Shown: positions 1-64,000 of the stretch, piece by piece
Layout of the letters: every line of letters begins with the position of its first letter
How positions within the stretch are numbered: position 1 is the first letter of the stretch
Source of the DNA: Alphaproteobacteria bacterium
GTDB lineage: Bacteria; Pseudomonadota; Alphaproteobacteria; RF32; CAG-239
Direction of reading: 5' to 3'
Length of the DNA stretch: 64,000 nt
Assembly: GCA_028706255.1 (NCBI GenBank)
Contig: JAQWBS010000001.1
Coordinates: forward strand, 23,617 to 87,616
Notes under the pieces: generated by a model
The model's input: the letters and a program-made list of their open reading frames with translations, nothing else
Databases searched by the model: none
Told to the model about the DNA's origin: nothing
Program-made: the position numbers and the translations under genes

Positions 1-1
1 G

Positions 2-1444
2 AAGAAGTCATATTTCATCTTTTTGGGAGCTTTTTTACTTTTTTATTCAAGCTTCATATTAACTAATAATGCCTTCGCTGGCGTTTATTTTATTACTAAA
101 CCCCAAGGAAACAATGATGGAGTCAGTAATAAACCCTGTCAATTGATGGGATATTTTTATAATAGTTCAAATTGTGGAGAGGGAAAATCTCTCTTTCAAA
201 AATGCCCCAATGGAAATACTTATAAGTTTTGTAAATGCGACCTTTCTCTTTATCCTTATACTGTCTCAAACTGTACAGAAACAGGCAAAGTTCTCGGAGG
301 AAAAGTCTGTGACAACACCTATTACGAAACTTGTAAATGTGAAGACAAATATCAATATGACACAACAAACTGTTCTTCACCTAAAACTCTAAGTGGCAAT
401 TCTTGTGGTGGAAAATATGAAAAATGCACGTGTCCTTCCACTTATTCTCAAACTTGTAGCGGAAATCTAATTGGGGTTGGAACAAGTTGTGATGGGAAAT
501 ATCAATCTTGTAAATGTAATAGTAATTTTCAAAAATGTGACAATGGCGGAACGTCTGGTGCTACCTCATGTTATGACTCTGAAGGAACGAAATATTCCAA
601 TTGTAAACAAATAAACTGTAGCGACGGAGGATATGTCTCTTCTGAACCTTATAATCAAAATTGCACCTATGTTTCATATAACGGAATAGATTGTTATAAA
701 AATTGTAAAGATAAAACCTGCTCTGATGGCGGATACCTTACTGCAGTTCCTGCCAATCAAACCTGTTCAACTGTTTCATATTTTGGACTAACTTGTTATC
801 GTAATTGTAAAAATATGAGCTGTTCAGAAGGGGGATATCTATCTTCCGCTCCTTCTAATCAAAAATGTACTTCCTTCACTTACAATGGCACAACTTGTTA
901 TAAAGACTGTGTAAACAAGAATTGTACAGAAGCTGGATATTTGGCCGCAGTTCCAACTGAACAAAACTGCAAGTCAATTTCTTATAATGGATTAACTTGC
1001 TATCAAAATTGTACAAATAAGAGCTGTGCTGAGGGAGGATATCTAGATGCAGCACCAAGTAATGACCATAAATGTAACTCGACCAGTTATGCAGGAAAAA
1101 CTTGCTACAAAGATTGTCAGTATAAAACCTGTGAAGATTATGCAAATACTTATGAATATGAACCTTATGGCGTGGTTTGTATGGGTCCAAATATCGTCCA
1201 AATAGCCAGTGGAAAACATTGCTACCAAAACTGTACAGATTATTGGAGAGAACCATGCACCGTAAGTAGTGACTGTAAAGATTTAAGTGCATCATATCCT
1301 AACAATTACCTACAAACTTGCTGGAATGGTTCTTGTAGATGTATGGAAGGAATCAGTTGGACATGCCTTAATCCTTGGAATGCGAGTAAAAACCCTTGGG
1401 CGCTAAATGCTGAAGAGAGATATAAAAATATCTATGGAGACTAA
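2..1444 (+). CDS. Secreted cysteine-rich modular repeat protein (true start probably just upstream of window)
   Basis: The ORF at 23-1444 stays open in frame back to nt 2, and KKSYFIFLGAFLLFYSSFILTNNAFA looks like a signal peptide. The mature part has ~5 N-terminal modules (C-x9-12-C-x6-7-C-x-C) followed by 6 tandem 34-aa modules of form C-[SE]-[DE]-G-G-Y-x9-N-Q-x-C-x9-10-C-Y-x-[ND]-C. I recognise no enzymatic motif. Confidence 0.6.
   Translation, partial: KKSYFIFLGAFLLFYSSFILTNNAFAGVYFITKPQGNNDGVSNKPCQLMGYFYNSSNCGEGKSLFQKCPNGNTYKFCKCDLSLYPYTVSNCTETGKVLGGKVCDNTYYETCKCEDKYQYDTTNCSSPKTLSGNSCGGKYEKCTCPSTYSQTCSGNLIGVGTSCDGKYQSCKCNSNFQKCDNGGTSGATSCYDSEGTKYSNCKQINCSDGGYVSSEPYNQNCTYVSYNGIDCYKNCKDKTCSDGGYLTAVPANQTCSTVSYFGLTCYRNCKNMSCSEGGYLSSAPSNQKCTSFTYNGTTCYKDCVNKNCTEAGYLAAVPTEQNCKSISYNGLTCYQNCTNKSCAEGGYLDAAPSNDHKCNSTSYAGKTCYKDCQYKTCEDYANTYEYEPYGVVCMGPNIVQIASGKHCYQNCTDYWREPCTVSSDCKDLSASYPNNYLQTCWNGSCRCMEGISWTCLNPWNASKNPWALNAEERYKNIYGD
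617..1234 (+). repeat. Six tandem ~102-nt (34-aa) coding repeats of the Cys-rich module (sixth copy degenerate)
   Basis: The protein-level periodicity CSDGGYVSSEPYNQNCTYVSYNGIDCYKNCKDKT / CSDGGYLTAVPANQTCSTVSYFGLTCYRNCKNMS / CSEGGYLSSAPSNQKCTSFTYNGTTCYKDCVNKN / CTEAGYLAAVPTEQNCKSISYNGLTCYQNCTNKS / CAEGGYLDAAPSNDHKCNSTSYAGKTCYKDCQYKT is visible in the translation. The DNA copies have diverged. Confidence 0.6.
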
Positions 1445-1510
1445 AAAAAAAGCAACCATAGAGAACTTAAGTGATAACTCATAATCTCTAGTAAGCAACA
1501 AAAGTAAAAA

Positions 1511-1542
1511 GCGCTCTGAAATATGCAAACAGAGGGCTTTTT
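1511..1542 (+). terminator. Rho-independent terminator after the Cys-rich protein gene
   Basis: GCGCTCTG ... CAGAGGGC stem (one mismatch) followed by TTTTT. Confidence 0.4.
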
Positions 1543-1612
1543 ACTATTGACTAAACCTTAGAAAATCAATAGTATCTGGTAAAACATAAACATATTATTG
1601 CAAGGGAAAAAA

Positions 1613-2494
1613 ATGAATTTTACGGAAATGGGTTTAAGCGAAAAAACCATCAAAGCAATTAAAGAATTTGGCATTAGAAAACCAACAACTGTGCAAACAG
1701 ATGTCATTCCTTCAATTCTACAAGGCAAAGATGTTTTTACCATCGCCCCACAAAAATGTGGCAAAACCACCTCATATGTTTTCCCTCTCATTGACATCAT
1801 CAGCAAACACGAAAGACAAAACATTTTGATTATCACACCATCTTCAGAAGATTCTGTGACCATTTCAGATCGTTTTGCTGTGTTTAATAAATATCATGAA
1901 ATCAATGAAGCAACCATCACTGAAGGCGATGAAGACATTGACAATGAAGCTAATGTCATTATTGGTTCTCCAGACCTTTTATTGGAACTCATTGAAGAAA
2001 GCAAAGTTGATTTATCAAACATCAATATTTTGGTTGTTGATGACATCAACCTAATCAAAAAACACAAGCAACTTGAAAACTTGGAAAAGATTCTCGACAT
2101 TTTACCAAGTGAAAAACAAAACATTGTTTACACAAATCGCCGTTCAAAAGAAACACAAAGCATTCTTGATAAAATTTTGAAAGCGCCAGAAGAAATTAAA
2201 ATCGACAAGGCAAAAGAACAAGAAGCAGAGATTGCTGAACAAAACATTGAGCAAAAAGCAGACTCAGAACCTGTTGAAGCAAAACAAGAAGAGACACGAG
2301 CTCCAAGAAGAGAAAGAAATAACAACAGAGAAAGACAAGAAAACAAAGACCGCCAAAGACAAAACAATAACAACAATGGCAAAGTCAACAATTTTGACCA
2401 TGAAGCTTTGCACCTTGCCAAAAAGTTCAATGCTTTTTCTGGCAGAGCGCCAAAATTCATTTTGAACAAAGGCATTCTTGTTAGAGATAACTAA
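1613..2494 (+). CDS. Degenerate DEAD-box helicase N-terminal (RecA-like domain 1) protein with a basic R/N/Q-rich tail; lacks helicase C-terminal domain
   Basis: There is a Q-motif-like TTVQ, a motif I-like APQKCGKT (compare AQTGSGKT), a motif Ia-like ITPSSED, and VVDDIN where DEAD would be. No motifs III-VI are present. It ends in a RAPRRERNNNRERQENKDRQRQNNNNN tail. The ATG at 1613 has an AAGGGA Shine-Dalgarno sequence; the tracked start at 1598 is TTG. Confidence 0.6.
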   Translation: MNFTEMGLSEKTIKAIKEFGIRKPTTVQTDVIPSILQGKDVFTIAPQKCGKTTSYVFPLIDIISKHERQNILIITPSSEDSVTISDRFAVFNKYHEINEATITEGDEDIDNEANVIIGSPDLLLELIEESKVDLSNINILVVDDINLIKKHKQLENLEKILDILPSEKQNIVYTNRRSKETQSILDKILKAPEEIKIDKAKEQEAEIAEQNIEQKADSEPVEAKQEETRAPRRERNNNRERQENKDRQRQNNNNNGKVNNFDHEALHLAKKFNAFSGRAPKFILNKGILVRDN

Positions 2495-2517
2495 GAAAAC
2501 CAAATAAAATAAAAAAC

Positions 2518-2546
2518 CCGAAGAATTAAATCTTCGGATTTTTTTT
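2518..2546. terminator. Bidirectional rho-independent terminator (CCGAAGA-loop-TCTTCGG)
   Basis: A 7-bp stem is flanked by an A-run upstream and a T-run downstream. The stop codon of the minus-strand gene 2526-2921 lies in the loop. Confidence 0.6.
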
Positions 2547-2921
2547 GAGCATCTGAAAAGGAACGAAAGCCTTTTCACCATGTTCTTGAAAAACAAGAAC
2601 ATAATCTGCTCTCAATGTAATTTTTTGAAAAACGGGTTTCTTAATCAGCCTCATTCCTCGAGAAATACCATAGAAACCAGATTTACTTATCACAATATTA
2701 TGTTCTTTATCAATTTTTTGAATGAGAACATAATTTCTAAAACGAGCTTTCAAAATCTTCTGATAGCTTTTGCGACCAAGCCAATAGAAAAAGCTCACAA
2801 AACCCCATAAAAACAGGACCACGCCTGAAAAGAGGAACCCAAGAAAAAGAATAAAATTCCAAGACAACGAATTTAACGAATCAAGCTCTGCCTGAGACAA
2901 AGCAATTTCATTTTTTTCCAT
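2526..2921 (-). CDS. Small membrane protein (two N-terminal TM helices, possible bacterial PH-like C-terminal domain)
   Basis: 131-aa ORF with the hydrophobic stretches WNFILFLGFLFSGVVLFLWGFVSFFYWL. It has its own terminator. The family call is uncertain. Confidence 0.5.
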   Translation of the reverse strand: MEKNEIALSQAELDSLNSLSWNFILFLGFLFSGVVLFLWGFVSFFYWLGRKSYQKILKARFRNYVLIQKIDKEHNIVISKSGFYGISRGMRLIKKPVFQKITLRADYVLVFQEHGEKAFVPFQMLKKNPKI

Positions 2922-2982
2922 AATTAAAGTTTTTTAAATTAAACGAATTTTGGTTTCTTAAAATTTTTAAGACAGAACAACT

Positions 2983-3078
2983 CTAAAAAAATGTTCTTAT
3001 AATGAGAACAGAGTTCACGAGAGAGTTTGACATAGAAGCAATTATTTCAGGAATTTTATCTCTGACAAGTTTTTCCAT
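2983..3078 (-). CDS. Candidate small ORF (31 aa, MEKLVRDKIPEIIASMSNSLVNSVLIIRTFF)
   Basis: It is not in the ORF track because it is under 60 aa. A perfect AAGGAG sits 8 nt upstream of the ATG. It lies 60 nt upstream of gene 2526-2921. Confidence 0.25.
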   Translation of the reverse strand: MEKLVRDKIPEIIASMSNSLVNSVLIIRTFF

Positions 3079-3157
3079 TTTCAACTCCTTTCTCTAAAAA
3101 AACTTCTATAAGTTTTAAACAAAATTCATCAATTAGCAAGCTCTTAGTTTTAAACCC

Positions 3158-3186
3158 AAAAAAGCGAACCGATTTCTCGATTCGCT
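3158..3186 (-). terminator. Rho-independent terminator of gene 3204-3902 (AGCGAA CCGATTTCTCGAT TCGCT plus U-run on the minus strand)
   Basis: A hairpin is immediately followed by A6 on the plus strand, which is U6 on the minus strand. Its core CGAACCGATTTCTCGATTCG is identical to the rplQ terminator at 3978-4008. Confidence 0.55.
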
Positions 3187-3203
3187 TTGAAGATAATTAA
3201 CAG

Positions 3204-3902
3204 CTAAGCTTTGTTATGTTTCTCGATAAAAGCAATAACAAGCTCCTGATTAGGAAATTTCTTTGCAGACAAAGAATAGATATCTCCTGCAGATTTCCAA
3301 TTTACAGAGCAATCTTTATACTCAAAACCAAGTTTCTCAATTAAGTCATAAAACGCATTGAAATAATTAGGTCTATTAGCTTTATATTGCTTACGCGCTT
3401 GCAACTGTAAACTTGAAACCAAATCACCAACAAGCGTATAACCCATCTCAGAAAGCCAATTAAAATGGCGAGAAGCAAAAGTGGGAATAAATGTCAGAGG
3501 AATTAATAGCCCTTCATTTATCTCCGACTTTCTAATGTCAAAAACCTTACCCTGCCAAAACAACTCAAAAGCTTTCTCCACACTAATAAACGGTGGAAAA
3601 TATTTTTGGGAAATCTCCATATGGTTATCGGGTAGCCAATCAACATGCTCAAAAGAATGACTAAAAGTTAACTCAAATTTTTTGAGTATTTCCTTAAGTT
3701 CTTTCAAACTTTTTTCACCGATGTTTCTAAACTTTAAAACATCTTCTTCGGAATACATCAATACTTCACCTAAATATGGACAATTCAAGTATCGTAAAAA
3801 ATTCAGGGTTCTTTGAGAAAGTTTTAGTTGCTCAATGGGGACGAAGTAACCAATCTTGCCTTCAAGCAAGGCTTTTTCTTCTGATAAAATCTCTTTTTTC
3901 AT
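3204..3902 (-). CDS. Stand-alone protein with two RNA polymerase alpha-subunit C-terminal-domain (alpha-CTD, HhH)-like domains
   Basis: LKLSQRTLNFLRYLNCPYLGEVLMYSEEDVLKFRNIGEKSLKELKEILKKF aligns at about 40% identity with this genome's own RpoA CTD ([51 protein letters not shown]). A second, weaker copy is NWLSEMGYTLVGDLVSS...LIEKLG. Confidence 0.55.
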   Translation of the reverse strand: MKKEILSEEKALLEGKIGYFVPIEQLKLSQRTLNFLRYLNCPYLGEVLMYSEEDVLKFRNIGEKSLKELKEILKKFELTFSHSFEHVDWLPDNHMEISQKYFPPFISVEKAFELFWQGKVFDIRKSEINEGLLIPLTFIPTFASRHFNWLSEMGYTLVGDLVSSLQLQARKQYKANRPNYFNAFYDLIEKLGFEYKDCSVNWKSAGDIYSLSAKKFPNQELVIAFIEKHNKA

Positions 3903-3977
3903 ATAATTTTATTTTAATAATACATAAATCATAGTAAATGAGATGGCAAATTATCACACTTAACAAAACCTGTCTAC

Positions 3978-4008
3978 ACAAAAAAACGAACCGATTTCTC
4001 GATTCGTT
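3978..4008 (-). terminator. Rho-independent terminator ending the alpha operon after rplQ
   Basis: AACGAA CCGATTTCTCGAT TCGTT hairpin followed by U7 on the minus strand. It is a near-identical copy of the hairpin at 3158-3186. Confidence 0.6.
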
Positions 4009-4034
4009 TCTTTTATATAAAATGTTCTAAAGAA

Positions 4035-4472
4035 CTATTCTGCTTTTGCAGCTTCCGCAGCAGCAACTTTTTCAGCAGCAACTCTAGCCAAGTCTTCAGC
4101 ACCTTTGGCAGCAACATCTCTGTCAACCAATTCAATGATTGCCATATCAGCAGCATCGCCATATCTAAAACCAGCTTTAAGAACACGAGTATAACCACCG
4201 TTACGGTCTTTATATCTTTCACCTAATGTAGAGAAAAGCTTAGACACAACTTCTTTATTACGAAGAAATGAATTTGCTCTTCTGCGACTTGCGAGGTCAC
4301 CTTTTTTTGCCAAAGTGATCATATTGTCAGCGAAAGTTCTGAGTTCTTTTGCTCTTTGCAAAGTAATTTTAATTTGTTCATGGTTCAACAAAGCAGCTGT
4401 CAAGTTTGAGAACAATGCTCTTCTTTGGCTTGTTGTCATGCTGAATTTTCTATGTTTCATTCCGTGTCTCAT
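4035..4472 (-). CDS. rplQ: 50S ribosomal protein L17
   Basis: [10 protein letters not shown]...[27 protein letters not shown] matches L17, with an Ala-rich C-terminal tail. The ATG at 4472 has an AAGGA Shine-Dalgarno sequence. Confidence 0.9.
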
Positions 4473-4612
4473 CATTTTTTCCTTTTCTCTAATGCTTTGC
4501 ATGCAAAGCGGATAATACAGACCGATACTACCCTAAAACACAAAGATATATATCGGCAAATTAAAGGTTAAATACAAAATTTAAATCTAACCTAATTTCT
4601 TAAAATTTTAAT

Positions 4613-4696
4613 AGAGGGCTATGCTACAAAGATATTTTTGAGTGAGGTGTAGAAAAACTACACGAAAGAAAAAAATATCAAGTATGATAACCCTCT
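4613..4696 (-). repeat. Copy A of an ~85-nt imperfect-palindromic intergenic element (rpoA|rplQ spacer)
   Basis: It shares the core ...TTTTTGAgtGAgGTGTAG-aaaaa-CTACACGAaaGAAAAAAA..AAGTATGAtAaCC with copies at 9421-9506 and 21788-21875. The outer stem is AGAGGG/CCCTCT. It begins 9 nt after the rpoA stop. Confidence 0.6.
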
Positions 4697-4705
4697 TGTA
4701 AAATT

Positions 4706-5713
4706 CTAGAAGTGTTCGTCAACGCGACGAATCAAATCTTCAATATTTTCAGGTGGCCAACCAACAACTTCCATGCCGAGGTGGATACCCATTTTTGTAA
4801 GAACTTCTTTGATTTCATTCAAAGATTTTCTACCAAAGTTTGGTGTTCTGAGCATTTCTGCTTCTGTTTTTTGAACCAAATCACCAATATAAACAATGTT
4901 ATCATTCTTCAAGCAATTTGCAGAACGAACAGAAAGTTCAAGCTCTTCAACTTTTTTAAGAAGATTTCTGTTAAATGGAAGTTCTTCTTTTTCTGCTTTT
5001 GTTTCAACTTCAGGTTCATCAAAGTTAATGAAAGGCTTAAGTTGATCTTGCAAAATTCTTGCTGAATATGCAATCGCATCTTCAGGCGTGATAACACCAT
5101 TTGTTTCAATTACGAGTGTGAGTTTGTCATAGTCAGTCACTTGACCAACACGAGTATTCTCAACTTTGTAAGAAACTTTTTTAACTGGAGAATAAATTGC
5201 ATCAACTGCAATCACCCCAATTGGTGCATCAGCGGCTTTGTTTTGATATGCAGGAACATAGCCTTTTCCGGTTCCGACAGTAAATTCAACATTAATTTTT
5301 GCGCCAGCGTCCAATGTGCAAATGAAATGATTAGGATTTTTGATTTCAACATCATGTCCTGTTTGAATCATTGCAGCGGTAACTTCGCATGGACCTTCTG
5401 CTTTAAGGCTCATTGTTTTTGTGCCTTCGCCTTCAACGGCAACAGCCAAACCTTTAATGTTTAAAATAATGTCTGTAACATCTTCTTTAACACCTGGGAT
5501 TACAGTGAACTCATGCAAAACACCGTCAATTTTGACAGCTGTTACAGCGCCACCTTGCAAAGAAGAAAGTAAAACTCTTCTCAATGCATTACCCAAAGTT
5601 AGACCAAAACCTCTCTCAAGAGGCTCGACTACTATTTTAGCTCTGCTTGCACTTTCGTTAACAACGTCTAAATTAGTAGGTTTAATAAGTTCTTGCCAAT
5701 TCTTTTGAATCAC
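4706..5713 (-). CDS. rpoA: DNA-directed RNA polymerase subunit alpha
   Basis: Full-length alpha subunit with NTD and CTD ([20 protein letters not shown]), in its alpha-operon position. Confidence 0.95.
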
Positions 5714-5815
5714 CGGTATGTCCTCTTTATTTTTATATTATGTGCACATAAAATTTCATATTTCAGAAATCAAAAGACGGCGAGGCCTTGAGAGCCTCAC
5801 TATCTAAAAACTCGA

Positions 5816-6205
5816 CTAGACTCTACGTCTCTTCTTCATACGACAACCATTGTGAGGAATAGGTGTAACATCACGAATAGCTGTGATTGTGAAACCTATT
5901 GCTTGCAATGCTCTAATCGCAGACTCACGACCAGATCCAGGTCCTTTAACTTCAACTTCTAAAGTTTTCATACCATGCTCTTGAGCTTTTTTACCAGCTT
6001 CTTCAGCAGAAATTTGTGCAGCATAAGGGGTAGATTTTCTAGAACCCTTAAAGCCTTGAGCACCTGCTGTACACCAAGCAACTGTGTTGCCTTGAGCATC
6101 AGTTATTGTTATTCTTGTGTTGTTGAAAGTAGAATTTACGTGAGCAATCCCAGCCGTAATATTCTTTTTCTCTTTCTTTTTAACACGTTGTGCTACTTTT
6201 GCCAT
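5816..6205 (-). CDS. rpsK: 30S ribosomal protein S11
   Basis: [23 protein letters not shown]...[13 protein letters not shown] is a typical S11. Confidence 0.95.
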
Positions 6206-6218
6206 TTGTTATCCTACC

Positions 6219-6588
6219 TTATTTCTTCTTATTCGCAACAGTTTTACGTTTACCCTTACGTGTTCTAGCATTTTGCTTAGTACTTTGTCCACGAACAGGC
6301 AACCCTTTACGATGTCTTAAACCTCTATAACATCCAAGATCCATCAATCTTTTGATGTTAACGTTAACTTCACGACGAAGCTCACCTTCCACAAGGTAAT
6401 CAGTATCAATTACTTCACGAATTTTTGACACCTCGTCATCAGACAACTGATGAACGCGGCGTTCTGAAGTAATTCCTGATTTCTCACAAATGTCTTGAGC
6501 AGATTTTCTACCAATACCAAAAATATAAGTCAAAGCCACTTCTACTCTTTTGGCGGTTGGAATATTTACACCAGCTATACGAGCCAAA
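6219..6588 (-). CDS. rpsM: 30S ribosomal protein S13
   Basis: [25 protein letters not shown] matches S13. The likely start is TTG at 6588 with a GGAG Shine-Dalgarno sequence. An in-frame ATG at 6647 would add 20 non-conserved residues. Confidence 0.85.
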
Positions 6589-6775
6589 ACCAAATCTCCA
6601 TTTTCTAATATTTTACCATTTTCAAAAAGTTGATCACCACTTCTCAAAATTAAGCCGGATTATAGGCTAATATTTGTTAGTGTCAACTACCCATTTACTA
6701 AAAAAATGATTTTTTTTCATTTTTTTAAATTTTTTTTTACTTTTCCTCAAAACTCAGCATAAGTAATGAAAAACA

Positions 6776-7453
6776 TCACTCAGAACCCAAGCCTAAAACT
6801 TCCCTTACTTTCTTAGCGACAGCTTCAATAGAGCCTGTTCCATCAACAGTTCTAAGGAGTCCTTGTTTTTCAAAAAAAGGAATTGTTGGATAAGTCAAAG
6901 CTCGATAGTTAATCAGACGATTCTGAACGGTTGTTCGGTTGTCATCGATTCGTCTATAAAACTCTGTTCCACCGCAATTGTCGCAAACACCATAAATTTT
7001 CGGTTTCTGAAATTTTTCATGATATCCTTGACCGCATTTCATACAGGCATATCTGCCCAAAATTCGCTCCATAATGATTTCATCAGGAACTTGAATCTCT
7101 ATAACATAATCAAGCTTAATACCTTTTCCTGAGAACATCGCCTGCATTGCTTCAGCCTGAGGCAATGTTCTTGGAAAACCATCAAGAATGAACCCATTTT
7201 TACAATCTGGTTCATCAATACGATTAGAGACCATTTCAATGATCATTTCATCTGTTGCAAAATTTCCCTCATCAAGCATTTTCTTAAGCTCTAGCCCAAG
7301 AGGGGTCGCCTTCGCAGCTTCTGCTCTGAGCATCTCTCCGGTGGAAAGATGTGGAATTTCAAGAGATTCCTTTAGAATTCTTGCCTGAGTTCCTTTACCG
7401 CAACCTGGGGCTCCAGTAAAAACTAAGTGCAATCTTTTATTTCCTAAACTCAT
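6776..7453 (-). CDS. adk: Adenylate kinase
   Basis: P-loop GAPGCGKGTQ and a zinc-lid CMKCGQ...CDNCG. It sits between secY and rpsM, as in many alphaproteobacteria. Confidence 0.9.
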   Translation of the reverse strand: MSLGNKRLHLVFTGAPGCGKGTQARILKESLEIPHLSTGEMLRAEAAKATPLGLELKKMLDEGNFATDEMIIEMVSNRIDEPDCKNGFILDGFPRTLPQAEAMQAMFSGKGIKLDYVIEIQVPDEIIMERILGRYACMKCGQGYHEKFQKPKIYGVCDNCGGTEFYRRIDDNRTTVQNRLINYRALTYPTIPFFEKQGLLRTVDGTGSIEAVAKKVREVLGLGSE

Positions 7454-7465
7454 TGCTTTTCCTGC

Positions 7466-8815
7466 CTATTTCTTTTTCTTTTTTCCAGCAAGTGCTGCTT
7501 TTTTAATCAAACTTTCATACTGGTGAGCAATCAAGTGTGATTGAATTTGAGTGACAAAGTCCATGGTAACTTGAACCACGATGAGGAGCGTTGTTCCACC
7601 CAAAATAAAAGGAACAGAAAATTTAGCAATTAAAATCTCTGGCAAAATACAAAGCAAAGTTAAATATGTTGCCCCTAAAACAGTCAGTCTTGTAATCACA
7701 TAATCTAAATATTCTGCTGTATTTTTACCTGGTCTAATCCCTGCAATAAATCCGCCATGCTTTTTCAAATTATCTGCTGTATCTTCAGGATTGAAAACCA
7801 CAGAAGTATAGAAGAAAGCAAAGAAAATAATTAAGAAGGCATAAAGAGCCAAATATAAAGGCTCACCATGTGCCAACATTCTACCCAAATCAGACAACCA
7901 ACCACTTCCTTTTTCAGCAAGATTAACAATTGTCACTGGAAGCAACAAAAGAGAGCTTGCAAAAATTGGAGGAATAACACCAGTTGGGTTAATTTTAAGT
8001 GGAAGATGTGAGCTTTCACTTGAAGCCATTCTGCCACCAACTTGTCTTTTTGGATATTGAATTGGAATTCTTCTTTGTGCTCTTTCAACAAAGATAATTA
8101 TATAAATCAAACCAGCTGCCATCAACAACAAACCAAAAATAACAGCCATAGACATTGAACCAACTCTACCTAGTTCAAATGTTCTTGCTAAAGCTGTTGG
8201 AATGTTGGCAATAATACCAACTGTGATAATAAGAGAAGAACCATTTCCCACACCACGAGCCGTGATTTGTTCACCTAACCAAACAATAAACATTGTTCCG
8301 CCAACAAGGGAAACAATCGTTGTGAAAACAAAAACAAACCCAGGGTTAACAACAGCAGATGAACCACCTGTGCCGACCATTCCCTGAAGTCCGACAGCAA
8401 TACCATAACCTTGAATAATTGTAATCAAGACAGTTAAGTATCTTGTGTATTTAGTAATTTTTCTTTGTCCAGCTTCACCTTCTTTTTTCATCGCTGCTAA
8501 AGAAGGAACAATTGACTGAGCCAATTGCAAAATAATTGAGGCTGAAATGTATGGCATAATATTAAGCGCAAAAATCGTCATACGCTCCAATGCGCCACCG
8601 GCAAACATATTAAACATTCCCAAAATGCCACCAGAATTTCTTGCGAAAACTTCTTGCAAAACTTTTGGGTCAATTCCCGGAAGCGGAATAAAAGTTCCTA
8701 AACGGAAAACTATCAAAGCTAAAACAGTGAACAAAAGTCTCTTTTTTAACTCTTCAGCCTTACTAAATGCAGACATATCCATATTGCCTGCCATTTTTTC
8801 TGCCAATGATGCCAT
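7466..8815 (-). CDS. secY: Preprotein translocase subunit SecY
   Basis: Ten-TM SecY-like sequence in the spc-operon position. Confidence 0.95.
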   Translation of the reverse strand: MASLAEKMAGNMDMSAFSKAEELKKRLLFTVLALIVFRLGTFIPLPGIDPKVLQEVFARNSGGILGMFNMFAGGALERMTIFALNIMPYISASIILQLAQSIVPSLAAMKKEGEAGQRKITKYTRYLTVLITIIQGYGIAVGLQGMVGTGGSSAVVNPGFVFVFTTIVSLVGGTMFIVWLGEQITARGVGNGSSLIITVGIIANIPTALARTFELGRVGSMSMAVIFGLLLMAAGLIYIIIFVERAQRRIPIQYPKRQVGGRMASSESSHLPLKINPTGVIPPIFASSLLLLPVTIVNLAEKGSGWLSDLGRMLAHGEPLYLALYAFLIIFFAFFYTSVVFNPEDTADNLKKHGGFIAGIRPGKNTAEYLDYVITRLTVLGATYLTLLCILPEILIAKFSVPFILGGTTLLIVVQVTMDFVTQIQSHLIAHQYESLIKKAALAGKKKKK

Positions 8816-8922
8816 CTCTATTTAATCCCTAAATAAATAACATTTCTAATTCAAAAATTTATAGGGCAGAAGCATACAGCTCATTCACTGCATCACAACC
8901 ACCCTACAAAAACACCTAAAAA

Positions 8923-9381
8923 TTAAGCTTGGATAAGATTAACCTTACCACCTGCTTTTTCAATTGCAGCAACAGCTGCTTTTGAAGCAGAATTTACAGA
9001 AATTGTAATGCCAGTTGTGATTGCGCCTCTAGCAAGCAATCTCACACCGTCATATTCTTTGCTGATAATTCCTGACGCCAACAAAGCTTCAATATCAACA
9101 GCTGAAGCAGTCAATTTACCTGCATCAACAGCTTTTTGAAGGGTGTCAAGATTAACCACTGCAAATTCTTTAGCAAAGTAGTTTTTAAATCCACGCTTAG
9201 GAAGTCTACGATAAATCGGCATTTGTCCGCCTTCAAAACCGTTGATAGCAACACCTGAACGTGATTTTTGACCTTTATAACCACGACCACCAGTTTTGCC
9301 TTTACCACTACCGATTCCACGACCAACGCGAATGCGATTCTTTGTAGCTCCTTGGTTATCTTTTAATTCATTAAGTTTCAT
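8923..9381 (-). CDS. rplO: 50S ribosomal protein L15
   Basis: [38 protein letters not shown] matches L15. The ATG at 9381 has an AGGTGA Shine-Dalgarno sequence. The track start at 9390 is GTG. Confidence 0.9.
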
Positions 9382-9420
9382 TTTATTCACCTAATACAAA
9401 CATTTAATCAATGGGTTAGA

Positions 9421-9506
9421 TAAAGTGGCGTGCTACGAAGCAAATTTTTGACGACGTGTATTCTTAACTACACGAGGAAAAAATTTACAAGTATGACACC
9501 ACTTTA
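9421..9506 (-). repeat. Copy B of the ~85-nt imperfect-palindromic element (rpmD|rplO spacer)
   Basis: TAAAGTGGcgtgCTACGaagcaaaTTTTTGACGAcGTGTAttcttaacTACACGAGGAAAAAAtTTacAAGTATGACACCACTTTA. The perfect 8-bp closing stem is TAAAGTGG/CCACTTTA. It ends 14 nt after the rpmD stop. Confidence 0.65.
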
Positions 9507-9520
9507 GCAAATCCCCCAAA

Positions 9521-9706
9521 TTATTCTTCGATACGAACGAGGTGAGATACCTTTTGTACCATACCTCTGATTGAAGGAGTATCCTCAAGAACAGAAACTC
9601 TACCCATCTTGTTAAGACCAAGACCGATAAGAACTGCTCTTTGCTCTTTTGGACGACCAATTGGACTTCCAACTTGAACTAATTTAATAGTTTTTTTCGC
9701 AGCCAT
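9521..9706 (-). CDS. rpmD: 50S ribosomal protein L30
   Basis: [31 protein letters not shown] matches L30. Confidence 0.9.
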
Positions 9707-9709
9707 GGA

Positions 9710-10273
9710 TTAAACCTCCTCTACAATAGCTTTACCGTTTGAGTTTTCACGACGGCTTACAATATCACCAACTTTTTTACCACGCTTTGCAGCAATCATT
9801 CTTGGAGAATTATTACCTTTCAAAGCTTCAAAAGTTGCTTTAATCATATTGTATGGGTTGTTTGAGCCAACAGACTTCGCAACCACGTCTTGAATTCCCA
9901 AAGCTTCAAATACTGCACGCATCGCACCACCCGCGATAACTCCAGTACCGGCAGGAGCAGTTCTAAGGATAACCTTACCTGCACCATAACGACCGAAAAT
10001 ATCGTGGTGAAGAGTTCTACCCTCACGAAGAGGAACTCTAATCATATTTCTTTTTGCTTCGTTTGTTGCTTTAACAATAGCATCAGGAACTTCAGTTGCT
10101 TTTCCTGAACCATAGCCAACGCGACCTTTTTTGTCACCAACAACAACCACAGCAGCAAAAGACATTGTGCGACCACCTTTTACAGTTTTTGCAACTCTAT
10201 TAACGTGAACTAATTTTTCAACTAATTCTTCCGTTTTCTTTTCTGCCTTACGACGATCAATAGCTTGTGCCAT
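9710..10273 (-). CDS. rpsE: 30S ribosomal protein S5
   Basis: [24 protein letters not shown] matches S5. Confidence 0.95.
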
Positions 10274-10285
10274 TTTACTAATCTC

Positions 10286-10648
10286 CTAAAATTTCAAGCC
10301 AGCTGCTCTTGCAGCTTCAGCCAAAGCTTTTACACGACCATGGTAAATGTAGCCACCTCTGTCGAAGACAACTTCACTTAAACCAGACTTCAATGCTTTT
10401 TCAGCTACAAGCTTACCAATAAAACTAGCTGCTTCAATTGTAGATGATTTTTTCACGTTCTCTCTAACTTCTTTATCCAAAGTAGATGCGGAAACGATAG
10501 TAGAACCTTTAGCATCGTCAATAATTTGCGCATAAATATGTTTTCCACTGCGGAACACAGAAAGTCTGCTTTTTCCACCGGAAACTTTTTTCAAATCATA
10601 TCTAACACGCTCTTTTCTCTTGTTAAACAATTCTCTTGGCGTACTCAT
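10286..10648 (-). CDS. rplR: 50S ribosomal protein L18
   Basis: [17 protein letters not shown]...[19 protein letters not shown] matches L18. Confidence 0.95.
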
Positions 10649-10658
10649 TTATTTTTCC

Positions 10659-11195
10659 TTATTTCTTCTTACCTTCTTTACGACGTACATATTCACCAAC
10701 GTAACGAATTCCTTTTCCTTTGTAAGGTTCTGGTTTTCTATATTCGCGAATTTCAGCCGCAGTTTGACCTACTAAATCCTTATCAGCACCAAACACAGTA
10801 ATTTGGGTTGGTGATGTGCAAGTGATTGTAATGCCTTCAGGCGCAGGGAAAATCACATCATGAGAAAAACCAATCGAAAGGATTAATTCACTTCCTTGAA
10901 CACGTGATTTGTAACCAACACCAATAAGTTCTAGCTCTTTCTTAAAGCCTTCATTAACACCCAAAACAAGGTTATTAATTCTCGCCTTAACCGTACCCCA
11001 TAGAGTTCTAGATCTTTTGCTTTCAGATAAAGGAGCAACAACTACTTTACCTTCTTCCAATTTAACGTTGATAAGGCTGTTATCAAAATCATAATGAAGT
11101 TCGCCGAGTTTTCCCTTAGCAGTAACCACATTGTCTTTGATATCAACATTAACACCTTGAGGGACGATAACAGGATATTTACCAATTCTAGACAT
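10659..11195 (-). CDS. rplF: 50S ribosomal protein L6
   Basis: MSRIGKYPVIVPQGVNV...YKGKGIRYVGEYV matches L6. Confidence 0.95.
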   Translation of the reverse strand: MSRIGKYPVIVPQGVNVDIKDNVVTAKGKLGELHYDFDNSLINVKLEEGKVVVAPLSESKRSRTLWGTVKARINNLVLGVNEGFKKELELIGVGYKSRVQGSELILSIGFSHDVIFPAPEGITITCTSPTQITVFGADKDLVGQTAAEIREYRKPEPYKGKGIRYVGEYVRRKEGKKK

Positions 11196-11207
11196 ATCAC
11201 TTCCCCC

Positions 11208-11606
11208 TTAAAATACTTGACAAAGAACTTCACCGCCAACGTTAGATTTTCTAGCATCATGATCGCTCATAACACCCGCAGATGTTGAGATGATAGAAAT
11301 ACCCAAACCGTTGTAAACACGTGGAAGATCGTTTACACTTGCATAAACTCTTCTACCAGGTTTTGAAACACGGTGAATTTCAGTTATTACAGAAGTACCT
11401 TCATGATACTTCAATTGAATGCGAAGTTCGTCAATCCCAGCTTTAACATTGTATCTTTCGAAACCAACAATGTAGCCTTCTTTTTTAAGAACTTCTAAAA
11501 CATTTTCACGCAAACGAGAAGCTGGTGATACCACTTCAGTCTTCTTCGCTCTTTGTGCGTTTCTAATGCGAGTGAGCATATCGCCCAATGGATCAGAAAT
11601 AGACAT
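11208..11606 (-). CDS. rpsH: 30S ribosomal protein S8
   Basis: [18 protein letters not shown] matches S8. Confidence 0.95.
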
Positions 11607-11619
11607 TATTATAATCTCC

Positions 11620-11925
11620 CTACCAGCTTGATTTTACTAAACCAGGGATTTCGCCATATCCAGCCAAATCTCTAAGTTTGATACGTGCTAAACCGAATTT
11701 AGAATAGTAACCACGAGGACGACCCGTCAATTTACAACGATTTCTAAATCTGATTTTTGCAGAGTTGCGTGGCAATTCAGCCAACTTCAACGTTGCTTGA
11801 AATCTTTCTTCAGGAGAAAGAGTTTTGTTCATTACAGTTTCTTTAAGAGTTGCACGACGCTTTGAATATTTCTCAGCTTGTTCGGCTCTCTTCAAGTTTC
11901 TATATACTGCACTTTTCTTTGACAT
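11620..11925 (-). CDS. rpsN: 30S ribosomal protein S14 (long, non-zinc form)
   Basis: [10 protein letters not shown]...[28 protein letters not shown] matches S14. The ATG at 11925 has a GGAG Shine-Dalgarno sequence. The upstream in-frame ATG would overlap rplE. Confidence 0.9.
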
Positions 11926-11939
11926 TTCTTTTTCTCCAA

Positions 11940-12479
11940 TTATTTCTTGCAAGGAACGTTGAAACCAAGAAGAAGTTCTTTTGCTTCTTCGTTGCTCTTT
12001 GCTGTTGTGCAGATCACAATGTCCATTCCTCTGATGTTTTCAACTTTATCATAGTTGATTTCAGGGAAAATGATTTGTTCTTTAATACCAAACGCAAAGT
12101 TGCCTCTTCCATCAAAATTCTTACCTTGAATTCCGTGGAAGTCTCTAATACGAGGCAATGCAATGTTCACTAATCTTTCCAAAAATTCATACATTTTTTC
12201 AGAACGAAGTGTTACTTTGCAACCAATTGGCATTTCTTCTCTAAGTTTGAAGGTAGCAATTGATTTGCGAGCCTTAGTAATAATAGGCTTTTGTCCGGCA
12301 ATAAGAGCAAGTTCATCAACAGCTGTGTTAAGTTTTTTCTTATCAACAACCGCTTCACCTACACCCATATTCAAAACGATTTTAGTCAGTTTTGGAATCT
12401 CATGTGGATTATTGTAACCGAATTTCTCCACAAGAGATTTTTTTATGACTTCGTCGTATAGTTTTTTGTAATTTGTCAT
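11940..12479 (-). CDS. rplE: 50S ribosomal protein L5
   Basis: [20 protein letters not shown] plus the L5 N-terminal consensus. Confidence 0.95.
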
Positions 12480-12490
12480 AAATTTTTCTC

Positions 12491-12811
12491 CTACTTCTCG
12501 ATTACTTCACCAGATTTGCGAGCAAAACGAACTTTTTTGCCGTCAACATCTTTATATCCAACTTTTGTTGCTTTTCCAGATTTTGGATCAACCAACGCAA
12601 CGTTAGAAACACTGATTGGGGCTTCTTTAGTCACGATGCCACCAGGATTAGTCTGACTTGGTTTTTGGTGTCTTTTAACCAAATTAACACCTTGAACCAA
12701 AACTTTACCATCTTTTGGCATTGCTCTTAGAATTTCACCAACTTTTCCTTTATCTTCACCTGAGATAACGATAACTTGGTCACCTTTTTTAATTTTTAAC
12801 TTAATAGGCAT
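12491..12811 (-). CDS. rplX: 50S ribosomal protein L24
   Basis: [23 protein letters not shown] (KOW motif) matches L24. Confidence 0.95.
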
Positions 12812-12812
12812 C

Positions 12813-13181
12813 TTATAACACCTCCGGTGCTAATGAAATTATTTTCATAAATTTTTTCGCACGCAATTCTCTTGTAACTGGTCCAAAGATACGAGTTCCA
12901 ATAGGTTCTCCATCTTTGTTGATAAGAACTGCAGCATTTGTGTCAAAACGGATAACTGAACCATCTTTACGACGGACATCACTTGCTGTTCTAACAATAA
13001 CAGCTTTGTGAACATCACCCTTCTTCACACGACCTTTAGGCAACGCTTCTTTAATAGAAACGACAATAACGTCACCAACGCTTGCATGCATTCTCTTAGA
13101 ACCACCGAGAACTTTTATGCACTGCACCTGACGAGCTCCGGAATTGTCCGCAACTTCTAGGTTGGTTTGCATTTGAATCAT
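12813..13181 (-). CDS. rplN: 50S ribosomal protein L14
   Basis: [17 protein letters not shown]...[11 protein letters not shown] matches L14. Confidence 0.95.
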
Positions 13182-13201
13182 TTTTCAATTCCTTCTATAT
13201 A

Positions 13202-13438
13202 CTAGGCGTTATCAACTAATACAGTCCAAGTTTTTGTTTTTGATATTGGACGAGATTCAACGATTCTCACAACATCTCCAACTTTGAACTGATTATTTTC
13301 ATCGTGAGCAGCATATTTCTTGCTTCTCTTGATAAATTTTTTGTAAACAGGGTGCAAAACTTGACGCTCTACGCTGACCACGACAGTCTTGTCACCTTTA
13401 TCACTTACAACTACTCCTTGAAGAATTCTTCTAGGCAT
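13202..13438 (-). CDS. rpsQ: 30S ribosomal protein S17
   Basis: [25 protein letters not shown] matches S17. The ATG at 13438 has an AGGAG Shine-Dalgarno sequence. The longer track ORF would overlap rpmC. Confidence 0.9.
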
Positions 13439-13448
13439 ATTTTTTCTC

Positions 13449-13646
13449 CTAATTCTTCTTCTTAAGCTCAGCAATGAGCGAATTAATTTTTGCAATTTCG
13501 CGACGGACTTTTCTTACCACAGCTGTGTTAGAAAGTTGTCCAGTTGCTTGTTGAACACGAAGATTGAATTGCTCTTTTTTATTAGCAAGCAATTTTGCTT
13601 CAAGTTCATCTAAACTCATAGCGCGAAGATCTTTAGTTTTTACCAT
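13449..13646 (-). CDS. rpmC: 50S ribosomal protein L29
   Basis: [32 protein letters not shown] matches L29. Confidence 0.9.
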
Positions 13647-14074
13647 TATTCTTCCCCTAAATCAGAATTCAAACGTTGAACAAACTTAGTCTTCACTGGC
13701 AATTTTGCTGCACCAAGTGCAAATGCTTCACGAGCCATTTCTTCGCTAACATCTGCAAGTTCAAACAAAATACGACCAGGTTTAACTCTAGCTGCCCAAT
13801 ATTCTACGGATCCTTTACCTTTACCCATACGAACTTCGGCTGGTTTGTCGGAAACAGGAACATCAGGGAAAATTCTGATCCAAAGCTTACCGGCTCTTTT
13901 CATTTGACGACTGATTGCACGACGAGCTGCTTCAATTTGACGAGCTGTCACACGTTCAGGGGTAAGAGCTTTCAAGCCAAACTGACCAAAACTCAAGCTC
14001 GAACCGCCTTTTGCATCACCGTGAATACGGCCTTTATGCATTTTGCGGAACTTTAATCTTTTCGGACTTAACAT
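13646..14074 (-). CDS. rplP: 50S ribosomal protein L16
   Basis: [16 protein letters not shown] matches L16. Confidence 0.95.
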
Positions 14075-14090
14075 TTTACTTTAACCTCAA

Positions 14091-14759
14091 TTACTTTTGT
14101 TCAGCCAACTTCTTGTCTTGTGCCATTGGATCATGAGACATGATTTCACCTTTGTAAATCCAAGTCTTAATTCCAATTGCACCATAAGTCGTACGAGCTG
14201 TTGAAGTTGCATAATCAATGTCCGCACGAAGTGTGTGCAACGGAACACGACCTTCACGGTAGTATTCTGTTCTAGCGATTTCAGCACCGCCCAAACGTCC
14301 GGAACAACTAACTTTGATACCTTCTGCGCCAAGGCGAAGAGCAGACTGCATAACTCTTTTCATTGCACGACGGAAAGAAACACGTCTTTCAAGTTGTTGT
14401 GCAACAGAGTCAGCAACCAACTGAGCATCAATTTCAGGTTTTCTAACTTCAACAATATTAAGTTGTACTTCGCTGTCAGTCATTTTTTGAATTTCTTTTC
14501 TAAGTCCTTCAATGTCTTGACCTTTTTTACCAATTACAACACCAGGTCTTGCAGAATGAATTGTTACTCTTGCTTTCTTAGCAGGGCGTTCAATCACAAC
14601 CTTGCTCACACCAGCTTGAGCCAATTTTTCTTTCAAGAATTCCTTAATCTTCAAATCTTCATGAAGGTAGTCAGAATAAGCACCATCTGCATACCAACGA
14701 GAATCCCAAGTACGGTTAATACCTAAACGAAGACCTGTAGGATTTACTTTTTGTCCCAT
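14091..14759 (-). CDS. rpsC: 30S ribosomal protein S3
   Basis: [24 protein letters not shown] with KH domain and S3-C matches S3. Confidence 0.95.
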
Positions 14760-14763
14760 TTAC

Positions 14764-15138
14764 TTACTCCCCACGCTCGGTTAAAACGATAGTTAAATTT
14801 GAGAAAGGTTTCAATACTCTTGCAGCTCTTCCGCGACCACGGGCATGCATGCGTTTCATAACCAAACCTTTACCAACATAAGCTTCACTAACATACAATT
14901 TGTCAATATTCAAATTGTTATTATTTTCTGCATTCGCAACTGCTGAATTAAGAACATTCAACACAACATTTGCAATTCTCTTCTTTGAGAAGCTAAGTTC
15001 AGCCACAGCCTTTTCGACATTAAGACCACGAACAGATTGTGCAACCAAGTTAAGCTTTCTTGGGGAAGTACGAATTGAGTGACAAATCGCCATAGCTTGA
15101 TTTGCTTCAATTCTTTTTTTATTACTTGCTTGTCCCAT
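14764..15138 (-). CDS. rplV: 50S ribosomal protein L22
   Basis: AICHSIRTSPRKLNLVAQSVRG matches L22. Confidence 0.95.
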   Translation of the reverse strand: MGQASNKKRIEANQAMAICHSIRTSPRKLNLVAQSVRGLNVEKAVAELSFSKKRIANVVLNVLNSAVANAENNNNLNIDKLYVSEAYVGKGLVMKRMHARGRGRAARVLKPFSNLTIVLTERGE

Positions 15139-15419
15139 TATTTACCTCTCTTAGCTTTTTTATCTGCAGCGTGACCGTAATATGTACGAGTAGGCGCAAA
15201 TTCACCAAACTTATGTCCAACCATATCTTCTGAAACCAAAACTGGAATAAATTTGTGACCATTATGCACACCAAAAGTAAGTCCAACGAACATTGGAAGA
15301 ACAGTTGATCTACGAGACCACATTTTAATCACTTCATTACGGCTAGAAGCTTTGGACTTGTCTGCTTTCTTTAGAAGATAGCCATCAACAAACGGCCCTT
15401 TCCATACGGAACGTGTCAT
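15138..15419 (-). CDS. rpsS: 30S ribosomal protein S19
   Basis: [18 protein letters not shown]...[13 protein letters not shown] matches S19. Confidence 0.95.
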
Positions 15420-15431
15420 CAGCGTTTCTCC

Positions 15432-16268
15432 CTATTTCTTCTTGTTATCACGACGGCTTCTCATAATGAACTTATCCGTCTTTTTGTTTGAACGAGTTTT
15501 TCCACCCTTAGTTGGTTTACCCCAAGGAGTAACCGGATGACGACCACCAGATGTACGGCCCTCACCACCACCCATTGGGTGATCAACTGGGTTCATTGCA
15601 ACACCACGAGATACTGGTCTCATACCCAACCAACGAGAACGACCTGCTTTACCAAGTGATTTGTTTTGGTTGTCATGATTAGATACAGCACCAACTGTTG
15701 CTAAGCATTCTTCACGAACTACTCTGAGTTCACCAGAGCTTAATTTAATTTGAGCATAACCAGCATCTTTACCAACAAGTTGTGCATAACAACCTGCAGA
15801 TCTTGCCAATTGTCCACCTTTACCGCTTCTCATTTCCACGTTGTGAACGATTGTACCAACTGGCATATTCTTAAGAGGCATTGCATTACCTGGTTTAATA
15901 TCAGCTTTTGCAGATGCAATCACTTTGTCACCAGCTTTTAATCTCTGAGGAGCCAAAATATAAGCCTGTTCGCCATCAGCATAGCTAATTAAAGCAATAA
16001 AAGATGTACGGTTAGGGTCATATTCAATTCTCTCAACTGTTGCCTCAACATCGAACTTATTACGCTTAAAATCAATGATACGGTACTTTTGTTTGTGTCC
16101 GCCACCAATTCTACGACTTGTAACATGTCCAAAATTATCGCGCCCACCAGTCTTAGTAAGACCGATTGTCAAAGACTTCACAGGAGCTCCTTTATAAAGC
16201 TCTGATCTATCAACTATAACAAGTTGACGAAGTCCTGGCGATGTAGGCTTAAATGTTTTTAACGCCAT
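15432..16268 (-). CDS. rplB: 50S ribosomal protein L2
   Basis: [15 protein letters not shown]...[21 protein letters not shown] matches L2. Confidence 0.95.
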
Positions 16269-16271
16269 TTT

Positions 16272-16589
16272 CTATATTCCTGTTGTAATATCAATATTTT
16301 GACCATCAGCTAAAGTAACAATCGCTTTCTTATAGTCAGATCTTTGACCGATACGACCTTTGAAAACTTTTTCCTTACCAAACTGACGAACTGTATTAAC
16401 TTTAACAACCTTAGTGTTAAAAATGCTTTCAACAGCAGATTTAACTTCACCCTTAGTTGCGTCCAATGGAACCATAAAAGTTACTTTTCCAGCTTCTGAA
16501 GAAATCATTGACTTTTCAGTAATTACCGGACGAACCAATGTATCATACATTTTTGCAGTTACATCATTTGTCTTTTTTGACTTAGCCAT
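16272..16589 (-). CDS. rplW: 50S ribosomal protein L23
   Basis: Matches the L23 family, in its S10-operon position. Confidence 0.9.
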   Translation of the reverse strand: MAKSKKTNDVTAKMYDTLVRPVITEKSMISSEAGKVTFMVPLDATKGEVKSAVESIFNTKVVKVNTVRQFGKEKVFKGRIGQRSDYKKAIVTLADGQNIDITTGI

Positions 16590-17205
16590 TTAATCTCTCC
16601 TCTAAGCAAGCAATAGCATCTTTAGTCAAAACAAGTTTGTTTTTTCTCAAGATGTCATATACGTTTGCACCCACAGCCGGAAGAACATCAACATTAACAA
16701 TATTTCTACTTGCCAATGCGAAGTTCATATCAACTTCCTTACCATCGATGATTAAACAATTATTCAAACCACAAGTGTCCAACTTAACGAGCAAGTCTTT
16801 TGTTTTTGGAGTTGAAATTTTTGTGCTTTCAACGATAACAAGGTTTCCTTCTTTTGCTTTCGCAGACAAAGCTGTCTTCAAACCCAAAGCACGGAATTTT
16901 TTAGTCAAGTCATGAGAATGATCTCTTACAACTGGACCAAACACAATTCCACCCTTTCTGAATTGAGCAGTCTTACGAGAACCTTGACGAGCGCGACCAG
17001 TTCCTTTTTGCTTGAAAGGTTTTGCACCTGTCATAGCAACTTCTGATCTACCCTTCGTTTTGTGATTACCAGATTGCATTCTGGCAAGTTGCCATCTCAC
17101 AACTCTTTGCAAGATGTCTGCACGAACTTCAAGACCGAAAATAGATTCGTTCAAAGAAATTGTGCCAACTTTTTCATTATCTAAATTTAAGATGTCCTGT
17201 TTCAT
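16582..17205 (-). CDS. rplD: 50S ribosomal protein L4
   Basis: Matches the L4 family (ARQGSRKTAQFRKGGIVFGP). Confidence 0.95.
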   Translation of the reverse strand: MKQDILNLDNEKVGTISLNESIFGLEVRADILQRVVRWQLARMQSGNHKTKGRSEVAMTGAKPFKQKGTGRARQGSRKTAQFRKGGIVFGPVVRDHSHDLTKKFRALGLKTALSAKAKEGNLVIVESTKISTPKTKDLLVKLDTCGLNNCLIIDGKEVDMNFALASRNIVNVDVLPAVGANVYDILRKNKLVLTKDAIACLEERLNG

Positions 17206-17224
17206 TTTTATCCATCCTTAAAAG

Positions 17225-17950
17225 TTATGCATTATCAGCTGAAGTTTGTTCAGCTTTAACTGCAACAGGTTCATCAACTTTCTTAAGCCCTGCAGGCATA
17301 GGAAGCTCCACTTTAGATTGTTTTTTGATTGCGTCTGTAATACGAACCCAAGCGTTTTCACCACCAGGAACCGCACCTTTAACCAAAACTAAACCTCTAG
17401 CAGAATCAACAGCTACAACACGCAAGTTTTGAACAGTTTTACGTTCATCACCCATGTGACCAGCCATCTTCTTATTCTTAAATACCTTACCAGGATCTTG
17501 TCTTTGACCCGTAGATCCGTGAGCTCTGTGTGTAACAGACACACCGTGAGAAGCTTCCATACCAGCAAAGTTATGACGCTTCATTACACCGGCAAAACCT
17601 TTACCGATTGAAGTAGAACAAACGTCAACATATTGACCAGCAACGAAGTGTTCAACGCTCAAAGTGTCACCCACATTCAACAAGCACTCTTCAGAAACTC
17701 TGAATTCACCAAGTTTCTTCTTAGGCTCTACATTAGCTTTTGCGAAATGCCCTTTCATAGGCTTAGATACGTTCTTCGCTTTCACAGCACCAGTACCCAA
17801 CTGAACAGCAGTATAACCATCTCTGTCAGCAGTTCTAACGTCAACAACAGTTAAGTCTTCAACTTGTAGAACAGTCACAGGAACATGAGCACCACCGGCT
17901 TCAAAAACGCGAGACATTCCAAGCTTTTTAGCAATTAGACCCGTACGCAT
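17225..17950 (-). CDS. rplC: 50S ribosomal protein L3
   Basis: [16 protein letters not shown]...[13 protein letters not shown] matches L3. Confidence 0.95.
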
Positions 17951-18012
17951 TATATTTTACCCTTTTCAATAGGTTGATTTTTACTTTTTCAAAAAACCAA
18001 CTTTGTTATAAA

Positions 18013-18324
18013 TTAAAGTTTAATTTCGACATTCACACCAGCTGCCAAGTCTAATTTCATTAGTGCATCAACAGTTTGTGGTGTTGGGTCTACGATATCA
18101 AGAAGTCTCTTATGTGTACGAATTTCGAACTGTTCACGAGATTTTTTATCAACGTGAGGAGAACGGTTAACAGTAAACTTCTCAATTTGTGTTGGAAGAG
18201 GAATTGGTCCTCTTACATTTGCCCCAGTTCTTTTGGCAGTATGAACGATTTCTTTAGTAGAAAGGTCCAATAATCTGTGATCAAAAGCCTTAAGGCGAAT
18301 TCTTATATTTTGTGCATCCATCAT
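18013..18324 (-). CDS. rpsJ: 30S ribosomal protein S10
   Basis: [16 protein letters not shown]...[12 protein letters not shown] matches S10. The start may be the second Met. Confidence 0.95.
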
Positions 18325-18726
18325 TTTAAATACTTTTCCAAATATTTATTAATATAACTAGACGACAAAAATCTAGCCTTAGCCAAACATTGCCATCTAA
18401 ACTAAAAACAAGCGAACCATTGATTCAAGAGGGTTTGCCCTATGTTCTATACCCTATGAGATATCCCATAAAATAAAAATCTGAAGACGTTGTAACATAA
18501 GCCCACTGAATATGCAAGCGCTTTTTTCAAAAATTTTCCACTTTTTTCATTTTTTATTTTCAACGCAATCAAAGACTCTGATTCGCAGAGAATCTGATAG
18601 ACAAATTTGCTTTTGAGTCTATCGAGTCAATAATTCATCTTTTATTAACCTTGTTGTATTTCACTAAAAAACAAAATTATTAAAAGTTTTTTTCAACTTT
18701 TAATAACGGATTATATAGTTTATCAT

Positions 18727-18756
18727 TTTATACACAAAATCGTACAAATTTGTCAA
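18727..18756 (-). promoter_or_regulatory. Candidate sigma70 promoter for the S10 operon (TTGACA-18-TATAAA on the minus strand)
   Basis: Hexamers read directly on the reverse strand. It would give a leader of about 400 nt. There is no transcript evidence. Confidence 0.25.
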
Positions 18757-18857
18757 AAATACTATTGATTTATCACTAAATATTATTTAATTACGATATA
18801 TGGATGGTTACAGTTCATATTGTTATAATCAATAAATATTTGGTCTTTGAAACAACT

Positions 18858-19133
18858 ATGGTTAATCTAGTAAATAAAATTATTTGCTTAAGCTCTCATA
18901 ACACATGCATCAGACTTTGCGAAAAAGAATGGGAAGCATTTGATGAGATTTGTCTTAACAAAAAAATTAAAAGAAAAGCTCTAATTGAGAAAATCAAAGA
19001 AAAGAAGAGTGCTTGTATGGGACTAACCCCCGCAATCAGACTCTTTACTTTGCTCTATTATAAAGCTTTATACAATGAACCGGCTGGCGATGTTGAAAAC
19101 ATCTCCCTTGATGATCTCTTAAACTACATCTAA
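18858..19133 (+). CDS. Ribbon-helix-helix (RHH_4-like) domain protein
   Basis: SSHNTCIRLCEKEWEAFDEIC....KRKALIEKI followed by LTPAIRLFTLLYY resembles the alphaproteobacterial RHH_4 family (TSIRLEPEFWDALEEIA...LSSAIRLFVL). There is no convincing Shine-Dalgarno sequence, and the start (18804 or 18858) is ambiguous. Confidence 0.5.
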   Translation: MVNLVNKIICLSSHNTCIRLCEKEWEAFDEICLNKKIKRKALIEKIKEKKSACMGLTPAIRLFTLLYYKALYNEPAGDVENISLDDLLNYI

Positions 19134-19140
19134 TTTTTTG

Positions 19141-19935
19141 TTAAGGGGTTTTATGGCATTTTACCATACTCGGCATTTGCTGTCTCTTGAAAAACATTTT
19201 GCGGTATGTCTTCTCTATCAAACCGACGACGCTATTACTATGACCTCTTGCAACAATTTCTTTCACAGACAAGTTTTTATCGATTAACAACATCAAGATT
19301 TCATCTAACACGTCATATACTGGTAAACTATCTTCATCTTTTTGCCCCGCTTTTAGCTCTGCACTTGGTGCTCTTGAGATAACCGCTTCTGGCAAAACAC
19401 TTGCATAATGCCCATTAAGCCATTTAGCAAGAGCAAAAATTTGCGTTTTATACAAATCACCAATTGGCATTAACCCTCCGCAAGTGTCGCCATATAGCGT
19501 ACAATAACCCATAGCTGCTTCAGACTTATTGCCACATGCCAAAACCAAATAGCCAAACTGATTTGAAAGTGCCATCAAAATCTGTCCGCGAATTCTTGAT
19601 TGAACATTTTGCATCACCAAGTCTTTCGGGGTTTCTGCAAAAACCTGAGCGAATTTACGTTCATAATACTCAACCTCTGGCTGAATATCAATTACTTGAT
19701 AGTGGATTTTATTCCGCTTTGCAATTTCTTGAGCAATCTGCAAACTCAACATTGAAGTATATTTTGTTTTCATCATATAAGCATAAACATTATCTGCACC
19801 CAAAGCTTCTTTAGCAATAATTGAACAGACTGCAGAATCAAGCCCACCTGAGAGCCCTAAACAAACTTGCTTAAACCCATTTTGCTCACAATAATCCCTC
19901 ATTCCAACAACAAGTGCCTTCCAAATTTTTTCCAT
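19141..19935 (-). CDS. nadE: NH3-dependent NAD+ synthetase, single-domain form
   Basis: PP-loop LGLSGGLDSAV, size ~264 aa, no glutaminase domain. Starting at MEKIWKAL avoids an 88-nt overlap with nadM. Confidence 0.9.
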   Translation of the reverse strand: MEKIWKALVVGMRDYCEQNGFKQVCLGLSGGLDSAVCSIIAKEALGADNVYAYMMKTKYTSMLSLQIAQEIAKRNKIHYQVIDIQPEVEYYERKFAQVFAETPKDLVMQNVQSRIRGQILMALSNQFGYLVLACGNKSEAAMGYCTLYGDTCGGLMPIGDLYKTQIFALAKWLNGHYASVLPEAVISRAPSAELKAGQKDEDSLPVYDVLDEILMLLIDKNLSVKEIVARGHSNSVVGLIEKTYRKMFFKRQQMPSMVKCHKTP

Positions 19936-19951
19936 CTCATTTCTCCCAACC

Positions 19952-20494
19952 TTAAATAACCGCTTTTTTATTGAAGAAGCTCTCTTCAATAAGTTTATAA
20001 TTTTCAGGATTAATAAAGTTCTTCCATCGAACATCGCCAAATTTTATCATATCCCTCACCATTGTTCCGGTGACAAAGGGAAAATCTTGTGCCGTTCTAT
20101 CAATGAGTTCTATTTGCGTAAAAGCATGTCTAAACCAGTGTGCATCATAATTACTCCCTGCATAATAAACATCTGGCTTTGGCAAATCTGGAAAGCTTTC
20201 CAACATAAAATCCATTACATATTCCGCCCATTCTGCTGGATTATTAATATCAAACAATCCGATAATCTTCAGACGAGGATAATCAGGTGAATGACGATAG
20301 AGATTTTGAATCATTTTTTTTCGTGTGGTATAGTTAAGCGGATTACGCTCTGTGCCATGTTCTTGAATTGAACCAAGAACAATTGTCACTAATTCACACT
20401 CTTTTAACATCTTTTCAACAATGCGATGATGCCCAATGTGAAAAGGTTGAGCACGCATAATGGATAACCCATGTTTATATTTAAAATCAGACAT
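19952..20494 (-). CDS. nadM: Nicotinamide/nicotinate mononucleotide adenylyltransferase, archaeal NadM-type
   Basis: GLSIMRAQPFHIGHHRIVEKM carries the (H/T)xGH nucleotidyltransferase motif in a NadM-like N-terminus, at about 180 aa. The ATG at 20494 has a GGGAG Shine-Dalgarno sequence 7 nt upstream. Confidence 0.75.
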   Translation of the reverse strand: MSDFKYKHGLSIMRAQPFHIGHHRIVEKMLKECELVTIVLGSIQEHGTERNPLNYTTRKKMIQNLYRHSPDYPRLKIIGLFDINNPAEWAEYVMDFMLESFPDLPKPDVYYAGSNYDAHWFRHAFTQIELIDRTAQDFPFVTGTMVRDMIKFGDVRWKNFINPENYKLIEESFFNKKAVI

Positions 20495-20646
20495 AAAAAA
20501 ACTCCCATAAAATAGGAGCACAATTTGAGATGAGAAATCTATTCTCATATATCAATCAACATCAAACCGGCTCAGTTATATAAGTTCTTCACCCATTAGC
20601 CCTTCGGATGACGAGAACATGTTCAGTTTGATAGATTATCATCCCT

Positions 20647-20673
20647 TTGTCAAGAAAAAATCTAACTTGACAA
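20647..20673. promoter_or_regulatory. Perfect inverted repeat TTGTCAAG-N11-CTTGACAA in the divergent nadM / ORF20728 intergenic region
   Basis: An 8-bp perfect inverted repeat. Each half-site contains TTGACA reading outward. It is either an operator or face-to-face -35 elements. Confidence 0.4.
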
Positions 20674-20727
20674 AAAACTTTCAGGGGATAGACTAAACCC
20701 ATAAATCAATTTTTAGATTATATAATT

Positions 20728-20997
20728 ATGAAACCGACTCAAAACACCGCAACGTCTTCATTAGATGAAACCCTTGCGAACTTAGTGATTAAAAACGAAA
20801 GTGAAGCTCAGCAAATATGTAAAAGCGCTCAACCTTTTTATCTAGCAGAAATATCTGTTAAAGAACCAGATGAAAACAAAGCGCCTGAAACAATAATTGG
20901 TTGGATATCAAATGATGAATATCTAGTTGTTGACGCACTCACCGAAAAAAGATACTCCGCTTTGAACGCCGAATTTCAAGTTCTTAACTATCTATAA
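20728..20997 (+). CDS. Hypothetical small acidic protein (89 aa)
   Basis: ORF with non-repetitive composition. Its own terminator follows immediately. Confidence 0.45.
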   Translation: MKPTQNTATSSLDETLANLVIKNESEAQQICKSAQPFYLAEISVKEPDENKAPETIIGWISNDEYLVVDALTEKRYSALNAEFQVLNYL

Positions 20998-21002
20998 AGA
21001 AA

Positions 21003-21044
21003 AGCCCCTTAAACTCTAAAAAGTTTTAAGGGGCTTTTCTAAAA
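21003..21044 (+). terminator. Rho-independent terminator (AAAGCCCCTT-loop-AAGGGGCTTTT)
   Basis: A 9-10-bp GC-rich stem followed by TTTT. Confidence 0.6.
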
Positions 21045-21063
21045 TAGATTTCGAGAGCATTTA

Positions 21064-21285
21064 CTAAAGAGAAAACTTTCCTCTTCCGTCCGCTAGCACA
21101 CAATCCCGACCAGAAAACCAAACATCACAAAGCTGATTTCCAAGAGAAGGAATTCTTTTTCTTCCCGCCATCAATCTTGACTTATCAATACTAAGTTGAG
21201 TGGCTGCAGTGTCAACATTAACTTTCCAGTGAAAGGTCTTGTGTTTACAGTTGATATCAGTTGAACATCCAAAAGTTTTTTCCAT
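21064..21285 (-). CDS. Hypothetical small protein (73 aa, 4 Cys)
   Basis: ORF only. No Shine-Dalgarno sequence is recognisable. Confidence 0.3.
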   Translation of the reverse strand: MEKTFGCSTDINCKHKTFHWKVNVDTAATQLSIDKSRLMAGRKRIPSLGNQLCDVWFSGRDCVLADGRGKFSL

Positions 21286-21310
21286 AATATTTTTTATCTA
21301 ATATATTCTT

Positions 21311-21349
21311 AAAAAAAACCTATTAGGGCTCAAGGCGCTAATAGGTTTT
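21311..21349 (-). terminator. Rho-independent terminator (CCTATTAG-11nt loop-CTAATAGG), strong on the minus strand (U8)
   Basis: An 8-bp stem preceded by A8 on the plus strand, which is U8 on the minus strand. No annotated minus-strand gene ends here other than the candidate ORF at 21446-21619. Confidence 0.5.
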
Positions 21350-21445
21350 ATCACGTATCAATTAAGATGGGAACAATTCCGAGACCACAAAAAAATTACT
21401 CATCAATTTCTTGAACTTTCATAATGTCTAATTTTAAACGTTTAA

Positions 21446-21619
21446 CATCTAATGATAATCTCCAACCTGTTCTGACAAATCTGGACCTTTCCTTGTTTGT
21501 CGAGTATTTTGTCTTTTCTCACGTGAAAGGTGATTATTGTGAACAACATCAATTTCTCTTTGATCGCCCCATTCAGAACTTATTCCATAAACACTTTGTC
21601 GATTGTTTCTTGTTTCCAT
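21446..21619 (-). CDS. Candidate small ORF (57 aa, METRNNRQSVYGISSEWGDQREIDVVHNNHLSREKRQNTRQTRKGPDLSEQVGDYH) or small RNA unit
   Basis: It is not in the ORF track because it is under 60 aa. It lies between the tuf terminator and the strong minus-strand terminator at 21311-21349. A plus-strand 65-aa ORF at 21424-21621 overlaps it and is equally unsupported. Confidence 0.25.
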
Positions 21620-21733
21620 AATATGATTTGTTTTAGATTAATAATTGAAAAATAGTAGTTTTATGAAAAAATCTTAACAGTTTAATTCACAAAGTCAACC
21701 ATTAAAAAATCACCAATTATTATCCATTATTAC

Positions 21734-21763
21734 AAAAAAAGAGCTCTTCAAAAGAAGGGCTCT
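21734..21763 (-). terminator. Rho-independent terminator of the str operon downstream of tuf
   Basis: AGAGCTCTTC-aaaa-GAAGgGCTCT hairpin followed by U7 on the minus strand. Confidence 0.6.
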
Positions 21764-21787
21764 TTCCTTTAACTAATTAAAGTTATA

Positions 21788-21875
21788 TAAATTGTGTGGG
21801 CTACGCCTTAAGTTTTTGACGAAGTGTACACAGAAAGTACACGAGGAAAAAACTTAAAAGTATGACACCAATTTA
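21788..21875 (-). repeat. Copy C of the ~85-nt imperfect-palindromic element, abutting the tuf stop codon
   Basis: TAAATTGtGTGggCTACGccttaagTTTTTGACGAaGTGTACacagaaaGTACACGAGGAAAAAAcTTaaAAGTATGACACCAATTTA. The closing stem is TAAATTG(t)GTG/CACCAATTTA. It ends 2 nt from the tuf stop. Confidence 0.65.
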
Positions 21876-21877
21876 GA

Positions 21878-23068
21878 TTACTTTAGAATCTTAGATACCA
21901 CACCGGCACCCACAGTTCTACCACCTTCACGGATTGCAAAACGAAGACCTTCGTCCATAGCAATTGGGTGAATGAGGTTTACTGTAATTGTTACGTTGTC
22001 TCCAGGCATTACCATTTCTGTTCCTGCTGGAAGTTCAATCGCTCCTGTTACGTCTGTTGTTCTGAAATAGAACTGTGGACGATAGTTACCGAAGAATGGC
22101 GTATGACGTCCACCTTCATCTTTGTTCAAGATATAGCATTCGCCATTGAAGCTTGTGTGTGGTGTGATTGAACCAGGAGCCGCTAATACTTGTCCACGTT
22201 CAACATCTTCTCTCTTCGTTCCACGAAGCAATACACCTACGTTATCACCTGCTTGACCACTATCCAACAATTTACGGAACATTTCAACGCCTGTACATGT
22301 TGTCTTAGCTGTTGGTTTAATGCCCACGATTTCCATTTCGTCACCAACTTTAATAACACCACGTTCTACACGACCTGTTACCACTGTTCCACGGCCTGAA
22401 ATTGAAAATACGTCTTCAATTGGCATCAAGAATGGTTTGTCAACTGCTCTTTCTGGTTGTGGAATATAAGCATCTACTGCATCCATCAAAGCAATAATTG
22501 CTTTCTTACCGATTTCTTCGTTGCTGTCTTCCAATGCTGCCAAAGCTGAACCTTTTACAATCGGAATTTCATCGCCAGGGAATTCGTATGAACTTAACAA
22601 ATCTCTGATTTCCATTTCAACGAGTTCCAACAATTCTTCATCATCAACTTGGTCTACTTTGTTCATAAATACTACCAAAGCTGGTACGCCTACTTGACGT
22701 GCCAACAAAATGTGTTCACGTGTTTGTGGCATTGGACCATCTGCTGATGATACCACCAAAATTGCACCATCCATTTGTGCCGCACCTGTAATCATATTCT
22801 TTACATAGTCAGCGTGGCCTGGGCAGTCTACGTGTGCATAGTGACGAGCCTTTGTTTCATATTCTACGTGTGACGTTGAAATCGTGATACCACGTGCTCT
22901 TTCTTCTGGTGCTTTATCAATATTTGCATAGTCTACAAATGCACCGCCGCCTTGTTCCGCCATAATCTTTGTAATTGCCGCTGTCAATGTCGTCTTACCA
23001 TGATCAACGTGACCAATCGTGCCAATGTTACAGTGCGGTTTATTACGCTCAAATTTCTCTTTTGCCAT
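21878..23068 (-). CDS. tuf: Elongation factor Tu
   Basis: [28 protein letters not shown] is the canonical EF-Tu N-terminus. Confidence 0.97.
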
Positions 23069-23101
23069 TTTAATTTTCTCCAAAAGCAAATTGTTACATG
23101 T

Positions 23102-23122
23102 GGGGTGAGAAGTTCTCACCCC
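23102..23122 (-). other. GC-rich hairpin (GGGGTGAG-loop-CTCACCCC) in the fusA|tuf spacer
   Basis: An 8-10-bp G+C stem in an AT-rich genome with no U-run after it. It is a possible processing or stability element or a weak attenuator. Confidence 0.35.
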
Positions 23123-23133
23123 GATGAAATTAA

Positions 23134-25212
23134 TTATTTTCCGTGTTTAGCTTTAATTGCCTCAGCAACGTCTCTTGGAACTTCCGCATAGTGATGGAAT
23201 TCCATTGTGAACTGAGCACGACCTTGAGAAAGTGAACGAAGAGAGTTAACATAACCAAACATATTTGCCAAAGGCACATGTGCGTTAACAACTTTCGCAT
23301 TTCCTCTTTGATCCATTCCGTTCACCAAACCACGACGAGAGTTCAAGTCACCGATTACATCACCCATATATTCTTCAGGCGTAACCACTTCAACTTTCAT
23401 AATTGGTTCAAGAAGTCTTGGATCTGCTTCACGCATACCTTCTCTGAAGGCCGCACGAGCAGCAATTTCAAAACACATTACGTTAGAGTCAACATCATGG
23501 TAAGCACCATCGTAAAGTGTTGCTTTAACACCAGTCACAGGATATCCAGCAATAACACCAGTATCCATAGCAGTACGCAATCCTTTTTCAACACCAGGGA
23601 TGTATTCTTTAGGAACGTTACCACCAACAACCGTGTTAGCAAATTCAAAACCAGTATAACCTTCAATTGGCTCAAATTTGATTTTAACTTTCGCAAATTG
23701 ACCAGCACCACCAGATTGTTTCTTGTGTGTATAGTCAATATCAGCCATTTTTGTAATTGTTTCACGGTAAGCCACTTGTGGTTCACCAATATTAGCTTCA
23801 ACTTTGAATTCACGACGAAGTCTATCAACCAAAATTTCAAGGTGAAGTTCACCCATACCTTTAATGATTGTTTGACCACTATCTTGGTCAGTTGAAACGC
23901 GGAAAGATGGATCTTCCATTGCCAAACGAGACAATGCTAAGCCCATTTTTTCAACGTCAGCTTTAGTTTTTGGTTCAACAGCAAGTTCAATCACTGGATC
24001 TGGGAATTCCATTCTTTCCAAAATGATTGGCTTAGATGAATCACAAAGCGTGTCACCAGTTGTTGTATCTTTCAAACCAGCCAAGGCAACGATATCACCA
24101 GCGTGTGCTTCTTTCAATTCTTCACGTTTGTTTGCGTGCATCAAAAGCATACGACCAACTCTTTCTTTTTTGTCTTTAACTGAGTTATAGATATATGAAC
24201 CAGCTTCCAAAGTACCAGAATAAATACGAGTAAATGTCAAAGAGCCAACGAATGGGTCATTCATAATTTTGAATGCCAAAGCAGATAATGGTTCATTATC
24301 AGCAGGGTGTCTTTCTTCTTCTTTTTCTGTATTTGGATTGATACCATCAATTGCAGGAATATCCATTGGAGAAGGAAGATAATCAATTACAGCATCAAGC
24401 AAAGGTTGAACACCTTTGTTTTTGAACGCTGTTCCACAAAGAACAGGAACGAAATCTTGAGCCAAAGTTCCTTTACGGATACATTTTTTCAATCTTTCGA
24501 GAGTAATTTCTTTTCCTTCCAAATAATCTTCCATAGCTGCGTCATCTTGTTCAACAGCCATTTCAATTAATTCTGAACGATATTTTGCTGCATCTGCTGC
24601 AAATTCAGCAGGAATTTCTTTAACTTCAATTGGAGAATCAGGTGTATCACCTGTGTAAATAATTGCATTATTATTTACCAAGTCAATCACACCTCTGAAT
24701 TCTGCTTCAGCACCAATAGGAAGTTGGATAGGCATTGCTCTTGCACCAAGACGATCATGAATCATATCGATACAACGATAGAAGTTCGCACCGATTCTGT
24801 CCATTTTGTTGCAGAAGCAAATACGAGGAACATTATATTTATCAGCTTGTCTCCAAACTGTTTCAGATTGTGGTTCAACACCAGCAACTGAGTCAAACAC
24901 AGTTACAGCACCATCAAGCACACGAAGGGAACGTTCAACTTCAATTGTGAAGTCAACGTGTCCTGGCGTATCAATGATGTTAACGCGGTGATTTTTCCAG
25001 TAGCAAGTTGTTGCCGCAGAAGTAATTGTAATACCTCTTTCTTGCTCTTGTTCCATCCAGTCCATTGTAGCAGCACCATCGTGCGTTTCACCAACTTTAT
25101 GAGAACGACCAGTATAGAACAAAATTCGTTCAGTTGTAGTTGTCTTACCAGCATCAATGTGCGCCATGATTCCGATGTTTCTATACATTTCCAATTTATG
25201 CGTACGAGCCAT
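23134..25212 (-). CDS. fusA: Elongation factor G
   Basis: [15 protein letters not shown], 692 aa, in its str-operon position. Confidence 0.97.
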
Positions 25213-25290
25213 TGTTTTGTTTTCCTAATTTTGTATTCTTAATATATATAACAAAACTTGTTATGTGAGGATTATAATAAGAAATAAGAG

Positions 25291-25365
25291 GCGAGAAAAA
25301 TTAGTGTATAAAAAAATACATGGATTTTCTCGCTCTCGAAATTTCTGCATTAGAAACCCGCAGAA
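25291..25365 (-). other. Nested palindrome GCGAGAAAA...GTGTAT-A7-ATACAT...TTTTCTCGC plus a second hairpin TTCTGC-N11-GCAGAA in an expanded rpsG|fusA spacer
   Basis: The 163-nt spacer sits between genes that are normally adjacent. A 9-bp outer stem encloses a 5-bp inner hairpin. Confidence 0.4.
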
Positions 25366-25375
25366 CGAGTTTTTG

Positions 25376-25858
<483 letters not shown>

Positions 25859-26230
25859 CTATTTAGGTCTTTTAGCGCCGTATAGCGAACGACGTTGACG
25901 ACGTTTAGCAATACCTTGAGTATCCAAAGTACCGCGAATAATATGATAGCGAACACCAGGTAAGTCTTTTACACGGCCTCCTCTAATCAGCACCACTGAG
26001 TGTTCTTGCAAGTTATGACCTTCACCAGGGATATAGCTGATTACTTCAAAGCCGTTTGTTAGACGAACGCGAGCCACTTTACGCAACGCTGAGTTTGGTT
26101 TCTTAGGGGTTGTTGTATAAACCCTAGTACAAACACCGCGTTTTTGTGGACAAGCTTTCAAAGCCGGAACTTTGTTTCTTGTAGTTTTTGGTGTTCGTGA
26201 TTTACGAATTAACTGATTAATTGTAGGCAT
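25859..26230 (-). CDS. rpsL: 30S ribosomal protein S12
   Basis: [12 protein letters not shown]...[11 protein letters not shown] matches S12. Confidence 0.95.
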
Positions 26231-26601
26231 CACTTTTTCCTTAAATATTACATTTTTTAATCAACATATAACAGATTCGCAAAACGCCAACCGCTTTGCC
26301 CAACCCGTTATAAACTTTAACATTATCAATAGATTAACTCTCTGATAAGACTCATTCAAAGGACGGATTCCGCCCCTTTTGAGTCGTCGCAATATAGACT
26401 CAAGCTTTTGAATAGTCAACAGTTTTTTCAGAAATAATTTATAATGTTTTTACCTTCTTTCAAAAAGCTAAAACATTGACACATCACTCGTCGCGTCAAA
26501 AACTGTGCCAAGTTTTGTATAAGTGTAAAAATTCCTTGCAAAAATCTCAAGAAAAGACTAATTTCGTGCTATTAATAAAAACAATTTTAAAGGAATATAC
26601 T

Positions 26602-27561
26602 ATGCCTGACAATAAAGATATCCAATCTGCAAAAAGAACGATTGATAAAGAAATTGAAGCCTTAAGAGTAATGGAAAATGATTTTGATGAATCTCTCTCT
26701 CAAGCCCTTGATATTTTGGAAAAAACAACTGGTAAAATCATCGTAACAGGAATGGGTAAATCTGGACATATCGGAAAGAAAATTGCCGCTACCCTTGCCT
26801 CAACTGGTGCGCCTTCTTTCTTTGTTCACCCTGCTGAAGCAAGCCATGGCGACCTTGGAATGTTAGACAAAGGCGATGTGATTATTGCCATTTCAAACGG
26901 CGGGGAATCAAAAGAGCTTTCAGACATCCTCATCTTTTCAAAAAGATTCGGATTTCCAATAATTGCCATTACTAAAGACCCAGACAGCACCCTTGGTAAA
27001 GCAGGAAATATTGTTCTCAAGCTTCCAAATAATGGAGAAGCTTGTCCACTCGGGCTTGCCCCAACTTCTTCCACAACAGCAACCTTGGTTTTAGGAGATG
27101 TCCTTGCTGTGGCTCTTTTAGAAAGAAAAGGATTCTCCAAAACAGACTACAAACAAAGACATCCTGGCGGAAAACTTGGTGCGATTCTCCAAAAAGTTTC
27201 TGATCTTATGCACAAAGGTGATGAACTTCCACTTATTTCTGAAACCGCAAACATGCAGCAAGCGCTCCTTGTTATGACTTCAAAAATGCTGGGGTGTGTG
27301 GGAATTGTTGACAAAGAAAATAATCTTCTTGGAATCATCACCGATGGTGACTTAAGAAGAATTATTAATTCTAATATGCTCACCCAAAGCCCTGTTGATG
27401 TTATGACGAAAAATCCTAAAGTTATCACCTCAGATGCCTTAGTCGCTGAAGCTGTTGCCTTGATGAATGAGAAAAAAATTACGCAACTCTTTGCAATGAA
27501 AGACAACAAACCCGTTGGTGTCATTCACTTGCATGATTGCTTGAAAGCTGGAGTAGCATAA
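26602..27561 (+). CDS. kdsD: Arabinose-5-phosphate isomerase (SIS + tandem CBS)
   Basis: GKIIVTGMGKSGHIGKKIAATLASTGAPSFFVHPAEASHGDLGM. The ATG at 26602 has an AAGGA Shine-Dalgarno sequence. The upstream track extension is not conserved. Confidence 0.9.
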   Translation: MPDNKDIQSAKRTIDKEIEALRVMENDFDESLSQALDILEKTTGKIIVTGMGKSGHIGKKIAATLASTGAPSFFVHPAEASHGDLGMLDKGDVIIAISNGGESKELSDILIFSKRFGFPIIAITKDPDSTLGKAGNIVLKLPNNGEACPLGLAPTSSTTATLVLGDVLAVALLERKGFSKTDYKQRHPGGKLGAILQKVSDLMHKGDELPLISETANMQQALLVMTSKMLGCVGIVDKENNLLGIITDGDLRRIINSNMLTQSPVDVMTKNPKVITSDALVAEAVALMNEKKITQLFAMKDNKPVGVIHLHDCLKAGVA

Positions 27562-28238
27562 ACTTGTTTGATAAGAAAAAGCTAGATTCTTTTTTCGATG
27601 CCTCAGAAGCACAGCAAGAACAGGAAAAATCTCAAATTAACCGCCACACACAATATGTGAGACGTGTTAAAATTTTCCTACCAGTCATTGCTGTCTTTCT
27701 CATTGGGCTCTTATTAATTATTCCTTCATTAAAAGACAATATTGACGAGTTAAAGTTAGATATTACACAACCTAAAAAAGGTGAACTGGAAAAGCTTCAT
27801 GTGGAAAACACGGTTTTTTACATCACAGACGCAAACAATAAAGTCTCTAATTTTAATACAATTCATATTGATGAGCTTGAACCAAAATCAAAAATCGTCA
27901 AGCTCACACAACCAGAGGGAACAATCAACACCAAGAGTGGTAGTTGGATTAATATTAAATCATCAGAAGGCTTTTTCAACCAAGCAACAAATCAACTTGA
28001 TTTCAAAGAGAAAATTTATCTTTTCTTCAGCGACGGGATGAACATTGAAACTTCTAAAGCAACAGCCGATTTCAAGAAATCTCTCACCTATGGGAATGAA
28101 AAAATCACTGGAAATGGATATTTAGGAGAAATTGATGCCGAAAAAGGATTCGAATATCAAAGCAATAAAAAAGTTCTCATCCTCAAAGGAAAGACACGCA
28201 TTCAGCTGGATGAAAACAGTTTTAAAGGAAAGAAATAA
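27537..28238 (+). CDS. lptC: LPS export system protein LptC
   Basis: A single N-terminal TM segment (IFLPVIAVFLIGLLLIIP) plus an LptC-like beta-jellyroll region, upstream of lptA. The start is ambiguous: TTG at 27537, TTG at about 27565 after GGAG, or a GTG further in. Confidence 0.7.
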   Translation: MLESWSSINLFDKKKLDSFFDASEAQQEQEKSQINRHTQYVRRVKIFLPVIAVFLIGLLLIIPSLKDNIDELKLDITQPKKGELEKLHVENTVFYITDANNKVSNFNTIHIDELEPKSKIVKLTQPEGTINTKSGSWINIKSSEGFFNQATNQLDFKEKIYLFFSDGMNIETSKATADFKKSLTYGNEKITGNGYLGEIDAEKGFEYQSNKKVLILKGKTRIQLDENSFKGKK

Positions 28239-29017
28239 TGAATAAAACTTCTCTTGTTTATAGCCTTACTCTTGCATTTATACTGTTGCTTCAGAGTTCC
28301 TCTGCTTTGGCAAACATTACCTTAACTGCTGACGACAGAGTTGAGCTTCATCAAAATGACCAAAAGATTATAGCTGTCGGCAATGCACAAGCTCAAAAAG
28401 ATGACACGAAAATTAAGGCAGAAAAAATGACTGGAACTTATATTAAAGATGCCAAGAACAAGATGCAAATTGAAAGAGTGGTTGCTGAGAAAAATGTCAG
28501 AATAAATTCCGACACAATGTCTGCCTCAGGAAGTTTTCTAGATTATGATCTCAACAAAGATGAAATGATTTTAAAAGGCAACCCAGCCATCATTAAAACA
28601 GAAAATGGCACGATTGAAGCTCAGGAAGGAATTAAATATTTTCCTTCAAAAAATGTTGCTGTTTCCGTTGGCAAAGTCAAAGCAACTGAGAATGGCAACG
28701 ATATTTACGCTGACGAAATGATTAGTTATTTTGCTGATAATAATGGTAAACTAGAAATTAAAAAAATTGAAATTATGAAAAATGTCAGAATCATTTCCAA
28801 AGATGTTGTTGTCTTGGCGGATAAGGGAGAATATATCCCCAAGGAAAACAAAATAAGACTTCACAACAATGTCACAATCAATCAAAATGGCAACATCTTA
28901 AAGGGTGACTATGCCGAAACAGATTTGGAAACAGGCATAAGCAAACTCATCGCGAATAAAAACAAAAAAGGCCGAGTTTCTGGCGTATTTATTGAAAAAA
29001 AGAAAGAAAACAAATAA
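28238..29017 (+). CDS. lptA: LPS transport periplasmic protein LptA (OstA-like)
   Basis: Signal peptide and OstA-like repeats, in the lptC-lptA-lptB order. Confidence 0.85.
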   Translation: MNKTSLVYSLTLAFILLLQSSSALANITLTADDRVELHQNDQKIIAVGNAQAQKDDTKIKAEKMTGTYIKDAKNKMQIERVVAEKNVRINSDTMSASGSFLDYDLNKDEMILKGNPAIIKTENGTIEAQEGIKYFPSKNVAVSVGKVKATENGNDIYADEMISYFADNNGKLEIKKIEIMKNVRIISKDVVVLADKGEYIPKENKIRLHNNVTINQNGNILKGDYAETDLETGISKLIANKNKKGRVSGVFIEKKKENK

Positions 29018-29763
29018 TGACAAATAATCTTGAATATAGCAACTCGACGTTAGAAGTTTTTAATATTGGTAAAAAATATAAAAAACGCCCTGTGCTCCGC
29101 AATGTTTCCCTTAATGTCAAAAGAGGTGAAGCAGTTGGCTTGCTCGGACCAAACGGTGCAGGAAAAACCACTTGTTTCTATTGCATCACTGGGTTGATTA
29201 TGCCCGATTATGGCGACGTCCATATCAATGGTCAAGATATTACCAATTTACCAATGTATCAGCGTGCTCGCATGGGCATTGGCTATTTGCCTCAAGAAGC
29301 TTCCATTTTCCGTTCGTTGAGTGTGGAAGATAACATTAAAGCCATTTTGCAATTAACAACAAATGACGAAACTGAACAAGAAAATATGTTAGAAGAACTC
29401 CTTTCTGAGTTTTCAATTTCTCACCTCAGAAGCTCTCCTGCAATCGCCTTATCTGGTGGTGAAAGAAGACGTTTAGAAATTGCAAGAGCCCTTGCCAGCA
29501 AACCAAATTTCATTTTACTTGATGAACCCCTTGCCGGCATCGACCCAATCGCCGTTGGTGAAATCAGAGCCTTAGTTTCTCAACTTAAACACCGTGGACT
29601 TGGCGTGCTGATTACAGACCATAATGTTCGTGAAACATTAGACATCATCGACAGAGCATATATTTTGCATGGAGGCACAGTTCTTATGGAAGGAACGCCA
29701 GAGAAGATTGTTGCCAGCAAAGAAGTTAGAAAAGTCTATCTGGGCGAAAACTTTTCCCTATAA
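29017..29763 (+). CDS. lptB: LPS export ABC transporter ATP-binding protein LptB
   Basis: Walker A GPNGAGKTT, signature LSGGERRRLEIARAL, Walker B ILLDEP. Confidence 0.95.
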   Translation: MTNNLEYSNSTLEVFNIGKKYKKRPVLRNVSLNVKRGEAVGLLGPNGAGKTTCFYCITGLIMPDYGDVHINGQDITNLPMYQRARMGIGYLPQEASIFRSLSVEDNIKAILQLTTNDETEQENMLEELLSEFSISHLRSSPAIALSGGERRRLEIARALASKPNFILLDEPLAGIDPIAVGEIRALVSQLKHRGLGVLITDHNVRETLDIIDRAYILHGGTVLMEGTPEKIVASKEVRKVYLGENFSL

Positions 29764-29780
29764 AATGAGGGGTTGTTGAG

Positions 29781-31262
29781 ATGGCAATTACACCACGTTT
29801 AGAGATTAAACAGACGCAGTCATTATTAATGACTCCGCAACTGCGTCAAGCCATTCAACTCCTTCAAATGTCTAATCTTGAATTAAATGAATTGGTCACA
29901 CAGGAACTTGAAAACAATCCTTTTTTAGAAAGAGAAGATGATCTCATTGAAAGTTATGATGACCGTGAACAATCCATTGATGATTATAAAGATGAAAATC
30001 CGCAAGATAAAGAAATTGAAAATTATGAAATAGACACGGATTATGACAACCAAACTGACGACTTCGGCAGCGACAGAGAAGGTTATGGCGAAAATAGTGA
30101 TTATGATTGGGACAATTACGCTCACTCAAAAAATGCCACAAATGATGGCGATTTTGACTTTTTTGAAAAAAAACTAAGTGATGAGAAAACCCTTCTTGAA
30201 CGCTTGCAAGAACAGATTCAAATGAATTTTTATAAGCCTTATGAAAAAATAATTGCTTCTAATTTAATTGAGCATTTAGATGATGCGGGCTATTTCGTTG
30301 GCAACCTTCAAGAAATTTCACAAAGAATGAATGTGAACCAAGAAATTTTGGACGACATTTTATATGTTTTAAAAACATTTGAACCATCTGGCATTTTTGC
30401 ACAAAGCCTCGCCGAATGCTTAACCATTCAACTCAAAGACAAAGCGCTTTTAACCAAAGAGATGAATATGCTCTTACAAAATCTTGAACTTTTAGGGCAA
30501 GGAAAGGCCAAAGAGCTAATGGACATCTGCCAAGTTGATGAGAAAACACTTCACACAATGGTTAAGGAAATCAGAGCCTTAAACCCCAAACCAACAGCCG
30601 ATTATGTTTCTGAAAAAGCAGATTATATCATTCCTGATGTTTTTGTAAAACGTGGCAAATATGGTGAATATAACATTGAACTTAATCATATGTCTTTACC
30701 AAAAGTTTTGATAAACCAAAACTATAAAACCTTTGTGTCAGACAAAGACAAAGAAACCAATAAGTACATCAAGACACAAATTAACAGTGCCAATTTCTTA
30801 GTCAAAGCACTTCACCAAAGAGCAACAACAATTTTGAGTGTTTGTGAAGAAATTGTCAAAAATCAATATGATTTTTTTGAAAAAGGTGTTCAGTTCCTCC
30901 GCCCAATGCAATTGAAAGATATTGCAGAAGCAGCAGAAATTCATGAAAGCACTGTCAGTCGTGTCACAAATAATAAATATATGCACACCCCTCGTGGTCT
31001 CTTTGAACTGAAATATTTTTTCTCTGGAGCAGCCGGTTCTTTCTCAGGAGATGACAGCACCTCAACAACCGCCATCAAACACAAAATTAAAACATTAATT
31101 GACCAAGAAGAAAGCACAAATATTCTCTCTGATGATAATATTGTTGAACTCCTCGCCCAACAAAGCATCAAGATTGCTCGCAGAACCATTGCAAAATATA
31201 GAGAAAGTATGAACATTCCAACTTCTGCAGCGAGAAAACGAATTAAACGCAAAGTGCTATAA
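29781..31262 (+). CDS. rpoN: RNA polymerase sigma-54 factor
   Basis: N-terminal LLMTPQLRQAIQLLQMS and the C-terminal RpoN box ARRTIAKYRE. Confidence 0.95.
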   Translation: MAITPRLEIKQTQSLLMTPQLRQAIQLLQMSNLELNELVTQELENNPFLEREDDLIESYDDREQSIDDYKDENPQDKEIENYEIDTDYDNQTDDFGSDREGYGENSDYDWDNYAHSKNATNDGDFDFFEKKLSDEKTLLERLQEQIQMNFYKPYEKIIASNLIEHLDDAGYFVGNLQEISQRMNVNQEILDDILYVLKTFEPSGIFAQSLAECLTIQLKDKALLTKEMNMLLQNLELLGQGKAKELMDICQVDEKTLHTMVKEIRALNPKPTADYVSEKADYIIPDVFVKRGKYGEYNIELNHMSLPKVLINQNYKTFVSDKDKETNKYIKTQINSANFLVKALHQRATTILSVCEEIVKNQYDFFEKGVQFLRPMQLKDIAEAAEIHESTVSRVTNNKYMHTPRGLFELKYFFSGAAGSFSGDDSTSTTAIKHKIKTLIDQEESTNILSDDNIVELLAQQSIKIARRTIAKYRESMNIPTSAARKRIKRKVL

Positions 31263-31387
31263 CTTAGTTTTTTATATTGACATTTTCTGAAACTATGTTT
31301 ATCTGTCTGACAAGATTTATATAGAAATTAAGAATAAATTGCTATATAATTATAACGTTTAAACAACAACAATATTAAGGAAAAATT

Positions 31388-31945
31388 ATGCAAGTTACAT
31401 TAACAGGAAAACAAGTCGATATTGGTGACAGACTTCGTAAACATGTTGAAGAAAACACTCTTAACACTGTTAGCAAATATTTCAATTCACCAATCAGCTG
31501 CGCTGTTAGCTTCTACAAAGAAGGTGAAGACTTCATCGCTGAAGTAACAGTTCATCCAACTAAAAATATGCTCCTTAAAGGAACTGGAACAGCTGTTGAC
31601 CCATATTCTGCATTTGACAATGCCAATGCTCACATTGCAACACGTCTTCGCAAATATAAGAACAAACTCAGCGACCACAAAAAAACTGGTTTGGCTGAAC
31701 TTGCTTCTGAATCTGTTTTCCCATATTCATTTGAAGAAGAAGTTGAAGTTGCCGAAGAAGCTCCGCTCACAATCGCAGAAACAGATGCAAACATTCCGCT
31801 TTGCTCTGTAAGTGACGCTGTAATGTATATGGACTTGAACAACGAAGTTGCTTTAATGTTCAGAAACGTTGCAAATAATAGAATCAGCATGGTATATCGC
31901 CGTAAAGACGGAAATATCGGTTGGGTTGAGCCAAAAGGCGAATAA
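31388..31945 (+). CDS. hpf: Ribosome hibernation promoting factor (long form)
   Basis: MQVTLTGKQVDIGDRLRKHVEE at about 185 aa, downstream of rpoN. Confidence 0.9.
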   Translation: MQVTLTGKQVDIGDRLRKHVEENTLNTVSKYFNSPISCAVSFYKEGEDFIAEVTVHPTKNMLLKGTGTAVDPYSAFDNANAHIATRLRKYKNKLSDHKKTGLAELASESVFPYSFEEEVEVAEEAPLTIAETDANIPLCSVSDAVMYMDLNNEVALMFRNVANNRISMVYRRKDGNIGWVEPKGE

Positions 31946-31961
31946 TTCTTTAGGTGATTTT

Positions 31962-32411
31962 ATGAAAATTTCTAACATAATGAATAAGCATTGCGTTCTC
32001 TTAAACCTCAAAAGCAACAACAAAAGACAGTTTTTGCAAGAAACATCTAAGAAAATTGCCGATATCATCAAAATTGATGAACGTTCTGTTTTTGATGCGT
32101 TGCTTGAAAGAGAAAACTTAGGTTCAACCGGATTTGGCGAAGGAACTGCAATTCCTCACGCCAGAATTGAAAGCGTTGACAAAGTTTGGGCTTTCTTAAC
32201 AAAATTACAAAGTCCAATCGACTTTGATTCTGTTGATGGAAAACCGGTAGACCTCGCTTTCTTCCTCATTTCTCCGGAAAATAATGGGGCCGACCATTTG
32301 ACAGCTTTGGCAAAAATTTCTCGCCTTTTGAAAGATGAAAACATCTGTAAAAAGATTCGCTCTGAAACAGATGCCGAAACAGTCTATGCTTTGCTTAGCA
32401 ACATTGATTAA
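31962..32411 (+). CDS. ptsN: PTS IIA-like nitrogen regulatory protein PtsN
   Basis: EIIA-Fru fold with the phospho-His context GEGTAIPHAR, after hpf. Confidence 0.85.
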   Translation: MKISNIMNKHCVLLNLKSNNKRQFLQETSKKIADIIKIDERSVFDALLERENLGSTGFGEGTAIPHARIESVDKVWAFLTKLQSPIDFDSVDGKPVDLAFFLISPENNGADHLTALAKISRLLKDENICKKIRSETDAETVYALLSNID

Positions 32412-32426
32412 ACACAAAAATCAATT

Positions 32427-32461
32427 AAAAAAAGCTCCCTTGTTTGGGAGCTTTTTTTTTG
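32427..32461. terminator. Bidirectional rho-independent terminator (AGCTCCC-ttgttt-GGGAGCT + T9)
   Basis: A perfect 7-bp stem flanked by A6 and T9. It serves ptsN on the plus strand and ORF 32488-32700 on the minus strand. Confidence 0.7.
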
Positions 32462-32487
32462 TCTTTTTCAAATTCTTTTTCAACTTA

Positions 32488-32700
32488 TTAATGTGCACTA
32501 CAAGGGTCAAAGTCATTTTGCCTTGCCAAGATAAAAGCAATTTCTCGACTATCTGTTTCAGCAATTTTAGTGCCATCCGCAGAACAAACAAACCATTTAT
32601 TATCTTCTTCTTTTCCCGCAAACTTCACAAAAGCCACATCTTCTTCATTTTGTTCAAACAAAACAGAGTTCTCACCTTGTTTCAAAGTTCTTTTTTTCAT
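32488..32700 (-). CDS. Hypothetical small protein (70 aa)
   Basis: The composition is protein-like. It is flanked by the bidirectional terminator. The overlapping plus-strand ORF 32335-32745 is an F-rich low-complexity shadow. Confidence 0.45.
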   Translation of the reverse strand: MKKRTLKQGENSVLFEQNEEDVAFVKFAGKEEDNKWFVCSADGTKIAETDSREIAFILARQNDFDPCSAH

Positions 32701-32795
32701 AAAATACAACCCTTTACTATTGTCAGTATAGCCAATTCTTCATAATAATTGATACTTATTAAGGAATTACTAAAGTTAACGATTGAAAGAAAAAT

Positions 32796-34448
32796 ATGTT
32801 TTTAAGCATCAATAAAAAAATCATATACAGCATATTGATATTTTTTATCCTGATTGGATCCATATTCATGTATAGTTTTTATAAATTATACATTCAACAA
32901 TCTATATATAATCAAAGATCGGTTTACACAAAAAACAATCAATATATTTCAACGCTTTACGAAAACATCATCTTAAAGAACGAAATTAGAATTCTTTTTC
33001 AAGAACACAGTGAAATCAAAGGGACTCCCGTAATTGAAGCAATTTTAAGCCCCAAAAACACAGGGAATGATGAAGATAGATTTATTGCCGAAAAAGAAAA
33101 AATCAATAAACTCCTCACCACTTATAATGAGCATTACTCAACGCTACAAGAAGCGCTTAAATTTCTGATTTTTTCAGCAATCATTCTTACACTAGCCACA
33201 ATTATGCTGTGGTTTTTAATGAGAAAATGGGTCATTAGTCCCATCCAGAAGCTATCAAGCGTCAGCAAACTCATTTCAGAACAAAATATCTCTGTGAGAA
33301 TTCAGCCAGAACGAAGAGGAATTTTCTTAGATGAATTTCACAACCTTTATAAAACGTATAATCAAATGCTTGATAGCATTGAAAATAATATTGTTGAAAT
33401 TAAAGAAAAAGAACGCTTTTTACAACGTTTAATCAATGCTATTCCTGACGGCATTCGAGTGATTGATAAAAACCATAACATTATCATCGCCAATGAAGAA
33501 TATTACAAAAGCTTTGAAAAGAACCACACCACGAACAAGTGTTACCACTCTTTGTTTGACCATAATGCTCCATGCGTACATTCTCATTACAAATGTCCTG
33601 TCAAAGAGATTTTGAATAAGAAAAACAAAGCAAATAATGTTAAGCTTTTCAGCAAAAACGACAAGAAATACATCTCCATTCACGCGGCTGCTTTGAAAGC
33701 TTCAAAGGATGAGTTATATGTTGTGGAATCTCTCAGAGATTTAAGCGATGACATCAAGTTTTCTTACAATCAAAAACTTTCTTCCATGGGTTTTCTTTCA
33801 ACTTCTATTGCTCACGAAATGAAAAACAATCTGGGTGCAATCAGAATGATTATTGAAAGCATCATCGCTCGCACCCAGAAAGGTGAATTTACGGGAGAAG
33901 AAACCATAAAATATATGGAAATGCTCCATGAACAAATTATCGGAAGCATTGAAGTTCCTGTTCGCCTCCTTAAACTCTCTTCAACAGAAAATGATGAAAC
34001 AGAACGAGTGAACTGCATTGAAATTTTAAAAGATATTGTTGCCCTCTTAGACTATGAGGCAAAATCACGTGGAGCAATTTTACAATTTAAACATTTTCAA
34101 GATGAAGTTTATGCCAATCTTTTGAGTAATGAATTTAAAATTGCCATTATCAATCTCATTCAAAATTCTCTTGCTGCCATTAAAAATCAAGGCTATGTCA
34201 TTATTGAATGTTTTGAAGTCAAAAACAAAGTAACAATCAAAATCAAAGACAGTGGTGCTGGCATAAGCAAAGAAGATTTAGCGTTCATCTTTTATCCTTT
34301 TTTCTCTCAGGGAAAAGACTATAAAGCCACGGGCAATGGACTAGGATTGCCAATTGTTAAATCAATCATCGATAAATTTGATGGAAAAATAAAGGTATAT
34401 AGCAAAAAAAATCTAGGCACAACTTTTGCAATAACCTTTGAGAAATAA
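32796..34448 (+). CDS. Sensor histidine kinase (2 TM - HAMP - PAS - HisKA - HATPase_c), no adjacent response regulator
   Basis: TM helices lie near residues 9-31 and 135-157. The H-box is STSIAHEMKNNLGAI, the N box is IINLIQNSLAAI, and the G boxes are DSGAGI...GNGLGLPIV. The PAS segment carries KCYHSLFDHNAPCVHSHYKCP. Confidence 0.85.
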   Translation: MFLSINKKIIYSILIFFILIGSIFMYSFYKLYIQQSIYNQRSVYTKNNQYISTLYENIILKNEIRILFQEHSEIKGTPVIEAILSPKNTGNDEDRFIAEKEKINKLLTTYNEHYSTLQEALKFLIFSAIILTLATIMLWFLMRKWVISPIQKLSSVSKLISEQNISVRIQPERRGIFLDEFHNLYKTYNQMLDSIENNIVEIKEKERFLQRLINAIPDGIRVIDKNHNIIIANEEYYKSFEKNHTTNKCYHSLFDHNAPCVHSHYKCPVKEILNKKNKANNVKLFSKNDKKYISIHAAALKASKDELYVVESLRDLSDDIKFSYNQKLSSMGFLSTSIAHEMKNNLGAIRMIIESIIARTQKGEFTGEETIKYMEMLHEQIIGSIEVPVRLLKLSSTENDETERVNCIEILKDIVALLDYEAKSRGAILQFKHFQDEVYANLLSNEFKIAIINLIQNSLAAIKNQGYVIIECFEVKNKVTIKIKDSGAGISKEDLAFIFYPFFSQGKDYKATGNGLGLPIVKSIIDKFDGKIKVYSKKNLGTTFAITFEK

Positions 34449-34457
34449 AAAAAAGAT

Positions 34458-34486
34458 TTGCATAAATATTTTTTGTGGTTTATACA
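34458..34486 (+). promoter_or_regulatory. Candidate sigma70 promoter of infA (TTGCAT-17-TATACA)
   Basis: Hexamers with 17-nt spacing lie 38 nt upstream of the infA ATG. Confidence 0.35.
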
Positions 34487-34523
34487 GTAAACAATCATAA
34501 ATCAAACAATAAGGAAGAATTTT

Positions 34524-34745
34524 ATGAGTAAAGAAGAATTACTTGAATTTACAGGCGAAGTAATCGAAAATTTACCAAACGCAATGTTCAGAGTTAAACT
34601 TGAAAACGGCCACGAAATTTTGGCACACACTGCTGGAAAAATGAGAAAATTTAGAATTAGAGTTATGGTCGGCGACAAAGTAGATATTGAAATGACACCA
34701 TATGACTTAACTAAGGGAAGAATTACATTCCGCCATAAAGATTAA
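34524..34745 (+). CDS. infA: Translation initiation factor IF-1
   Basis: [46 protein letters not shown] matches IF-1. Confidence 0.95.
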
Positions 34746-34773
34746 GAAAAAACTCCTTAACGGAGTTTTTTTA
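34745..34773. terminator. Bidirectional rho-independent terminator (AACTCC-ttaac-GGAGTT + T7)
   Basis: A 6-bp stem between A5 and T7. It serves infA on the plus strand and the DedA gene on the minus strand. Confidence 0.6.
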
Positions 34774-34776
34774 TAT

Positions 34777-35382
34777 TTAAAGATAAGGAAAAAGAGCAAT
34801 TGTCAAAACAATTAAAAAGACAAAGGCAAGAGAAATTTTTTGTAAATTTCTCGCAACATACCCCCTCATCTCTTCACCATATTTCAAAAGTAGCCAAGCC
34901 ACGAGATAAAATCGAATTGCTCGAGCAATTAATGAAACAAAACCAAATTCAAACAAATTAAGCTTGAACAAGCCACAAAGCATTGCCGTAATTTTAAAAG
35001 GAACAGGCGTTAACCCTCCAATCAAAATTAGCCCTGAACCAAAATCATTGAAAGAAGTTTTAATGCTCTCAAACTGATCCATATACCCATAAAAGCTTAA
35101 AATGGGCAAAGCCACAACATCAAACATAAAATAGCCGATAGCATACCCCAAATAGCCCCCTAGAACACTAGAGACAGTTGCTACACCAGCAATTTTCCAA
35201 GCTTGATCAGGACGTGCCAAAACCATTGGAACAATCATTACATAAGGCGGAATAGGAAAGAAAGAACTTTCAATGAAAGAAAAAATTGCCAAATAAACAA
35301 TTGCATCTTTCCTTGCCGATACAATCATTGTAACTTCATAAAAAGATTTCAAAAAACTTTCGATTTTTGACATCCCAAACAT
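34777..35382 (-). CDS. DedA/YqaA-family inner membrane protein
   Basis: ESSFFPIPPYVMIVPMVL and a multi-TM profile typical of YqaA-type DedA proteins. Confidence 0.75.
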   Translation of the reverse strand: MFGMSKIESFLKSFYEVTMIVSARKDAIVYLAIFSFIESSFFPIPPYVMIVPMVLARPDQAWKIAGVATVSSVLGGYLGYAIGYFMFDVVALPILSFYGYMDQFESIKTSFNDFGSGLILIGGLTPVPFKITAMLCGLFKLNLFEFGFVSLIARAIRFYLVAWLLLKYGEEMRGYVARNLQKISLAFVFLIVLTIALFPYL

Positions 35383-36225
35383 CTATTTTCCCTTTTGTGA
35401 TAAATAAGCAAGATAAGTGTTTTCCATCAACATCATCACGGTCATTGGACCAACGCCACCAGGGACAGGAGAAAGATAGCCTGCGACCTCTGAAACATCA
35501 TCAAAATCAACATCCCCACACAACTTGCCGTCCAAACGATTAATGCCTACATCAATCACCACCGCACCAGCCTTAATCCATTCTTTTTTAACAAGCTTTG
35601 CCTGTCCGCAAGCTGCAATCACGATATCAGCCGTCTTAACAATTTCAACAAGATTTTGGGTTTTAGAGTGCGCAGTTGTCACGGTGCAATCACAATTCAA
35701 AAGCAATGAAGACATTGGACGACCGACAATATTCGAACGACCAATCACCACCGCATGCTTTCCGCTTAAAACAACACCCGTTGACTTCAACATTTTCAAA
35801 ATACCTTTAGGCGTTGCAGCAACAAGTGCTTTTTCACTTCCCATTTGTAACAAGCCAGCATTACAAGCCCCCAACCCATCAACATCTTTTTGTGGAGAAA
35901 TTAACGAGATAACTTCTCTAAAGTCTAGCCCTGAAGGCAAAGGGAGTTGAACCATCACCCCATGAACGGACTCATCATCATTCAACCCTTTGACCAGAGC
36001 TTGAACTTCAGACAAAGTTGACTTGGCAGAAAGATGAAACAAACGACAATCAATGCCAATTGCATCAGCCATCTTCTTTTTTGTGTTCACATAAATTTTG
36101 CTTGCTTCATTATCCCCCACAAGCACAACAGCAAGCACAGGTTTTTCAGAAAGAGCCGCAACTTTTTCAATTAATTCCCCTTTATTTTCTTCTGCTAATG
36201 CTTTGCCATTAATGATTTCTACCAT
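35383..36225 (-). CDS. folD: Bifunctional methylenetetrahydrofolate dehydrogenase/cyclohydrolase
   Basis: MVEIINGKALAEENKGELIEKVAALSEKPVLAVVLVGDNEASKIYV...GGVGPMTV matches FolD. Confidence 0.95.
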   Translation of the reverse strand: MVEIINGKALAEENKGELIEKVAALSEKPVLAVVLVGDNEASKIYVNTKKKMADAIGIDCRLFHLSAKSTLSEVQALVKGLNDDESVHGVMVQLPLPSGLDFREVISLISPQKDVDGLGACNAGLLQMGSEKALVAATPKGILKMLKSTGVVLSGKHAVVIGRSNIVGRPMSSLLLNCDCTVTTAHSKTQNLVEIVKTADIVIAACGQAKLVKKEWIKAGAVVIDVGINRLDGKLCGDVDFDDVSEVAGYLSPVPGGVGPMTVMMLMENTYLAYLSQKGK

Positions 36226-36231
36226 AGCTTT

Positions 36232-36537
36232 TTAATTCCCTTCTACCAATTTCTCAATTTCTTCAATTAATACATCTGTTTTAATTAAAATTTTCTTATA
36301 CCTATCTGTTTCTCCTGAAATAATTTCAAAATTAGATTTCGCAATTTTCAATTTTTTTGCCAGAAACGTAATTAATTCACGATTCGCCTTGCCTCTTTCT
36401 GGAACAGAAATCACATTCACTTTTAAGAAATCCTCCCCATCTGCGGAAGTAAAAATTCCCTTTACAGAACAAGAAGAAGAGTTAGGAGAAATCCTAACTC
36501 TTATCAGAAGACCATTTTCTTGTTTTTGATAAATCAA
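36232..36537 (-). CDS. yggU: DUF167/YggU-family protein
   Basis: LLIRVRISPNSS...LKVNVISVPERGKANRELITFLAKKLKIAKSNFEIISGETDRYKKI matches the YggU consensus. Confidence 0.8.
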   Translation of the reverse strand: MIYQKQENGLLIRVRISPNSSSCSVKGIFTSADGEDFLKVNVISVPERGKANRELITFLAKKLKIAKSNFEIISGETDRYKKILIKTDVLIEEIEKLVEGN

Positions 36538-36540
36538 TCT

Positions 36541-36849
36541 TTAAAGCACCATTGCACTGAGTCTATCCATAAAACGGGAAATGAATAGCAAAGCCAAAAG
36601 CAAAACAAATGGAGAAAAATCTAACCCATTAAAAGGTGGAATTCTTTCGCCAATTTTTTTGTAAACAGGCTTTGTTACAGCATCCAAAAAATCCATCGTT
36701 TTTTGAGTATAGACATTGTTCACCTGCAAAATTTTGAAATGGACTAACCAAAACAAAACCACTTGAACCACTACCACATTAAAATAAATATCTACGATTA
36801 AGCCGATGATGTAAAAGAAAGGTTCAAAAAGTCCCATAAATTCCTCCAA
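36541..36849 (-). CDS. yggT: YggT-family membrane protein
   Basis: About 100 aa with two TM segments and ...ERIPPFNGLDFSPFV..., adjacent to yggU. Confidence 0.7.
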   Translation of the reverse strand: MEEFMGLFEPFFYIIGLIVDIYFNVVVVQVVLFWLVHFKILQVNNVYTQKTMDFLDAVTKPVYKKIGERIPPFNGLDFSPFVLLLALLFISRFMDRLSAMVL

Positions 36850-36857
36850 AAATATAA

Positions 36858-37901
36858 TTAAGCTCTTAAGCGTTCTTCTTCATAACGATTGAAAATAGCA
36901 TTAAAACGAGAACGGTCAAACTCTTGATGACGTCTTTCAACAGGTTTTTCAAGATTACCATATTTCGCCAAACGCACCCCACTCAAAGAAAGCAAGTGAA
37001 GTTCAATAGACTCACGCTCCTGATGTTTAGCCATCATTCGACCTTCAAGCATTGTTTGCCCTCTAGACTGATTAACGAGCCAATCATAACATTTTTCAGG
37101 CGCAAGCTTTTGCTCTAAGTCACCATGATAAATGCCTGCTTCTTTCTTTCTCTCAGGAACAAGTTTATCATAGTTCATCAAGGTAAAGACCATTGCTGCG
37201 GCTAAAGCTTTATCAGCCTTTGATGGATTAACCTTCACATTTTCTTGCTCTCTTCTTTTTTGTTCTTCAGAGAGCTTTTTCTCATTTTCAATTCTTTTAT
37301 TCTCTTCTTCAAACTTATCAGCAGTGCTTTTCGTTGAAGAAAGAATTGCACTACGAACTTCACGAATTTTTTGCAATCTTGTATAGAGCTCTTTATATTT
37401 TTCTTGCGCTCCTTCAAACTTAGACGCACGATATAACCCTAAACAAGTCAAGATTTCATTTTCTCTTTGAATGGTATCATCAATGAACGCATTGCGTTCT
37501 GTAAGTTCATCAGGTATAACCCCATCTGTGTTCATATCACGAATAATTTTTGACGCATCATCAATATATTCATGATATTCATATTTTCTAGAAGTTCCTG
37601 CATTATAGATATCAATAGATTCTGCAATACGATATTGCAAATCTTCAACATTAATAACCTCTCCACCAATTTTAACTTTTCTGCCATGAGGCATTGTAAC
37701 TAGTTCACGAGCAACATCTCTTTTTGCCCCTTCACCAATTTGCTTAAACTCTCTCTCAAGCGCATTTTCGATAATTTTTTGTGGAGAAGAAGCTTCTTGA
37801 CGTGTTTGAGCATGCAAGAGATATGGAACGCTTGCTTTTGCCAATTGTCTAACTTCTAAACTTCTTTCTTTTAATTCATTAATTTTAAGTTGTGCTGACA
37901 T
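36858..37901 (-). CDS. Hypothetical charged / coiled-coil protein (347 aa), no family recognised
   Basis: Long intact ORF that is K/E/R-rich with predicted helices (EENKRIENEKKLSEEQKRREQEN). No TM segment or signal peptide. Confidence 0.55.
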   Translation of the reverse strand: MSAQLKINELKERSLEVRQLAKASVPYLLHAQTRQEASSPQKIIENALEREFKQIGEGAKRDVARELVTMPHGRKVKIGGEVINVEDLQYRIAESIDIYNAGTSRKYEYHEYIDDASKIIRDMNTDGVIPDELTERNAFIDDTIQRENEILTCLGLYRASKFEGAQEKYKELYTRLQKIREVRSAILSSTKSTADKFEEENKRIENEKKLSEEQKRREQENVKVNPSKADKALAAAMVFTLMNYDKLVPERKKEAGIYHGDLEQKLAPEKCYDWLVNQSRGQTMLEGRMMAKHQERESIELHLLSLSGVRLAKYGNLEKPVERRHQEFDRSRFNAIFNRYEEERLRA

Positions 37902-37922
37902 AACAGCCTCCTGTGGTTGAAA

Positions 37923-38372
37923 TTAATTTTCTTCGAAAATAATTTTTGACTCTTCCAACCAAATAATTCTATCAATAATCCAACGGCTAATTTGCTCAAT
38001 TTTATCTAAGCTCACATTCATAGCCTCGCCGATTTGACCAATATACAAAACTTCTTCATCGCTCAAAACGTCGTCTTGATGTGCGAGCAAACACATATCT
38101 TTAATAAGCTCAAGAGCAGCACGGCGATCGTCAATTTTTTTAACCGCATTAAAAACTTTTTCAATGTCTTCATTGGCTGAAATCTCACTCAATCTATCAG
38201 TTGAAACCCCATGAAAAACTGCCATTTCAGATAGAAATTCTTTTTCGCTTTCATCAACATGGCCATCAACTTTTGCCAAATAAGACAAAGCTTTCATATA
38301 AGCCACTTGTTGATCTTCATTCAATGCTGATAAACACTCCATGCTTCCCCCCAGTAATGTATCTTTAATCAT
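37923..38372 (-). CDS. TerB-like (tellurite-resistance TerB / DjlA N-domain fold) protein
   Basis: Two TerB-type half repeats, LAKVDGHVDESEKEFLSEMAVFHGVS and LLAHQDDVLSDEEVLYIGQIGEAMNVS. Confidence 0.5.
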   Translation of the reverse strand: MIKDTLLGGSMECLSALNEDQQVAYMKALSYLAKVDGHVDESEKEFLSEMAVFHGVSTDRLSEISANEDIEKVFNAVKKIDDRRAALELIKDMCLLAHQDDVLSDEEVLYIGQIGEAMNVSLDKIEQISRWIIDRIIWLEESKIIFEEN

Positions 38373-38558
38373 ATTACAACCTCTTGTTACAATATTGTTT
38401 TTGCAATTGAATGATATCAGAAACACCCCCTGCTTAGCAAGGGAAAAACGACAAATTTAAAAATTATTTGTCAAAAAAATAAAAACATTTGAAAACTTGA
38501 GTTAAATTGACTATTATTTCATAAATTTATAACAGATAGACTTTGAAAATAGGAAAGA

Positions 38559-39899
38559 ATGAAATATTTTATTAAAACTTTTGGCTGCCAGATGAACGTT
38601 TATGATTCAAAACGCATCGCTGATATCCTACATAACATTGGTTATACAGAAGCCCACACACCGAAAGATGCTGACCTCATCATCTTCAACACTTGCCATA
38701 TCAGAGAAAAAGCTGCTGAAAAAGTTTTTTCAGATTTAGGACGAACAAAACTCATCAAAGACGAAAGAACTGAGAAAGACTTAGATACAGTTATTGGATT
38801 GGTAGGCTGTGTCGTTCAAGCAGAAGATGGTGAAATTGCAAAAAGAGCACCATATGTTGACTTTGCAATTGGACCATTAACTTATCACCGCTTGCCTGAA
38901 ATTTTAACCAAAATCGGTCGTGAACGTGGCACAACAATTATTGACACCGATTTTCCGGCAGAAGCAAAATTCGATTTTCTTCCTGAAAATGTGTCCCAAG
39001 GTGGTTGTTCTTTCTTGGCAATTCAAGAAGGTTGCGACAATTTTTGCACTTATTGCGTTGTTCCATACACACGAGGGGCAGAATATTCTCGCCCAATTAA
39101 AGATATTGTTGAAGAAGCAAGAAGACTTGTTGCCACTGGAAGCTTAGAAATTAATCTGCTTGGTCAAAACGTCAATTCATTCCATGGCGAAGATGAAAAT
39201 GGCAAAGACAGAAACTTGGCATATCTCCTACGTCAGTTAGCTGAAATTGATGGACTTAAGAGAATTAGATATACCACTTCATATCCATCAGACGTTGATG
39301 ATGACCTCATTGCTTGCCACAGAGATTTGGAAATGCTTATGCCATATCTTCACTTGCCGATCCAATCTGGTTCAGACAAAGTCTTGAAAGCAATGAACAG
39401 AGAATATACCTCAAAAGATTATTTGACCCTGATTGAAAAGCTGAGAAAGGCAAATCCGAAAATCGGCATGTCTTCAGACTTCATTGTTGGCTTCCCAGGG
39501 GAAACAGATGAAGACTTCCAAGCAACTTTAGACATTGTCAATGAAGTGAAATATATTCAGGCTTACTCTTTCAAATATAGTAAGCGTGCAGGAACGCCTG
39601 CGGCTGTTTATAAAAACCAAGTGATTGAAAAAATCAAAGAAGAAAGATTGCAAATTCTGCAAGACCTTCTTTTTTCATATCAGTTAAAGTTTAATAAAGA
39701 AAGTGTTGGTAAAATAATGCCAGTTCTATTTGACATGAAAGGACGCCATAAAGGACAATTCCTCGGAAGAACTCCTTATATGCAAAATGTTCACGCCAAT
39801 TTAGATGACACATATTTTAACAAAATTGTCGATGTTAAACTCATCGACGCCACAACAAACTCTTTGAGTGGTGAAATTGTAGCAGGAAAGGCAAAATAA
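38559..39899 (+). CDS. miaB: tRNA-i6A37 methylthiotransferase
   Basis: The UPF0004 domain has FGCQMN..CHIREKA. The radical-SAM cluster is CDNFCTYCVVP. A TRAM domain follows. Confidence 0.95.
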   Translation: MKYFIKTFGCQMNVYDSKRIADILHNIGYTEAHTPKDADLIIFNTCHIREKAAEKVFSDLGRTKLIKDERTEKDLDTVIGLVGCVVQAEDGEIAKRAPYVDFAIGPLTYHRLPEILTKIGRERGTTIIDTDFPAEAKFDFLPENVSQGGCSFLAIQEGCDNFCTYCVVPYTRGAEYSRPIKDIVEEARRLVATGSLEINLLGQNVNSFHGEDENGKDRNLAYLLRQLAEIDGLKRIRYTTSYPSDVDDDLIACHRDLEMLMPYLHLPIQSGSDKVLKAMNREYTSKDYLTLIEKLRKANPKIGMSSDFIVGFPGETDEDFQATLDIVNEVKYIQAYSFKYSKRAGTPAAVYKNQVIEKIKEERLQILQDLLFSYQLKFNKESVGKIMPVLFDMKGRHKGQFLGRTPYMQNVHANLDDTYFNKIVDVKLIDATTNSLSGEIVAGKAK

Positions 39900-39901
39900 A
39901 T

Positions 39902-40864
39902 ATGTCCGAAATTAGTTTTGAACTTTTTAGTAATCAGCTTGTCCAAAAATTAGTCGGTCCTTCAGACGGCAATTTGAGGCTGATTGAAAAAACGCTCAAT
40001 GTTGAAATTGGTTCTTTTGGAAATCAAATGACCATTTCAGGAAGCAAAAATGCAATTGAACAAGCCAAAACGACAATTGATGTTTTATATCATAAAGTCA
40101 GCAAAGGCATTGAAATTAACGAACAAGAAGTAAAGGCGGCAATGAGAATGACAAACGGTGGATTAGATAAAGACACAGCAAAAAACTTGAGTGACATTGT
40201 TTTAAAAACCAAGAAAAGACACATTTACCCACGCTCTGCAACCCAAGCAGAATATATCCAAACCATGATGGACAACGAACTTGTCTTTGGCTTAGGACCA
40301 GCTGGAACAGGTAAGACATATCTTGCCGTTGCCTTGGCTGTTTCCATGATGTTGGAGGGCAAAATTGATAAAATCATTCTTTCACGTCCTGCTGTTGAAG
40401 CCGGTGAAAACCTCGGATTCCTCCCTGGAGACTTGAAAGAAAAAGTAGATCCATATCTTCGCCCGCTTTATGATGCACTCTATGAAATGTTGCCGGCAGA
40501 ACAAGTCGATAAGAAATTGGCAATTGGCGAAATTGAAATTGCTCCGCTTGCCTTCATGAGAGGTAGAACTTTGGCAAATGCCTTCATCATTCTTGATGAA
40601 GCTCAAAACACAACGCCAATGCAAATGAAAATGTTCTTAACTCGTTTGGGTGAAAATTCTCGCATGGTCGTTAATGGTGACTTAAGCCAAGTTGACCTTC
40701 CAAAGGGTGTTGATTCTGGTTTGAAAGAAGCAATCGGCATTCTTAAAAAAGTCGACGGCATTGGTTCAATCACTTTCACTGCGGCAGACGTTGTTAGACA
40801 TGGATTAGTTGCCAAAATCGTGAAAGCTTATGAAGATAAAAACAAAAAAGACAGAAATGACTGA
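39902..40864 (+). CDS. ybeZ: PhoH-like ATPase
   Basis: Walker A GPAGTGKTYLAV, with a KH-like N-terminus. Confidence 0.9.
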   Translation: MSEISFELFSNQLVQKLVGPSDGNLRLIEKTLNVEIGSFGNQMTISGSKNAIEQAKTTIDVLYHKVSKGIEINEQEVKAAMRMTNGGLDKDTAKNLSDIVLKTKKRHIYPRSATQAEYIQTMMDNELVFGLGPAGTGKTYLAVALAVSMMLEGKIDKIILSRPAVEAGENLGFLPGDLKEKVDPYLRPLYDALYEMLPAEQVDKKLAIGEIEIAPLAFMRGRTLANAFIILDEAQNTTPMQMKMFLTRLGENSRMVVNGDLSQVDLPKGVDSGLKEAIGILKKVDGIGSITFTAADVVRHGLVAKIVKAYEDKNKKDRND

Positions 40865-41381
40865 TATCAACTTAAGCATTGAAATTTCAGATACCCGTTG
40901 GGAAGAGAAACTTTCAAATTTAAATGAACTTTCAAATCAAATCATCGTCAAAACCTTTGACTATGTTCAAAAGAACGAAGACATTGATTTTTTGAACCTA
41001 AAAAAAGGCATTAATATTAACTTGTGCCTTAGCAATGATGATGAAGTCAGAAAGCTCAATCATCAATATCGTGACAAAGACAAAGCAACAAATGTTTTGT
41101 CTTTTGCCAACATCGATGACGAAACGTTTGAAGATGAACTTAAGCTCTTTCCTGATATTGAATTGGGTGACATCATTATTGCCCTTGAAACACTAGAAAG
41201 AGAAGCTGAGGAAAAGAAAATTTCTCTGCAAGACCACTATTCCCACCTCTTCATTCATGGCATTTTGCACCTTTTGGGCTTCGACCACATAGAAGACGAT
41301 GAGGCGGAATATATGGAAGCGTTTGAAATTCAAATTCTTCAAGAACTCAACATTAAAAACCCATATTTGGATATGAAATAA
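40857..41381 (+). CDS. ybeY: Endoribonuclease YbeY
   Basis: HGILHLLGFDHIEDDEAEYMEAFE is the H3xH5xH zinc motif. The ATGA overlap with ybeZ supports the start at 40857. Confidence 0.9.
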   Translation: MTDINLSIEISDTRWEEKLSNLNELSNQIIVKTFDYVQKNEDIDFLNLKKGININLCLSNDDEVRKLNHQYRDKDKATNVLSFANIDDETFEDELKLFPDIELGDIIIALETLEREAEEKKISLQDHYSHLFIHGILHLLGFDHIEDDEAEYMEAFEIQILQELNIKNPYLDMK

Positions 41382-41383
41382 TC

Positions 41384-42274
41384 ATGAGTGAAGATAACTC
41401 GAAAACAGAAAGCTTAATGGATAAATTTAGAAAGTTTTGTAACTTTAAGCCAAAGGAAACTGTCAGAGAAGCCATTGAAGACTTGCTCGATGATTCAAAT
41501 GGAAACGAGCTTAAAACAATTAGTGACCATGAAAAACTATTGTTGAATAACGTCCTTTATTTGCACAATAAAAAGTGCCACCAAGTGATGACCTCTCGTG
41601 CAAATATCATTGCTTTTCAAAAAAATGGGAAAATCATAGACCTTGCAGAAATGATGATTAATAAAGGACACTCCCGCCTGCCAATTTATGGTGAAAACCT
41701 TGATGACATCGTCGGCATTGTACATATTATTGACTTGGCAAAATTCCTCATTGCTGGTGACAAAGAAGCTCCTGTGGAAAGCATCATCAAAAACGGTGTA
41801 AAATTTGTTTCTCCTTCAATCAGAGTTCCAGACTTACTTCTTGAGATGCAAAGTGAAAAAGTGCATATGGCAATTGTGGTTGATGAATATGGTGGCATTG
41901 ACGGGCTTGTGACTATTGAAGATTTGCTTGAAGAAATTGTTGGTGACATTGAAGATGAATATGATATTGATGAAACTTCTATTACCATTCAAAAAGATGA
42001 CAATAAGGTTATTGCTGATGCAAAAGCGACTTTGGAAGAAATTGAAGAAGTTGTTGGCTCGACGCTTTTTGCTGACCTAGATTTGGAGGAATTAGAAATT
42101 GAAACCCTTGGTGGATTGATTCTCCACTACACACAAAGAATTCCAAATCTTGGAGAAGTCATTAAAGCTGAAAATGAAATTGAATATCGCATTTTAGATG
42201 TTGACCCAAGAAAAGTTAAAAAAGTGATGATTATTTTACCACAGAAAGAAAGCAATGCTAAAAAAACTATTTGA
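41384..42274 (+). CDS. corC: CorC/HlyC-family protein (tandem CBS + CorC_HlyC transporter-associated domain)
   Basis: The domain architecture and its position after ybeY. Confidence 0.85.
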   Translation: MSEDNSKTESLMDKFRKFCNFKPKETVREAIEDLLDDSNGNELKTISDHEKLLLNNVLYLHNKKCHQVMTSRANIIAFQKNGKIIDLAEMMINKGHSRLPIYGENLDDIVGIVHIIDLAKFLIAGDKEAPVESIIKNGVKFVSPSIRVPDLLLEMQSEKVHMAIVVDEYGGIDGLVTIEDLLEEIVGDIEDEYDIDETSITIQKDDNKVIADAKATLEEIEEVVGSTLFADLDLEELEIETLGGLILHYTQRIPNLGEVIKAENEIEYRILDVDPRKVKKVMIILPQKESNAKKTI

Positions 42275-43793
42275 CCATAAAAAATCGATTTCTTTTATTT
42301 TAGGACTATTGGCCGTTGGAGCACTTCCGCCATATTATCATTTATATCTTTTGTTCATTAGTTTTACAGGCTTCTTTTTCCTTTTAAACCAAGCGCAAAC
42401 CTCTAGAAAAGCATTCACATATGGCTATTGGTTTGGGTTCTCTTTCTTCGCTTTCGGTTTTTCATGGGTAGGCAATGCCTTATTGATTGATGCTGCAAAC
42501 TTTGGTTGGCTCTATCCAATAAGCCTGCTCGGCTCAGGGTTGTTTTTTGGGTTCTTTACTGCTTTTCCTGCTTATTTCACCCATAAATTTTTCAAAAACA
42601 TTTACTGTCGTTTTTTGGCCTTAGCAATTTTTTGGACTCTGTTCGAGTGGCTCAGAAGCTTCATTCTAACAGGGTTCCCTTGGAATCTTTTAGGCTCCAT
42701 TCTTGCTTTTGATATCACATTTATTCAACTCTCTGACATCTTCGGCACTTATGGACTTTCTCTGCTTGTCGTTTTACTTTGTAGTGTTCCAGCTGTGTTT
42801 TTACTCGAGAGAAACTCAAAGAACTTAATCCTTATGATAACCTTGCTCTTATTCATTCCTTTGGGGCTTTATACCTATGGAAGTTTTAAACTAAAATCTA
42901 ATCAAACCATTGAAAAATCAGACATAACAATTAGAATTGTTCAGCCAAGTATTCCACAAAAAATAAAATGGGATGAAAAGGCTTTAAAAAATAATTTAGA
43001 TGAGTATATTAGTATAAGTAAAACTAAAAGCTTGAAAGATATTGACTTTACAATCTGGGGGGAGACGGCAAGTCCTTTTCCGTTAGATATGGATCTTCAA
43101 TATTTGGAAAAAGTTACTGATGCCGTTTCAGATAGTGGCTATTTGGTAACTGGCAGTATTAGATATGTGTATAATTCAACAGAGAGAATGTATCAACCAG
43201 CGAATGCATTGATGGTGATTGATAAACAAGGAAATATCAAAGATATTTATGATAAATCTCACCTCGTACCTTTTGGTGAATATATTCCTCTCAAGAAATT
43301 TTTGCCTCCTTGGATAAGACCAATAACAAATGTTGTTGCAAATTTTAAACAAGGAAGTGGCAATAAAACAATTAAACTCAATAACTATCCTTCTTTTGGC
43401 GGTTTGATTTGCTATGAAATTATTTTTCCATCGCAGATAACTGATAAAAAGAATCGTCCACAATGGTTAGTCAATGTCACGAATGACGGTTGGTATGGAG
43501 AGAGTAGCGGACCATATCAACATCTTGTCACTACCCAACTAAGAGCGGTCGAAGAAGGGTTAACTATTGTTAGGGTTGCGAACTCAGGAATTAGTGCTGT
43601 AATATCCAAAAATGGCGAAATTCTAGGGGAAATTCCTCTAAATGCCAAAGGCTTTTTAGATATTAATCTACCTAGAAACCTTGAGACCGAAACCTTATAT
43701 TCTATATGTGGAAATTATTTGATTGTCATTTTATGCTTAGCTTGTGCTTTTCTCCTGTTTTTTGGTGAAAAAAGCACTTTCAGAAAGACATAA
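42255..43793 (+). CDS. lnt: Apolipoprotein N-acyltransferase
   Basis: An N-terminal multi-TM region plus a CN-hydrolase domain (ICYEIIFP). Confidence 0.9.
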   Translation: MLKKLFDHKKSISFILGLLAVGALPPYYHLYLLFISFTGFFFLLNQAQTSRKAFTYGYWFGFSFFAFGFSWVGNALLIDAANFGWLYPISLLGSGLFFGFFTAFPAYFTHKFFKNIYCRFLALAIFWTLFEWLRSFILTGFPWNLLGSILAFDITFIQLSDIFGTYGLSLLVVLLCSVPAVFLLERNSKNLILMITLLLFIPLGLYTYGSFKLKSNQTIEKSDITIRIVQPSIPQKIKWDEKALKNNLDEYISISKTKSLKDIDFTIWGETASPFPLDMDLQYLEKVTDAVSDSGYLVTGSIRYVYNSTERMYQPANALMVIDKQGNIKDIYDKSHLVPFGEYIPLKKFLPPWIRPITNVVANFKQGSGNKTIKLNNYPSFGGLICYEIIFPSQITDKKNRPQWLVNVTNDGWYGESSGPYQHLVTTQLRAVEEGLTIVRVANSGISAVISKNGEILGEIPLNAKGFLDINLPRNLETETLYSICGNYLIVILCLACAFLLFFGEKSTFRKT

Positions 43794-43851
43794 AAAGATT
43801 TTCAATGGTAAATTATTTTGATATAAAATCTTATGGATTCTATCATATAAG

Positions 43852-43880
43852 TTGACGAAAAAGATATAAAAGCATATATA
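43852..43880 (+). promoter_or_regulatory. Candidate sigma70 promoter of the XRE regulator gene (TTGACG-17-TATATA)
   Basis: Hexamers 30 nt upstream of the ATG at 43911. Confidence 0.35.
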
Positions 43881-43910
43881 TACAAAGACAAAATATTTAA
43901 GGAACTATAC

Positions 43911-44408
43911 ATGAAAACAAAAATTAAAAGATCTAGCAGAGGAAGAACACCAAGCGGTCAACCAAACCCTATTGATGTCCATGTTGGAAACAGAATCAGA
44001 TTAAGACGTACTTTGCTTAACTTAAGTCAAGAAAAGTTAGCATCTCTCTTAGGTTTGACGTTTCAACAAGTTCAAAAGTATGAACGAGGAACCAACAGAG
44101 TTGGTGCAAGCAGACTTTGGGACATTGGAAAAGTTTTAGAAGTTCCAATCAACTTCTTTTATGATGATATGGACAATGAAGTCGCCAGCCAAAGCCCAAG
44201 AATGTTCAGCATCCCTGATGCAACACCTCTTGCCTTCGCTGAAGATGAAGAAGTGTTCAATGATGATCCAATGCACCGACAAGAAACTTTGGAACTTGTA
44301 AAAGCATATTACAAAATTCCAAATAGAACCGCTGCTAAAAATTTGTTTGATTTGGCTGTTTCGATGTCTAAGACAAACTACCAAAAAGAAAAAGACACTG
44401 AAGAATAA
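43911..44408 (+). CDS. HTH XRE-family transcriptional regulator
   Basis: VGNRIRLRRTLLNLSQEKLASLLGLTFQQVQKYERGTNRVGASRL is an HTH_3 helix-turn-helix. Confidence 0.85.
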   Translation: MKTKIKRSSRGRTPSGQPNPIDVHVGNRIRLRRTLLNLSQEKLASLLGLTFQQVQKYERGTNRVGASRLWDIGKVLEVPINFFYDDMDNEVASQSPRMFSIPDATPLAFAEDEEVFNDDPMHRQETLELVKAYYKIPNRTAAKNLFDLAVSMSKTNYQKEKDTEE

Positions 44409-44426
44409 AAATCAAATAATTCTCAC

Positions 44427-44456
44427 AAAAAGCTGGTAATTTGCCAGCTTTTTTTG
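44427..44456 (+). terminator. Rho-independent terminator (AGCTGG-taatttg-CCAGCT + T7)
   Basis: A perfect 6-bp stem plus a T-run after the XRE gene. Confidence 0.6.
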
Positions 44457-44489
44457 TATGACTAAAAAAAACAGAACACTGAGGATAAA

Positions 44490-45206
44490 ATGATAAACGA
44501 GAAACCAAAGTTTTATGGAAGAAGACAAGGTAGAAAAATCAGAAAAGCAAAAGGCAATCTTTTAGATGTTTTTCTCCCTCAAATCAAGATTGATACGCAA
44601 AAAAACTTCCAAGAAACTTTCAACCAATCTTTTGCTAAAACCTGTCTTGAAATTGGATTCGGAGATGGCACACATCTTGCCGGCATTGCGAAAAATAATC
44701 CTGAGATAGGCTTTATCGGGGTTGAAGTTTTCAAAAATGGAGTCGCCAATCTCCTAACTTTGCTCACAGGCATCAAAGAAGGCCATGAACTTCCACAAGA
44801 AATTAACCTAGCGGATGGCAGAAATGATAACATTAGGGTTTTCGATGATGATGTTAGAATCTTATTTAATTACATTCCAGATGCCTCTCTTGATAAGGTT
44901 TTTGTTCTGTTTCCAGACCCTTGGCCAAAGAAACGCCATGCACATCGCAGACTAATTAATCAAGAAAATTTACAAGTTATTTCTCGCATTTTGAAAAAAG
45001 ATGGTATTTTAGTTATTGCCACGGACCACCGTGTTTACAAGGGCTGGGCGTTAAGACAAACACTTGAGAGCAATCTCTTTGACTGGACAGCAAAAACCTC
45101 TAATGACTGGCGAAATGAACCAGAAGGCTGGGTACAAACGAAGTATCAAAAGAAAGCAATCAGAGAAGGAAGAAAACCTGTTTTTCTCATTTTCAAAAAG
45201 AAATAA
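44490..45206 (+). CDS. trmB: tRNA (guanine46-N7)-methyltransferase
   Basis: VLFPDPWPKKRHAHRRL is the TrmB signature. Confidence 0.9.
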   Translation: MINEKPKFYGRRQGRKIRKAKGNLLDVFLPQIKIDTQKNFQETFNQSFAKTCLEIGFGDGTHLAGIAKNNPEIGFIGVEVFKNGVANLLTLLTGIKEGHELPQEINLADGRNDNIRVFDDDVRILFNYIPDASLDKVFVLFPDPWPKKRHAHRRLINQENLQVISRILKKDGILVIATDHRVYKGWALRQTLESNLFDWTAKTSNDWRNEPEGWVQTKYQKKAIREGRKPVFLIFKKK

Positions 45207-45223
45207 TTCCTTTCAGATACCTT

Positions 45224-45260
45224 AAAAAAGGAGAATGTCTTTTTCACATTCTCCTTTTTT
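45224..45260. terminator. Bidirectional rho-independent terminator (AGGAGAATGT-loop-ACATTCTCCT)
   Basis: A perfect 10-bp stem flanked by A5 and T5. It serves trmB on the plus strand and the autotransporter on the minus strand. Confidence 0.7.
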
Positions 45261-45277
45261 ACATAAATGACCCTGAT

Positions 45278-48200
45278 CTAAAAATTATATCTAATCGTCA
45301 AATAAAGTTGATCATCGGAATACCCTGAACGGCTATCTCTTGCATAACCAAAGTTTAACGCAAAAGGTGTATAAATGTTATTAATTTTCAAATTCATCTT
45401 ACCACGAATACTATCTCGACTATCTGGTGTTCCACTCACCGCCCATGGGCTTTCAGGACTTCCAACAAAATATGAATTAACACTCACATTTCTATCTCCA
45501 ACATTTCGTGCATATGCTAATTCAATGGCAGGCGAGAGAATAAAAGTATCAAAGACCATATTTTGAGAAAGTCTTAACCCAATTGGAAGCTCAACTGTAT
45601 TATAACTTGTTTTCTCAAAGTGACGGGCCCCGACACCTTTTTCATCATAAGCCTCAGTAAACATATAAGAATAATCAACACCGACAAAAGGCTCAATAAC
45701 ATAACGACTATTTCCCAAATCATAACCAAACTCAACATTTGAGAACAACACGCCTATATCATACTCTCCTCGGGCATTGAGACTGCTTGTTGTTAATTTC
45801 GTTTTATTGAGAATAATACCTCCACCAACGCTTCCCGTTGTATAAAGTCTTTTTGGTTTATATTTCCAATAACCTGACAATAAATATTCATCAACATCAG
45901 AGTGGCTATAAACATCACTTGCTCCTGTCCCTTCCACTTCTCCAAAAGCATAGCTAAAGGCAAGTCCTAAGGTTAAGGCATTTGGAATAATGTCATGATC
46001 ATATCCCCAAGCCAAGCTTGTTGGACGATATTCATAACCTAAACTATCCCAACGTCCTTTTTTCTCAACCCAATTTTTGCCGACATTAAACCATAAATGT
46101 TGGTCAGAAAAACCATTTAACATCCCACAACTCTGGCAATCTTTATTCTGAATGCGGGAATATATCTGACGATTAAATTGTCTAATCGTTGCTTTATGAA
46201 GCTCTTGATAAGATTTCGTATCCTCACCACCAACTGTTGCCAACTCTGATTTATATGCACTACTAACAGCCCCTGTATAATAAATATTTTCATAAACATC
46301 CCTATCTTTTTGGCTCAAATCATCACGTTTACGATAAATATCTGCAAAAGAAGACAACCCCTCATACCCTTCCAAATCTTTAACTTCAATTGAGGTTACA
46401 CCACCTTGACTTTCAACTTTAAGCAAATTATTTTCAAATCCTTCAAATTTACTATAATCCACATTGTATATATGTTGTTCTTCACCCGTTAAAGAAGAAA
46501 CATTATAAGGACGAAGCAAGGAAACGCCATTCACTGTTATGTCATTCCCAATATTCGCAATTTGACCATTTGTCACTTTTGGTTTAAAAACAGTTCCACC
46601 ATTAAAACTGATTGTTGCATTGCTTAAATCAAAAGAAAGTCTCTGTCCCAGAGGATCGTTCAAAACATCTTGCTTATTGTCAAACATGGCATAGAACGTT
46701 CCCTCTTCAATGTTTAATTCTCCACCGTATGCACTATTATCTCCCCAAAGAGATAAAGTTCCCTCTCCTATCTTATTAATTTCTCCATAAGCGCCAAAAG
46801 ACCCATCATCATTTCCACTTCTTAATGGATCCCAAATATTGATTGAAGATTGAGCGATTGAATTCAGGTTAACAACTCCCCCATTCCCCAAAAAGATTGA
46901 TTCCAATTTCTTCTCTTCTTGTGCAGTATCAGCATTCGTGATGATATAATTATTTGCAATGAAAATATTCTTCTTAGATTCTGTTGTTGCAATCGTGACA
47001 GCACCAGAATATGCATTATAAATCGCACCTCCTAAAGCAACATCATTGGCAGATTTTGCATAATTTCCAACAATATCCCCTGATAAGATGATTATACCAC
47101 CAAATGCGTTATAAATCGCTCCACCATAAGCACCTGTTTCCCCAAAAACATAATTTTGTACAAAATCTCCAGAAAGAGATGAGAATTGAGAACCACCTAT
47201 ATTATAGATTCCTCCGCCGGATGACGTAGCCATGATGGATTTTGCATAATTTTCAGTAACATCTCCAGATAAAGTAATTATACTACCAGATGCATTATAA
47301 ATCGCTCCACCATAAACACTTGTTTGACCCCAAACATAATTACGCACGAAATCCCCAGAAAGGGATGAGAATTGAGAACCAGATGCATTATAGACTGCTC
47401 CGCCATACGACGTAGCAGTAGCAGATTTTGCATAATTTTCTACCATATTTCCAGATATAGTTATTATACCGCTATTATCATTATAAATTGCCCCTCCACT
47501 AGCATCTGTCTGAGCAGAAGCATAGTTTCTATAAAAATAGCCTACATTATTCATTCTAGATGAAGAAGTGACGTAAATCGCCCCACCCCTCGCCCAATCA
47601 GAACTTGAAAAAGCATAATTTTCAATAAAACTACTTTCTAAACTATTCAAAATAGATGTATTCTCAGCATAAATTGCCCCTCCAGAAGCTTGTTCATAAG
47701 CAAAAACATAATTACCCTTGAAATCTCCAGAAAGGGAATCAATTTTCCCAGCATCCACATAGATTGCCCCACCCTGCGCATTATCTGAGCTTGAAATGGC
47801 ATAATTTTCAAAAAAAGCTCCATTCAGCTGAGTAATTCTCGTACTATTATACATTCCAATTGCCCCACCAGCAACCTCTTCAACTCCAGAAACATAATTT
47901 TGAATAAAATTGCTTTTAACGCTATCTAAAAGCGTGCCGTTCCCAAGAACTTGAATAGCCCCTGAATAAGCACTATCGGAAGAAGATGTCGCAGAGTTTC
48001 CAATAAAATCTCCCTCAATCTCAGAAATAGTTGAGTCATAACCTTGAAAGATTGCCCCACCATATGCTTTTCCATAAGCTTCCACATTATTTTTTATAAA
48101 ATTTCCTTTAATAGATTTAATTTTTCCATATTGATTATAAATCGCCCCGCCTTGACCAACACCAGAGAAAGAAATTGCGGAATTTCCAATAAAATCGCCG

Positions 48201-49072
48201 CTAAGATCCATAATATTATATGCTTCAAGTCCTAAATGGTTATTATAAATTGCGCCACCAAGAGCATTACTAGATGCCTTTACATAGTTTCCGATAAAAC
48301 TTCCTTGAATATCTCCAAAATAACTATAAGTACCAAACAAAGCTCCTCCGAGAGCCTCACTTGATGTTGAAACAACATAATTTCCAATAAAATCACCTGT
48401 TATTGACCCAAGATTATGATTTGCATAACCACTGTAAATTGCACCACCCCTCCCTGAATTAACACCATCTACGTAATTTCCGATAAAATTTCCAGTAATA
48501 CTCTCAATCTTATGTCCTCCGGTTGCAATGTTATTCGAAACATAAATTGCACCACCAAACCCAGATACATGATTACCTATAAAATCTCCAATAATATTAC
48601 CTATTTCCGTTACTGATGTAGAAGGATAACCAACAAAAATAGCACCCCCATCTTCATCATAATTTCCTAAAAAATCAGAAGTAATATTACCAACATCACC
48701 ACCGAGAGTGTTTGTAATGGCTCTTCCACCGGCATAACTTTCAGAGGTATAAGCCTCAACAAAATGACCATCAACGGAATTTACATTTCCCGCACTATTA
48801 GTAATTGGAGCTTGACTAACCACGTCAGGCTTAATTGAGACTGTATATTTATAGAATTTTTTTTGGTATTCCCCATTTGAATCTTTTTCAAAAGTGGAGA
48901 AATCTGCATTACTTTCATCTGTTGCTTCATAGATTAAAACATAGGCACTCTCAGCACTTAGGTGATCTAATGTGGGGGTATAGGTGCTGAAATCAACAAC
49001 AGCATAGGCTCTTGATGAAGACACAAAAGCTATGAGAGGGAGGAGGAGGAGAAATCTAAACTTACTGTTCAT
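45278..49072 (-). CDS. Pmp-like (polymorphic-membrane-protein-type) autotransporter, 1264 aa
   Basis: The signal peptide is MNSKFRFLLLLPLIAFVSSSRAYA. The passenger has about 18 GGA[IV] and about 15 F/V-x-x-N-[YH] motifs in 25-30-aa repeats. The C-terminal ~290 aa form a beta-barrel domain ending ...LYLTIRYNF (terminal aromatic). The start is the ATG at 49072. Confidence 0.85.
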   Translation of the reverse strand: MNSKFRFLLLLPLIAFVSSSRAYAVVDFSTYTPTLDHLSAESAYVLIYEATDESNADFSTFEKDSNGEYQKKFYKYTVSIKPDVVSQAPITNSAGNVNSVDGHFVEAYTSESYAGGRAITNTLGGDVGNITSDFLGNYDEDGGAIFVGYPSTSVTEIGNIIGDFIGNHVSGFGGAIYVSNNIATGGHKIESITGNFIGNYVDGVNSGRGGAIYSGYANHNLGSITGDFIGNYVVSTSSEALGGALFGTYSYFGDIQGSFIGNYVKASSNALGGAIYNNHLGLEAYNIMDLSGDFIGNSAISFSGVGQGGAIYNQYGKIKSIKGNFIKNNVEAYGKAYGGAIFQGYDSTISEIEGDFIGNSATSSSDSAYSGAIQVLGNGTLLDSVKSNFIQNYVSGVEEVAGGAIGMYNSTRITQLNGAFFENYAISSSDNAQGGAIYVDAGKIDSLSGDFKGNYVFAYEQASGGAIYAENTSILNSLESSFIENYAFSSSDWARGGAIYVTSSSRMNNVGYFYRNYASAQTDASGGAIYNDNSGIITISGNMVENYAKSATATSYGGAVYNASGSQFSSLSGDFVRNYVWGQTSVYGGAIYNASGSIITLSGDVTENYAKSIMATSSGGGIYNIGGSQFSSLSGDFVQNYVFGETGAYGGAIYNAFGGIIILSGDIVGNYAKSANDVALGGAIYNAYSGAVTIATTESKKNIFIANNYIITNADTAQEEKKLESIFLGNGGVVNLNSIAQSSINIWDPLRSGNDDGSFGAYGEINKIGEGTLSLWGDNSAYGGELNIEEGTFYAMFDNKQDVLNDPLGQRLSFDLSNATISFNGGTVFKPKVTNGQIANIGNDITVNGVSLLRPYNVSSLTGEEQHIYNVDYSKFEGFENNLLKVESQGGVTSIEVKDLEGYEGLSSFADIYRKRDDLSQKDRDVYENIYYTGAVSSAYKSELATVGGEDTKSYQELHKATIRQFNRQIYSRIQNKDCQSCGMLNGFSDQHLWFNVGKNWVEKKGRWDSLGYEYRPTSLAWGYDHDIIPNALTLGLAFSYAFGEVEGTGASDVYSHSDVDEYLLSGYWKYKPKRLYTTGSVGGGIILNKTKLTTSSLNARGEYDIGVLFSNVEFGYDLGNSRYVIEPFVGVDYSYMFTEAYDEKGVGARHFEKTSYNTVELPIGLRLSQNMVFDTFILSPAIELAYARNVGDRNVSVNSYFVGSPESPWAVSGTPDSRDSIRGKMNLKINNIYTPFALNFGYARDSRSGYSDDQLYLTIRYNF
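47008..48673 (-). repeat. Coding repeat region of the autotransporter passenger (GDFIGNY...GGAIY units)
   Basis: A regular alternation of FxxN and GGAI motifs is seen in the translation. The coordinates are approximate. Confidence 0.6.
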
Positions 49073-49188
49073 AAGACAACATCCTGTATTAATAATTTGA
49101 AAGAATATAACATTATTATCACATAAATTTAATAAATATTCAATTAATAATCTTTCTCTCTCCACTAAGAATGTATAATATAGTATAC

Positions 49189-49213
49189 AAAAAAAAGCGA
49201 CCTTTAAGGCCGC
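49189..49213 (-). terminator. Rho-independent terminator after ackA (GCGACC-tttaa-GGCCGC + U8 on the minus strand)
   Basis: A hairpin with one mismatch, followed by A8 on the plus strand. Confidence 0.5.
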
Positions 49214-49234
49214 TTCTCTTGTAAAATAAGCAAC

Positions 49235-50410
49235 TTAAGCTAATCTAACTGTTTCCATAGCAATTACTAATTCTTCATCTGTCGGAATGACAAAGGCACG
49301 AACTTTCGACCCTACTTTTGAAATTTCATTCACGAATCCACGTTGTGAATTTTTCTCATTGTCAATTTCAATACCAAGATAAGCCAATTTTTCTAAAACG
49401 AGTTTACGAACAAGTGAAGAATTTTCACCAACCCCTGCCGTGAACACGAGTGCATCCAGCCCACCCATTGCTGCTGTGTATGAGCCGATATATTTAACGA
49501 TATTATAAATATAAACTTGCATTGCCTTAACCACTTTTTCTTCGCCACGTTCATAAGCTGCTTCAAAATCTCTGGAATCACTATATCCAGTTAAACCAGA
49601 TTTACCACTTTGCTTATTCATCAAGTCGTTAATTTCATCAGCAGAATAGCCTTCCATTTTCATCAAATAAACTGGAATATATGGATCAATATCACCACAA
49701 CGAGTGTCCATTACAATACCAGCAAGAGGGGTCATGCCCATTGAGGTATCAACACATTGACCATCTTTAACCGCTGTAATTGAAGCCCCGCTTCCGATAT
49801 GACAAGTGATAACTTTGCTCTTTTCACCAACAAGTTTACAAGCTTGTTGAGAAACATACATATGAGAAGTTCCGTGGAAGCCATAACGACGAATTTGATG
49901 TTTTTCAATCAATTCTTCTGGTAAAGCATAAGTATAAGCTTCATAAGGCATTGTTTGGTGGAAGGAAGTGTCAAAAACCAAAACTTGGCGAATTTGTGGC
50001 AAAACTTCCTTAACCGCACGAATTACAAGGGCTGCCGGACCATTATGTAAAGGGGCGAGAACAGCTAAGTCTTCAACTTTTTTAATATTTTCTTCTGTTG
50101 CCAAAGCTGAAGATTTGAAATATGCTCCACCTTGCACAATTCTTTGACCAATTGCGGAAATCTCGTCCAAATTTCCAATAATTCCATCAAGAAGAATTTT
50201 CAAAATTGCTTCCAAAGCATCTTTATGAGACTTTAATTCCACTGAAACATCTTTGCTGTTGCCATTGAACTTAACACTTACAAAAGAAGCATCACGATTA
50301 ATACGTTCCGCATTTCCCTTTGCAACAACATTATATTTTTCACCCTCAACTTGAAAAAGTTGATATTTCAACGTAGATGAACCAGAGTTCAGAACAAGAA
50401 TTTTTTTCAT
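49235..50410 (-). CDS. ackA: Acetate kinase
   Basis: MKKILVLNSGSSTLKYQLF is the acetate/propionate kinase N-terminus. Confidence 0.95.
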   Translation of the reverse strand: MKKILVLNSGSSTLKYQLFQVEGEKYNVVAKGNAERINRDASFVSVKFNGNSKDVSVELKSHKDALEAILKILLDGIIGNLDEISAIGQRIVQGGAYFKSSALATEENIKKVEDLAVLAPLHNGPAALVIRAVKEVLPQIRQVLVFDTSFHQTMPYEAYTYALPEELIEKHQIRRYGFHGTSHMYVSQQACKLVGEKSKVITCHIGSGASITAVKDGQCVDTSMGMTPLAGIVMDTRCGDIDPYIPVYLMKMEGYSADEINDLMNKQSGKSGLTGYSDSRDFEAAYERGEEKVVKAMQVYIYNIVKYIGSYTAAMGGLDALVFTAGVGENSSLVRKLVLEKLAYLGIEIDNEKNSQRGFVNEISKVGSKVRAFVIPTDEELVIAMETVRLA

Positions 50411-50563
50411 TTTTATATTTTTCCTATTTTTTATTTTTTTACTATCTAACGAGATAAACAACCAAATAACTTATTATGTGAGAAGAGAACGAAGAGCGTT
50501 TTGAACGACGCTTACAATTAGCTAAGCGAGAAAAAACGCTCAAGTTATATTCCACAGAATGAG

Positions 50564-51568
50564 TTATTTTACGGCTTGAAGAGCAGTAATCGCAATAACC
50601 CCCACAATGTCTTCTGCAAAAGCACCACGTGACAAGTCGTTGATTGGTGCGTTTAAACCTTGAAGCATTGGACCATAAGCTTCGCAATTACCTAAACGTT
50701 GCAAAAGTTTGTAACCAATATTTCCGGCATTTAAGTCTGGGAAAATGAGCGTATTTGCACGTCCGCCAACTTTGCTTTGTGGAGCTTTCTTGGTTGCAAC
50801 AACAACATCCAAAGCTGTGTCTGCCTGCATTTCACCATCAAGCAAAATATTTTTGCTTTTAAATTCGTCTGCTTCTAGCATTTCTTTAGCAATTTTAGCT
50901 GCTTCACGCACTTTATCAACCCCTTCCCCAACACCTGAGCCGAAAGAAGAATATGAAAGCATTGCAATTCTTGGATCAATGCCAAATTGCATCACACTTT
51001 CTGCCGTTGAAATGGCGATGTCAGCCAGTTCTTGTGAAGTTGGATTAATATTAATTGCACAATCAGAGAAGAAATATTGCTTTCCACCTGAAATCATAAT
51101 CAAGAAAGAAGAAACTGTTCTGCCTTTTTTTGCAGATTTAATAATTTGTAAAGCAGGACGAACGGTGTCAGCTGTTGAGTGATTCGCACCACTGACCATT
51201 CCGTCAGCATCGCCAGCTTTCACCATCAATGTTCCGAAATAGTTATATTTCAAAGCTGTTTGCTTGGCTTGTTCTTCAGTCATACCTTTCTCTTTACGAA
51301 GGTCATAAAGTAACTTTGTATATTCTTCCAACTTTTCGGATTCTTCAGGCTTAATAATGGTAATTCCATCTAGATTCCAATTATTATCATCAAAATAGTG
51401 CTTAATTTCTTTATAATCACCTAAAACAATAATTTTAGCTGCTTTTTCCTTATTAATAATGTTTGCTGCACGCAAAACACGGGGATCTTCTCCCTCAGGA
51501 AGAACAATGGTTTTATAGTGAGGTCTGGCTTTATCAACCAACCCCTTCAAATATTGACTTTCAATCAT
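50564..51568 (-). CDS. pta: Phosphate acetyltransferase (short, PTA_PTB-domain-only form)
   Basis: 334-aa Pta-type sequence (VSGANHSTADTVRPALQII) upstream of ackA. Confidence 0.9.
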   Translation of the reverse strand: MIESQYLKGLVDKARPHYKTIVLPEGEDPRVLRAANIINKEKAAKIIVLGDYKEIKHYFDDNNWNLDGITIIKPEESEKLEEYTKLLYDLRKEKGMTEEQAKQTALKYNYFGTLMVKAGDADGMVSGANHSTADTVRPALQIIKSAKKGRTVSSFLIMISGGKQYFFSDCAININPTSQELADIAISTAESVMQFGIDPRIAMLSYSSFGSGVGEGVDKVREAAKIAKEMLEADEFKSKNILLDGEMQADTALDVVVATKKAPQSKVGGRANTLIFPDLNAGNIGYKLLQRLGNCEAYGPMLQGLNAPINDLSRGAFAEDIVGVIAITALQAVK

Positions 51569-51742
51569 ATCCGCCCTCTTTTTTATGAAATTACAAATTG
51601 TTTAGTGTAAATAAACACTATATTCCTCAAAAGTCTATATAAAATTGCAAAAAGATGCTAATTTTTGTATAAAACATTTTGATTTTTAGATTCAAGTATA
51701 ATATATTCCAAATAGATTGTAGATTTAAGAGGAAAAAAAACG

Positions 51743-52159
51743 ATGGAAAGAACTTTATCGATTATAAAGCCAGATGCAACAGCTAGAAACATCACTGGCA
51801 AAATCAATGCAATGATTGAAAATGCAGGATTGAGAATCGTTGCACAAAAAAGAATCAGATTAAGCCCAGAAAAGGTGGAAGAATTTTATGCTGAGCATAA
51901 GGGCAAACCTTTCTTTCCTAATCTCGTTGAATTTATGACGTCAGCACCTGTTGTGGTACAAGTCTTGGAAGGACCAGATGCTATTCAAAACTATCGTAAA
52001 TTGATGGGGGCAACTAACCCTGATGTTGCTGAAGCTGGAACAATCAGAAAGACTCTTGCACTTTCTATTGATAAAAATTCTGTCCATGGCTCCGATTCTC
52101 TTGCCAGCGCCGACAGAGAAATTAAATTTTATTTTAATGAAATTGAAATTGTCGGTTAG
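51743..52159 (+). CDS. ndk: Nucleoside diphosphate kinase
   Basis: [12 protein letters not shown]...[20 protein letters not shown] matches Ndk (active His in NSVHGSDS). Confidence 0.95.
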
Positions 52160-52169
52160 GAGTGGAATT

Positions 52170-53225
52170 TTGAAAAAAACATATTGTCTTTTCCTCAGCC
52201 TTTTTGTCCTTGTTGCCATGCCACAAAATGCCATTGCACAAGACTCTCTTTATAATGTTGAGGTTTATGTTGATGTCACTGCCGATAGTGCGGCAGAAGC
52301 TAAAGAACAAGCAATGACACAAGCTAATCGAACAGCTTTCAACACCGTTGCCAGAAAAATCACCACAGATGAAACATTCCCAATGCTTTCTGAATTAAGC
52401 GATGATCAGATTTTGAACTTTGTTAAAGAAGTTTCCATAAAATCTGAAAAATCATCTAATGTGCGTTATATGGCAAACTTGAAAGTGGCAATTAATGACG
52501 ACCTTTTGAAGCAATATATGGCAGAAAAAAATATCACGCCTGCCATTCTCACTGCTTCAGACATTCTCATTATTCCAACGTTCAGAGAATTTAAAACAGA
52601 CACCCCAATGCTTTGGGAAGCAGATAATATCTGGAGAAAAGCTTGGGAAGAAGAAGCTGGTGAAGCTGATATTGTTAAGTTTTCAAGCATTGTGCCAAAC
52701 GGTTCTAACTATGCTAGTTTGGATGTTAAAAAAGCCCTCAACTTGAACAAATCTGCAATGGAACAAGTAGCTTTTAATAACAACACCTCTGACATTTTTG
52801 TTGCTGATGCCGTCTATAACGGGATTGAAGGCTTAACAGTAAACATTCTATCTTACCAAGATGGGGGCACAGAAGTTGTTGAAATTTATGGGGAACGTTC
52901 TCCACAACTTCTTTTGAATGCAATTAGCGAAGTAAAGAAAGCAATCATTAACAAGCTCAAGAACCAAAGCATTATTGAAAATACGCAGAAGAATAAAATC
53001 GTGGCAATTTATGACTATCAAAGTATGTCTGAATGGGTAAAAGTTGAAAAATCTCTCCGTGAAATTGGGGGCATTAATGATATCAAAATCATTGCTATGA
53101 CAAGCGGAAAAGTCCAATTTGAAGTTGACTACACAGGCTCTTTCAGCAAATTTGAAAGAAAATTGCAAAGTAACAATTTCTCATTAGTTGAGAATGGTGA
53201 AATCTTCTTCTTGAAAAAACAATAA
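52170..53225 (+). CDS. Hypothetical secreted/periplasmic protein (351 aa)
   Basis: TTG start after AGGAG. The signal peptide is MKKTYCLFLSLFVLVAMPQNAIA followed by QD. No family is recognised. Confidence 0.5.
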   Translation: MKKTYCLFLSLFVLVAMPQNAIAQDSLYNVEVYVDVTADSAAEAKEQAMTQANRTAFNTVARKITTDETFPMLSELSDDQILNFVKEVSIKSEKSSNVRYMANLKVAINDDLLKQYMAEKNITPAILTASDILIIPTFREFKTDTPMLWEADNIWRKAWEEEAGEADIVKFSSIVPNGSNYASLDVKKALNLNKSAMEQVAFNNNTSDIFVADAVYNGIEGLTVNILSYQDGGTEVVEIYGERSPQLLLNAISEVKKAIINKLKNQSIIENTQKNKIVAIYDYQSMSEWVKVEKSLREIGGINDIKIIAMTSGKVQFEVDYTGSFSKFERKLQSNNFSLVENGEIFFLKKQ

Positions 53226-53251
53226 ATAGTAAGAAAATAAAGGAAAGAATA

Positions 53252-54310
53252 ATGGCTAAAAAATCAGGAAACAATTGGTTCTTTTGGTTGTCTGTTTTTA
53301 CACTTTTTTGCATTTTTGTTTATGCAACAAGATCTGTCATTATGCCTTTTGTTGCAGGTATTTTGATTGGTTATTTGTTTGACCCATTGGTTTTAAAACT
53401 TCAAAAATTTAAGCTTAATCGCACCTTAGCAACTTGCTTGATTATTGTGCTAATTGTCACAATTCTTGTGCCATCCTTGATTATTCTCATCAAAATCATC
53501 AATGAACAAATTATCAAATTCATCCATAGCTTACCCCACTTGGTTACCTCTTTGAAAGTTAAAGTTGACCCAATCTTAGCCAATGCAAATCAGACCTTTC
53601 CTTTTCTCACCACAAGTGATGTCGTTGAATATGTGAACAATAACGTAGCAAATTCCGTAAAGTTCTTAGGCTCAATTCTGAAAAAAATTATTAGCGGTGG
53701 CTTTGCATTTGTGAACATCATCTCTCTTTTAATTATCACCCCTGTTGTCGCTTTTTATATGCTCCGTGACTGGACTCTTTTTTCAAAAAAAATTGATGAC
53801 TTGCTTCCTGTCAAATCAAGAAATGAGATTCGTACCGTTGCCAAACAAATTGACAATGCCATTGCTGGGTTCATCAGAGGACAATTGAGTGTTTGTGTCA
53901 TCTTAGGACTTTTCTATTCCACAGGCTTATATTTCATTGGTCTACAACTGGGTGTTTTGGTCGGCTTTGTTGCTGGTTTAATTTCCTTCATCCCATACAT
54001 TGGCACAATTTCAGGTTTTGTCACGTCTATCATCATTGCGCTCATTCAATTTGATAGCGTCATTCCAACTGTTCAAGTCATTTGCTTATTTGCATTTGGG
54101 CAAATTTTAGAAGGCAGTTTCCTAACGCCAAAACTCGTTGGAGATTCTGTTGGGCTTCACCCTGTTTGGATAATGTTCTCCCTTTTGGCTGGTGGTGTTT
54201 TATTGGGCTTTTTAGGCATTATGATTGCTGTTCCAATTGCTGCAATCATCGGGGTTTTGACCCGCCATTTCATCACAAAATATAAAGCAAGCCAAATTTA
54301 TAAGGGCTAG
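53252..54310 (+). CDS. AI-2E (PerM/UPF0118) family transporter
   Basis: A multi-TM profile with ...RGQLSVCVILGLFYSTGLYFIGL... typical of AI-2E-family transporters. Confidence 0.8.
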   Translation: MAKKSGNNWFFWLSVFTLFCIFVYATRSVIMPFVAGILIGYLFDPLVLKLQKFKLNRTLATCLIIVLIVTILVPSLIILIKIINEQIIKFIHSLPHLVTSLKVKVDPILANANQTFPFLTTSDVVEYVNNNVANSVKFLGSILKKIISGGFAFVNIISLLIITPVVAFYMLRDWTLFSKKIDDLLPVKSRNEIRTVAKQIDNAIAGFIRGQLSVCVILGLFYSTGLYFIGLQLGVLVGFVAGLISFIPYIGTISGFVTSIIIALIQFDSVIPTVQVICLFAFGQILEGSFLTPKLVGDSVGLHPVWIMFSLLAGGVLLGFLGIMIAVPIAAIIGVLTRHFITKYKASQIYKG

Positions 54311-54385
54311 TGTTAATCATTATTTTATCATTTACTCGTATCCTAGCAGAAACGTTATTGTGATTCATGCTTAGGAAGATTTCAT

Positions 54386-55435
54386 ATGATAAATTACCTC
54401 ATGTCAAACCTCGACATTTATGTCTTTAGCTCTCTCATTCTCAGAATTGTTCTTGCTTTTCTGACAACCTTCATTCTTTCAATTGTTTTCGGAAACAAAG
54501 TGATAAGTTTTATGAGAAACAGACAAGGTAAAGGACAACCTATTCGTCAAGATGGTCCACAAAGTCACTTACTCACCAAAAAAGGCACCCCAACCATGGG
54601 TGGTGTGATGATTATTGGAACGGTACTTCTCAGCTGTATGCTTTGGGCAAAGTGGACAAATATTTTCGTTTTGACCTCCCTTGCTGTACTTGTCATTTAT
54701 GCTATCGTCGGCTTTTTTGACGACTATGAAAAAGTGACGAAACAAACTTCAAATGCAATGAGTGCAAAGATGAAACTTTTTCTTCAATTCTCTGTTTCTT
54801 TTATTTGCGTTTTAATTGTCACTTATGCAACCCCAACTGAATTTCAACATAATGTAAAATTCCCATCAATTTATCCATTCATTAGCAACTTCACCCTCAA
54901 TCTTTCTTGGTTTTACATTCCATTTGCAATGGTAGTGATTGCGGGTGCATCTAATGCCGTTAACCTCACTGATGGACTAGACGGATTGGCAGCCGGACTT
55001 CTAACCACAATCTTTATCTTTTTCATCATCACTTGCCTAGAAACAAGCTTTACCATTTCAGGCACACAAGAAGTTGCCATCATTTGTTCGGCAGTTGCAG
55101 GTGCTTGTTTAGGTTTTTTATGGTTCAATGCCTCGCCTGCAAAAATCTTTATGGGGGACACAGGTTCTCTAGCTCTTGGTGCATTGCTCGGTACAATTTC
55201 TGTCATCACCAAAAGCGAACTCATCTTGGCAATTGTTGGAGCAATTTTTGTTGTTGAAGCCTTATCCGTTATGATTCAAATTTTCTGGTTCAAAAAAACA
55301 GGCAAGAGATTCTTCAAAATGGCTCCAATTCATCACCACTTTGAACAAATGGGCATTCCAGAAAATACCATCGTTATCAGATTTTGGATTATTGGAATTC
55401 TTCTCGCTGCCTTCGGACTTGTTGCTGTTTACTAA
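54386..55435 (+). CDS. mraY: Phospho-N-acetylmuramoyl-pentapeptide transferase
   Basis: NAVNLTDGLDGLA and HHHFE motifs. Confidence 0.95.
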   Translation: MINYLMSNLDIYVFSSLILRIVLAFLTTFILSIVFGNKVISFMRNRQGKGQPIRQDGPQSHLLTKKGTPTMGGVMIIGTVLLSCMLWAKWTNIFVLTSLAVLVIYAIVGFFDDYEKVTKQTSNAMSAKMKLFLQFSVSFICVLIVTYATPTEFQHNVKFPSIYPFISNFTLNLSWFYIPFAMVVIAGASNAVNLTDGLDGLAAGLLTTIFIFFIITCLETSFTISGTQEVAIICSAVAGACLGFLWFNASPAKIFMGDTGSLALGALLGTISVITKSELILAIVGAIFVVEALSVMIQIFWFKKTGKRFFKMAPIHHHFEQMGIPENTIVIRFWIIGILLAAFGLVAVY

Positions 55436-55447
55436 GGAGAAAAAAAG

Positions 55448-56578
55448 ATGTTTTCCTTTTCCAGAAACAGCAGAGGCATCATTGCCAATTGGTGGTGGAC
55501 GATTGATAAAACACTTCTCCTCTGTTTGAGCCTGCTTATTATCATTGGGGCATTTTTAAACTTCACAGCTAGTCCCGCTGTTGCAAACCGTATCGGATTC
55601 GGAAGCTATCACTTCATCAAAAGGCAACTCCTTTTCTTGCCAATTGCTTACCTCTTTATGACCCTCCTTTCTATGCAACGTTTAAAGACCATTCGACGCA
55701 TTGCCATTGTTGGCTATGTCATTGCCATTGTACTTCTGCTTTGCACCATTTTCACAGGCTATGAAACAAAAGGGGCTTCTCGTTGGATTAAGATTTTAGG
55801 CTTTTCACTTCAACCGTCAGAATTTGTTAAACCAACGTTTATTGTGGTTTCGGCATGGCTTTTTGATGGGCAACTTAAAAACAAAAATTTTCCTGGAAAC
55901 ATCATTTCTGCCATTCTCTTTGTCTTCACTGCTTTTCTTTTGATTAAGCAACCAGACTTTGGTATGACGATTATTATCTCCCTCATCTGGGGCTTTCAAC
56001 TTTTTCTTTCAGGACTTTCGCTGACTCTGGTGAGCATTTTAGCAAGTGTTTTCATCGTTGGTGGTGTGTTGGCATATTTCACGCTTGACCATGTTCACAC
56101 GCGTGTTCAACAATTTTTAGAAAGTGAAAATAATTTAAGTTTTCAGGTGAAAAAATCTTTAGAAGCCTTTCAAAGTGGTAATATCTTTGGCAAAGGCCCA
56201 GGGGAAGGCATTGTTAAAGCACATATTCCAGATGCCCACACTGACTTCATTTTTGCCGTTGCTGCTGAAGAATTTGGCATAATTCTTTGCCTCATCATCA
56301 TCGCTTTATTTACAATTATTGTCATTCGTTCAATGTATCTCTCAATGAAAGATAATAATTTCTTCATCATTCTTGCTGGTTCAGGACTGGCCGCATCTTT
56401 TGGATTGCAAGCCTTTATCAATATGGCTTCAACGGTTCATCTCATTCCAACAAAAGGAATGACACTCCCTTTCATCTCTTACGGGGGGTCATCTCTTTTA
56501 GCGACTGCTTTATCTATGGGCATTTTACTTGCCATCACTCGAAAGAATGTCCATGCTGAAGATAGTGACGATAAATAA
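55448..56578 (+). CDS. ftsW: Cell-division lipid II flippase/peptidoglycan polymerase (SEDS family)
   Basis: FtsW/RodA-like TM profile in the dcw position after mraY. Confidence 0.85.
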   Translation: MFSFSRNSRGIIANWWWTIDKTLLLCLSLLIIIGAFLNFTASPAVANRIGFGSYHFIKRQLLFLPIAYLFMTLLSMQRLKTIRRIAIVGYVIAIVLLLCTIFTGYETKGASRWIKILGFSLQPSEFVKPTFIVVSAWLFDGQLKNKNFPGNIISAILFVFTAFLLIKQPDFGMTIIISLIWGFQLFLSGLSLTLVSILASVFIVGGVLAYFTLDHVHTRVQQFLESENNLSFQVKKSLEAFQSGNIFGKGPGEGIVKAHIPDAHTDFIFAVAAEEFGIILCLIIIALFTIIVIRSMYLSMKDNNFFIILAGSGLAASFGLQAFINMASTVHLIPTKGMTLPFISYGGSSLLATALSMGILLAITRKNVHAEDSDDK

Positions 56579-56603
56579 ACTTTCATAAATTCGAGGAAAT
56601 AAA

Positions 56604-57539
56604 ATGTTAAAACGATTTTTCAACAAGATTTTCAAAAAAAGCTTAGTCGATATCCTTCCTGAAGTTAAAGGAAAATATATTGAAAATGCGCCTTTAAGCC
56701 GCCACACTTGGTTTGCGGTTGGAGGTCCTGCCGAAGTTTTATTTGTGCCAAAAGATGAAGAAGATTTGAAGTTTTTCCTTAAAAACAAACCATATAATGT
56801 GCCAGTAACTCTCATCGGTGGCGGTTCAAATTTGCTCGTTCGTGATGGCGGAATCCCTGGGGTTGTCATCAAACTTGACAGCCCATATTTCCGCAAACAT
56901 TATGTTAACCAAGACCGTACCATCACTTGCTTTTCAGGCAAAAGAAATGTTGAGCTTAAAAAAGTGATTTTAGAATGTGAATTGGCTGGCATTGAATTTC
57001 TTTGCTCCATTCCTGGGGCGATTGGGGGTTGCATCAAAACCAACGCTGGTTGCTATGGCACAGAAGTAAAAGATATTATTCAAAGTGCAAAAATCATTGA
57101 CGGCATGGGCAATGAAAAAATTATTGGCGTTGAAGACTTAAAACTTTCTTATCGCAATAGCCTGTTTCCAGACGATTGGATTATTATTTCCATCACCTTT
57201 AAAACAAAAAAGGACAGTCGAGAAAACATTCAAAAAACACTTGATGAACACCGCAAGCATCGCACAGAGAAACAACCATATAACAAAAAAACAGCGGGCT
57301 CAACCTTTAAAAATCCAGCTGGGGTAAGAGCTTGGGAACTTATCAAAAAATCTGGAGCTGACAAATTTTCTGTTGGCGGAGCTAGTGTTTCAGACAAACA
57401 TTGCAATTTTCTCATCAACAATGGTACAGCAACAGCAAAAGACATTGAAACACTTGGTGAAAAAATCATTCAACAAGTTGAAAAAGAAACGTCCATTACC
57501 TTAGAATGGGAAATTAAACGTGTGGGTGTAAATAAATAA
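56604..57539 (+). CDS. murB: UDP-N-acetylenolpyruvoylglucosamine reductase
   Basis: An FAD-binding domain (WFAVGGPAEVLFVP..GGGSNLLV) and a MurB C-terminal domain. Confidence 0.9.
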   Translation: MLKRFFNKIFKKSLVDILPEVKGKYIENAPLSRHTWFAVGGPAEVLFVPKDEEDLKFFLKNKPYNVPVTLIGGGSNLLVRDGGIPGVVIKLDSPYFRKHYVNQDRTITCFSGKRNVELKKVILECELAGIEFLCSIPGAIGGCIKTNAGCYGTEVKDIIQSAKIIDGMGNEKIIGVEDLKLSYRNSLFPDDWIIISITFKTKKDSRENIQKTLDEHRKHRTEKQPYNKKTAGSTFKNPAGVRAWELIKKSGADKFSVGGASVSDKHCNFLINNGTATAKDIETLGEKIIQQVEKETSITLEWEIKRVGVNK

Positions 57540-58400
57540 ATGTTTTTTAAAGCAAAAGACAAAAAAGATGATTCTAAAAAGGTGAGTTTGCCAAAAGACT
57601 GGCCATATCGCCTCATTGGAAATTTATTTTTGCTTTCAACAATCTTTTGCCTCTCTCTCGTCACCATCACCATTCGAGATGAACTCATTTCTAAAAAGCT
57701 CTTCGACTTAGAACAAAGTTTTTACGCAAAAACAACCAAGCTTGGTTTCACAATTGATGACATCATCATTGAAAATCGTCAACGAACATCCCTAAAAGAA
57801 ATCGAAAGAAAACTTGAACTCAATCGTGAGCATAATATCTTAAGCAGCAATCCAAGAACCATTAAGGAAAAACTTAAGGAATTGCCATGGATTAAGGATG
57901 TCACCGTTCGCAGAAATTTTTTCCCGAATGTCATTCAGGTTTCGCTCAAAGAAAAAAATGTGAAAGCCATTTGGCAACTTAACAACAAATTTCATCCCAT
58001 TGATGAAGATGGCAACATCATTGAGGCAGAATATATCCCCCATAAGCCAACTTTACTCATTGTAGGGAAAGGTGCACCAGAAAACTTTAAAAACTTAATT
58101 GAAGTGGCGCAGAAAAACCCAGAAATCTATGACCGAATCAAGGTTGCAAACTACATTTCTAATCGCCGCTGGAATTTAATTTTAGACAGCATTGACCATG
58201 GCATAACCATCAAACTTCCTGAAGAAGAAGTGGAAAAAGCATGGGCAAAATTGATAAAAATAGACAAGTCAGAAGGCATTCTTAAACGTAAATTAACTAT
58301 CATAGATTTAAGATTACCCAATAAAGTTATTGTAAAAATCGGCAAGATTTCAGACAAAGAAAAAGAAACTATAAAAAACAGCAAAGAATCAAAAACTTAA
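57540..58400 (+). CDS. ftsQ: Cell division protein FtsQ
   Basis: An N-terminal TM segment plus a POTRA/FtsQ-type domain, between murB and ftsA. Confidence 0.8.
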   Translation: MFFKAKDKKDDSKKVSLPKDWPYRLIGNLFLLSTIFCLSLVTITIRDELISKKLFDLEQSFYAKTTKLGFTIDDIIIENRQRTSLKEIERKLELNREHNILSSNPRTIKEKLKELPWIKDVTVRRNFFPNVIQVSLKEKNVKAIWQLNNKFHPIDEDGNIIEAEYIPHKPTLLIVGKGAPENFKNLIEVAQKNPEIYDRIKVANYISNRRWNLILDSIDHGITIKLPEEEVEKAWAKLIKIDKSEGILKRKLTIIDLRLPNKVIVKIGKISDKEKETIKNSKESKT

Positions 58401-58415
58401 AAAAGAGGGATACCA

Positions 58416-59669
58416 GTGACAAATACGTTCAACCGACTAACAACAATTGCAGCTTTAGATATCGGTTCATCTAAAGTGTGTTGCATTATTGCAAAAATTA
58501 GTCGTGACAAGAAAGTATCAATCGCTGGCTATGGTTATAAAGCCTCTAAGGGAATAAAAAACGGCGTCATTACAGACATTAATCAAGCAACTTTTGCCGT
58601 TTGCAACGCCATTGAAGACGCTGAACAAATGGCAAATGAACGCATCAATCGAATCATTGTCAACATTTCAGGCGACAAAATTGAAAGTGTCATTAAAAAT
58701 GCCCTCATTCAAATCAATAAAAATCGTCCAATAACAGAAGCAGACATCAACAAAGTTGTTGATAAGGGCATTAGTAAGGTAAATGTTGGCAACAACGAAC
58801 TTGTCCACTGCATTCCAACAAAGTTTAGAGTAAACAATGGGGAAGAAACAAAAGACCCTCGTAACATCTTTAGCGAAACGCTTTCTGTTGATATTTTGCT
58901 TGGACTTGTGCCAGAAATTAATTATCTCAATTTAGCAACCGTCATTGAAAACTCTCACTTAGAAATTGCGGGCAAAGCTTTTTCTGCTTATGCCTCTTCT
59001 CTTTCCTGCCTTGTTGATGATGAGAAAAAAATTGGAGCAACATTAATTGACATTGGTGGCGGAACAACAAGCATTGCCACCTTCCAAAATGACTATCCTG
59101 TTTATTTTGATTCAATTGGGGTTGGTGGAAACAACATCACAAATGACATTGCTTGGGGATTAACCACCTCTTTCACACATGCAGAAAAGTTAAAGAACTT
59201 ACATGGTTGTGCATTTCTCACGACACAAGATCAAGAAGAAACTTTAAACATCTATCCTGTTGGTGAAGAAGATGATAGCTCAATCCGTCAAGTTCCAAAA
59301 TCTGACCTCATCAATATCATCACGCCTCGTGTTGAAGAAATCTTTGAATTAATCAATAAAAAGCTAGACGAAATAGGCTTAAAAGATGTATCAAGTCACC
59401 GTGTCGTTTTAACTGGGGGCACAAGTCAACTCCCTGGGATTAGAGAAATTGCCAGCATGGTCTTGGATAAGCAAGTGAGACTAGGACGTCCACGCAACAT
59501 CGTTAACTTGCCAGACACGCTTTGTAATCCTTCTTTTGCAACAGCTCTTGGTTTGATTTCTTTTGCCCTTAATTATACCGAAAAAAAACCGGCAAAAATT
59601 ATTAGTAAATCCACATCAAGCAATGGATTCTTCAGTGGAATCTTCGGTTGGGTTAAACAAAATTTTTAA
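58416..59669 (+). CDS. ftsA: Cell division protein FtsA
   Basis: Actin-fold motifs ALDIGSSKV and DIGGGTT. The start is GTG. Confidence 0.9.
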   Translation: MTNTFNRLTTIAALDIGSSKVCCIIAKISRDKKVSIAGYGYKASKGIKNGVITDINQATFAVCNAIEDAEQMANERINRIIVNISGDKIESVIKNALIQINKNRPITEADINKVVDKGISKVNVGNNELVHCIPTKFRVNNGEETKDPRNIFSETLSVDILLGLVPEINYLNLATVIENSHLEIAGKAFSAYASSLSCLVDDEKKIGATLIDIGGGTTSIATFQNDYPVYFDSIGVGGNNITNDIAWGLTTSFTHAEKLKNLHGCAFLTTQDQEETLNIYPVGEEDDSSIRQVPKSDLINIITPRVEEIFELINKKLDEIGLKDVSSHRVVLTGGTSQLPGIREIASMVLDKQVRLGRPRNIVNLPDTLCNPSFATALGLISFALNYTEKKPAKIISKSTSSNGFFSGIFGWVKQNF

Positions 59670-59776
59670 GATTATTCTCAAAAAACAGGAAAAAATAAAT
59701 CTTAGTAACTAAAACTTAAATTTTTAAGCTTATCCTAGGGAATATGTTATGAAGAATTCAATGGAGTAATGAATAA

Positions 59777-61471
59777 ATGTCAATTAAACTTACAGTACCG
59801 GAAAAGACTGTGATGCACCTCAAACCAAGAATTTCGGTTATAGGTGTTGGCGGCGGAGGCGGCAATGCAGTGAACAACATGATTTCTCAAAACCTTGAAG
59901 GGGTAGATTTCATTGTTGCCAACACAGACTCTCAAGCGCTTGCTAACTCTAAAGCTGGCAGAAAAATTCAACTTGGTTTAGAAACAACCAGAGGGCTCGG
60001 CGCTGGTGCAAATCCTGACATTGGTAAAATTTCTGCAGAAGAAGCCATTGAAGAAATCGAAAGAGAACTAGACGGCGTAAATATGGTTTTCATTACCGCT
60101 GGTATGGGTGGTGGAACTGGCTCTGGTGCTGCACCTGTTATCGCCAGAATGGCTCGTGAAAAAGGCATTTTAACCGTTGGTGTTGTAACCAAACCTTTCC
60201 AGTTTGAAGGCCGTAAACGTTCAGAAATCGCAGATAGATCCATTGAAGAATTTGCTGGTAATGTTGACAGCATCATTATCATTCCAAACCAAAATCTTTT
60301 CAGAATTGCTGATAAGAACACAACCCTTGCTGATGCATTTGTGATGGCAGATAATGTGCTTTATGCAGGCATTCGCTCCATTACAGATTTGATGATTATG
60401 CCAGGGCTTATCAACCTAGACTTTGCCGATGTAAAATGTATTATGGAAGGCAAAGGCAAAGCCATTATGGGAACAGGCGAAGCAGAAGGCGAAGATCGTG
60501 CCGTTAAAGCTGCCGAACAAGCCTTGTCAAACCCACTTCTTGACGACTGCTCTGTGATTGGGGCACAAGGGGTGCTCATCAATATCACAGGTGGTTCAGA
60601 TATCACTTTGTTTGAAATTGACGAAGCGGCTAATCGCATTAAAGAAGAAATTGCCGAAGATGCAAACATCATCTTTGGATCCAGCTACGATGAAACACTT
60701 GACGGAAAAATTCGAGTTTCTATCGTTGCAACAGGAATTGCTGCAGCAACAAGAGAAATCAAAAAACCTGTTGTGATTGAACAAAAAGCTGTCATTGCAA
60801 ACGAAATTAATATTCCAAAAGAAACACTTTCTGCAAATCTTGAAAAATTCTCTGCAACAAAGATTGAAGTTGAAGAAGATTTTGAAGAAGAAGATATTAT
60901 TCCTGATGTCATTAAAGAATTCGAAAACATTGAAAATAGCATCATCGAGCATGAACTTGAGAGTATTTCTGAAAATAACGTCTTAGAAGAAATGACACAA
61001 AAACCAATTAGAATTGAAGACTTTGAAACATATGATGATTTAGAAAAATCTATCATTATGGATGAAATGCCAAAAGCATCTTCTCTCTTCAAGGCAATTG
61101 TAAACAAACCTGAAAAACAATCTGTTGAAAGCCAACTTGAAATTGCTTTAGCTGCAAGCCAAAATACATTTGCACCAAAAGCAACTATCAAGATTTCTGA
61201 AGACGAACCAGAGCTCTTCCCAGACCACAATCCAAATGCTTTCTCTGGCCACAGACACGAAGCTCAAGAAGAATTGATTGTGAACAATGAAGATGAGTAT
61301 ACTCCAACTCTAATTGAGCGTGTAACTGGCTTCTCAATTGCAAAAAGAAATAAAAAGAAAAAAGAAGAAGAACAATTTCAACAACCAATTTCTCCTTCTT
61401 TCATTAGAGAAGACAATTATTCAGACAATAAACTGAACTTGGAAATCCCTTCTTTTTTACGTCGTAAATAG
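59777..61471 (+). CDS. ftsZ: Cell division protein FtsZ (long C-terminal linker)
   Basis: [14 protein letters not shown] and the T7 loop. A C-terminal linker of about 240 aa ends with the conserved EIPSFLRRK peptide. Confidence 0.95.
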
Positions 61472-61484
61472 TTGTTATAAACCG

Positions 61485-61519
61485 AAAAAAGAGCAAGAAT
61501 TTCTTGCTCTTTTTTTTAT
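61485..61519. terminator. Bidirectional rho-independent terminator (AGAGCAAG-loop-CTTGCTCT + T8)
   Basis: An 8-bp stem flanked by A5 and T8. Confidence 0.7.
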
Positions 61520-61528
61520 TCCTAAAAA

Positions 61529-61852
61529 CTACTTTTCTTCTCTTTTTTTGATTTCCTCGTTCACCTCATCCAAGTAATAACCCGCCATGGTTTTTGAATA
61601 TTTTGGACTAGTCAAACTGTTTCCGAGGACTGGAACATAAGGAACATGAGACGAAAAATATTCCTTTAATTCTTTTAGTTCGTCATCTGTTGCTGCACTT
61701 GGATTCTCCTTAAAATGATGATAAAGATTATCTATCCGAGTTTGTTTAGGAGAAGATGTGTAAATTTTTTTAATGATAATCGGCAATAGATATACAAAGA
61801 AAAAAATAACAACAACAGCAACAATAAAAACAACAATAATAAATGTTTTCAT
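61529..61852 (-). CDS. Small N-terminally anchored protein, paralog 1
   Basis: An N-terminal TM segment (FIIVVFIVAVVVIFFFVYLLPIII) and a soluble part containing PSAATDDELKELKEYFSS. Confidence 0.5.
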   Translation of the reverse strand: MKTFIIVVFIVAVVVIFFFVYLLPIIIKKIYTSSPKQTRIDNLYHHFKENPSAATDDELKELKEYFSSHVPYVPVLGNSLTSPKYSKTMAGYYLDEVNEEIKKREEK

Positions 61853-61978
61853 AACTTTGTTTTTTAATAGTTAGTAAATAATTTTGAATATGTAAAAAGG
61901 CTAGCATTAAAATCAAAATTTTGCAACTAAAAACAAAAAAGGAACTCATAAGAGCTCCTTTTTATTTGGAAAACAGGT

Positions 61979-62314
61979 TTATGCCTGTTGATGCCTTTTT
62001 GAAATTTCTTCCAAAATCTTGCTCGCTTTATAGCCTAAAAACGTCTCCAAATTAACAACCGTTCTCCCACATTCAGAATCAACCGTAGAAGTAAGAAAAG
62101 CTGAATTAGAAAAATAGTCGAACATATTAGAAAGTTCCTTATCCGACACATCTGATGCATTACTTTCAAAACGAGAAAAAAGAGTGTTCATTCTCAGTTC
62201 TTTGATATTTAAATATCTGAAATAAACCTCAAAAAAATCTCTAATTCTCGAAATGTTGATAAGCAAAAGAGGCAAGCCAACTAAAACAAAAACAAGTAAT
62301 AATGTCTTTCCCAT
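61979..62314 (-). CDS. Small N-terminally anchored protein, paralog 2
   Basis: An N-terminal TM segment (LLLVFVLVGLPLLLINI) and a soluble part with ASDVSDKELSNMFDYFSNS, homologous to the segment in 61529-61852. Confidence 0.5.
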   Translation of the reverse strand: MGKTLLLVFVLVGLPLLLINISRIRDFFEVYFRYLNIKELRMNTLFSRFESNASDVSDKELSNMFDYFSNSAFLTSTVDSECGRTVVNLETFLGYKASKILEEISKRHQQA

Positions 62315-62386
62315 GGCAAAATAATTTTAAGGTGAATAAATAATTTGTGTATCCCTTAAGTTTGCCACAAATATTTTTGTTTGCAA

Positions 62387-62424
62387 CAAAAAAAGAGATG
62401 GCAATTTCTTGCCATCTCTTTTTC
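62387..62424. terminator. Bidirectional rho-independent terminator after rpoC (AGAGATGGCAA-tttc-TTGCCATCTCT)
   Basis: A perfect 11-bp stem flanked by A7 and T5. Confidence 0.75.
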
Positions 62425-62439
62425 TTTAGTTCAAATCAA

Positions 62440-64000
62440 TTATGCATTTTCGGCAGCTTCGATAACAACATCAGCTGTTACTTCAGCATTTTTCAATGCA
62501 GCAATTTCTTTGTCATTTTGTGCAGCAACGCGACGTAGGGCACGAAGAACACTACCTGTTCCGGCAGGGATCAAACGACCAACGATTACGTTTTCTTTCA
62601 AACCAATCAACTTATCTGTCTTACCAGAAACAGCAGCTTCTGTGAGGACTCTAGTTGTTTCTTGGAATGACGCAGCAGAAATGAATGACTTCGTTTGAAG
62701 TGATGCTTTAGTGATACCAAGCAAGATAGAATCTGCTTCAGCAGGTACACCGTTTTCAGCAAGAGCTTTAGCATTTTCAGCTTCAAATTCGTCTCTATCT
62801 ACTTGTTCGCCGATCAAGAATGTTGTGTCACCAGGAGCTGTGATTTCAACTTTTCTAAGCATTTGAGAAACGATTGTTTCAATGTGCTTATCGTTGATTT
62901 TCACACCTTGGAGACGGTAAACGTCTTGAACTTCTTTAACCAAGTATTCAGCCAATTTTTCAACACCGAGAACACGCAAGATATCGTGTGGAGCAGGAGT
63001 TCCGTCTACGAGCAAATCTCCCTTCTTAACAATATCACCATCGTGAACAACAAGGTGACGGCCTTTTGGCACGAGATATTCAATAGGTTCGCCTTTCTTA
63101 GGAATGACACGAATTCTTTGTTTTGTCTTATAGTCTTTTCCATATTCAACCATACCATCAATATCAGAGATGATAGCTTGATCTTTTGGACGACGAGCTT
63201 CAAAGAGTTCAGCCACACGTGGAAGACCACCGGTAATATCTTTTGTTTTAGAGCTTTCACGAGGAATTCTTGCTAAAACATCACCAACTTTCACTTCTGC
63301 ACCATTCTCAACGCTCAAGATTGCATCAACTGCCAAATAGTAACGAACTTCCTTACCATTGTCATAGTTCACAACATGACCTTTAGAGTCTTTGAGCATA
63401 ATGCTTGGTTTCAAGCCTTGTGTTCCAGTTTTTCCATTTCTCCAGTCAGTAACCACCTTAGAAACAATACCAGTTGTTTCATCGATAGTTTCTCTAACAG
63501 AAACGTTATTAATCAAGTCAACAAGTTCAATCTTACCTGCTTTTTCAGTGATAACTGGGATAGTAAATGGATCCCATTCAGCCACTTTTTGACCTTTCTT
63601 AACTTTGCTTTCTTCTTTAACAAGAACTTTAGCACCGTAAGGAATGTGGTGACGAGATTTTTCACGACCTTTTTCGTCTTCAATAACGATATCGCAGTTA
63701 CGAGCAAGGATAATGATGTTGCCATCAGAATCAGTGATTGTACGTTTGTTATCAAGTTTCAAAACACCAGCGAATGGAACTTCAACAGCAGATTGTTCAG
63801 CACCTTTTTGTGCCGCACCACCGATGTGGAAGGTTCTCATTGTCAACTGTGTACCAGGTTCACCGATAGATTGAGCGGCAATAACACCAACTGCTTCACC
63901 GATAGAAACAGCCAAACCTCTTGCCAAGTCACGACCATAACAAGCAGCACAAACGCCATTTTGACATTCACAAGTGAGAACAGAACGAATTTTAACTTGT
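62440..64000 (-). CDS. rpoC: DNA-directed RNA polymerase subunit beta', C-terminal part (gene continues beyond window end)
   Basis: The conserved beta' C-terminal region is present ([38 protein letters not shown]...). The reading frame is open to nt 64000. Confidence 0.9.

What the first reader, a model, noticed from the sequence alone, without database searches (positions are those of the whole stretch)
2..1444. Secreted protein built entirely from two kinds of tandem cysteine-rich modules
After a signal peptide there are about 5 modules of type C-x9-12-C-x6-7-C-x-C. Then come 6 precise 34-aa modules (C-S/E-D/E-G-G-Y-x9-N-Q-x-C-x9-10-C-Y-x-N/D-C). About 60 Cys fall in 470 aa. This resembles eukaryote-like disulfide-knot or EGF-like arrays more than any common bacterial family. 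It suggests an extracellular host-interaction protein. The DNA repeats have diverged, which argues against recent slippage.
Basis: seen in the sequence. Interest (0 to 1): 0.6.

Follow-up and report, generated by a model that had tools for sequence, protein, structure and literature searches.

The report
Secreted cysteine-rich modular rod protein
This is an intact gene for a secreted protein built from two previously undescribed small disulfide-rich modules; it belongs to a rare, shuffled gene family seen so far only in uncultured Alphaproteobacteria (the relatives with a stated source are gut bacteria) and most likely forms a stiff stalk for surface or adhesion domains, not a borrowed eukaryotic EGF-like array.

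Summary
Window 2..1444 (+) encodes a 481-aa protein whose ATG straddles the window edge. It has 4 clear and 1 degenerate 'A' modules, then 5 precise and 1 degenerate 34-aa 'B' modules, then a distinct Cys-rich tail, so it is not built entirely of two module kinds.

Cys substitution patterns across 283 modules argue for disulfides C1-C3 and C2-C4.

The B module is very rare: 101 cluster representatives among 1.84 billion. Every named member is an uncultured Alphaproteobacteria MAG. The modules shuffle with variable C-terminal domains (Lcl_C adhesin heads, beta-solenoids). At least 9 family members, including this one, sit in this genome; one is 100% identical over aa 63-180 and then unrelated.

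Best reading: a disulfide-braced stalk of a variable surface or adhesin family. The function is inferred. GC content and the lack of eukaryotic homologues argue against eukaryotic origin.

The parts
1..76 (+). Signal peptide (M)KKSYFIFLGAFLLFYSSFILTNNAFA. The ATG is cut by the window edge. The predicted signal peptidase I site is AFA|G.
   Evidence: Translation. 100% match to the annotated 481-aa protein starting MKKSYF. The n/h/c regions and the AXA site were read from the sequence. The signal peptide is conserved in at least 6 members of the same MAG.
77..100 (+). Conserved N-terminal motif GVYFITKP at the predicted mature N-terminus. Its role is unknown; an anchor or sorting element is possible.
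   Evidence: Regex survey of 120 family proteins with an N-terminal Met. 22 carry A-G-[VI]-Y-[FW]-[IL]-[TP]-[KD]. A separate looser pattern matched 19 more (KLAAVC.., YKLARSHFLPDY), whose relation to the first motif was judged by eye. No Pfam or NCBIfam model covers it.
137..616 (+). Array of 'A' modules: 4 clear and 1 degenerate. Each is 27-34 aa with 4 Cys, consensus Y.Y...NC.......G.SC.GKY..C.C, and each is predicted as a beta-hairpin.
   Evidence: Cys spacing. HMM hits at window aa 51-79, 84-113, 116-144 and 149-172, with E 7e-9 to 1e-13. AF2 pLDDT mostly above 85 (above 90 for most 10-residue blocks) with paired strands. 72 instances across the collected set of 155 sequences, which includes near-identical cluster members. 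100% identical to paralog PHE89_00005 over aa 63-180.
617..1129 (+). Array of five 'B' modules (34, 34, 34, 34 and 35 aa), consensus C-[SE]-[DE]-G-G-Y-x4-P-x-N-Q-x-C-T-x-V-[ST]-Y-x-G-x-T-C-Y-x-[DN]-C. Each is a short turn plus a long beta-hairpin. Inferred disulfides are C1-C3 and C2-C4.
   Evidence: HMM E 7e-13 to 2e-16 per module. AF2 of modules 2-4 gave pLDDT 95. Cys-pattern compensation in 283 unique instances. DNA copies are 55-68% identical.
1130..1234 (+). Degenerate sixth B-like module (CEDYANTYEYEPYGVVCMGPNIVQIASGKHCYQNC).
   Evidence: It keeps the 4-Cys frame (x15, x13, x3) and the terminal CYQNC. Only a partial HMM hit, E 0.05.
1235..1444 (+). Orphan Cys-rich C-terminal tail (about 69 aa, 6 Cys, W-rich) plus the stop codon. 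This is the position where relatives carry variable 'head' domains.
   Evidence: No Pfam hit. No homologue among 155 collected family sequences. Low AF2 confidence.

Best explanation
The gene encodes a Sec-exported protein whose 50 cysteines form about 25 disulfides. These brace a linear chain of about 11 small beta-hairpin modules of two unrelated, previously undescribed kinds (A and B), giving an elongated and probably stiff, protease-resistant rod.

It is one member of a lineage-restricted, recombining multigene family in uncultured Alphaproteobacteria. The related genomes whose source is stated are gut MAGs; the source of this MAG is not known.

In this family, a conserved signal peptide and N-terminal motif plus the A and/or B rod carry interchangeable C-terminal domains. 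The rod most likely acts as a stalk or spacer that holds a variable binding 'head' away from the cell. The architecture parallels the anchor-stalk-head 'lollipop' of the Legionella adhesin Lcl. In this copy the head is a small orphan Cys-rich domain.

Shown here: the modules, their rarity, their shuffling, the hairpin fold prediction, Cys-pair compensation, mosaicism between paralogs, and native base composition.

Inferred: export, disulfide bonding, rod or stalk mechanics, surface location, and an adhesion or variable-surface role.
For: - The ORF is intact and identical to an annotated protein.
- Signal peptide with an AXA site.
- Cys is 10.4% against a 0.9% background, and the count is even.
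- In the initial 34 homologues, 119 B and 59 A instances occur independently and in either order. There are 434 B and 72 A instances across the 155 collected sequences.
- The A and B profiles are unrelated to each other.
- AF2 gives pLDDT above 90 for most of aa 41-273 as serial hairpins, and pLDDT 95 for three B modules.
- Cys patterns: the canonical (1,16,26,30) pattern is seen in 194 of 283 instances. Loss of C16 or C30 is compensated by C10. A 3-Cys module type (20 instances) was seen directly ahead of a 5-Cys module type (21 instances) in the listed tandem arrays. So cysteines are kept in pairs, as disulfides require.
- Relatives fuse the modules to Lcl_C/DUF1566 (above the Pfam cutoff in P0013), to beta-solenoid-like repeats, to DUF4215 and to a pectate-lyase-like adhesive domain.
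- Lcl is a signal, N-terminal anchor, stalk and DUF1566-head adhesin (PMC11162425).
- At least 9 family members, including this one, lie in the same MAG. The one on the same contig is 100% identical over aa 63-180 and then unrelated.
- Other MAGs hold 5-11 loci each, often at contig ends.
- GC 0.358 and GC3 0.248 match the neighbours.
Against: - There is no experimental or expression evidence.
- Surface location is unproven. There is no recognisable anchor, barrel, autotransporter or sorting signal, and no conserved secretion-gene neighbour.
- This particular copy lacks any recognisable binding head.
- Whether this genome has an oxidative-folding system (DsbA/DsbB or VKOR) was not checked, and such a system is not a given if the organism is an anaerobe.
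- AF2 confidence is low for aa 274-480 in the full-length model, which I attribute to a poor alignment there.
Confidence: 0.6

Rival explanations
1. Eukaryote-derived EGF/TNFR-like cysteine-rich domains, acquired by horizontal transfer and used to mimic host ligands or receptors.
For: The top (non-significant) Foldseek hits of the full model are TNFR cysteine-rich domains, the Entamoeba Gal/GalNAc lectin Cys-rich region, Notch EGF and follistatin. The inferred C1-C3 / C2-C4 pairing is the pairing of the first two disulfides of EGF domains (from my own knowledge).
Against: - No Pfam hit, even at E <= 10.
- 4 Cys per module, not 6.
- Only one marginal eukaryotic protein among 101 hits in 1.84 billion representatives.
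- GC and GC3 equal those of the flanking ribosomal genes.
Confidence: 0.05
2. Polymorphic toxin or effector family: a conserved N-terminal delivery and stalk region carrying swappable C-terminal toxin domains.
For: The N-terminus is conserved and the C-termini are unrelated among paralogs, with an abrupt identity breakpoint. Several C-termini have no annotation.
Against: - The recognisable C-terminal domains are adhesin or structural types (Lcl_C, beta-solenoid, pectate-lyase-like adhesive), not toxins.
- There is no small immunity-like gene downstream: the next gene is a DEAD-box protein, 154 nt away.
- No conserved neighbours.
- No PHROGs hits. PADLOC was not searched.
Confidence: 0.1
3. Metal-binding protein (zinc-ribbon-like or metallothionein-like clusters) in which the cysteines ligate metals rather than form disulfides.
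For: There are four Cys per module, CxC motifs in the A modules, and very high Cys content. If the organism is an anaerobe, as is common for gut bacteria, conditions would disfavour disulfides.
Against: - The signal peptide places it outside the cytoplasm.
- There are no CxxC or His ligand motifs (Cys spacings).
- Cys loss is compensated pairwise, including between neighbouring modules. This is expected for disulfides, not for tetrahedral sites.
- AF2 is confident without metal.
Confidence: 0.07
4. Structural envelope or matrix component (S-layer-like, sheath or biofilm scaffold) rather than a stalk for a binding head. The module array itself would be the functional part.
For: Some family members are almost pure B arrays with no head (P0008, P0011, P0012, P0023). 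The window copy has only a small tail. The copy number per genome is high.
Against: Many members carry large, distinct C-terminal domains. No self-assembly motif is known. Nothing was tested directly, so this reading overlaps with the best explanation.
Confidence: 0.15

Closest known systems
Legionella collagen-like adhesin Lcl and other DUF1566 (Pfam Lcl_C, PF07603) proteins
   Same: Relatives of the window protein (P0007, P0013, P0016 and others) have a signal peptide, a conserved N-terminal element, a long repetitive spacer and Lcl_C head(s). This is the same anchor-stalk-head layout described for Lcl (PMC11162425).
   Different: The stalk here is a monomeric chain of disulfide-rich hairpin modules, not a trimeric collagen triple helix. 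The N-terminal motif is different. The window protein itself has no Lcl_C domain.
Eukaryotic small disulfide-rich tandem modules (EGF-like domains, TNFR cysteine-rich domains, Entamoeba Gal/GalNAc lectin Cys-rich region)
   Same: Extracellular tandem modules of 30-40 aa that are disulfide-braced beta-hairpins forming rods. The inferred 1-3 / 2-4 pairing is shared. These are the top, though non-significant, Foldseek neighbours.
   Different: There are 4 Cys per module, not 6. No sequence-profile match. No significant fold match. The distribution is bacterial only.
Giardia variant-specific surface proteins (Cys-rich CXXC surface multigene family)
   Same: A conceptual parallel, from my own knowledge: about 10% Cys, extracellular, and a multigene family with conserved and variable parts in an anaerobic gut organism. 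Mosaic paralogs are seen here.
   Different: There are no CXXC motifs and no Pfam VSP hit. The anchoring differs and the organism is prokaryotic. Switching or antigenic variation was not tested.
Myxococcus cysteine-rich repeat (DUF4215 / TIGR02232)
   Same: A bacterial secreted Cys-rich tandem repeat. One family member carries a DUF4215 hit alongside B modules.
   Different: The window protein gives no hit to it in Pfam or NCBIfam. The motif and period differ.

Membership tests
EGF-like domain (Pfam PF00008 / PF07645 / PF12662) | About 40 aa with six Cys paired 1-3, 2-4, 5-6, and a match to an EGF profile | tested here: not met
   Four Cys per module. No Pfam hit at E <= 10. Foldseek against Notch and Jagged EGF gave E 2.4-5.
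TNFR cysteine-rich domain (PF00020) | About 40-aa CRD, typically with three disulfides; a profile or fold match | tested here: not met
Cystine knot / knottin | Three disulfides, with one threading the ring formed by the other two | tested here: not met
   Only two disulfides are possible per 4-Cys module. The inferred pairs C1-C3 and C2-C4 lie on a simple hairpin.
Lcl / DUF1566 adhesins (PF07603) | [quoted passage not shown] | tested here: not met
   Absent from the window protein. Present in relatives: P0013 scores 37.5 bits, above the 34.9 cutoff; P0007 and P0016 are below the cutoff.
Lcl / DUF1566 adhesins (PF07603) | Trimeric lollipop on the cell surface that binds glycosaminoglycans | not testable with these tools
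   Needs biochemistry. Known only by analogy from PMC11162425.
Myxococcus Cys-rich repeat (DUF4215 / TIGR02232) | Match to the repeat profile | tested here: not met
   Pfam and NCBIfam gave zero hits for the window protein. One distant family member has DUF4215, E 1.2e-7.
Giardia-type VSP / furin-like CXXC repeats | Frequent CXXC motifs; a VSP or furin-like profile match | tested here: not met
   No Cys-x2-Cys spacing anywhere in the protein. No Pfam hit.
New A/B Cys-module family of uncultured Alphaproteobacteria (defined here) | Tandem B modules (C.[DE]GGY..P.N..C..V.Y.G.TCY..C) and/or A modules (Y.Y...NC..G.SC.GKY..C.C) after a signal peptide | tested here: met
   Five B modules at E 1e-13 to 1e-16 and four A modules at E 1e-8 to 1e-13. 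Top hit of the exhaustive B-profile search, E 1.4e-89. The window protein's own modules were used to seed these HMMs and the search profile, so these scores are partly circular; the independent support is the 100 other cluster representatives that match.
New A/B Cys-module family of uncultured Alphaproteobacteria (defined here) | Cysteines form intramodule disulfides; the protein is exported | not testable with these tools
   Supported indirectly by Cys-pair compensation and the signal peptide. Proof needs mass spectrometry and localisation.

The most novel reading that the evidence does not exclude
The A and B modules are two new disulfide-rich folds. Together with the conserved N-terminal 'AGVY[FW][IL]P/T-D/K' motif, they would define a previously unrecognised surface-display system specific to a clade of uncultured Alphaproteobacteria. 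Recombination between paralogs (identical stalk, swapped heads) would generate a repertoire of variable surface proteins, a bacterial counterpart of the Cys-rich variant surface protein families of gut protists. It would also imply robust extracytoplasmic oxidative folding in these bacteria.
Probability: 0.3. Interest if true: 0.65.

Novelty: new variant of a known kind. Interest (0 to 1): 0.45.

Why it matters
Uncultured Alphaproteobacteria of this kind are among the least characterised gut bacteria. This multi-copy, recombining family is unannotated: it carries no name or domain in any database searched. It is a concrete candidate for how they contact mucus, host cells, food particles or other microbes.

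The two modules are unassigned in Pfam, NCBIfam and the PDB. They are compact (27-34 aa), predicted with very high confidence, and apparently tolerate shuffling. They therefore merit family definitions and may be useful as rigid protein-engineering spacers.

If the disulfides are real, the family also shows heavy reliance on extracytoplasmic oxidative folding in these bacteria.

It does not bear on any long-standing open question, and the general theme (secreted Cys-rich repeat stalk with variable heads) is familiar.

Tried and rejected
- The look-up of encoding contigs for the exact protein: not on record, so the upstream context could not be fetched.
It was redone with the three-module alignment A4.
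With the three-module profile A5 it returned only one hit, apparently a limit of the word index. The exhaustive HMMER search replaced it.
- PDB sequence search with the whole protein and with A and B profiles gave only chance hits, E >= 0.68.
- PHROGs gave nothing.
- The literature search for Cys-rich repeats in gut Alphaproteobacteria/RF32 found nothing relevant.
- Recent slippage or tandem DNA repeat was rejected.
- Pseudogene was rejected, because the frame is intact.
- Lipoprotein was rejected. There is no lipobox Cys in this copy: the position that is Cys in paralogs is Tyr here, and the residue before it is Phe.
- A conserved operon partner was rejected: no shared neighbours across 24 loci.
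- A and B being variants of one module was rejected: hhalign probability 0.4%.

Full report
**1. What is in the sequence**

Window 2..1444 (+) is one uninterrupted reading frame that runs off the 5' edge. It is 100% identical to an annotated 481-aa hypothetical protein, PHE89_00100, of an 'Alphaproteobacteria bacterium' MAG, on a 488,686-bp contig. Window base 1 is the G of its ATG.

The N-terminus, MKKSYFIFLGAFLLFYSSFILTNNAFA|GVYF, has the charged, hydrophobic and AXA layout of a Sec signal peptide. This was read from the sequence; no predictor was available.

The protein has 50 Cys (10.4%) against a median of 0.9% in 31 long reading frames (stop-to-stop, all six frames) of the same window.

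The Cys spacing resolves into these parts:
- Four clear and one degenerate 'A' modules (C-x10-11-C-x6-8-C-x-C, aa about 46-205).
- Five precise 'B' modules (period 34, 34, 34, 34 and 35 aa, aa 206-376).
- One degenerate B-like module (aa 377-411).
- A distinct Cys- and Trp-rich tail of about 69 aa.

So the protein is not 'entirely' two module kinds.

At DNA level the five B copies are only 55-68% identical. They use the same codon at only 45-69% of conserved residues, and Tandem Repeats Finder sees no array. The repeats are therefore old and held by selection on the protein, not recent slippage. GC (0.358) and GC3 (0.248) are the same as in the flanking rplQ, rpoA and rpsK genes.

**2. No known family**

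The following searches returned nothing for the whole protein:
- Pfam, at E <= 10
- NCBIfam
- PHROGs
- PDB sequences

Profiles of 43 B modules and 29 A modules against PDB sequences gave only chance hits or none. The A and B profiles are not detectably related to each other: hhalign probability 0.4%.

**3. Structure**

AlphaFold2 on the full protein with 31 homologues gave pLDDT above 90 for most of aa 41-273. This stretch is a string of two-stranded beta-hairpins, one per module. The rest was poor, which I attribute to a misaligned MSA.

A three-module B construct (window 710-1015) with a clean alignment of 35 module triplets gave mean pLDDT 95. Each module is a short turn or helix at C-x-[DE]-G-G-Y followed by a long hairpin that carries the last three Cys.

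Fold searches found no counterpart:
- Foldseek against the PDB with the full model: best E 0.069, probability 0.2. The top hits were TNF-receptor cysteine-rich domains, the Entamoeba lectin Cys-rich region, Notch EGF and follistatin.
- Foldseek with the pLDDT-95 model: best E 1.1.
- AFDB50 was not available.

The resemblance to EGF and TNFR arrays is therefore architectural only: small disulfide-braced hairpins in series.

**4. Disulfides, inferred**

Among 283 unique, near-full-length B instances, the Cys positions were as follows:

| Cys positions in the module | Instances |
|---|---|
| (1,16,26,30), canonical | 194 |
| (1,10,26,30) | 22 |
| (1,10,16,26) | 9 |
| (1,13,26), 3-Cys type | 20 |
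| (1,16,22,26,30), 5-Cys type | 21 |

In the tandem arrays listed, a 3-Cys module sits directly ahead of a 5-Cys module.

Loss of C16 or of C30 is compensated by a new Cys at position 10, and odd counts are balanced by the neighbouring module. This is what paired disulfides predict: C16-C30 and hence C1-C26, that is 1-3 / 2-4, plus an occasional inter-module bridge. It is not what metal sites predict.

**5. The family**

The first homology search found 34 proteins. At least eight of them are further family members in the same MAG: PHE89_00005, 03440, 04980, 05230, 05440, 05865, 05950 and 07150.

Local HMM iteration found 119 B and 59 A instances in these proteins. A-only, B-only, A-then-B and B-then-A architectures all occur, and B modules sit on both sides of other domains.

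An exhaustive HMMER search with the B profile covered 1.84 billion representatives of about 15 billion proteins. It found only 101 representatives at E <= 1e-3, and 30 at E <= 1e-30. Every member that carries a source name is 'MAG: Alphaproteobacteria bacterium'. The single exception is the weakest hit, E 9e-4, a Chrysophaeum ankyrin/kinase protein that I regard as noise.

A scan of GTDB species representatives gave 24 loci. Twenty-three are in MAGs labelled Alphaproteobacteria, proteobacterium or 'Azospirillum'. Of these, six loci come from a water-deer caecum MAG and one from a Hadza human gut sample; the others do not state a source.
- MAG7984 has 11 loci, RGIG8504 has 6, and 'uncultured Azospirillum sp.' has 5.
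- Many loci lie at contig ends, as expected for repeated families that break assemblies.
- The label 'Azospirillum' for low-GC gut MAGs usually corresponds to GTDB order RF32. This is from my own knowledge and was not tested.
- No neighbouring gene is conserved across the loci.

**6. Variable ends and mosaicism**

Relatives attach the modules to several domains:
- Lcl_C/DUF1566: P0013 is above the Pfam cutoff; P0007 and P0016 are below it.
- Beta-solenoid or bactofilin-like repeats (P0003, P0004, P0009; sub-threshold).
- DUF4215.
- A pectate-lyase-like adhesive domain.
- Many unannotated C-termini.

The window protein and PHE89_00005, which lies on the same contig, are 90% identical over aa 24-206. 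They are 100% identical over aa 63-180 and then become unrelated. This is a sharp breakpoint of the kind left by recombination between paralogs.

The window copy's last 104 aa have no homologue in the 155 collected sequences.

A short motif directly after the signal peptide, A-G-[VI]-Y-[FW]-[IL]-[TP]-[KD], is shared by divergent subfamilies. It sometimes lies 20-40 aa further in, as KVAGVYWLPDY. A second, looser pattern (YKLARSHFLPDY, AVKLAAVC...) matched further members; its relation to the first was judged by eye. Its role is unknown.

**7. Interpretation**

The best-supported reading has four elements: a Sec-exported, disulfide-braced rod of hairpin modules; membership of a lineage-specific, recombining family; a rod that serves as a stalk or spacer for interchangeable C-terminal domains; and a probable location at the cell surface.

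The closest functional analogue is the Legionella adhesin Lcl. It is a signal sequence, N-terminal anchor helix, collagen stalk and DUF1566 head 'lollipop' (PMC11162425). Here, Cys modules replace the collagen stalk.

Export, disulfide formation, rod mechanics, surface location and adhesion are all inferred.

Rivals:
- Eukaryotic EGF/TNFR acquisition: rejected on profile, fold, distribution and composition evidence.
- Polymorphic toxins: no toxin domains and no immunity gene.
- Metal binding: contradicted by pairwise Cys compensation and the signal peptide.
- A structural matrix or S-layer-like role: not excluded, since some members are pure B arrays.

**8. Novelty and verdict**

Both modules are undescribed in Pfam, NCBIfam and the PDB, and the family is rare and clade-restricted. 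The general kind, a secreted Cys-rich tandem-module stalk with variable heads, is familiar. I therefore rate it a new variant of a known kind, of moderate interest. Its 'eukaryote-like EGF / disulfide-knot' interpretation holds only as an analogy.

Noticed in passing
window 3204..3902 (-): A 232-aa ORF just downstream of rplQ and rpoA carries a Pfam RNA_pol_A_CTD domain (PF03118, E 2.7e-17, aa 19-73). It is a stand-alone alpha-subunit C-terminal-domain-like protein, in addition to rpoA itself.
   Followed up: no
window 1598..2494 (+): A 298-aa ORF has only DEAD-box helicase domain 1 (PF00270, aa 30-178), followed by a K/E/N/R-rich low-complexity tail. No helicase C-terminal domain was reported. 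It may be a truncated or unusual DEAD-box protein.
   Followed up: no
window 77..100 (+) and N-termini of P0046, P0050, P0064, P0085, P0088, P0109, P0027, P0007 and others: A conserved N-terminal motif (AGVYFITKP / KVAGVYWLPDY), with a second looser pattern (YKLARSHFLPDY / AVKLAAVC..) in other members, is shared across otherwise divergent subfamilies. It lies at or 20-40 aa after the signal-peptide cleavage site. No known sorting-signal model matches it.
   Followed up: partly
window 188..541 (aa 63-180) versus P0002 (PHE89_00005, same contig): A block of 118 aa is 100% identical between the two paralogs and is followed by unrelated C-termini. This suggests recent gene conversion or cassette exchange. 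The DNA of the paralog was not available to test this.
   Followed up: partly
window 2..1444 (+), mature protein: There are 15 N-x-S/T sequons against 8.1 +/- 2.5 in shuffles (p about 0.007). Seven of the 15 are N-C-[ST], six of them at module boundaries. This could be a by-product of the module consensus or glycosylation sites.
   Followed up: no
loci L004, L005, L007-L009, L014-L022: Most family genes in other MAGs abut contig ends. The repeated modules and conserved N-termini apparently break metagenome assemblies, so copy numbers per genome are probably underestimated.
   Followed up: no
L024 (CAZBOZ010000003.1, 'uncultured Muribaculaceae' MAG) 6001-6324: This is the only non-proteobacterial locus from the genome scan (tblastn E 2e-5, 37% identity). 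It was not confirmed by the A/B HMMs. It could be a chance match, a distant relative or bin contamination.
   Followed up: partly
window 2511..2544 (both strands): A strong hairpin with T-runs on both sides lies between the convergent genes 1598..2494 (+) and 2526..2921 (-). It looks like a bidirectional intrinsic terminator. On the minus strand it overlaps the 3' end of the 131-aa ORF.
   Followed up: no

What the first reader, a model, noticed from the sequence alone, without database searches (positions are those of the whole stretch)
3158..4008. Gene 3204-3902 is flanked by direct repeats of the same terminator hairpin
The terminators at 3158-3186 and 3978-4008 share an identical 26-nt core (AAAAAA-N-CGAACCGATTTCTCGATTCG). 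So the alpha-CTD paralog is bracketed by about 30-nt direct repeats. This is the pattern expected if a segment ending at the rplQ terminator was duplicated or inserted there, taking a copy of the terminator with it.
Basis: seen in the sequence. Interest (0 to 1): 0.5.

Follow-up and report, generated by a model that had tools for sequence, protein, structure and literature searches.

The report
Duplicated rplQ terminator brackets accessory gene
Two copies of the transcription-stop hairpin that ends the ribosomal-protein gene rplQ lie on either side of a small accessory gene, and close relatives without that gene have only one hairpin, so the pair marks a site of gene gain and loss and is not a new kind of element.

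Summary
A 20-nt core occurs exactly twice in the 64-kb window, at 3165-3184 and 3987-4006, inside a 34-nt direct repeat that is 91% identical. On the minus (coding) strand both copies fold as intrinsic terminators. T1 follows rplQ. T2 follows a 232-aa gene with an N-terminal RNA polymerase alpha-CTD domain. About 13 other terminators in the window have unrelated stems, so this is not a generic motif.

T1 is the ancestral rplQ terminator: the same stem follows rplQ across a wide alphaproteobacterial clade. One relative (L008, gene 60% identical) has the same T1-gene-T2 layout. Three closer relatives of L008 (L009/L010, L015/L016, L139) have rplQ, a single hairpin, then the same downstream gene X.

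L009's single hairpin is 34/34 identical to L008's T2. In another lineage (L012, L017) an unrelated gene sits in the same slot, also between two hairpin copies, and L012's copies share a derived loop.

Best reading: paralogous terminator copies bracket a variable single-gene slot and recombine, which homogenises them or deletes the gene. How the duplication arose is unresolved. This is a neat but modest case of genome micro-evolution.

The parts
4706..5713 (-). rpoA, a full RNA polymerase alpha subunit with NTD, insert domain and CTD
   Evidence: Pfam RNA_pol_L, RNA_pol_A_bac and RNA_pol_A_CTD.
4035..4472 (-). rplQ (ribosomal protein L17), last gene of the alpha operon. The mechanical ORF call extends to 4502.
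   Evidence: Pfam Ribosomal_L17, E=1.5e-38. A 145-aa form is identical to NCBI MAG protein P0003.
3976..4013 (-). T1, the rplQ intrinsic terminator. RNA: GAAACGAAUCGAGAAAUCGGUUCGUUUU followed by UUUGUG. It has the derived A-U closing pair.
   Evidence: Orthologous hairpins follow rplQ in 10+ relatives.
3911..3938 (-). Promoter-like site TTTACT-16-TAAAAT just upstream of the accessory gene. The AT-rich block GTATTATTAAAA is also present upstream of the L008 ortholog. This is inferred, not shown.
   Evidence: Consensus scan. The window/L008 nucleotide alignment starts about 36 nt upstream of the ATG (sequences).
3204..3902 (-). Accessory ('cargo') gene, 232 aa. It has an N-terminal alpha-CTD domain (residues 20-74) followed by a W-x-P-D-N...KYFP motif. 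The C-terminal half is uncharacterised and may be a degenerate second module. NCBI accession MDD4555721.1.
   Evidence: The second alpha-CTD module is not supported by hhalign. The AF2 model is unusable, pLDDT 41.
3155..3190 (-). T2, a paralogous copy of the rplQ terminator that ends the accessory gene. RNA: AAAGCGAAUCGAGAAAUCGGUUCGCUUU followed by UUUGGG. It has the ancestral-type G-C closing pair.
2983..3099 (-). Truncated remnant of gene X (PRA-PH/MazG-like NTP pyrophosphohydrolase). A 31-aa ORF (2983-3078) starts MEKLVRDKIPEII. X is the gene that follows the last hairpin in L008, L009, L015 and L139.
   Evidence: blastn of window 3036-3099 against the start of X in L015, L009 and L139 gives 78-87% identity. 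The ORF is called in L001. Pfam PRA-PH on L015 X is just below cut-off (21.0 bits against 21.3, E=4.5e-4).
2526..2921 (-). 131-aa hypothetical protein, probably a membrane protein. It is the next conserved neighbour and the ortholog of the L009 136-aa gene (about 70% nucleotide identity).

Best explanation
T1 (3976-4013) is the ancestral Rho-independent terminator of the rpoA-rplQ transcript. T2 (3155-3190) is a paralogous copy of it that terminates a separately transcribed accessory gene lying directly downstream.

The position immediately after the rplQ terminator is a variable single-gene slot in this alphaproteobacterial clade. Whatever gene sits there is bracketed by two copies of the lineage's own rplQ terminator. 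Because the copies are 30-45-nt direct repeats, they recombine with each other. Non-crossover exchange homogenises them (concerted evolution). Crossover or slippage deletes 'gene plus one copy' and leaves an intact rplQ terminator. This lets the accessory gene come and go without disturbing termination of an essential operon.

Shown here: the repeat itself, its terminator-like fold, orthology of T1, the presence/absence polymorphism, and exchange of hairpin types between the T1 and T2 positions.

Inferred: that both hairpins actually terminate transcription, that the empty sites arose by deletion and not by never having been filled, and how the first duplication arose. That could have been an insertion that duplicated the target terminator, for example single-crossover integration of a circle carrying a terminator copy. 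It could also have been a landing between pre-existing tandem terminators.
For: - Repeat and fold.
- Not generic: about 13 other terminators in the window have different stems and no other similar pair exists. Gut-lineage contigs of 215-484 kb match the strict pattern once, after rplQ.
- T1 orthology and RNA-level constraint: in an alignment of 14 hairpins, 98.8% of cells are paired, 5 pairs show double-sided changes, and the U.G wobble is replaced by C-G (L015) or U-A (L012).
- Same layout in L008, whose gene is 60% identical.
- Empty sites with one hairpin followed by the same gene X in L009/L010, L015/L016 and L139. The window has a remnant of X after T2.
- rplQ NJ tree: (win,(L009,(L015,(L139,L008)))), with split supports of 100%, 94% and 99.6%.
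- L009's single hairpin is 34/34 identical to L008's T2' (loop GAUUAUUU). L015 and L139 have T1'-type loops. So both hairpin types of an L008-like ancestor are sorted among the empty sites.
- Same slot, different gene: L012 and L017 carry orthologous WG-repeat genes (51% aa) between two hairpin copies. L012's T1 and T2 share a derived loop UUUUAAU and about 15 nt of upstream flank, whereas the T1 loops of L013 and L017 are UGAAAG and UGAAAA.
- Window T2 is 1 mismatch from L008 T1' but has a completely different loop from its positional ortholog L008 T2'.
- L140 has two tandem copies of its own rplQ terminator with no gene between them.
Against: - Parsimony on the rplQ tree does not favour loss: 3 losses against 2 gains or transfers. 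That tree rests on 440 nt of one gene.
- L009's hairpin has the T2'-type loop but a T1-type 3' flank (U-run followed by GUU). A single T1xT2 crossover does not explain this, so a conversion patch must also be invoked.
- The spacers between the single hairpin and X in L139, L015 and L009 cannot be aligned with each other or with L008, and show no relic of the gene.
- The hairpin is short and under selection, so some identity (for example the 34/34 match) could persist without exchange.
- The rest of the source genome (488-kb contig and beyond) could not be scanned for further copies.
- There are no transcription data.
- In L011 the two hairpins flanking a different alpha-CTD gene resemble each other only weakly.
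Confidence: 0.7

Rival explanations
1. Segmental duplication of the operon's 3' end. A piece running from the rpoA CTD through rplQ to the terminator was duplicated in tandem. The rpoA-CTD copy became the accessory gene, the rplQ copy was lost, and T2 is the terminator of the duplicated segment. This is one of the two readings the first reader offered.
For: - The accessory gene is an alpha-CTD protein sitting next to rpoA-rplQ, and keeps the W-P-x-[DE]-N motif that follows the CTD in the resident RpoA.
- L011 also has an alpha-CTD-containing gene in the slot, 37% identical over 82 aa including the segment before the domain.
Against: - Identity to the resident RpoA CTD is only 38% aa. There is no nucleotide similarity outside the hairpin and no trace of rplQ in any frame.
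- Several stand-alone or multi-alpha-CTD proteins score higher, for example P0241 at 53% identity.
- The hairpins are 91% identical while the coding parts are saturated, so they cannot be passive relics of the same event.
- An unrelated WG-repeat gene is bracketed identically in L012 and L017.
Confidence: 0.12
2. Pre-existing tandem (double) terminator. The highly expressed operon first acquired two tandem copies of its terminator. Genes that later landed between them were tolerated because they were insulated on both sides. In this view the duplication is not caused by the insertion.
For: - L140 shows this state: two hairpins with the same stem 25 nt apart after rplQ and no gene between them.
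- It explains why unrelated genes are all bracketed.
Against: - Only one such case was seen, and it could equally be what remains after an imprecise loss of a gene.
- All three empty-site genomes in the window's own clade have a single hairpin.
Confidence: 0.15
3. The hairpin is a site for a trans-acting site-specific or structure-specific recombinase (attC-, dif- or att-like). The slot would be a one-cassette array into which genes are captured and from which they are excised.
For: - Different cargo in the same slot, each bounded by the hairpin.
- Hairpin types are exchanged between positions.
- Repeat boundaries coincide with the hairpin.
- Unrelated genomes show mobile-type cargo (HigB/HTH toxin-antitoxin, GIY-YIG) bracketed by terminator or tRNA-end repeats.
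Against: - No recombinase gene lies in or next to the cassette.
- Loop length varies from 4 to 8 nt and loop sequence is free. The stem has no extrahelical bases, no GTTRRRY boxes and no dif consensus.
- The hairpin differs between lineages (L011, L014/L140, L018), and each lineage duplicates its own version. This fits homology-driven events better than recognition by a dedicated enzyme.
Confidence: 0.08
4. Generic or dispersed hairpin. The sequence is a common terminator motif or a REP-like repeat of this genome, and its two occurrences around the gene are incidental.
For: The same stem turns up as a terminator in many unrelated organisms in a metagenome-wide scan (118 loci, mostly unrelated contexts). 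So the sequence is easily reached by convergence.
Against: - Within the 64-kb window there are only these two copies, even at 3 mismatches.
- Other terminators differ.
- Relatives' loci (5-10 kb each) have copies only at this slot.
- Long gut-lineage contigs have one copy.
- The loop, which is free to vary, is identical in T1 and T2.
Confidence: 0.04

Closest known systems
Rho-independent (intrinsic) terminators, including tandem double terminators of highly expressed operons such as E. coli rrnB T1-T2 (own knowledge)
   Same: A-tract, GC-containing stem-loop and U-tract, lying 15-25 nt after a stop codon on the coding strand. Base pairs are kept through compensatory changes.
   Different: Here the two copies are sequence paralogs of one another, separated by a whole gene, and they behave as recombining direct repeats. 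Termination itself was not measured.
Minimal mobile elements of Neisseria, described in Neisseria genome papers such as PMC1538595 and PMC3082526 (one search lists them; the definition here is from my own knowledge)
   Same: A fixed chromosomal slot between conserved genes holds different cargo genes, or none, in related genomes. No mobility genes are present.
   Different: MMEs are thought to be exchanged by homologous recombination in the flanking genes after transformation, and are not defined by duplicated terminators. Here the cassette boundaries are the terminator copies. Competence of these organisms is unknown.
Phage 'morons': an extra gene with its own promoter and terminator inserted between two genes (own knowledge)
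   Same: A single ORF with a promoter-like site upstream and a terminator downstream, inserted between two conserved units.
   Different: The context is chromosomal, next to a ribosomal operon. There is no match to phage protein families or viral contigs. The terminator is a copy of the neighbour's, not foreign.
Integron gene cassettes (ORF plus attC hairpin) and attC clusters lacking an integrase (own knowledge)
   Same: An ORF followed by a hairpin-forming repeat. Hairpin copies bound the cassette. Cargo varies, and toxin-antitoxin cargo was seen in an analogous unrelated locus (L075).
   Different: The hairpin is 28 nt and perfectly paired. It has no R/L boxes, no extrahelical bases and no integrase, and it carries a U-tract.
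Deletion and gene conversion between short direct repeats, by RecA-dependent or slippage routes (own knowledge)
   Same: Direct repeats of 30-45 nt flank exactly the segment that is missing from relatives. Repeat variants are sorted among the empty sites, and there is concerted evolution in L012.
   Different: Nothing conceptually different. The particular feature is that the repeat is a functional terminator, so deletion restores a working operon end.

Membership tests
Intrinsic (Rho-independent) terminator | Stable GC-containing stem-loop in the transcript | tested here: met
   Minus-strand RNA folds at -17.6 (T2) and -21.1 (T1) kcal/mol, z -4.3 and -5.9. The stem has 12 pairs with 4-5 G-C and a loop of 4.
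Intrinsic (Rho-independent) terminator | U-tract directly 3' of the stem | tested here: met
   Seven T after T1 and six T after T2 on the coding strand.
Intrinsic (Rho-independent) terminator | Position just downstream of a stop codon, in the same orientation as the gene | tested here: met
   The T1 stem starts about 24 nt after the rplQ stop. The T2 stem starts about 15 nt after the stop of ORF 3204-3902.
Intrinsic (Rho-independent) terminator | Base pairing maintained in evolution | tested here: met
   Across 14 hairpins, 98.8% of cells are paired and 5 of 12 pairs show double-sided changes. Shuffled and slid controls are lower.
Intrinsic (Rho-independent) terminator | RNA 3' ends are produced at the site | not testable with these tools
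   No transcriptome data. Term-seq is needed.
REP-like or dispersed palindromic repeat family | Tens to hundreds of copies at unrelated intergenic loci of one genome | tested here: not met
   There are two copies in 64 kb at up to 3 mismatches. Related contigs of 215-484 kb have one copy each. The whole source genome was not available.
Integron attC site | 55-140-nt imperfect palindrome with R''/L'' and L'/R' boxes (GTTRRRY), extrahelical bases, and an associated integrase or array | tested here: not met
   The hairpin is 28 nt and perfectly paired, with no such boxes. No integrase lies among the neighbouring genes.
Xer/dif-type site | Two 11-nt arms with a conserved XerD arm and a central region of fixed length | tested here: not met
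   In the window the geometry happens to be 11-6-11. But loop length varies from 4 to 8 nt among orthologs and paralogs, and the arms lack the dif consensus, which I recalled from memory.
Transposon or IS with target-site duplication | Transposase gene and terminal inverted repeats inside the direct repeats | tested here: not met
   The only ORF between the repeats is the alpha-CTD protein. No transposase domain was found. Inverted repeats at the ends of the insert are weak or absent.
RNA polymerase alpha subunit C-terminal domain (Pfam PF03118), for the bracketed gene | Match to the alpha-CTD profile above the curated cut-off | tested here: met
   62.7 bits against a cut-off of 23.8, residues 20-74. 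PDB alpha-CTD chains match down to E=7.5e-9.
Bona fide RNA polymerase alpha subunit (RpoA) | N-terminal dimerisation and insert domains (RNA_pol_L, RNA_pol_A_bac) | tested here: not met
   These domains are absent from the 232-aa protein and present in the neighbouring rpoA.
Minimal-mobile-element-type variable slot | Conserved flanking genes with alternative cargo, or none, in related genomes and no mobility genes | tested here: met
   The left flank is always rplQ. The slot holds alpha-CTD cargo (window, L008), a different alpha-CTD protein (L011), a WG-repeat protein (L012, L017), a 139-aa protein (L037) or nothing (L009, L015, L139). The right flank is X in the window's clade and His_Phos_1 further out.
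Phage moron | Location in a prophage or phage genome | tested here: not met
   Ribosomal operon context. No PHROG match and no relative in viral contigs.

The most novel reading that the evidence does not exclude
Intrinsic terminators may act as portable homology sites for single-gene cassettes. A gene plus one terminator copy can loop out by recombination between the two copies. It could then re-enter any genome that carries a similar terminator by the reverse reaction, re-creating the bracket. Genes could thus be gained, swapped and lost next to essential operons without a dedicated recombinase. The rplQ slot of this clade would be one long-lived example. The HigB/HTH pair in L075, the BirA-BioY pair in L102 and possibly the GIY-YIG gene in L125 would be examples of the same process in unrelated bacteria.
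Probability: 0.2. Interest if true: 0.65.

Novelty: new variant of a known kind. Interest (0 to 1): 0.42.

Why it matters
The case shows at nucleotide resolution how an accessory gene can sit directly behind an essential, highly expressed operon without harm. It is insulated by a copy of the operon's own terminator, and it can be removed cleanly because the two copies are direct repeats. The data also document concerted evolution of a 30-nt regulatory element. They identify a recurrent variable slot downstream of rplQ in a little-known group of uncultured Alphaproteobacteria. They flag a rare family of roughly 230-aa proteins that begin with a free RNA polymerase alpha-CTD domain, which could compete with or mimic the polymerase's own CTD. 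If terminator-bracketed cassettes turn out to be common (three unrelated examples surfaced by accident here), they would be a simple route of gene turnover that needs no recombinase and that annotation pipelines ignore.

Tried and rejected
- Exact 20-mer scan of GTDB representative genomes: 6 single hits in unrelated taxa. The source genome is not among the representatives, so a genome-wide copy count was not possible, and this used the only genome scan.
- Metagenome scan with the stem pattern: 118 loci, most of them convergent terminators in unrelated organisms. It was useful only after filtering by L17 context.
- Rfam, sensitive mode, window 2400-6000: nothing near significance.
- A second alpha-CTD module in the C-terminal half: BLAST E=0.029 against RpoA, but hhalign probability is 0.2%. 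I leave it as a suggestion based on a repeated W...[KY][KY]FP motif.
- AlphaFold2 with a 2-sequence alignment: pLDDT 41, not usable, so no fold search was run.
- PHROGs and viral contigs for the cargo: no match.
- Search for a relic of rplQ or of rpoA nucleotide sequence inside the cargo: none.
- Search for relics of the cargo in the empty-site spacers: none.
- Literature searches for natural terminator duplications flanking genes: nothing relevant in the held library.
- Biopython get_support gave meaningless bootstrap values on the re-rooted tree. I replaced it with an explicit split count.
- My first survey script for similar terminator pairs was too strict and missed the window pair. The corrected version is.
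- dif-like, attC-like, IS and REP readings were considered and rejected on their defining features (see the membership tests).
Full report
1. THE OBSERVATION

All relevant genes lie on the minus strand: rpoA (4706-5713), rplQ (4035-4472) and a 232-aa ORF (3204-3902). The 20-nt core CGAACCGATTTCTCGATTCG occurs at 3165-3184 and 3987-4006. It occurs nowhere else in the 64-kb window even with 3 mismatches, and none is expected by chance. A gapped stem pattern gives the same two sites. The repeat extends to 34 nt (3154-3187 and 3976-4009, 91% identical, 822 nt apart).

Read on the coding strand, both copies are textbook intrinsic terminators. Each has an A-tract, a 12-pair stem with a 4-nt loop, and a run of 6-7 U. 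Folding energies are -21.1 kcal/mol for T1 (after rplQ) and -17.6 kcal/mol for T2 (after the ORF), far below shuffled controls. On the opposite strand the conserved U.G wobble becomes an A.C mismatch, so the structure is strand-specific. Two of the three differences between the copies form a compensatory pair: A-U in T1 and G-C in T2.

The same contig was assembled independently (L001).

2. THE GENE BETWEEN THE COPIES

- It has one clear RNA polymerase alpha-CTD domain at residues 20-74 (Pfam 62.7 bits; PDB alpha-CTD chains). It lacks the alpha N-terminal domains.
- It is 38% identical to the CTD of the rpoA gene two genes upstream. The two share no nucleotide similarity, and no trace of rplQ is present in any frame.
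- A search of 1.84 billion representatives finds 1,742 alpha-CTD-containing proteins. Only a handful are related over the full length (P0151, P0237). Some stand-alone alpha-CTD proteins, for example P0241 at 53%, are closer than the resident RpoA.
- In the 5.8-billion-protein collection the family has two members at high identity: the window protein (NCBI MDD4555721.1, from an Alphaproteobacteria MAG) and P0002 at 60%.
- The C-terminal half repeats a W...[KY][KY]FP motif and aligns weakly to alpha-CTD. hhalign does not support a second domain, and the AF2 model is unusable.
- A promoter-like site (TTTACT-16-TAAAAT, 3938-3911) and a conserved AT-rich block lie in the 75-nt spacer between T1 and the start codon. 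The gene is therefore probably an independent transcription unit. This is an inference.

3. T1 IS THE ANCESTRAL rplQ TERMINATOR

I fetched contigs encoding the closest L17 proteins. A hairpin with the stem GCGAAUCG/CGGUUCGC follows rplQ in the window, L008, L009/L010, L139, L013 and L017. Derivatives of it follow rplQ in L015/L016 and L012. A metagenome scan shows the same stem directly after rplQ in about 20 contigs of a 48%-GC human-gut alphaproteobacterial lineage whose L17 is 81% identical.

In an alignment of 14 such hairpins, 98.8% of cells pair and 5 of 12 pairs show changes on both sides. The loop is free in sequence and varies in length from 4 to 8 nt. More distant relatives (L011, L014/L140, L018) have other stems.

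4. THE HAIRPIN IS NOT A GENERIC MOTIF

- About 13 other terminator-like hairpins in the window have unrelated stems. T1/T2 is the only similar pair.
- In each relative the hairpin occurs only at this slot within the 2-10 kb available.
- Gut-lineage contigs of 215-484 kb match the strict pattern once.
- The many other metagenome hits lie in unrelated organisms and contexts, for example after coaX in a Firmicute. They are best read as convergence in a very large search space.
The caveat is that the rest of the source genome could not be scanned.

5. PRESENCE AND ABSENCE IN RELATIVES

An rplQ tree gives (window,(L009,(L015,(L139,L008)))), with split supports of 100%, 94% and 99.6%. The layouts are:

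- L008: rplQ, T1', a 235-aa ortholog of the gene (60% aa, 68% nt), T2', then gene X (a PRA-PH/MazG-like protein).
- L009/L010, L015/L016 and L139: rplQ, a single hairpin, then X.
- Window: a truncated X remnant right after T2 (2983-3099).

6. THE TWO COPIES EXCHANGE SEQUENCE

(a) L009's single hairpin is 34/34 identical to L008's T2' and shares its distinctive 8-nt loop GAUUAUUU. L015 and L139 carry T1'-type loops instead. Both hairpin types present in L008 are thus distributed among the empty sites. This is most simply explained if the empty sites descend from a genome that carried both copies.

(b) Window T2 is one mismatch from L008 T1', yet its loop is unrelated to that of its positional ortholog L008 T2'.

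(c) In a second subclade, L012 and L017 carry an unrelated WG-repeat gene in the same slot (orthologs, 51% aa), again between two hairpin copies. L012's T1 and T2 share a derived loop (UUUUAAU) plus about 15 nt of upstream flank. The T1 loops of L013 and L017 are UGAAAG and UGAAAA. This is concerted evolution.

Further variants of the slot are:
- L011, a different alpha-CTD-containing gene between two only weakly similar hairpins;
- L037, a 139-aa gene between a new terminator and the canonical hairpin;
- L140, two tandem copies of its own terminator with no gene between them.

7. INTERPRETATION

The best-supported account is that T2 is a paralogous copy of the rplQ terminator, and that the position behind this terminator is a long-lived variable slot. 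The bracketing copies insulate the resident gene. Being direct repeats, they also recombine: conversion homogenises them and crossover deletes the gene, leaving one functional terminator.

What remains open is the first step. It may have been an insertion that duplicated the terminator, for example single-crossover integration of a circle carrying a copy. It may have been a landing between pre-existing tandem terminators, as in L140. It may have been an ancient duplication of the operon's 3' end.

The polarity of individual events is also open. On the rplQ tree, three losses compete with two gains. L009's hairpin has a T2'-type loop but a T1-type 3' flank, which requires a conversion patch in addition. 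The spacers behind the single hairpins cannot be aligned even between genomes 96-97% identical in rplQ. That itself points to rapid turnover at this spot.

Readings based on a dedicated recombinase (attC, dif, IS, REP) fail their defining features (see the membership tests).

8. COMPARISON WITH KNOWN SYSTEMS AND NOVELTY

Each ingredient is known: intrinsic terminators, deletion and conversion between direct repeats, variable slots without mobility genes (the Neisseria minimal mobile elements), and moron-like single-gene units. The less familiar part is the combination. A functional terminator serves as the repeated boundary of a cassette, and this is conserved with different cargo across a clade.

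Full-text searches for natural terminator duplications flanking genes found nothing relevant. The held library is incomplete, so this is weak evidence of novelty.

While filtering the metagenome hits I came across three unrelated cases of the same pattern:
- a HigB/HTH toxin-antitoxin pair between two copies of an upstream gene's terminator (L075);
- a GIY-YIG gene between 53-nt repeats made of a tRNA 3' end plus terminator (L125);
- BirA-BioY between two similar terminators (L102).

The first two were selected through the query hairpin. L102 entered the data set through the query hairpin at another position, but its similar terminator pair has a different sequence, so it is one unselected case in about 0.96 Mb. 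This hints that the pattern may be general but does not establish it.

9. VERDICT

It needs correction on age, on the origin of the gene and on the role of later exchange between the copies. I rate it a new variant of a known kind and of moderate interest (0.42). The most novel reading not excluded is terminators acting as recombinase-free cassette sites, with probability about 0.2.

Noticed in passing
window 2983-3099 (-): A 31-aa ORF (MEKLVRDKIPEII...) is the truncated start of gene X, which is PRA-PH/MazG-like. About 1.75 kb that is present in L009 (the rest of X, a P-loop kinase and a His_Phos_1 gene) is missing in the window between this remnant and the 131-aa gene.
   Followed up: partly
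L035 5640-5666 and about 20 other gut-metagenome loci (L021, L022, L026, L028, L047, L059, L068 ...): The rplQ terminator stem GCGAAUCG/CGGUUCGC, including its U.G wobble, is conserved between the 37%-GC window lineage and a 48%-GC human-gut alphaproteobacterial lineage (L17 81% identical). This is unusually deep sequence conservation for a terminator.
   Followed up: partly
L140 620-700: Directly after rplQ lie two tandem hairpins with the same stem (GAGCGGU.../...ACCGCUC), 25 nt apart, with no gene between them. This is either a natural double terminator or what is left after loss of a gene.
   Followed up: partly
L037 2727-3580 (also L041, L098, L103): In this lineage a different terminator follows rplQ. 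The canonical GCGAAUCG hairpin sits about 820 nt further downstream, behind a 139-aa gene with no Pfam match. It looks as if the gene had been inserted between rplQ and its original terminator.
   Followed up: partly
L075 376-1225 (hairpin-sense orientation used): In an unrelated 37%-GC organism, a HigB-toxin/HTH-antitoxin pair is flanked by 33-nt direct repeats. The repeats are the terminator of the upstream aminoacyl-tRNA-synthetase-like gene (anticodon-binding domain).
   Followed up: partly
L125 360-860 (same site in L114 5050-5133; hairpin-sense orientation used): A 98-aa GIY-YIG nuclease gene is flanked by about 53-nt direct repeats made of the last roughly 20 nt of a tRNA gene plus its terminator. 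This is an att-like duplication around a single selfish-type gene with no integrase.
   Followed up: partly
L102 (reverse strand) 1669-3900: BirA and BioY genes lie between two similar terminators, GCCGGCGGCC... and GCCGGCAGCC..., which differ by a compensatory G-C to A-U change. This was the only such pair with a sequence unrelated to the query hairpin in a survey of about 0.96 Mb.
   Followed up: no
window 61487-62422: Downstream of rpoC are two tandem paralogous small membrane-protein genes (61529-61852 and 61979-62314, both minus strand; 26% identical, E=6e-9), each with its own terminator. The two outer terminators share AAAAAGAG..CAAGAAAUU..CUCUUUUUU. This may be a second case of a gene-plus-terminator duplication.
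   Followed up: partly
window 3204-3902 (-), protein residues 88-104 and 201-217: The accessory protein repeats a motif W-x(8-12)-[KY]-[KY]-F-P after each half. The same motifs occur in distant relatives of 226-263 aa (P0151, P0237). This suggests a small, uncharacterised family built from an alpha-CTD module.
   Followed up: partly
window 1598-2494 (+): A 298-aa protein matches only the DEAD domain, followed by a low-complexity, charged tail, with no Helicase_C match. It is conserved in L009 (83% nt). It may be a half-size DEAD-box protein.
   Followed up: no
window 23-1444 (+): A 473-aa cysteine-rich protein with many repeats of a CxxGGY...C...Y.G..CY..C unit. It was not examined.
   Followed up: no

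What the first reader, a model, noticed from the sequence alone, without database searches (positions are those of the whole stretch)
3204..3902. Free-standing paralog of the RNA polymerase alpha C-terminal domain encoded immediately downstream of rpoA-rplQ
A 232-aa protein contains two alpha-CTD-like helix-hairpin-helix segments but no alpha NTD. The first shares about 40% identity with this genome's own RpoA CTD over 55 residues. A detached alpha-CTD could compete for UP elements or activator contacts, or act as a decoy or anti-activator. Being placed right after the alpha operon hints at an origin by partial duplication of rpoA.
Basis: partly seen in the sequence, partly recalled or inferred. 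Interest (0 to 1): 0.6.

Follow-up and report, generated by a model that had tools for sequence, protein, structure and literature searches.

The report
Stand-alone double alpha-CTD-like protein
Right after the RNA polymerase alpha and ribosomal protein L17 genes, this bacterium has a real gene for a small protein made of two copies of the polymerase's DNA-touching tail domain and nothing to attach it to the polymerase; it is a rare, unstudied variant of a common domain, and its role is inferred, not shown.

Summary
Window 3204-3902 (minus strand) encodes a 232-aa protein (NCBI MDD4555721.1, from an Alphaproteobacteria metagenome-assembled genome). It lies 132 nt downstream of rplQ, which follows rpoA.

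- **First module:** residues 20-74 match Pfam RNA_pol_A_CTD (E 2.7e-17). Identity to the genome's own RpoA CTD is 22/55.
- **No alpha N-terminal domain** is present.
- **Second module:** too diverged for Pfam, but profile-profile comparison supports it (HHalign 90.6% against an alpha-CTD profile). The two halves align over 104 columns (94.4%), so the protein is an internal duplication of a ~110-aa unit.
- **DNA-contact residues:** module 1 keeps six of seven E. coli "265 determinant" residues. The acidic "261 determinant" that touches sigma is lost. Module 2 lacks the second hairpin.
- **Transcription unit:** the gene sits between two near-identical intrinsic terminators.
- **Selection:** it is under purifying selection but evolves far faster than its neighbours.
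- **Family size:** only four sequences among ~15 billion proteins, and only two of them lie next to rplQ.

Origin from this lineage's rpoA is possible but not demonstrated. Non-RpoA proteins with tandem alpha-CTDs are common in metagenomes. The competitor/decoy function is plausible and untested. Interest is moderate to low.

The parts
3204..3902 (-). 232-aa ORF (stop codon included), identical to NCBI MDD4555721.1. It is a free-standing protein of two alpha-CTD-type modules.
   Evidence: ORF listing. Exact database match, named 'alpha C-terminal domain-containing protein'. Reading frame conserved in 3 relatives. Against the L001 orthologue pN is 0.24 and pS 0.80.
3621..3854 (-). Module 1, residues 17-94: a bona fide alpha-CTD, i.e. 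an (HhH)2 domain. R31, N34, G62, K64 and S65 correspond to E. coli R265, N268, G296, K298 and S299. K27 replaces E261. The module ends with the W89-x-P motif.
3528..3620 (-). Family-specific extension and inter-module segment, residues 95-125: 'EISQKYFPPFISVEKAFELFWQGKVFD'. This is the best-conserved family-specific part (I97, K100, Y101, F102, L114, K119 invariant).
   Evidence: Four-sequence alignment. It aligns with the C-terminal tail 'LSAKKFPNQELVIAFIEK' in the half-vs-half comparison.
3276..3527 (-). Module 2, residues 126-209: a degenerate alpha-CTD-like module. It keeps the 'SRHFNWL...VGDLV' first hairpin and the terminal W202, but has no G-x-K-S second hairpin. It is the fastest-evolving part of the protein (33% identity to the L001 orthologue over residues 136-190).
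   Evidence: HHalign 90.6-93.5% against the alpha-CTD profile, with shuffle control. No Pfam or PDB sequence hit. Regional divergence. Helices in the AF2 model map one-to-one onto module 1 at an offset of ~111-117 residues (pLDDT only 63).
3207..3275 (-). C-terminal tail, residues 210-232: the repeat of the 'S-x-K-[YK]-F-P + helix' extension (S212, F216, E220 invariant).
3983..4010 (-). Intrinsic terminator of rplQ / the alpha operon: a GAAA-loop hairpin plus U-tract. It separates the ORF from the operon.
   Evidence: RNA fold -21.1 kcal/mol, z -6.1. The 20-nt core is identical to the hairpin after the ORF. It is conserved in L001.
3911..3957 (-). Candidate own promoter(s) of the ORF: GTGATA-18-TATGAT and TTTACT-16-TAAAAT. 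The second -10 box ends 8 nt before the ATG, and there is no Shine-Dalgarno sequence.
   Evidence: Consensus scan; the number of such sites is not above chance, so this is weak. Upstream sequences compared.
3161..3188 (-). Intrinsic terminator of the ORF, with the same stem and loop as the rplQ terminator.
   Evidence: Terminator scan: 12 pairs plus T-tract. Fold -17.6 kcal/mol, z -4.4. This 20-mer occurs only twice in the 64 kb; 0 expected by chance.
4035..4502 (-). rplQ (ribosomal protein L17), the upstream neighbour.
   Evidence: Pfam Ribosomal_L17 on the L001 orthologue. 91% identity between window and L001.
4706..5713 (-). rpoA, the full-length RNA polymerase alpha subunit (NTD plus CTD).
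   Evidence: NCBIfam NF003513 at 535 bits; Pfam RNA_pol_L, RNA_pol_A_bac and RNA_pol_A_CTD.

Best explanation
Shown: the ORF is a real, selectively maintained gene. It encodes a ~27-kDa cytoplasmic protein built from an internal duplication of a ~110-residue unit. Each unit is an alpha-CTD-type (HhH)2 domain plus a short 'W...S-x-K-[YK]-F-P + helix' extension. There is no alpha N-terminal domain, so the protein cannot be assembled into RNA polymerase in the alpha position. It forms its own transcription unit, bracketed by the alpha-operon terminator and a near-identical copy of that terminator.

Inferred: module 1 retains the minor-groove DNA-binding determinant of alpha-CTD and therefore binds A/T-rich, UP-element-like DNA independently of the polymerase. 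It has lost the acidic patch that alpha-CTD uses to touch sigma region 4. Module 2 has lost the DNA-contact hairpin and most likely serves as a structural or protein-contact module. The most likely effect is modulation, probably dampening, of transcription that depends on alpha-CTD contacts, by occupying the DNA sites (or partners) that the polymerase's own alpha-CTDs would use.
For: - Second module and internal duplication: HHalign 90.6% and 94.4%, each far above shuffle controls.
- DNA-contact residues: L28, R31, N34, G62, K64, S65 correspond to E. coli L262, R265, N268, G296, K298, S299; only C269 changes, to F35. R31, N34, G45 and G62 are invariant in all four family members. That these E. 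coli residues form the UP-element/DNA determinant is established knowledge (alanine scans and alpha-CTD-DNA crystal structures such as 1LB2 and 3N97, which appear among the fold hits).
- Real gene: the frame is intact in four sequences down to ~28% identity; pN/pS <= 0.30 with pS saturated.
- Own unit: strong terminators on both sides.
- Precedent for titration: excess free alpha subunit lowers BvgA-dependent transcription in Bordetella pertussis (PMC7742992, read).
Against: - There is no experimental or expression evidence of any kind.
- K298 is not conserved in the family (I in P0002, T in P0028).
- Module 1 is mildly acidic (pI 5.7) and the whole protein is neutral (pI 7.0).
- The promoter assignment is weak, since consensus sites are not above chance.
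- There is no conserved gene neighbourhood across the four members that would tie the family to transcription.
- Other tandem alpha-CTD proteins occur in unrelated settings such as a dnd-like cluster, so the domain may simply be a generic DNA-binding module.
- The structure model has only moderate confidence (pLDDT 63).
Confidence: 0.4

Rival explanations
1. It is a generic DNA-binding or nucleoid-associated (HhH)2 protein with no specific link to RNA polymerase or UP elements. The alpha-CTD fold is reused as a non-specific minor-groove binder, and the position next to rplQ is incidental.
For: - Alpha-CTD domains occur in many non-RpoA architectures: TPR + 2x alpha-CTD, 2x alpha-CTD alone, with Sigma70_r4, with T5orf172, and in a dnd-like cluster.
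- Two of the four family members are not near rpoA/rplQ.
Against: - The specific alpha-CTD DNA determinant, not just the fold, is retained.
- The similarity extends into the RpoA-type 'W-P-[DE]-N' tail.
Confidence: 0.25
2. It is a protein decoy or adaptor. The modules bind transcription factors or other alpha-CTD partners (activators, NusA-type domains) rather than DNA, either sequestering them or bridging them.
For: - Excess free alpha sequesters BvgA in B. pertussis (PMC7742992).
- Module 2 and the conserved KYFP extension have no DNA-contact residues and look like protein-contact surfaces.
Against: - The residues invariant across the family in module 1 are the DNA-contact ones (R31, N34, G62), not the known activator-contact patches.
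- The 261 determinant is charge-reversed.
- No partner gene is conserved nearby.
Confidence: 0.15
3. It is an RNAP-associated accessory subunit. It docks on the polymerase through its family-specific extension and supplies extra alpha-CTD-like DNA contacts, giving a positive rather than a competitive effect.
For: - Location after the alpha operon in two members.
- Conserved family-specific segments of unknown role.
Against: - No similarity to any known RNAP-binding module.
- It is separated from the operon by a strong terminator.
- The family is extremely rare, four sequences only.
Confidence: 0.1
4. It is a decaying relic of a local duplication with no function.
For: - It evolves much faster than its neighbours: 60% aa identity against 91-100%.
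- Module 2 is strongly degenerate.
- There is no Shine-Dalgarno sequence.
Against: - The frame is intact in four lineages down to ~28% identity, with conserved motifs.
- pN/pS <= 0.3.
- It has its own terminator.
Confidence: 0.05

Closest known systems
C-terminal domain of the bacterial RNA polymerase alpha subunit (RpoA alpha-CTD; Pfam PF03118)
   Same: Module 1 is a clear sequence homologue: E 2.7e-17, and 38-40% identity to the genome's own RpoA CTD. It has the same (HhH)2 fold hits, the same DNA-contact residues (R265, N268, G296, K298, S299) and the RpoA-type W-P-[DE]-N tail.
   Different: It has no NTD and no flexible linker to a polymerase core. The acidic 261 determinant is replaced (D259 to Q, E261 to K). 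It is fused to a family-specific extension and to a second, degenerate copy.
Uncharacterised non-RpoA proteins with two or more tandem alpha-CTD domains (e.g. P0024, P0030, P0087, P0140; TPR + 2x alpha-CTD proteins such as P0035 and P0150), which NCBI names 'alpha C-terminal domain-containing protein'
   Same: The general plan is the same: two alpha-CTD-type modules in one polypeptide, detached from the polymerase.
   Different: In those proteins both copies are canonical, giving two or more Pfam hits each. Here the second copy is below Pfam detection, and each copy carries a ~30-aa 'KYFP + helix' extension found only in this four-member family. I found no experimental study of any such protein in the searchable literature.
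Overproduced free alpha subunit as a titrator of activators (Bordetella pertussis RpoA/BvgA)
   Same: This is a functional analogy: alpha-CTD surfaces that are not incorporated into a productive initiation complex lower activator-dependent transcription (PMC7742992).
   Different: That case is the normal full-length alpha in excess, not a dedicated gene. No equivalent effect has been tested for this ORF.
Second alpha subunit genes (e.g. Francisella alpha1/alpha2; PDB 6WMP)
   Same: It is a paralogue of alpha-subunit sequence within one genome. Francisella alpha1 was the best PDB sequence hit (42.2 bits).
   Different: The Francisella paralogues are full-length, with the NTD, and assemble into RNAP as a heterodimer. 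This ORF lacks the NTD.

Membership tests
RpoA, RNA polymerase alpha subunit (TIGR02027 / NF003513) | N-terminal dimerisation/assembly domain (Pfam RNA_pol_L PF01193 with the RNA_pol_A_bac PF01000 insert) | tested here: not met
   No hit at E <= 1 for the ORF. The neighbouring true RpoA hits both domains.
RpoA, RNA polymerase alpha subunit (TIGR02027 / NF003513) | Whole-protein score above the curated NCBIfam cut-off | tested here: not met
   52.6 bits against a cut-off of 227.8 (TIGR02027), and 49.9 against 302 (NF003513); only the last ~60-80 model positions are matched.
Pfam PF03118 RNA_pol_A_CTD domain | Score above the gathering threshold (23.8 bits) | tested here: met
   Module 1 scores 62.7 bits, E 2.7e-17, residues 20-74.
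Pfam PF03118 RNA_pol_A_CTD domain | Second copy (residues ~126-209) recognisable as the same domain | tested here: inconclusive
   No Pfam hit. An in-house alpha-CTD HMM gives only 5.4 bits over residues 144-163. Profile-profile comparison gives 90.6-93.5% probability, z about 16 against shuffles. The two distant members alone give no signal.
Alpha-CTD as a UP-element/DNA-binding module | '265 determinant' residues (E. coli L262, R265, N268, C269, G296, K298, S299) | tested here: met
   Six of seven are identical in module 1 (C269 becomes F35). R, N and G296 are invariant in the family, while K298 varies. This is a sequence test only; binding itself is not testable with these tools.
Alpha-CTD as a sigma-70 region 4 contact module | '261 determinant' acidic residues (E. 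coli D259, E261) | tested here: not met
   The ORF has Q25 and K27. The genome's own RpoA keeps E-E at these positions.
Tandem alpha-CTD domain proteins (non-RpoA) | Two or more alpha-CTD modules in one chain without the alpha NTD | tested here: met
   Internal duplication supported at 94.4% over 104 columns. Comparable architectures are seen. This is a loose grouping, not a curated family.
BREX PglW (alpha-CTD-like segment) | Significant match to the PglW model, including the kinase | tested here: not met
   PADLOC gives 11.8 bits, E 0.0094, covering the HhH segment only. NCBIfam NF033442 gives 14.4 bits against a cut-off of 990.
NF005841 (PRK07758), a small hypothetical alpha-CTD-like protein | Score above the curated cut-off (115 bits) | tested here: not met
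   15.2 bits, E 0.02.

The most novel reading that the evidence does not exclude
The protein is a dedicated, naturally evolved trans-acting mimic of the polymerase's pair of alpha-CTDs. It would occupy UP-element-like A/T tracts (or alpha-CTD partners) and so tune UP- or activator-dependent promoters, for example those of rRNA and ribosomal-protein genes, in a small-genome alphaproteobacterium. That would be a new class of global transcription modulator, born beside the alpha operon.
Probability: 0.15. Interest if true: 0.6.

Novelty: new variant of a known kind. Interest (0 to 1): 0.35.

Why it matters
Alpha-CTD is the main hub through which bacterial activators and UP elements recruit RNA polymerase. 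Genes that encode the domain on its own are common in metagenomes and, as far as I could find, unstudied. This locus gives a compact, well-delimited example: two modules, the DNA determinant kept, the sigma contact lost, and its own transcription unit beside the alpha operon. It could be used to test whether free alpha-CTD mimics act as competitors or decoys. If it does nothing of the sort, it remains a minor case of domain reuse.

Tried and rejected
- **C-terminal half derived from rplQ (tandem duplication of 'rpoA-CTD + rplQ + terminator').** BLASTP of the ORF against L17 gives only 7/18 identities, E 0.022 for a single comparison. That motif is absent from the two distant family members. 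Rejected in favour of the alpha-CTD-like internal duplication.
- **Search for more relatives.** The word-indexed searches with the single protein, the full 4-sequence profile and the C-terminal profile returned only the same four full-length proteins. The exhaustive HMMER search of 1.84 billion representatives showed no further full-length relative among its best 150. Beyond those 150, weaker hits that match only the C-terminal part would be hidden.
- **Collection scans.** Two scans of genome contigs, one of metagenome contigs and one of viral contigs found nothing.
- **tblastn against phage and plasmid records:** no match.
- **PHROGs:** no hit. **PADLOC:** only a sub-threshold PglW HhH match. 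A phage or defence origin is therefore not supported.
- **Structure prediction.** AF2 with two sequences was unusable (pLDDT 41). With four sequences it was moderate (pLDDT 63). The afdb50 fold library was unavailable.
- **PDB sequence search with the C-terminal profile:** nothing relevant.
- **Conserved neighbours.** The small membrane proteins downstream of the gene in the window and in L003 are not homologous. There is no shared neighbour in L002.
- **Conserved operator upstream.** Only the terminator aligns between the window and L001.
- **Rfam:** no RNA family anywhere in the window.
- **Literature.** Five searches found no paper on free-standing alpha-CTD paralogues.

Full report
**1. 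What is there**

The coordinates given (3204-3902) hold a 232-aa ATG-to-stop ORF on the minus strand. Upstream on the same strand lie:
- rpoA (4706-5713). It scores 535 bits on NCBIfam NF003513 and hits Pfam RNA_pol_L, RNA_pol_A_bac and RNA_pol_A_CTD.
- rplQ (4035-4502).
- The rest of the S10-spc-alpha ribosomal cluster.

The ORF product is identical to NCBI MDD4555721.1. That entry comes from a 488,686-bp contig of an 'Alphaproteobacteria bacterium' MAG, where the annotation pipeline already calls it 'DNA-directed RNA polymerase subunit alpha C-terminal domain-containing protein'. The window is 36.7% G+C and the ORF 33.8%.

**2. First alpha-CTD segment**

- Pfam RNA_pol_A_CTD matches residues 20-74 at 62.7 bits (gathering threshold 23.8), E 2.7e-17. 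No alpha N-terminal domain is detected.
- NCBIfam RpoA models match only their last 60-80 positions and score far below their cut-offs.
- BLASTP against the genome's own RpoA gives 27/71 identities, E 5e-13.
- A profile search of PDB sequences returns only RpoA chains.

**3. Second segment and internal duplication**

The second segment is invisible to Pfam. It is only weakly similar to RpoA by BLASTP (21% identity, E 0.029). An alpha-CTD HMM that I built from 422 domain instances gives just 5.4 bits, over residues 144-163.

Profile-profile comparison is clearer.
- The family alignment of residues 95-232 aligns with the whole 81-column alpha-CTD profile at 90.6% probability (E 1.3e-6, score 36.6). 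The tighter slice 125-205 gives 93.5%.
- Two hundred column-shuffled controls gave mean 9.8, sd 1.7 and maximum 16.5. The reversed alignment scored 8.9.
- The second half of the protein (125-232) aligns with the first half (1-124) over 104 columns at 94.4% (score 46.5; shuffles mean 11.1, maximum 18).

That half-vs-half alignment covers more than the (HhH)2 core. It also includes the terminal tryptophan (W89/W202), an 'S-x-K-[YK]-F-P' motif (98-103 / 212-217) and a following helix. The protein is therefore an internal duplication of a ~110-residue unit.

Caveat: the module 2 signal comes mainly from the window protein and its closest relative (50% probability each alone, 73.5% as a pair). The two distant members alone are not significant, although adding them raises the score.

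**4. Functional residues**

I aligned module 1 to E. coli alpha.

| E. coli residue | ORF residue |
|---|---|
| L262 | L28 |
| R265 | R31 |
| N268 | N34 |
| C269 | F35 (changed) |
| G296 | G62 |
| K298 | K64 |
| S299 | S65 |
| D259 | Q25 (changed) |
| E261 | K27 (changed) |

- The first seven are, from established alanine-scan and crystallographic work, the '265 determinant' that binds the minor groove of UP elements. Six of the seven are kept.
- R31, N34, G45 and G62 are invariant in all four family members. The K298 position varies: K, I, K, T.
- D259 and E261 form the acidic '261 determinant' that contacts sigma-70 region 4. The ORF has Q25 and K27 there, whereas the genome's own RpoA keeps E-E.
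- Module 2 of the window protein has R145 and N148 in register, but these are not conserved in the closest relative, and the G-x-K-S hairpin is absent.

So module 1 looks DNA-binding-competent and module 2 does not.

**5. Is it a real gene?**

A 60%-identical orthologue (P0002) sits in the same place after rpoA-rplQ on a metagenomic contig (L001). Two distant relatives, P0052 (226 aa) and P0028 (255 aa), have ~28-31% identity and share the whole architecture with an intact frame.

Window versus L001:

| Gene | aa identity | pN | pS |
|---|---|---|---|
| ORF | 60% | 0.24 | 0.80 (saturated) |
| rplQ (L17) | 91% | 0.042 | 0.36 |
| rpoA CTD | 100% | 0.005 | 0.31 |

The ORF is therefore under purifying selection (pN/pS <= 0.3) but evolves far faster than its neighbours. 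Residues 136-190 are the fastest part, at 33% identity.

**6. Transcription unit**

- A strong hairpin with a U-tract lies between rplQ and the ORF (3983-4010; -21.1 kcal/mol, z -6.1).
- Another follows the ORF (3161-3188; -17.6 kcal/mol, z -4.4).
- Their 20-nt cores are identical. This 20-mer occurs only at these two places in the 64 kb, with 0 expected by chance.
- L001 has the same stems at both positions.

So the ORF is insulated from the alpha operon, and the terminator was duplicated before the two lineages split. This is the only direct trace of a local duplication or insertion event.

Promoter-like hexamers exist in the 80 nt upstream, but they are no more frequent than chance. The ORF and all three relatives lack a Shine-Dalgarno sequence and have a TAAAAT/TAAATA-like box 6-9 nt before the ATG. 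By contrast, 31 of 49 other ORFs in the window have an SD-like motif. This could mean a leaderless mRNA, but in such A/T-rich DNA it is only a hint.

**7. Origin**

The idea that the gene arose by partial duplication of this lineage's rpoA is not excluded, but it is not specifically supported.
- The genome's own RpoA CTD is not the nearest alpha-CTD. By BLAST it ranks 23rd among the 150 best database proteins (51.6 vs 59.7 bits). By best-domain HMM score it ranks 25th with the 2-sequence profile and 10th with the 4-sequence profile.
- The similarity does extend into the RpoA-type W-P-[DE]-N tail, but other free alpha-CTD proteins have that tail too.
- The two distant family members are not next to rplQ. 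P0052 lies between an H+-PPase gene and unknown genes. P0028 follows a histidine-phosphatase gene.
- A derivation of the C-terminal half from rplQ was tested and rejected.

**8. How common is this?**

The family itself is tiny. There are four sequences in a ~15-billion-protein collection, each a singleton cluster. Among the best 150 hits of an exhaustive HMMER search of 1.84 billion representatives there was no other full-length relative. Nothing turned up in the genome, metagenome, viral, phage or plasmid collections.

The general theme is not rare. The same exhaustive search found 2,840 proteins with E <= 0.001, and the top of the list is dominated by non-RpoA proteins with 2-10 alpha-CTD copies. 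Examples are stand-alone 2x alpha-CTD proteins, TPR + 2x alpha-CTD, 2x alpha-CTD + sigma-70 region 4, and T5orf172 + 2x alpha-CTD. One sits in a dnd-like cluster. I found no paper that characterises any such protein.

**9. Mechanism**

Shown:
- a two-module alpha-CTD-type protein without the assembly domain;
- the DNA determinant kept in module 1 and the sigma contact lost;
- its own transcription unit;
- purifying selection.

Inferred: the protein binds A/T-rich minor-groove sites off the polymerase. It thereby competes with, or otherwise modulates, alpha-CTD-dependent promoter recognition. A conceptual precedent is that excess free alpha lowers BvgA-dependent transcription in Bordetella pertussis (PMC7742992).

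Rivals:
- a generic (HhH)2 DNA binder;
- a protein decoy or adaptor;
- an RNAP accessory factor;
- a decaying relic, which selection and conservation make unlikely.

**10. Verdict**

The protein is a new, very rare variant of a known and widespread kind (alpha-CTD-containing proteins outside RpoA), and it is already generically labelled in GenBank. Interest is moderate to low (0.35). It would rise if a competitor or decoy role were shown.

Noticed in passing
window 3161-3188 and 3983-4010 (minus strand); L001 1075-1107 and 2118-2150: Two near-identical GAAA-loop terminator hairpins (20-nt core identical) bracket the ORF and occur nowhere else in the 64 kb. The related contig has the same stems at both positions, so the terminator was duplicated before the lineages split.
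   Followed up: yes
window 3903-3925; L001 1357-1397; L002 7488-7527; L003 521-560: The ORF and all three relatives lack a Shine-Dalgarno motif and have a TAAAAT/TAAATA-like box 6-9 nt before the ATG, which hints at leaderless mRNAs. About two-thirds of the other ORFs in the window have an SD-like motif.
   Followed up: partly
window 3204-3902 vs L001 1398-2105, compared with rplQ and the rpoA 3' end: Synonymous divergence of the ORF is saturated (pS 0.80), whereas the adjacent rplQ and rpoA CTD have pS 0.31-0.36. This may reflect codon constraint in the highly expressed neighbours or a different history of the ORF; it was not resolved.
   Followed up: partly
window 23-1444 (+): A 473-aa cysteine-rich protein with about six tandem ~38-aa units of the form 'C-[ST]-[DE]-G-G-Y-[LV]...P..Q.C...Y.G..CY..C', preceded by a hydrophobic N-terminus. 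It has no Pfam hit. It may be a secreted or surface repeat protein.
   Followed up: partly
window 1598-2494 (+): A 298-aa protein with only the first RecA-like (DEAD) domain of a DEAD-box helicase (Pfam residues 30-178). It has no Helicase_C domain and carries a basic, N/R/Q-rich low-complexity tail that includes an 18-nt tandem repeat at 2309-2349. It could be a truncated or split helicase.
   Followed up: no
L005 544-4897: One of the closest non-family alpha-CTD proteins (P0024, 2x alpha-CTD, 224 aa) sits in a dnd-like cluster: an AAA_23/SMC_N protein, DndE, the 2x alpha-CTD protein, and then a Sigma70_r4 protein. This suggests tandem alpha-CTD modules are reused in DNA-modification or defence loci.
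   Followed up: no
L004 193-714 (P0030): A 173-aa stand-alone protein with two canonical alpha-CTDs whose sequence closely resembles alphaproteobacterial RpoA CTDs, including 'GWPPENLEAL'. It looks like an independent and more recent detachment or duplication of alpha-CTD. The contig is too short to show context.
   Followed up: partly
window 1-64000: No Rfam family reaches its gathering score anywhere in the window, even though it holds the S10-spc-alpha ribosomal protein cluster, where r-protein leader RNAs are often found.
   Followed up: no
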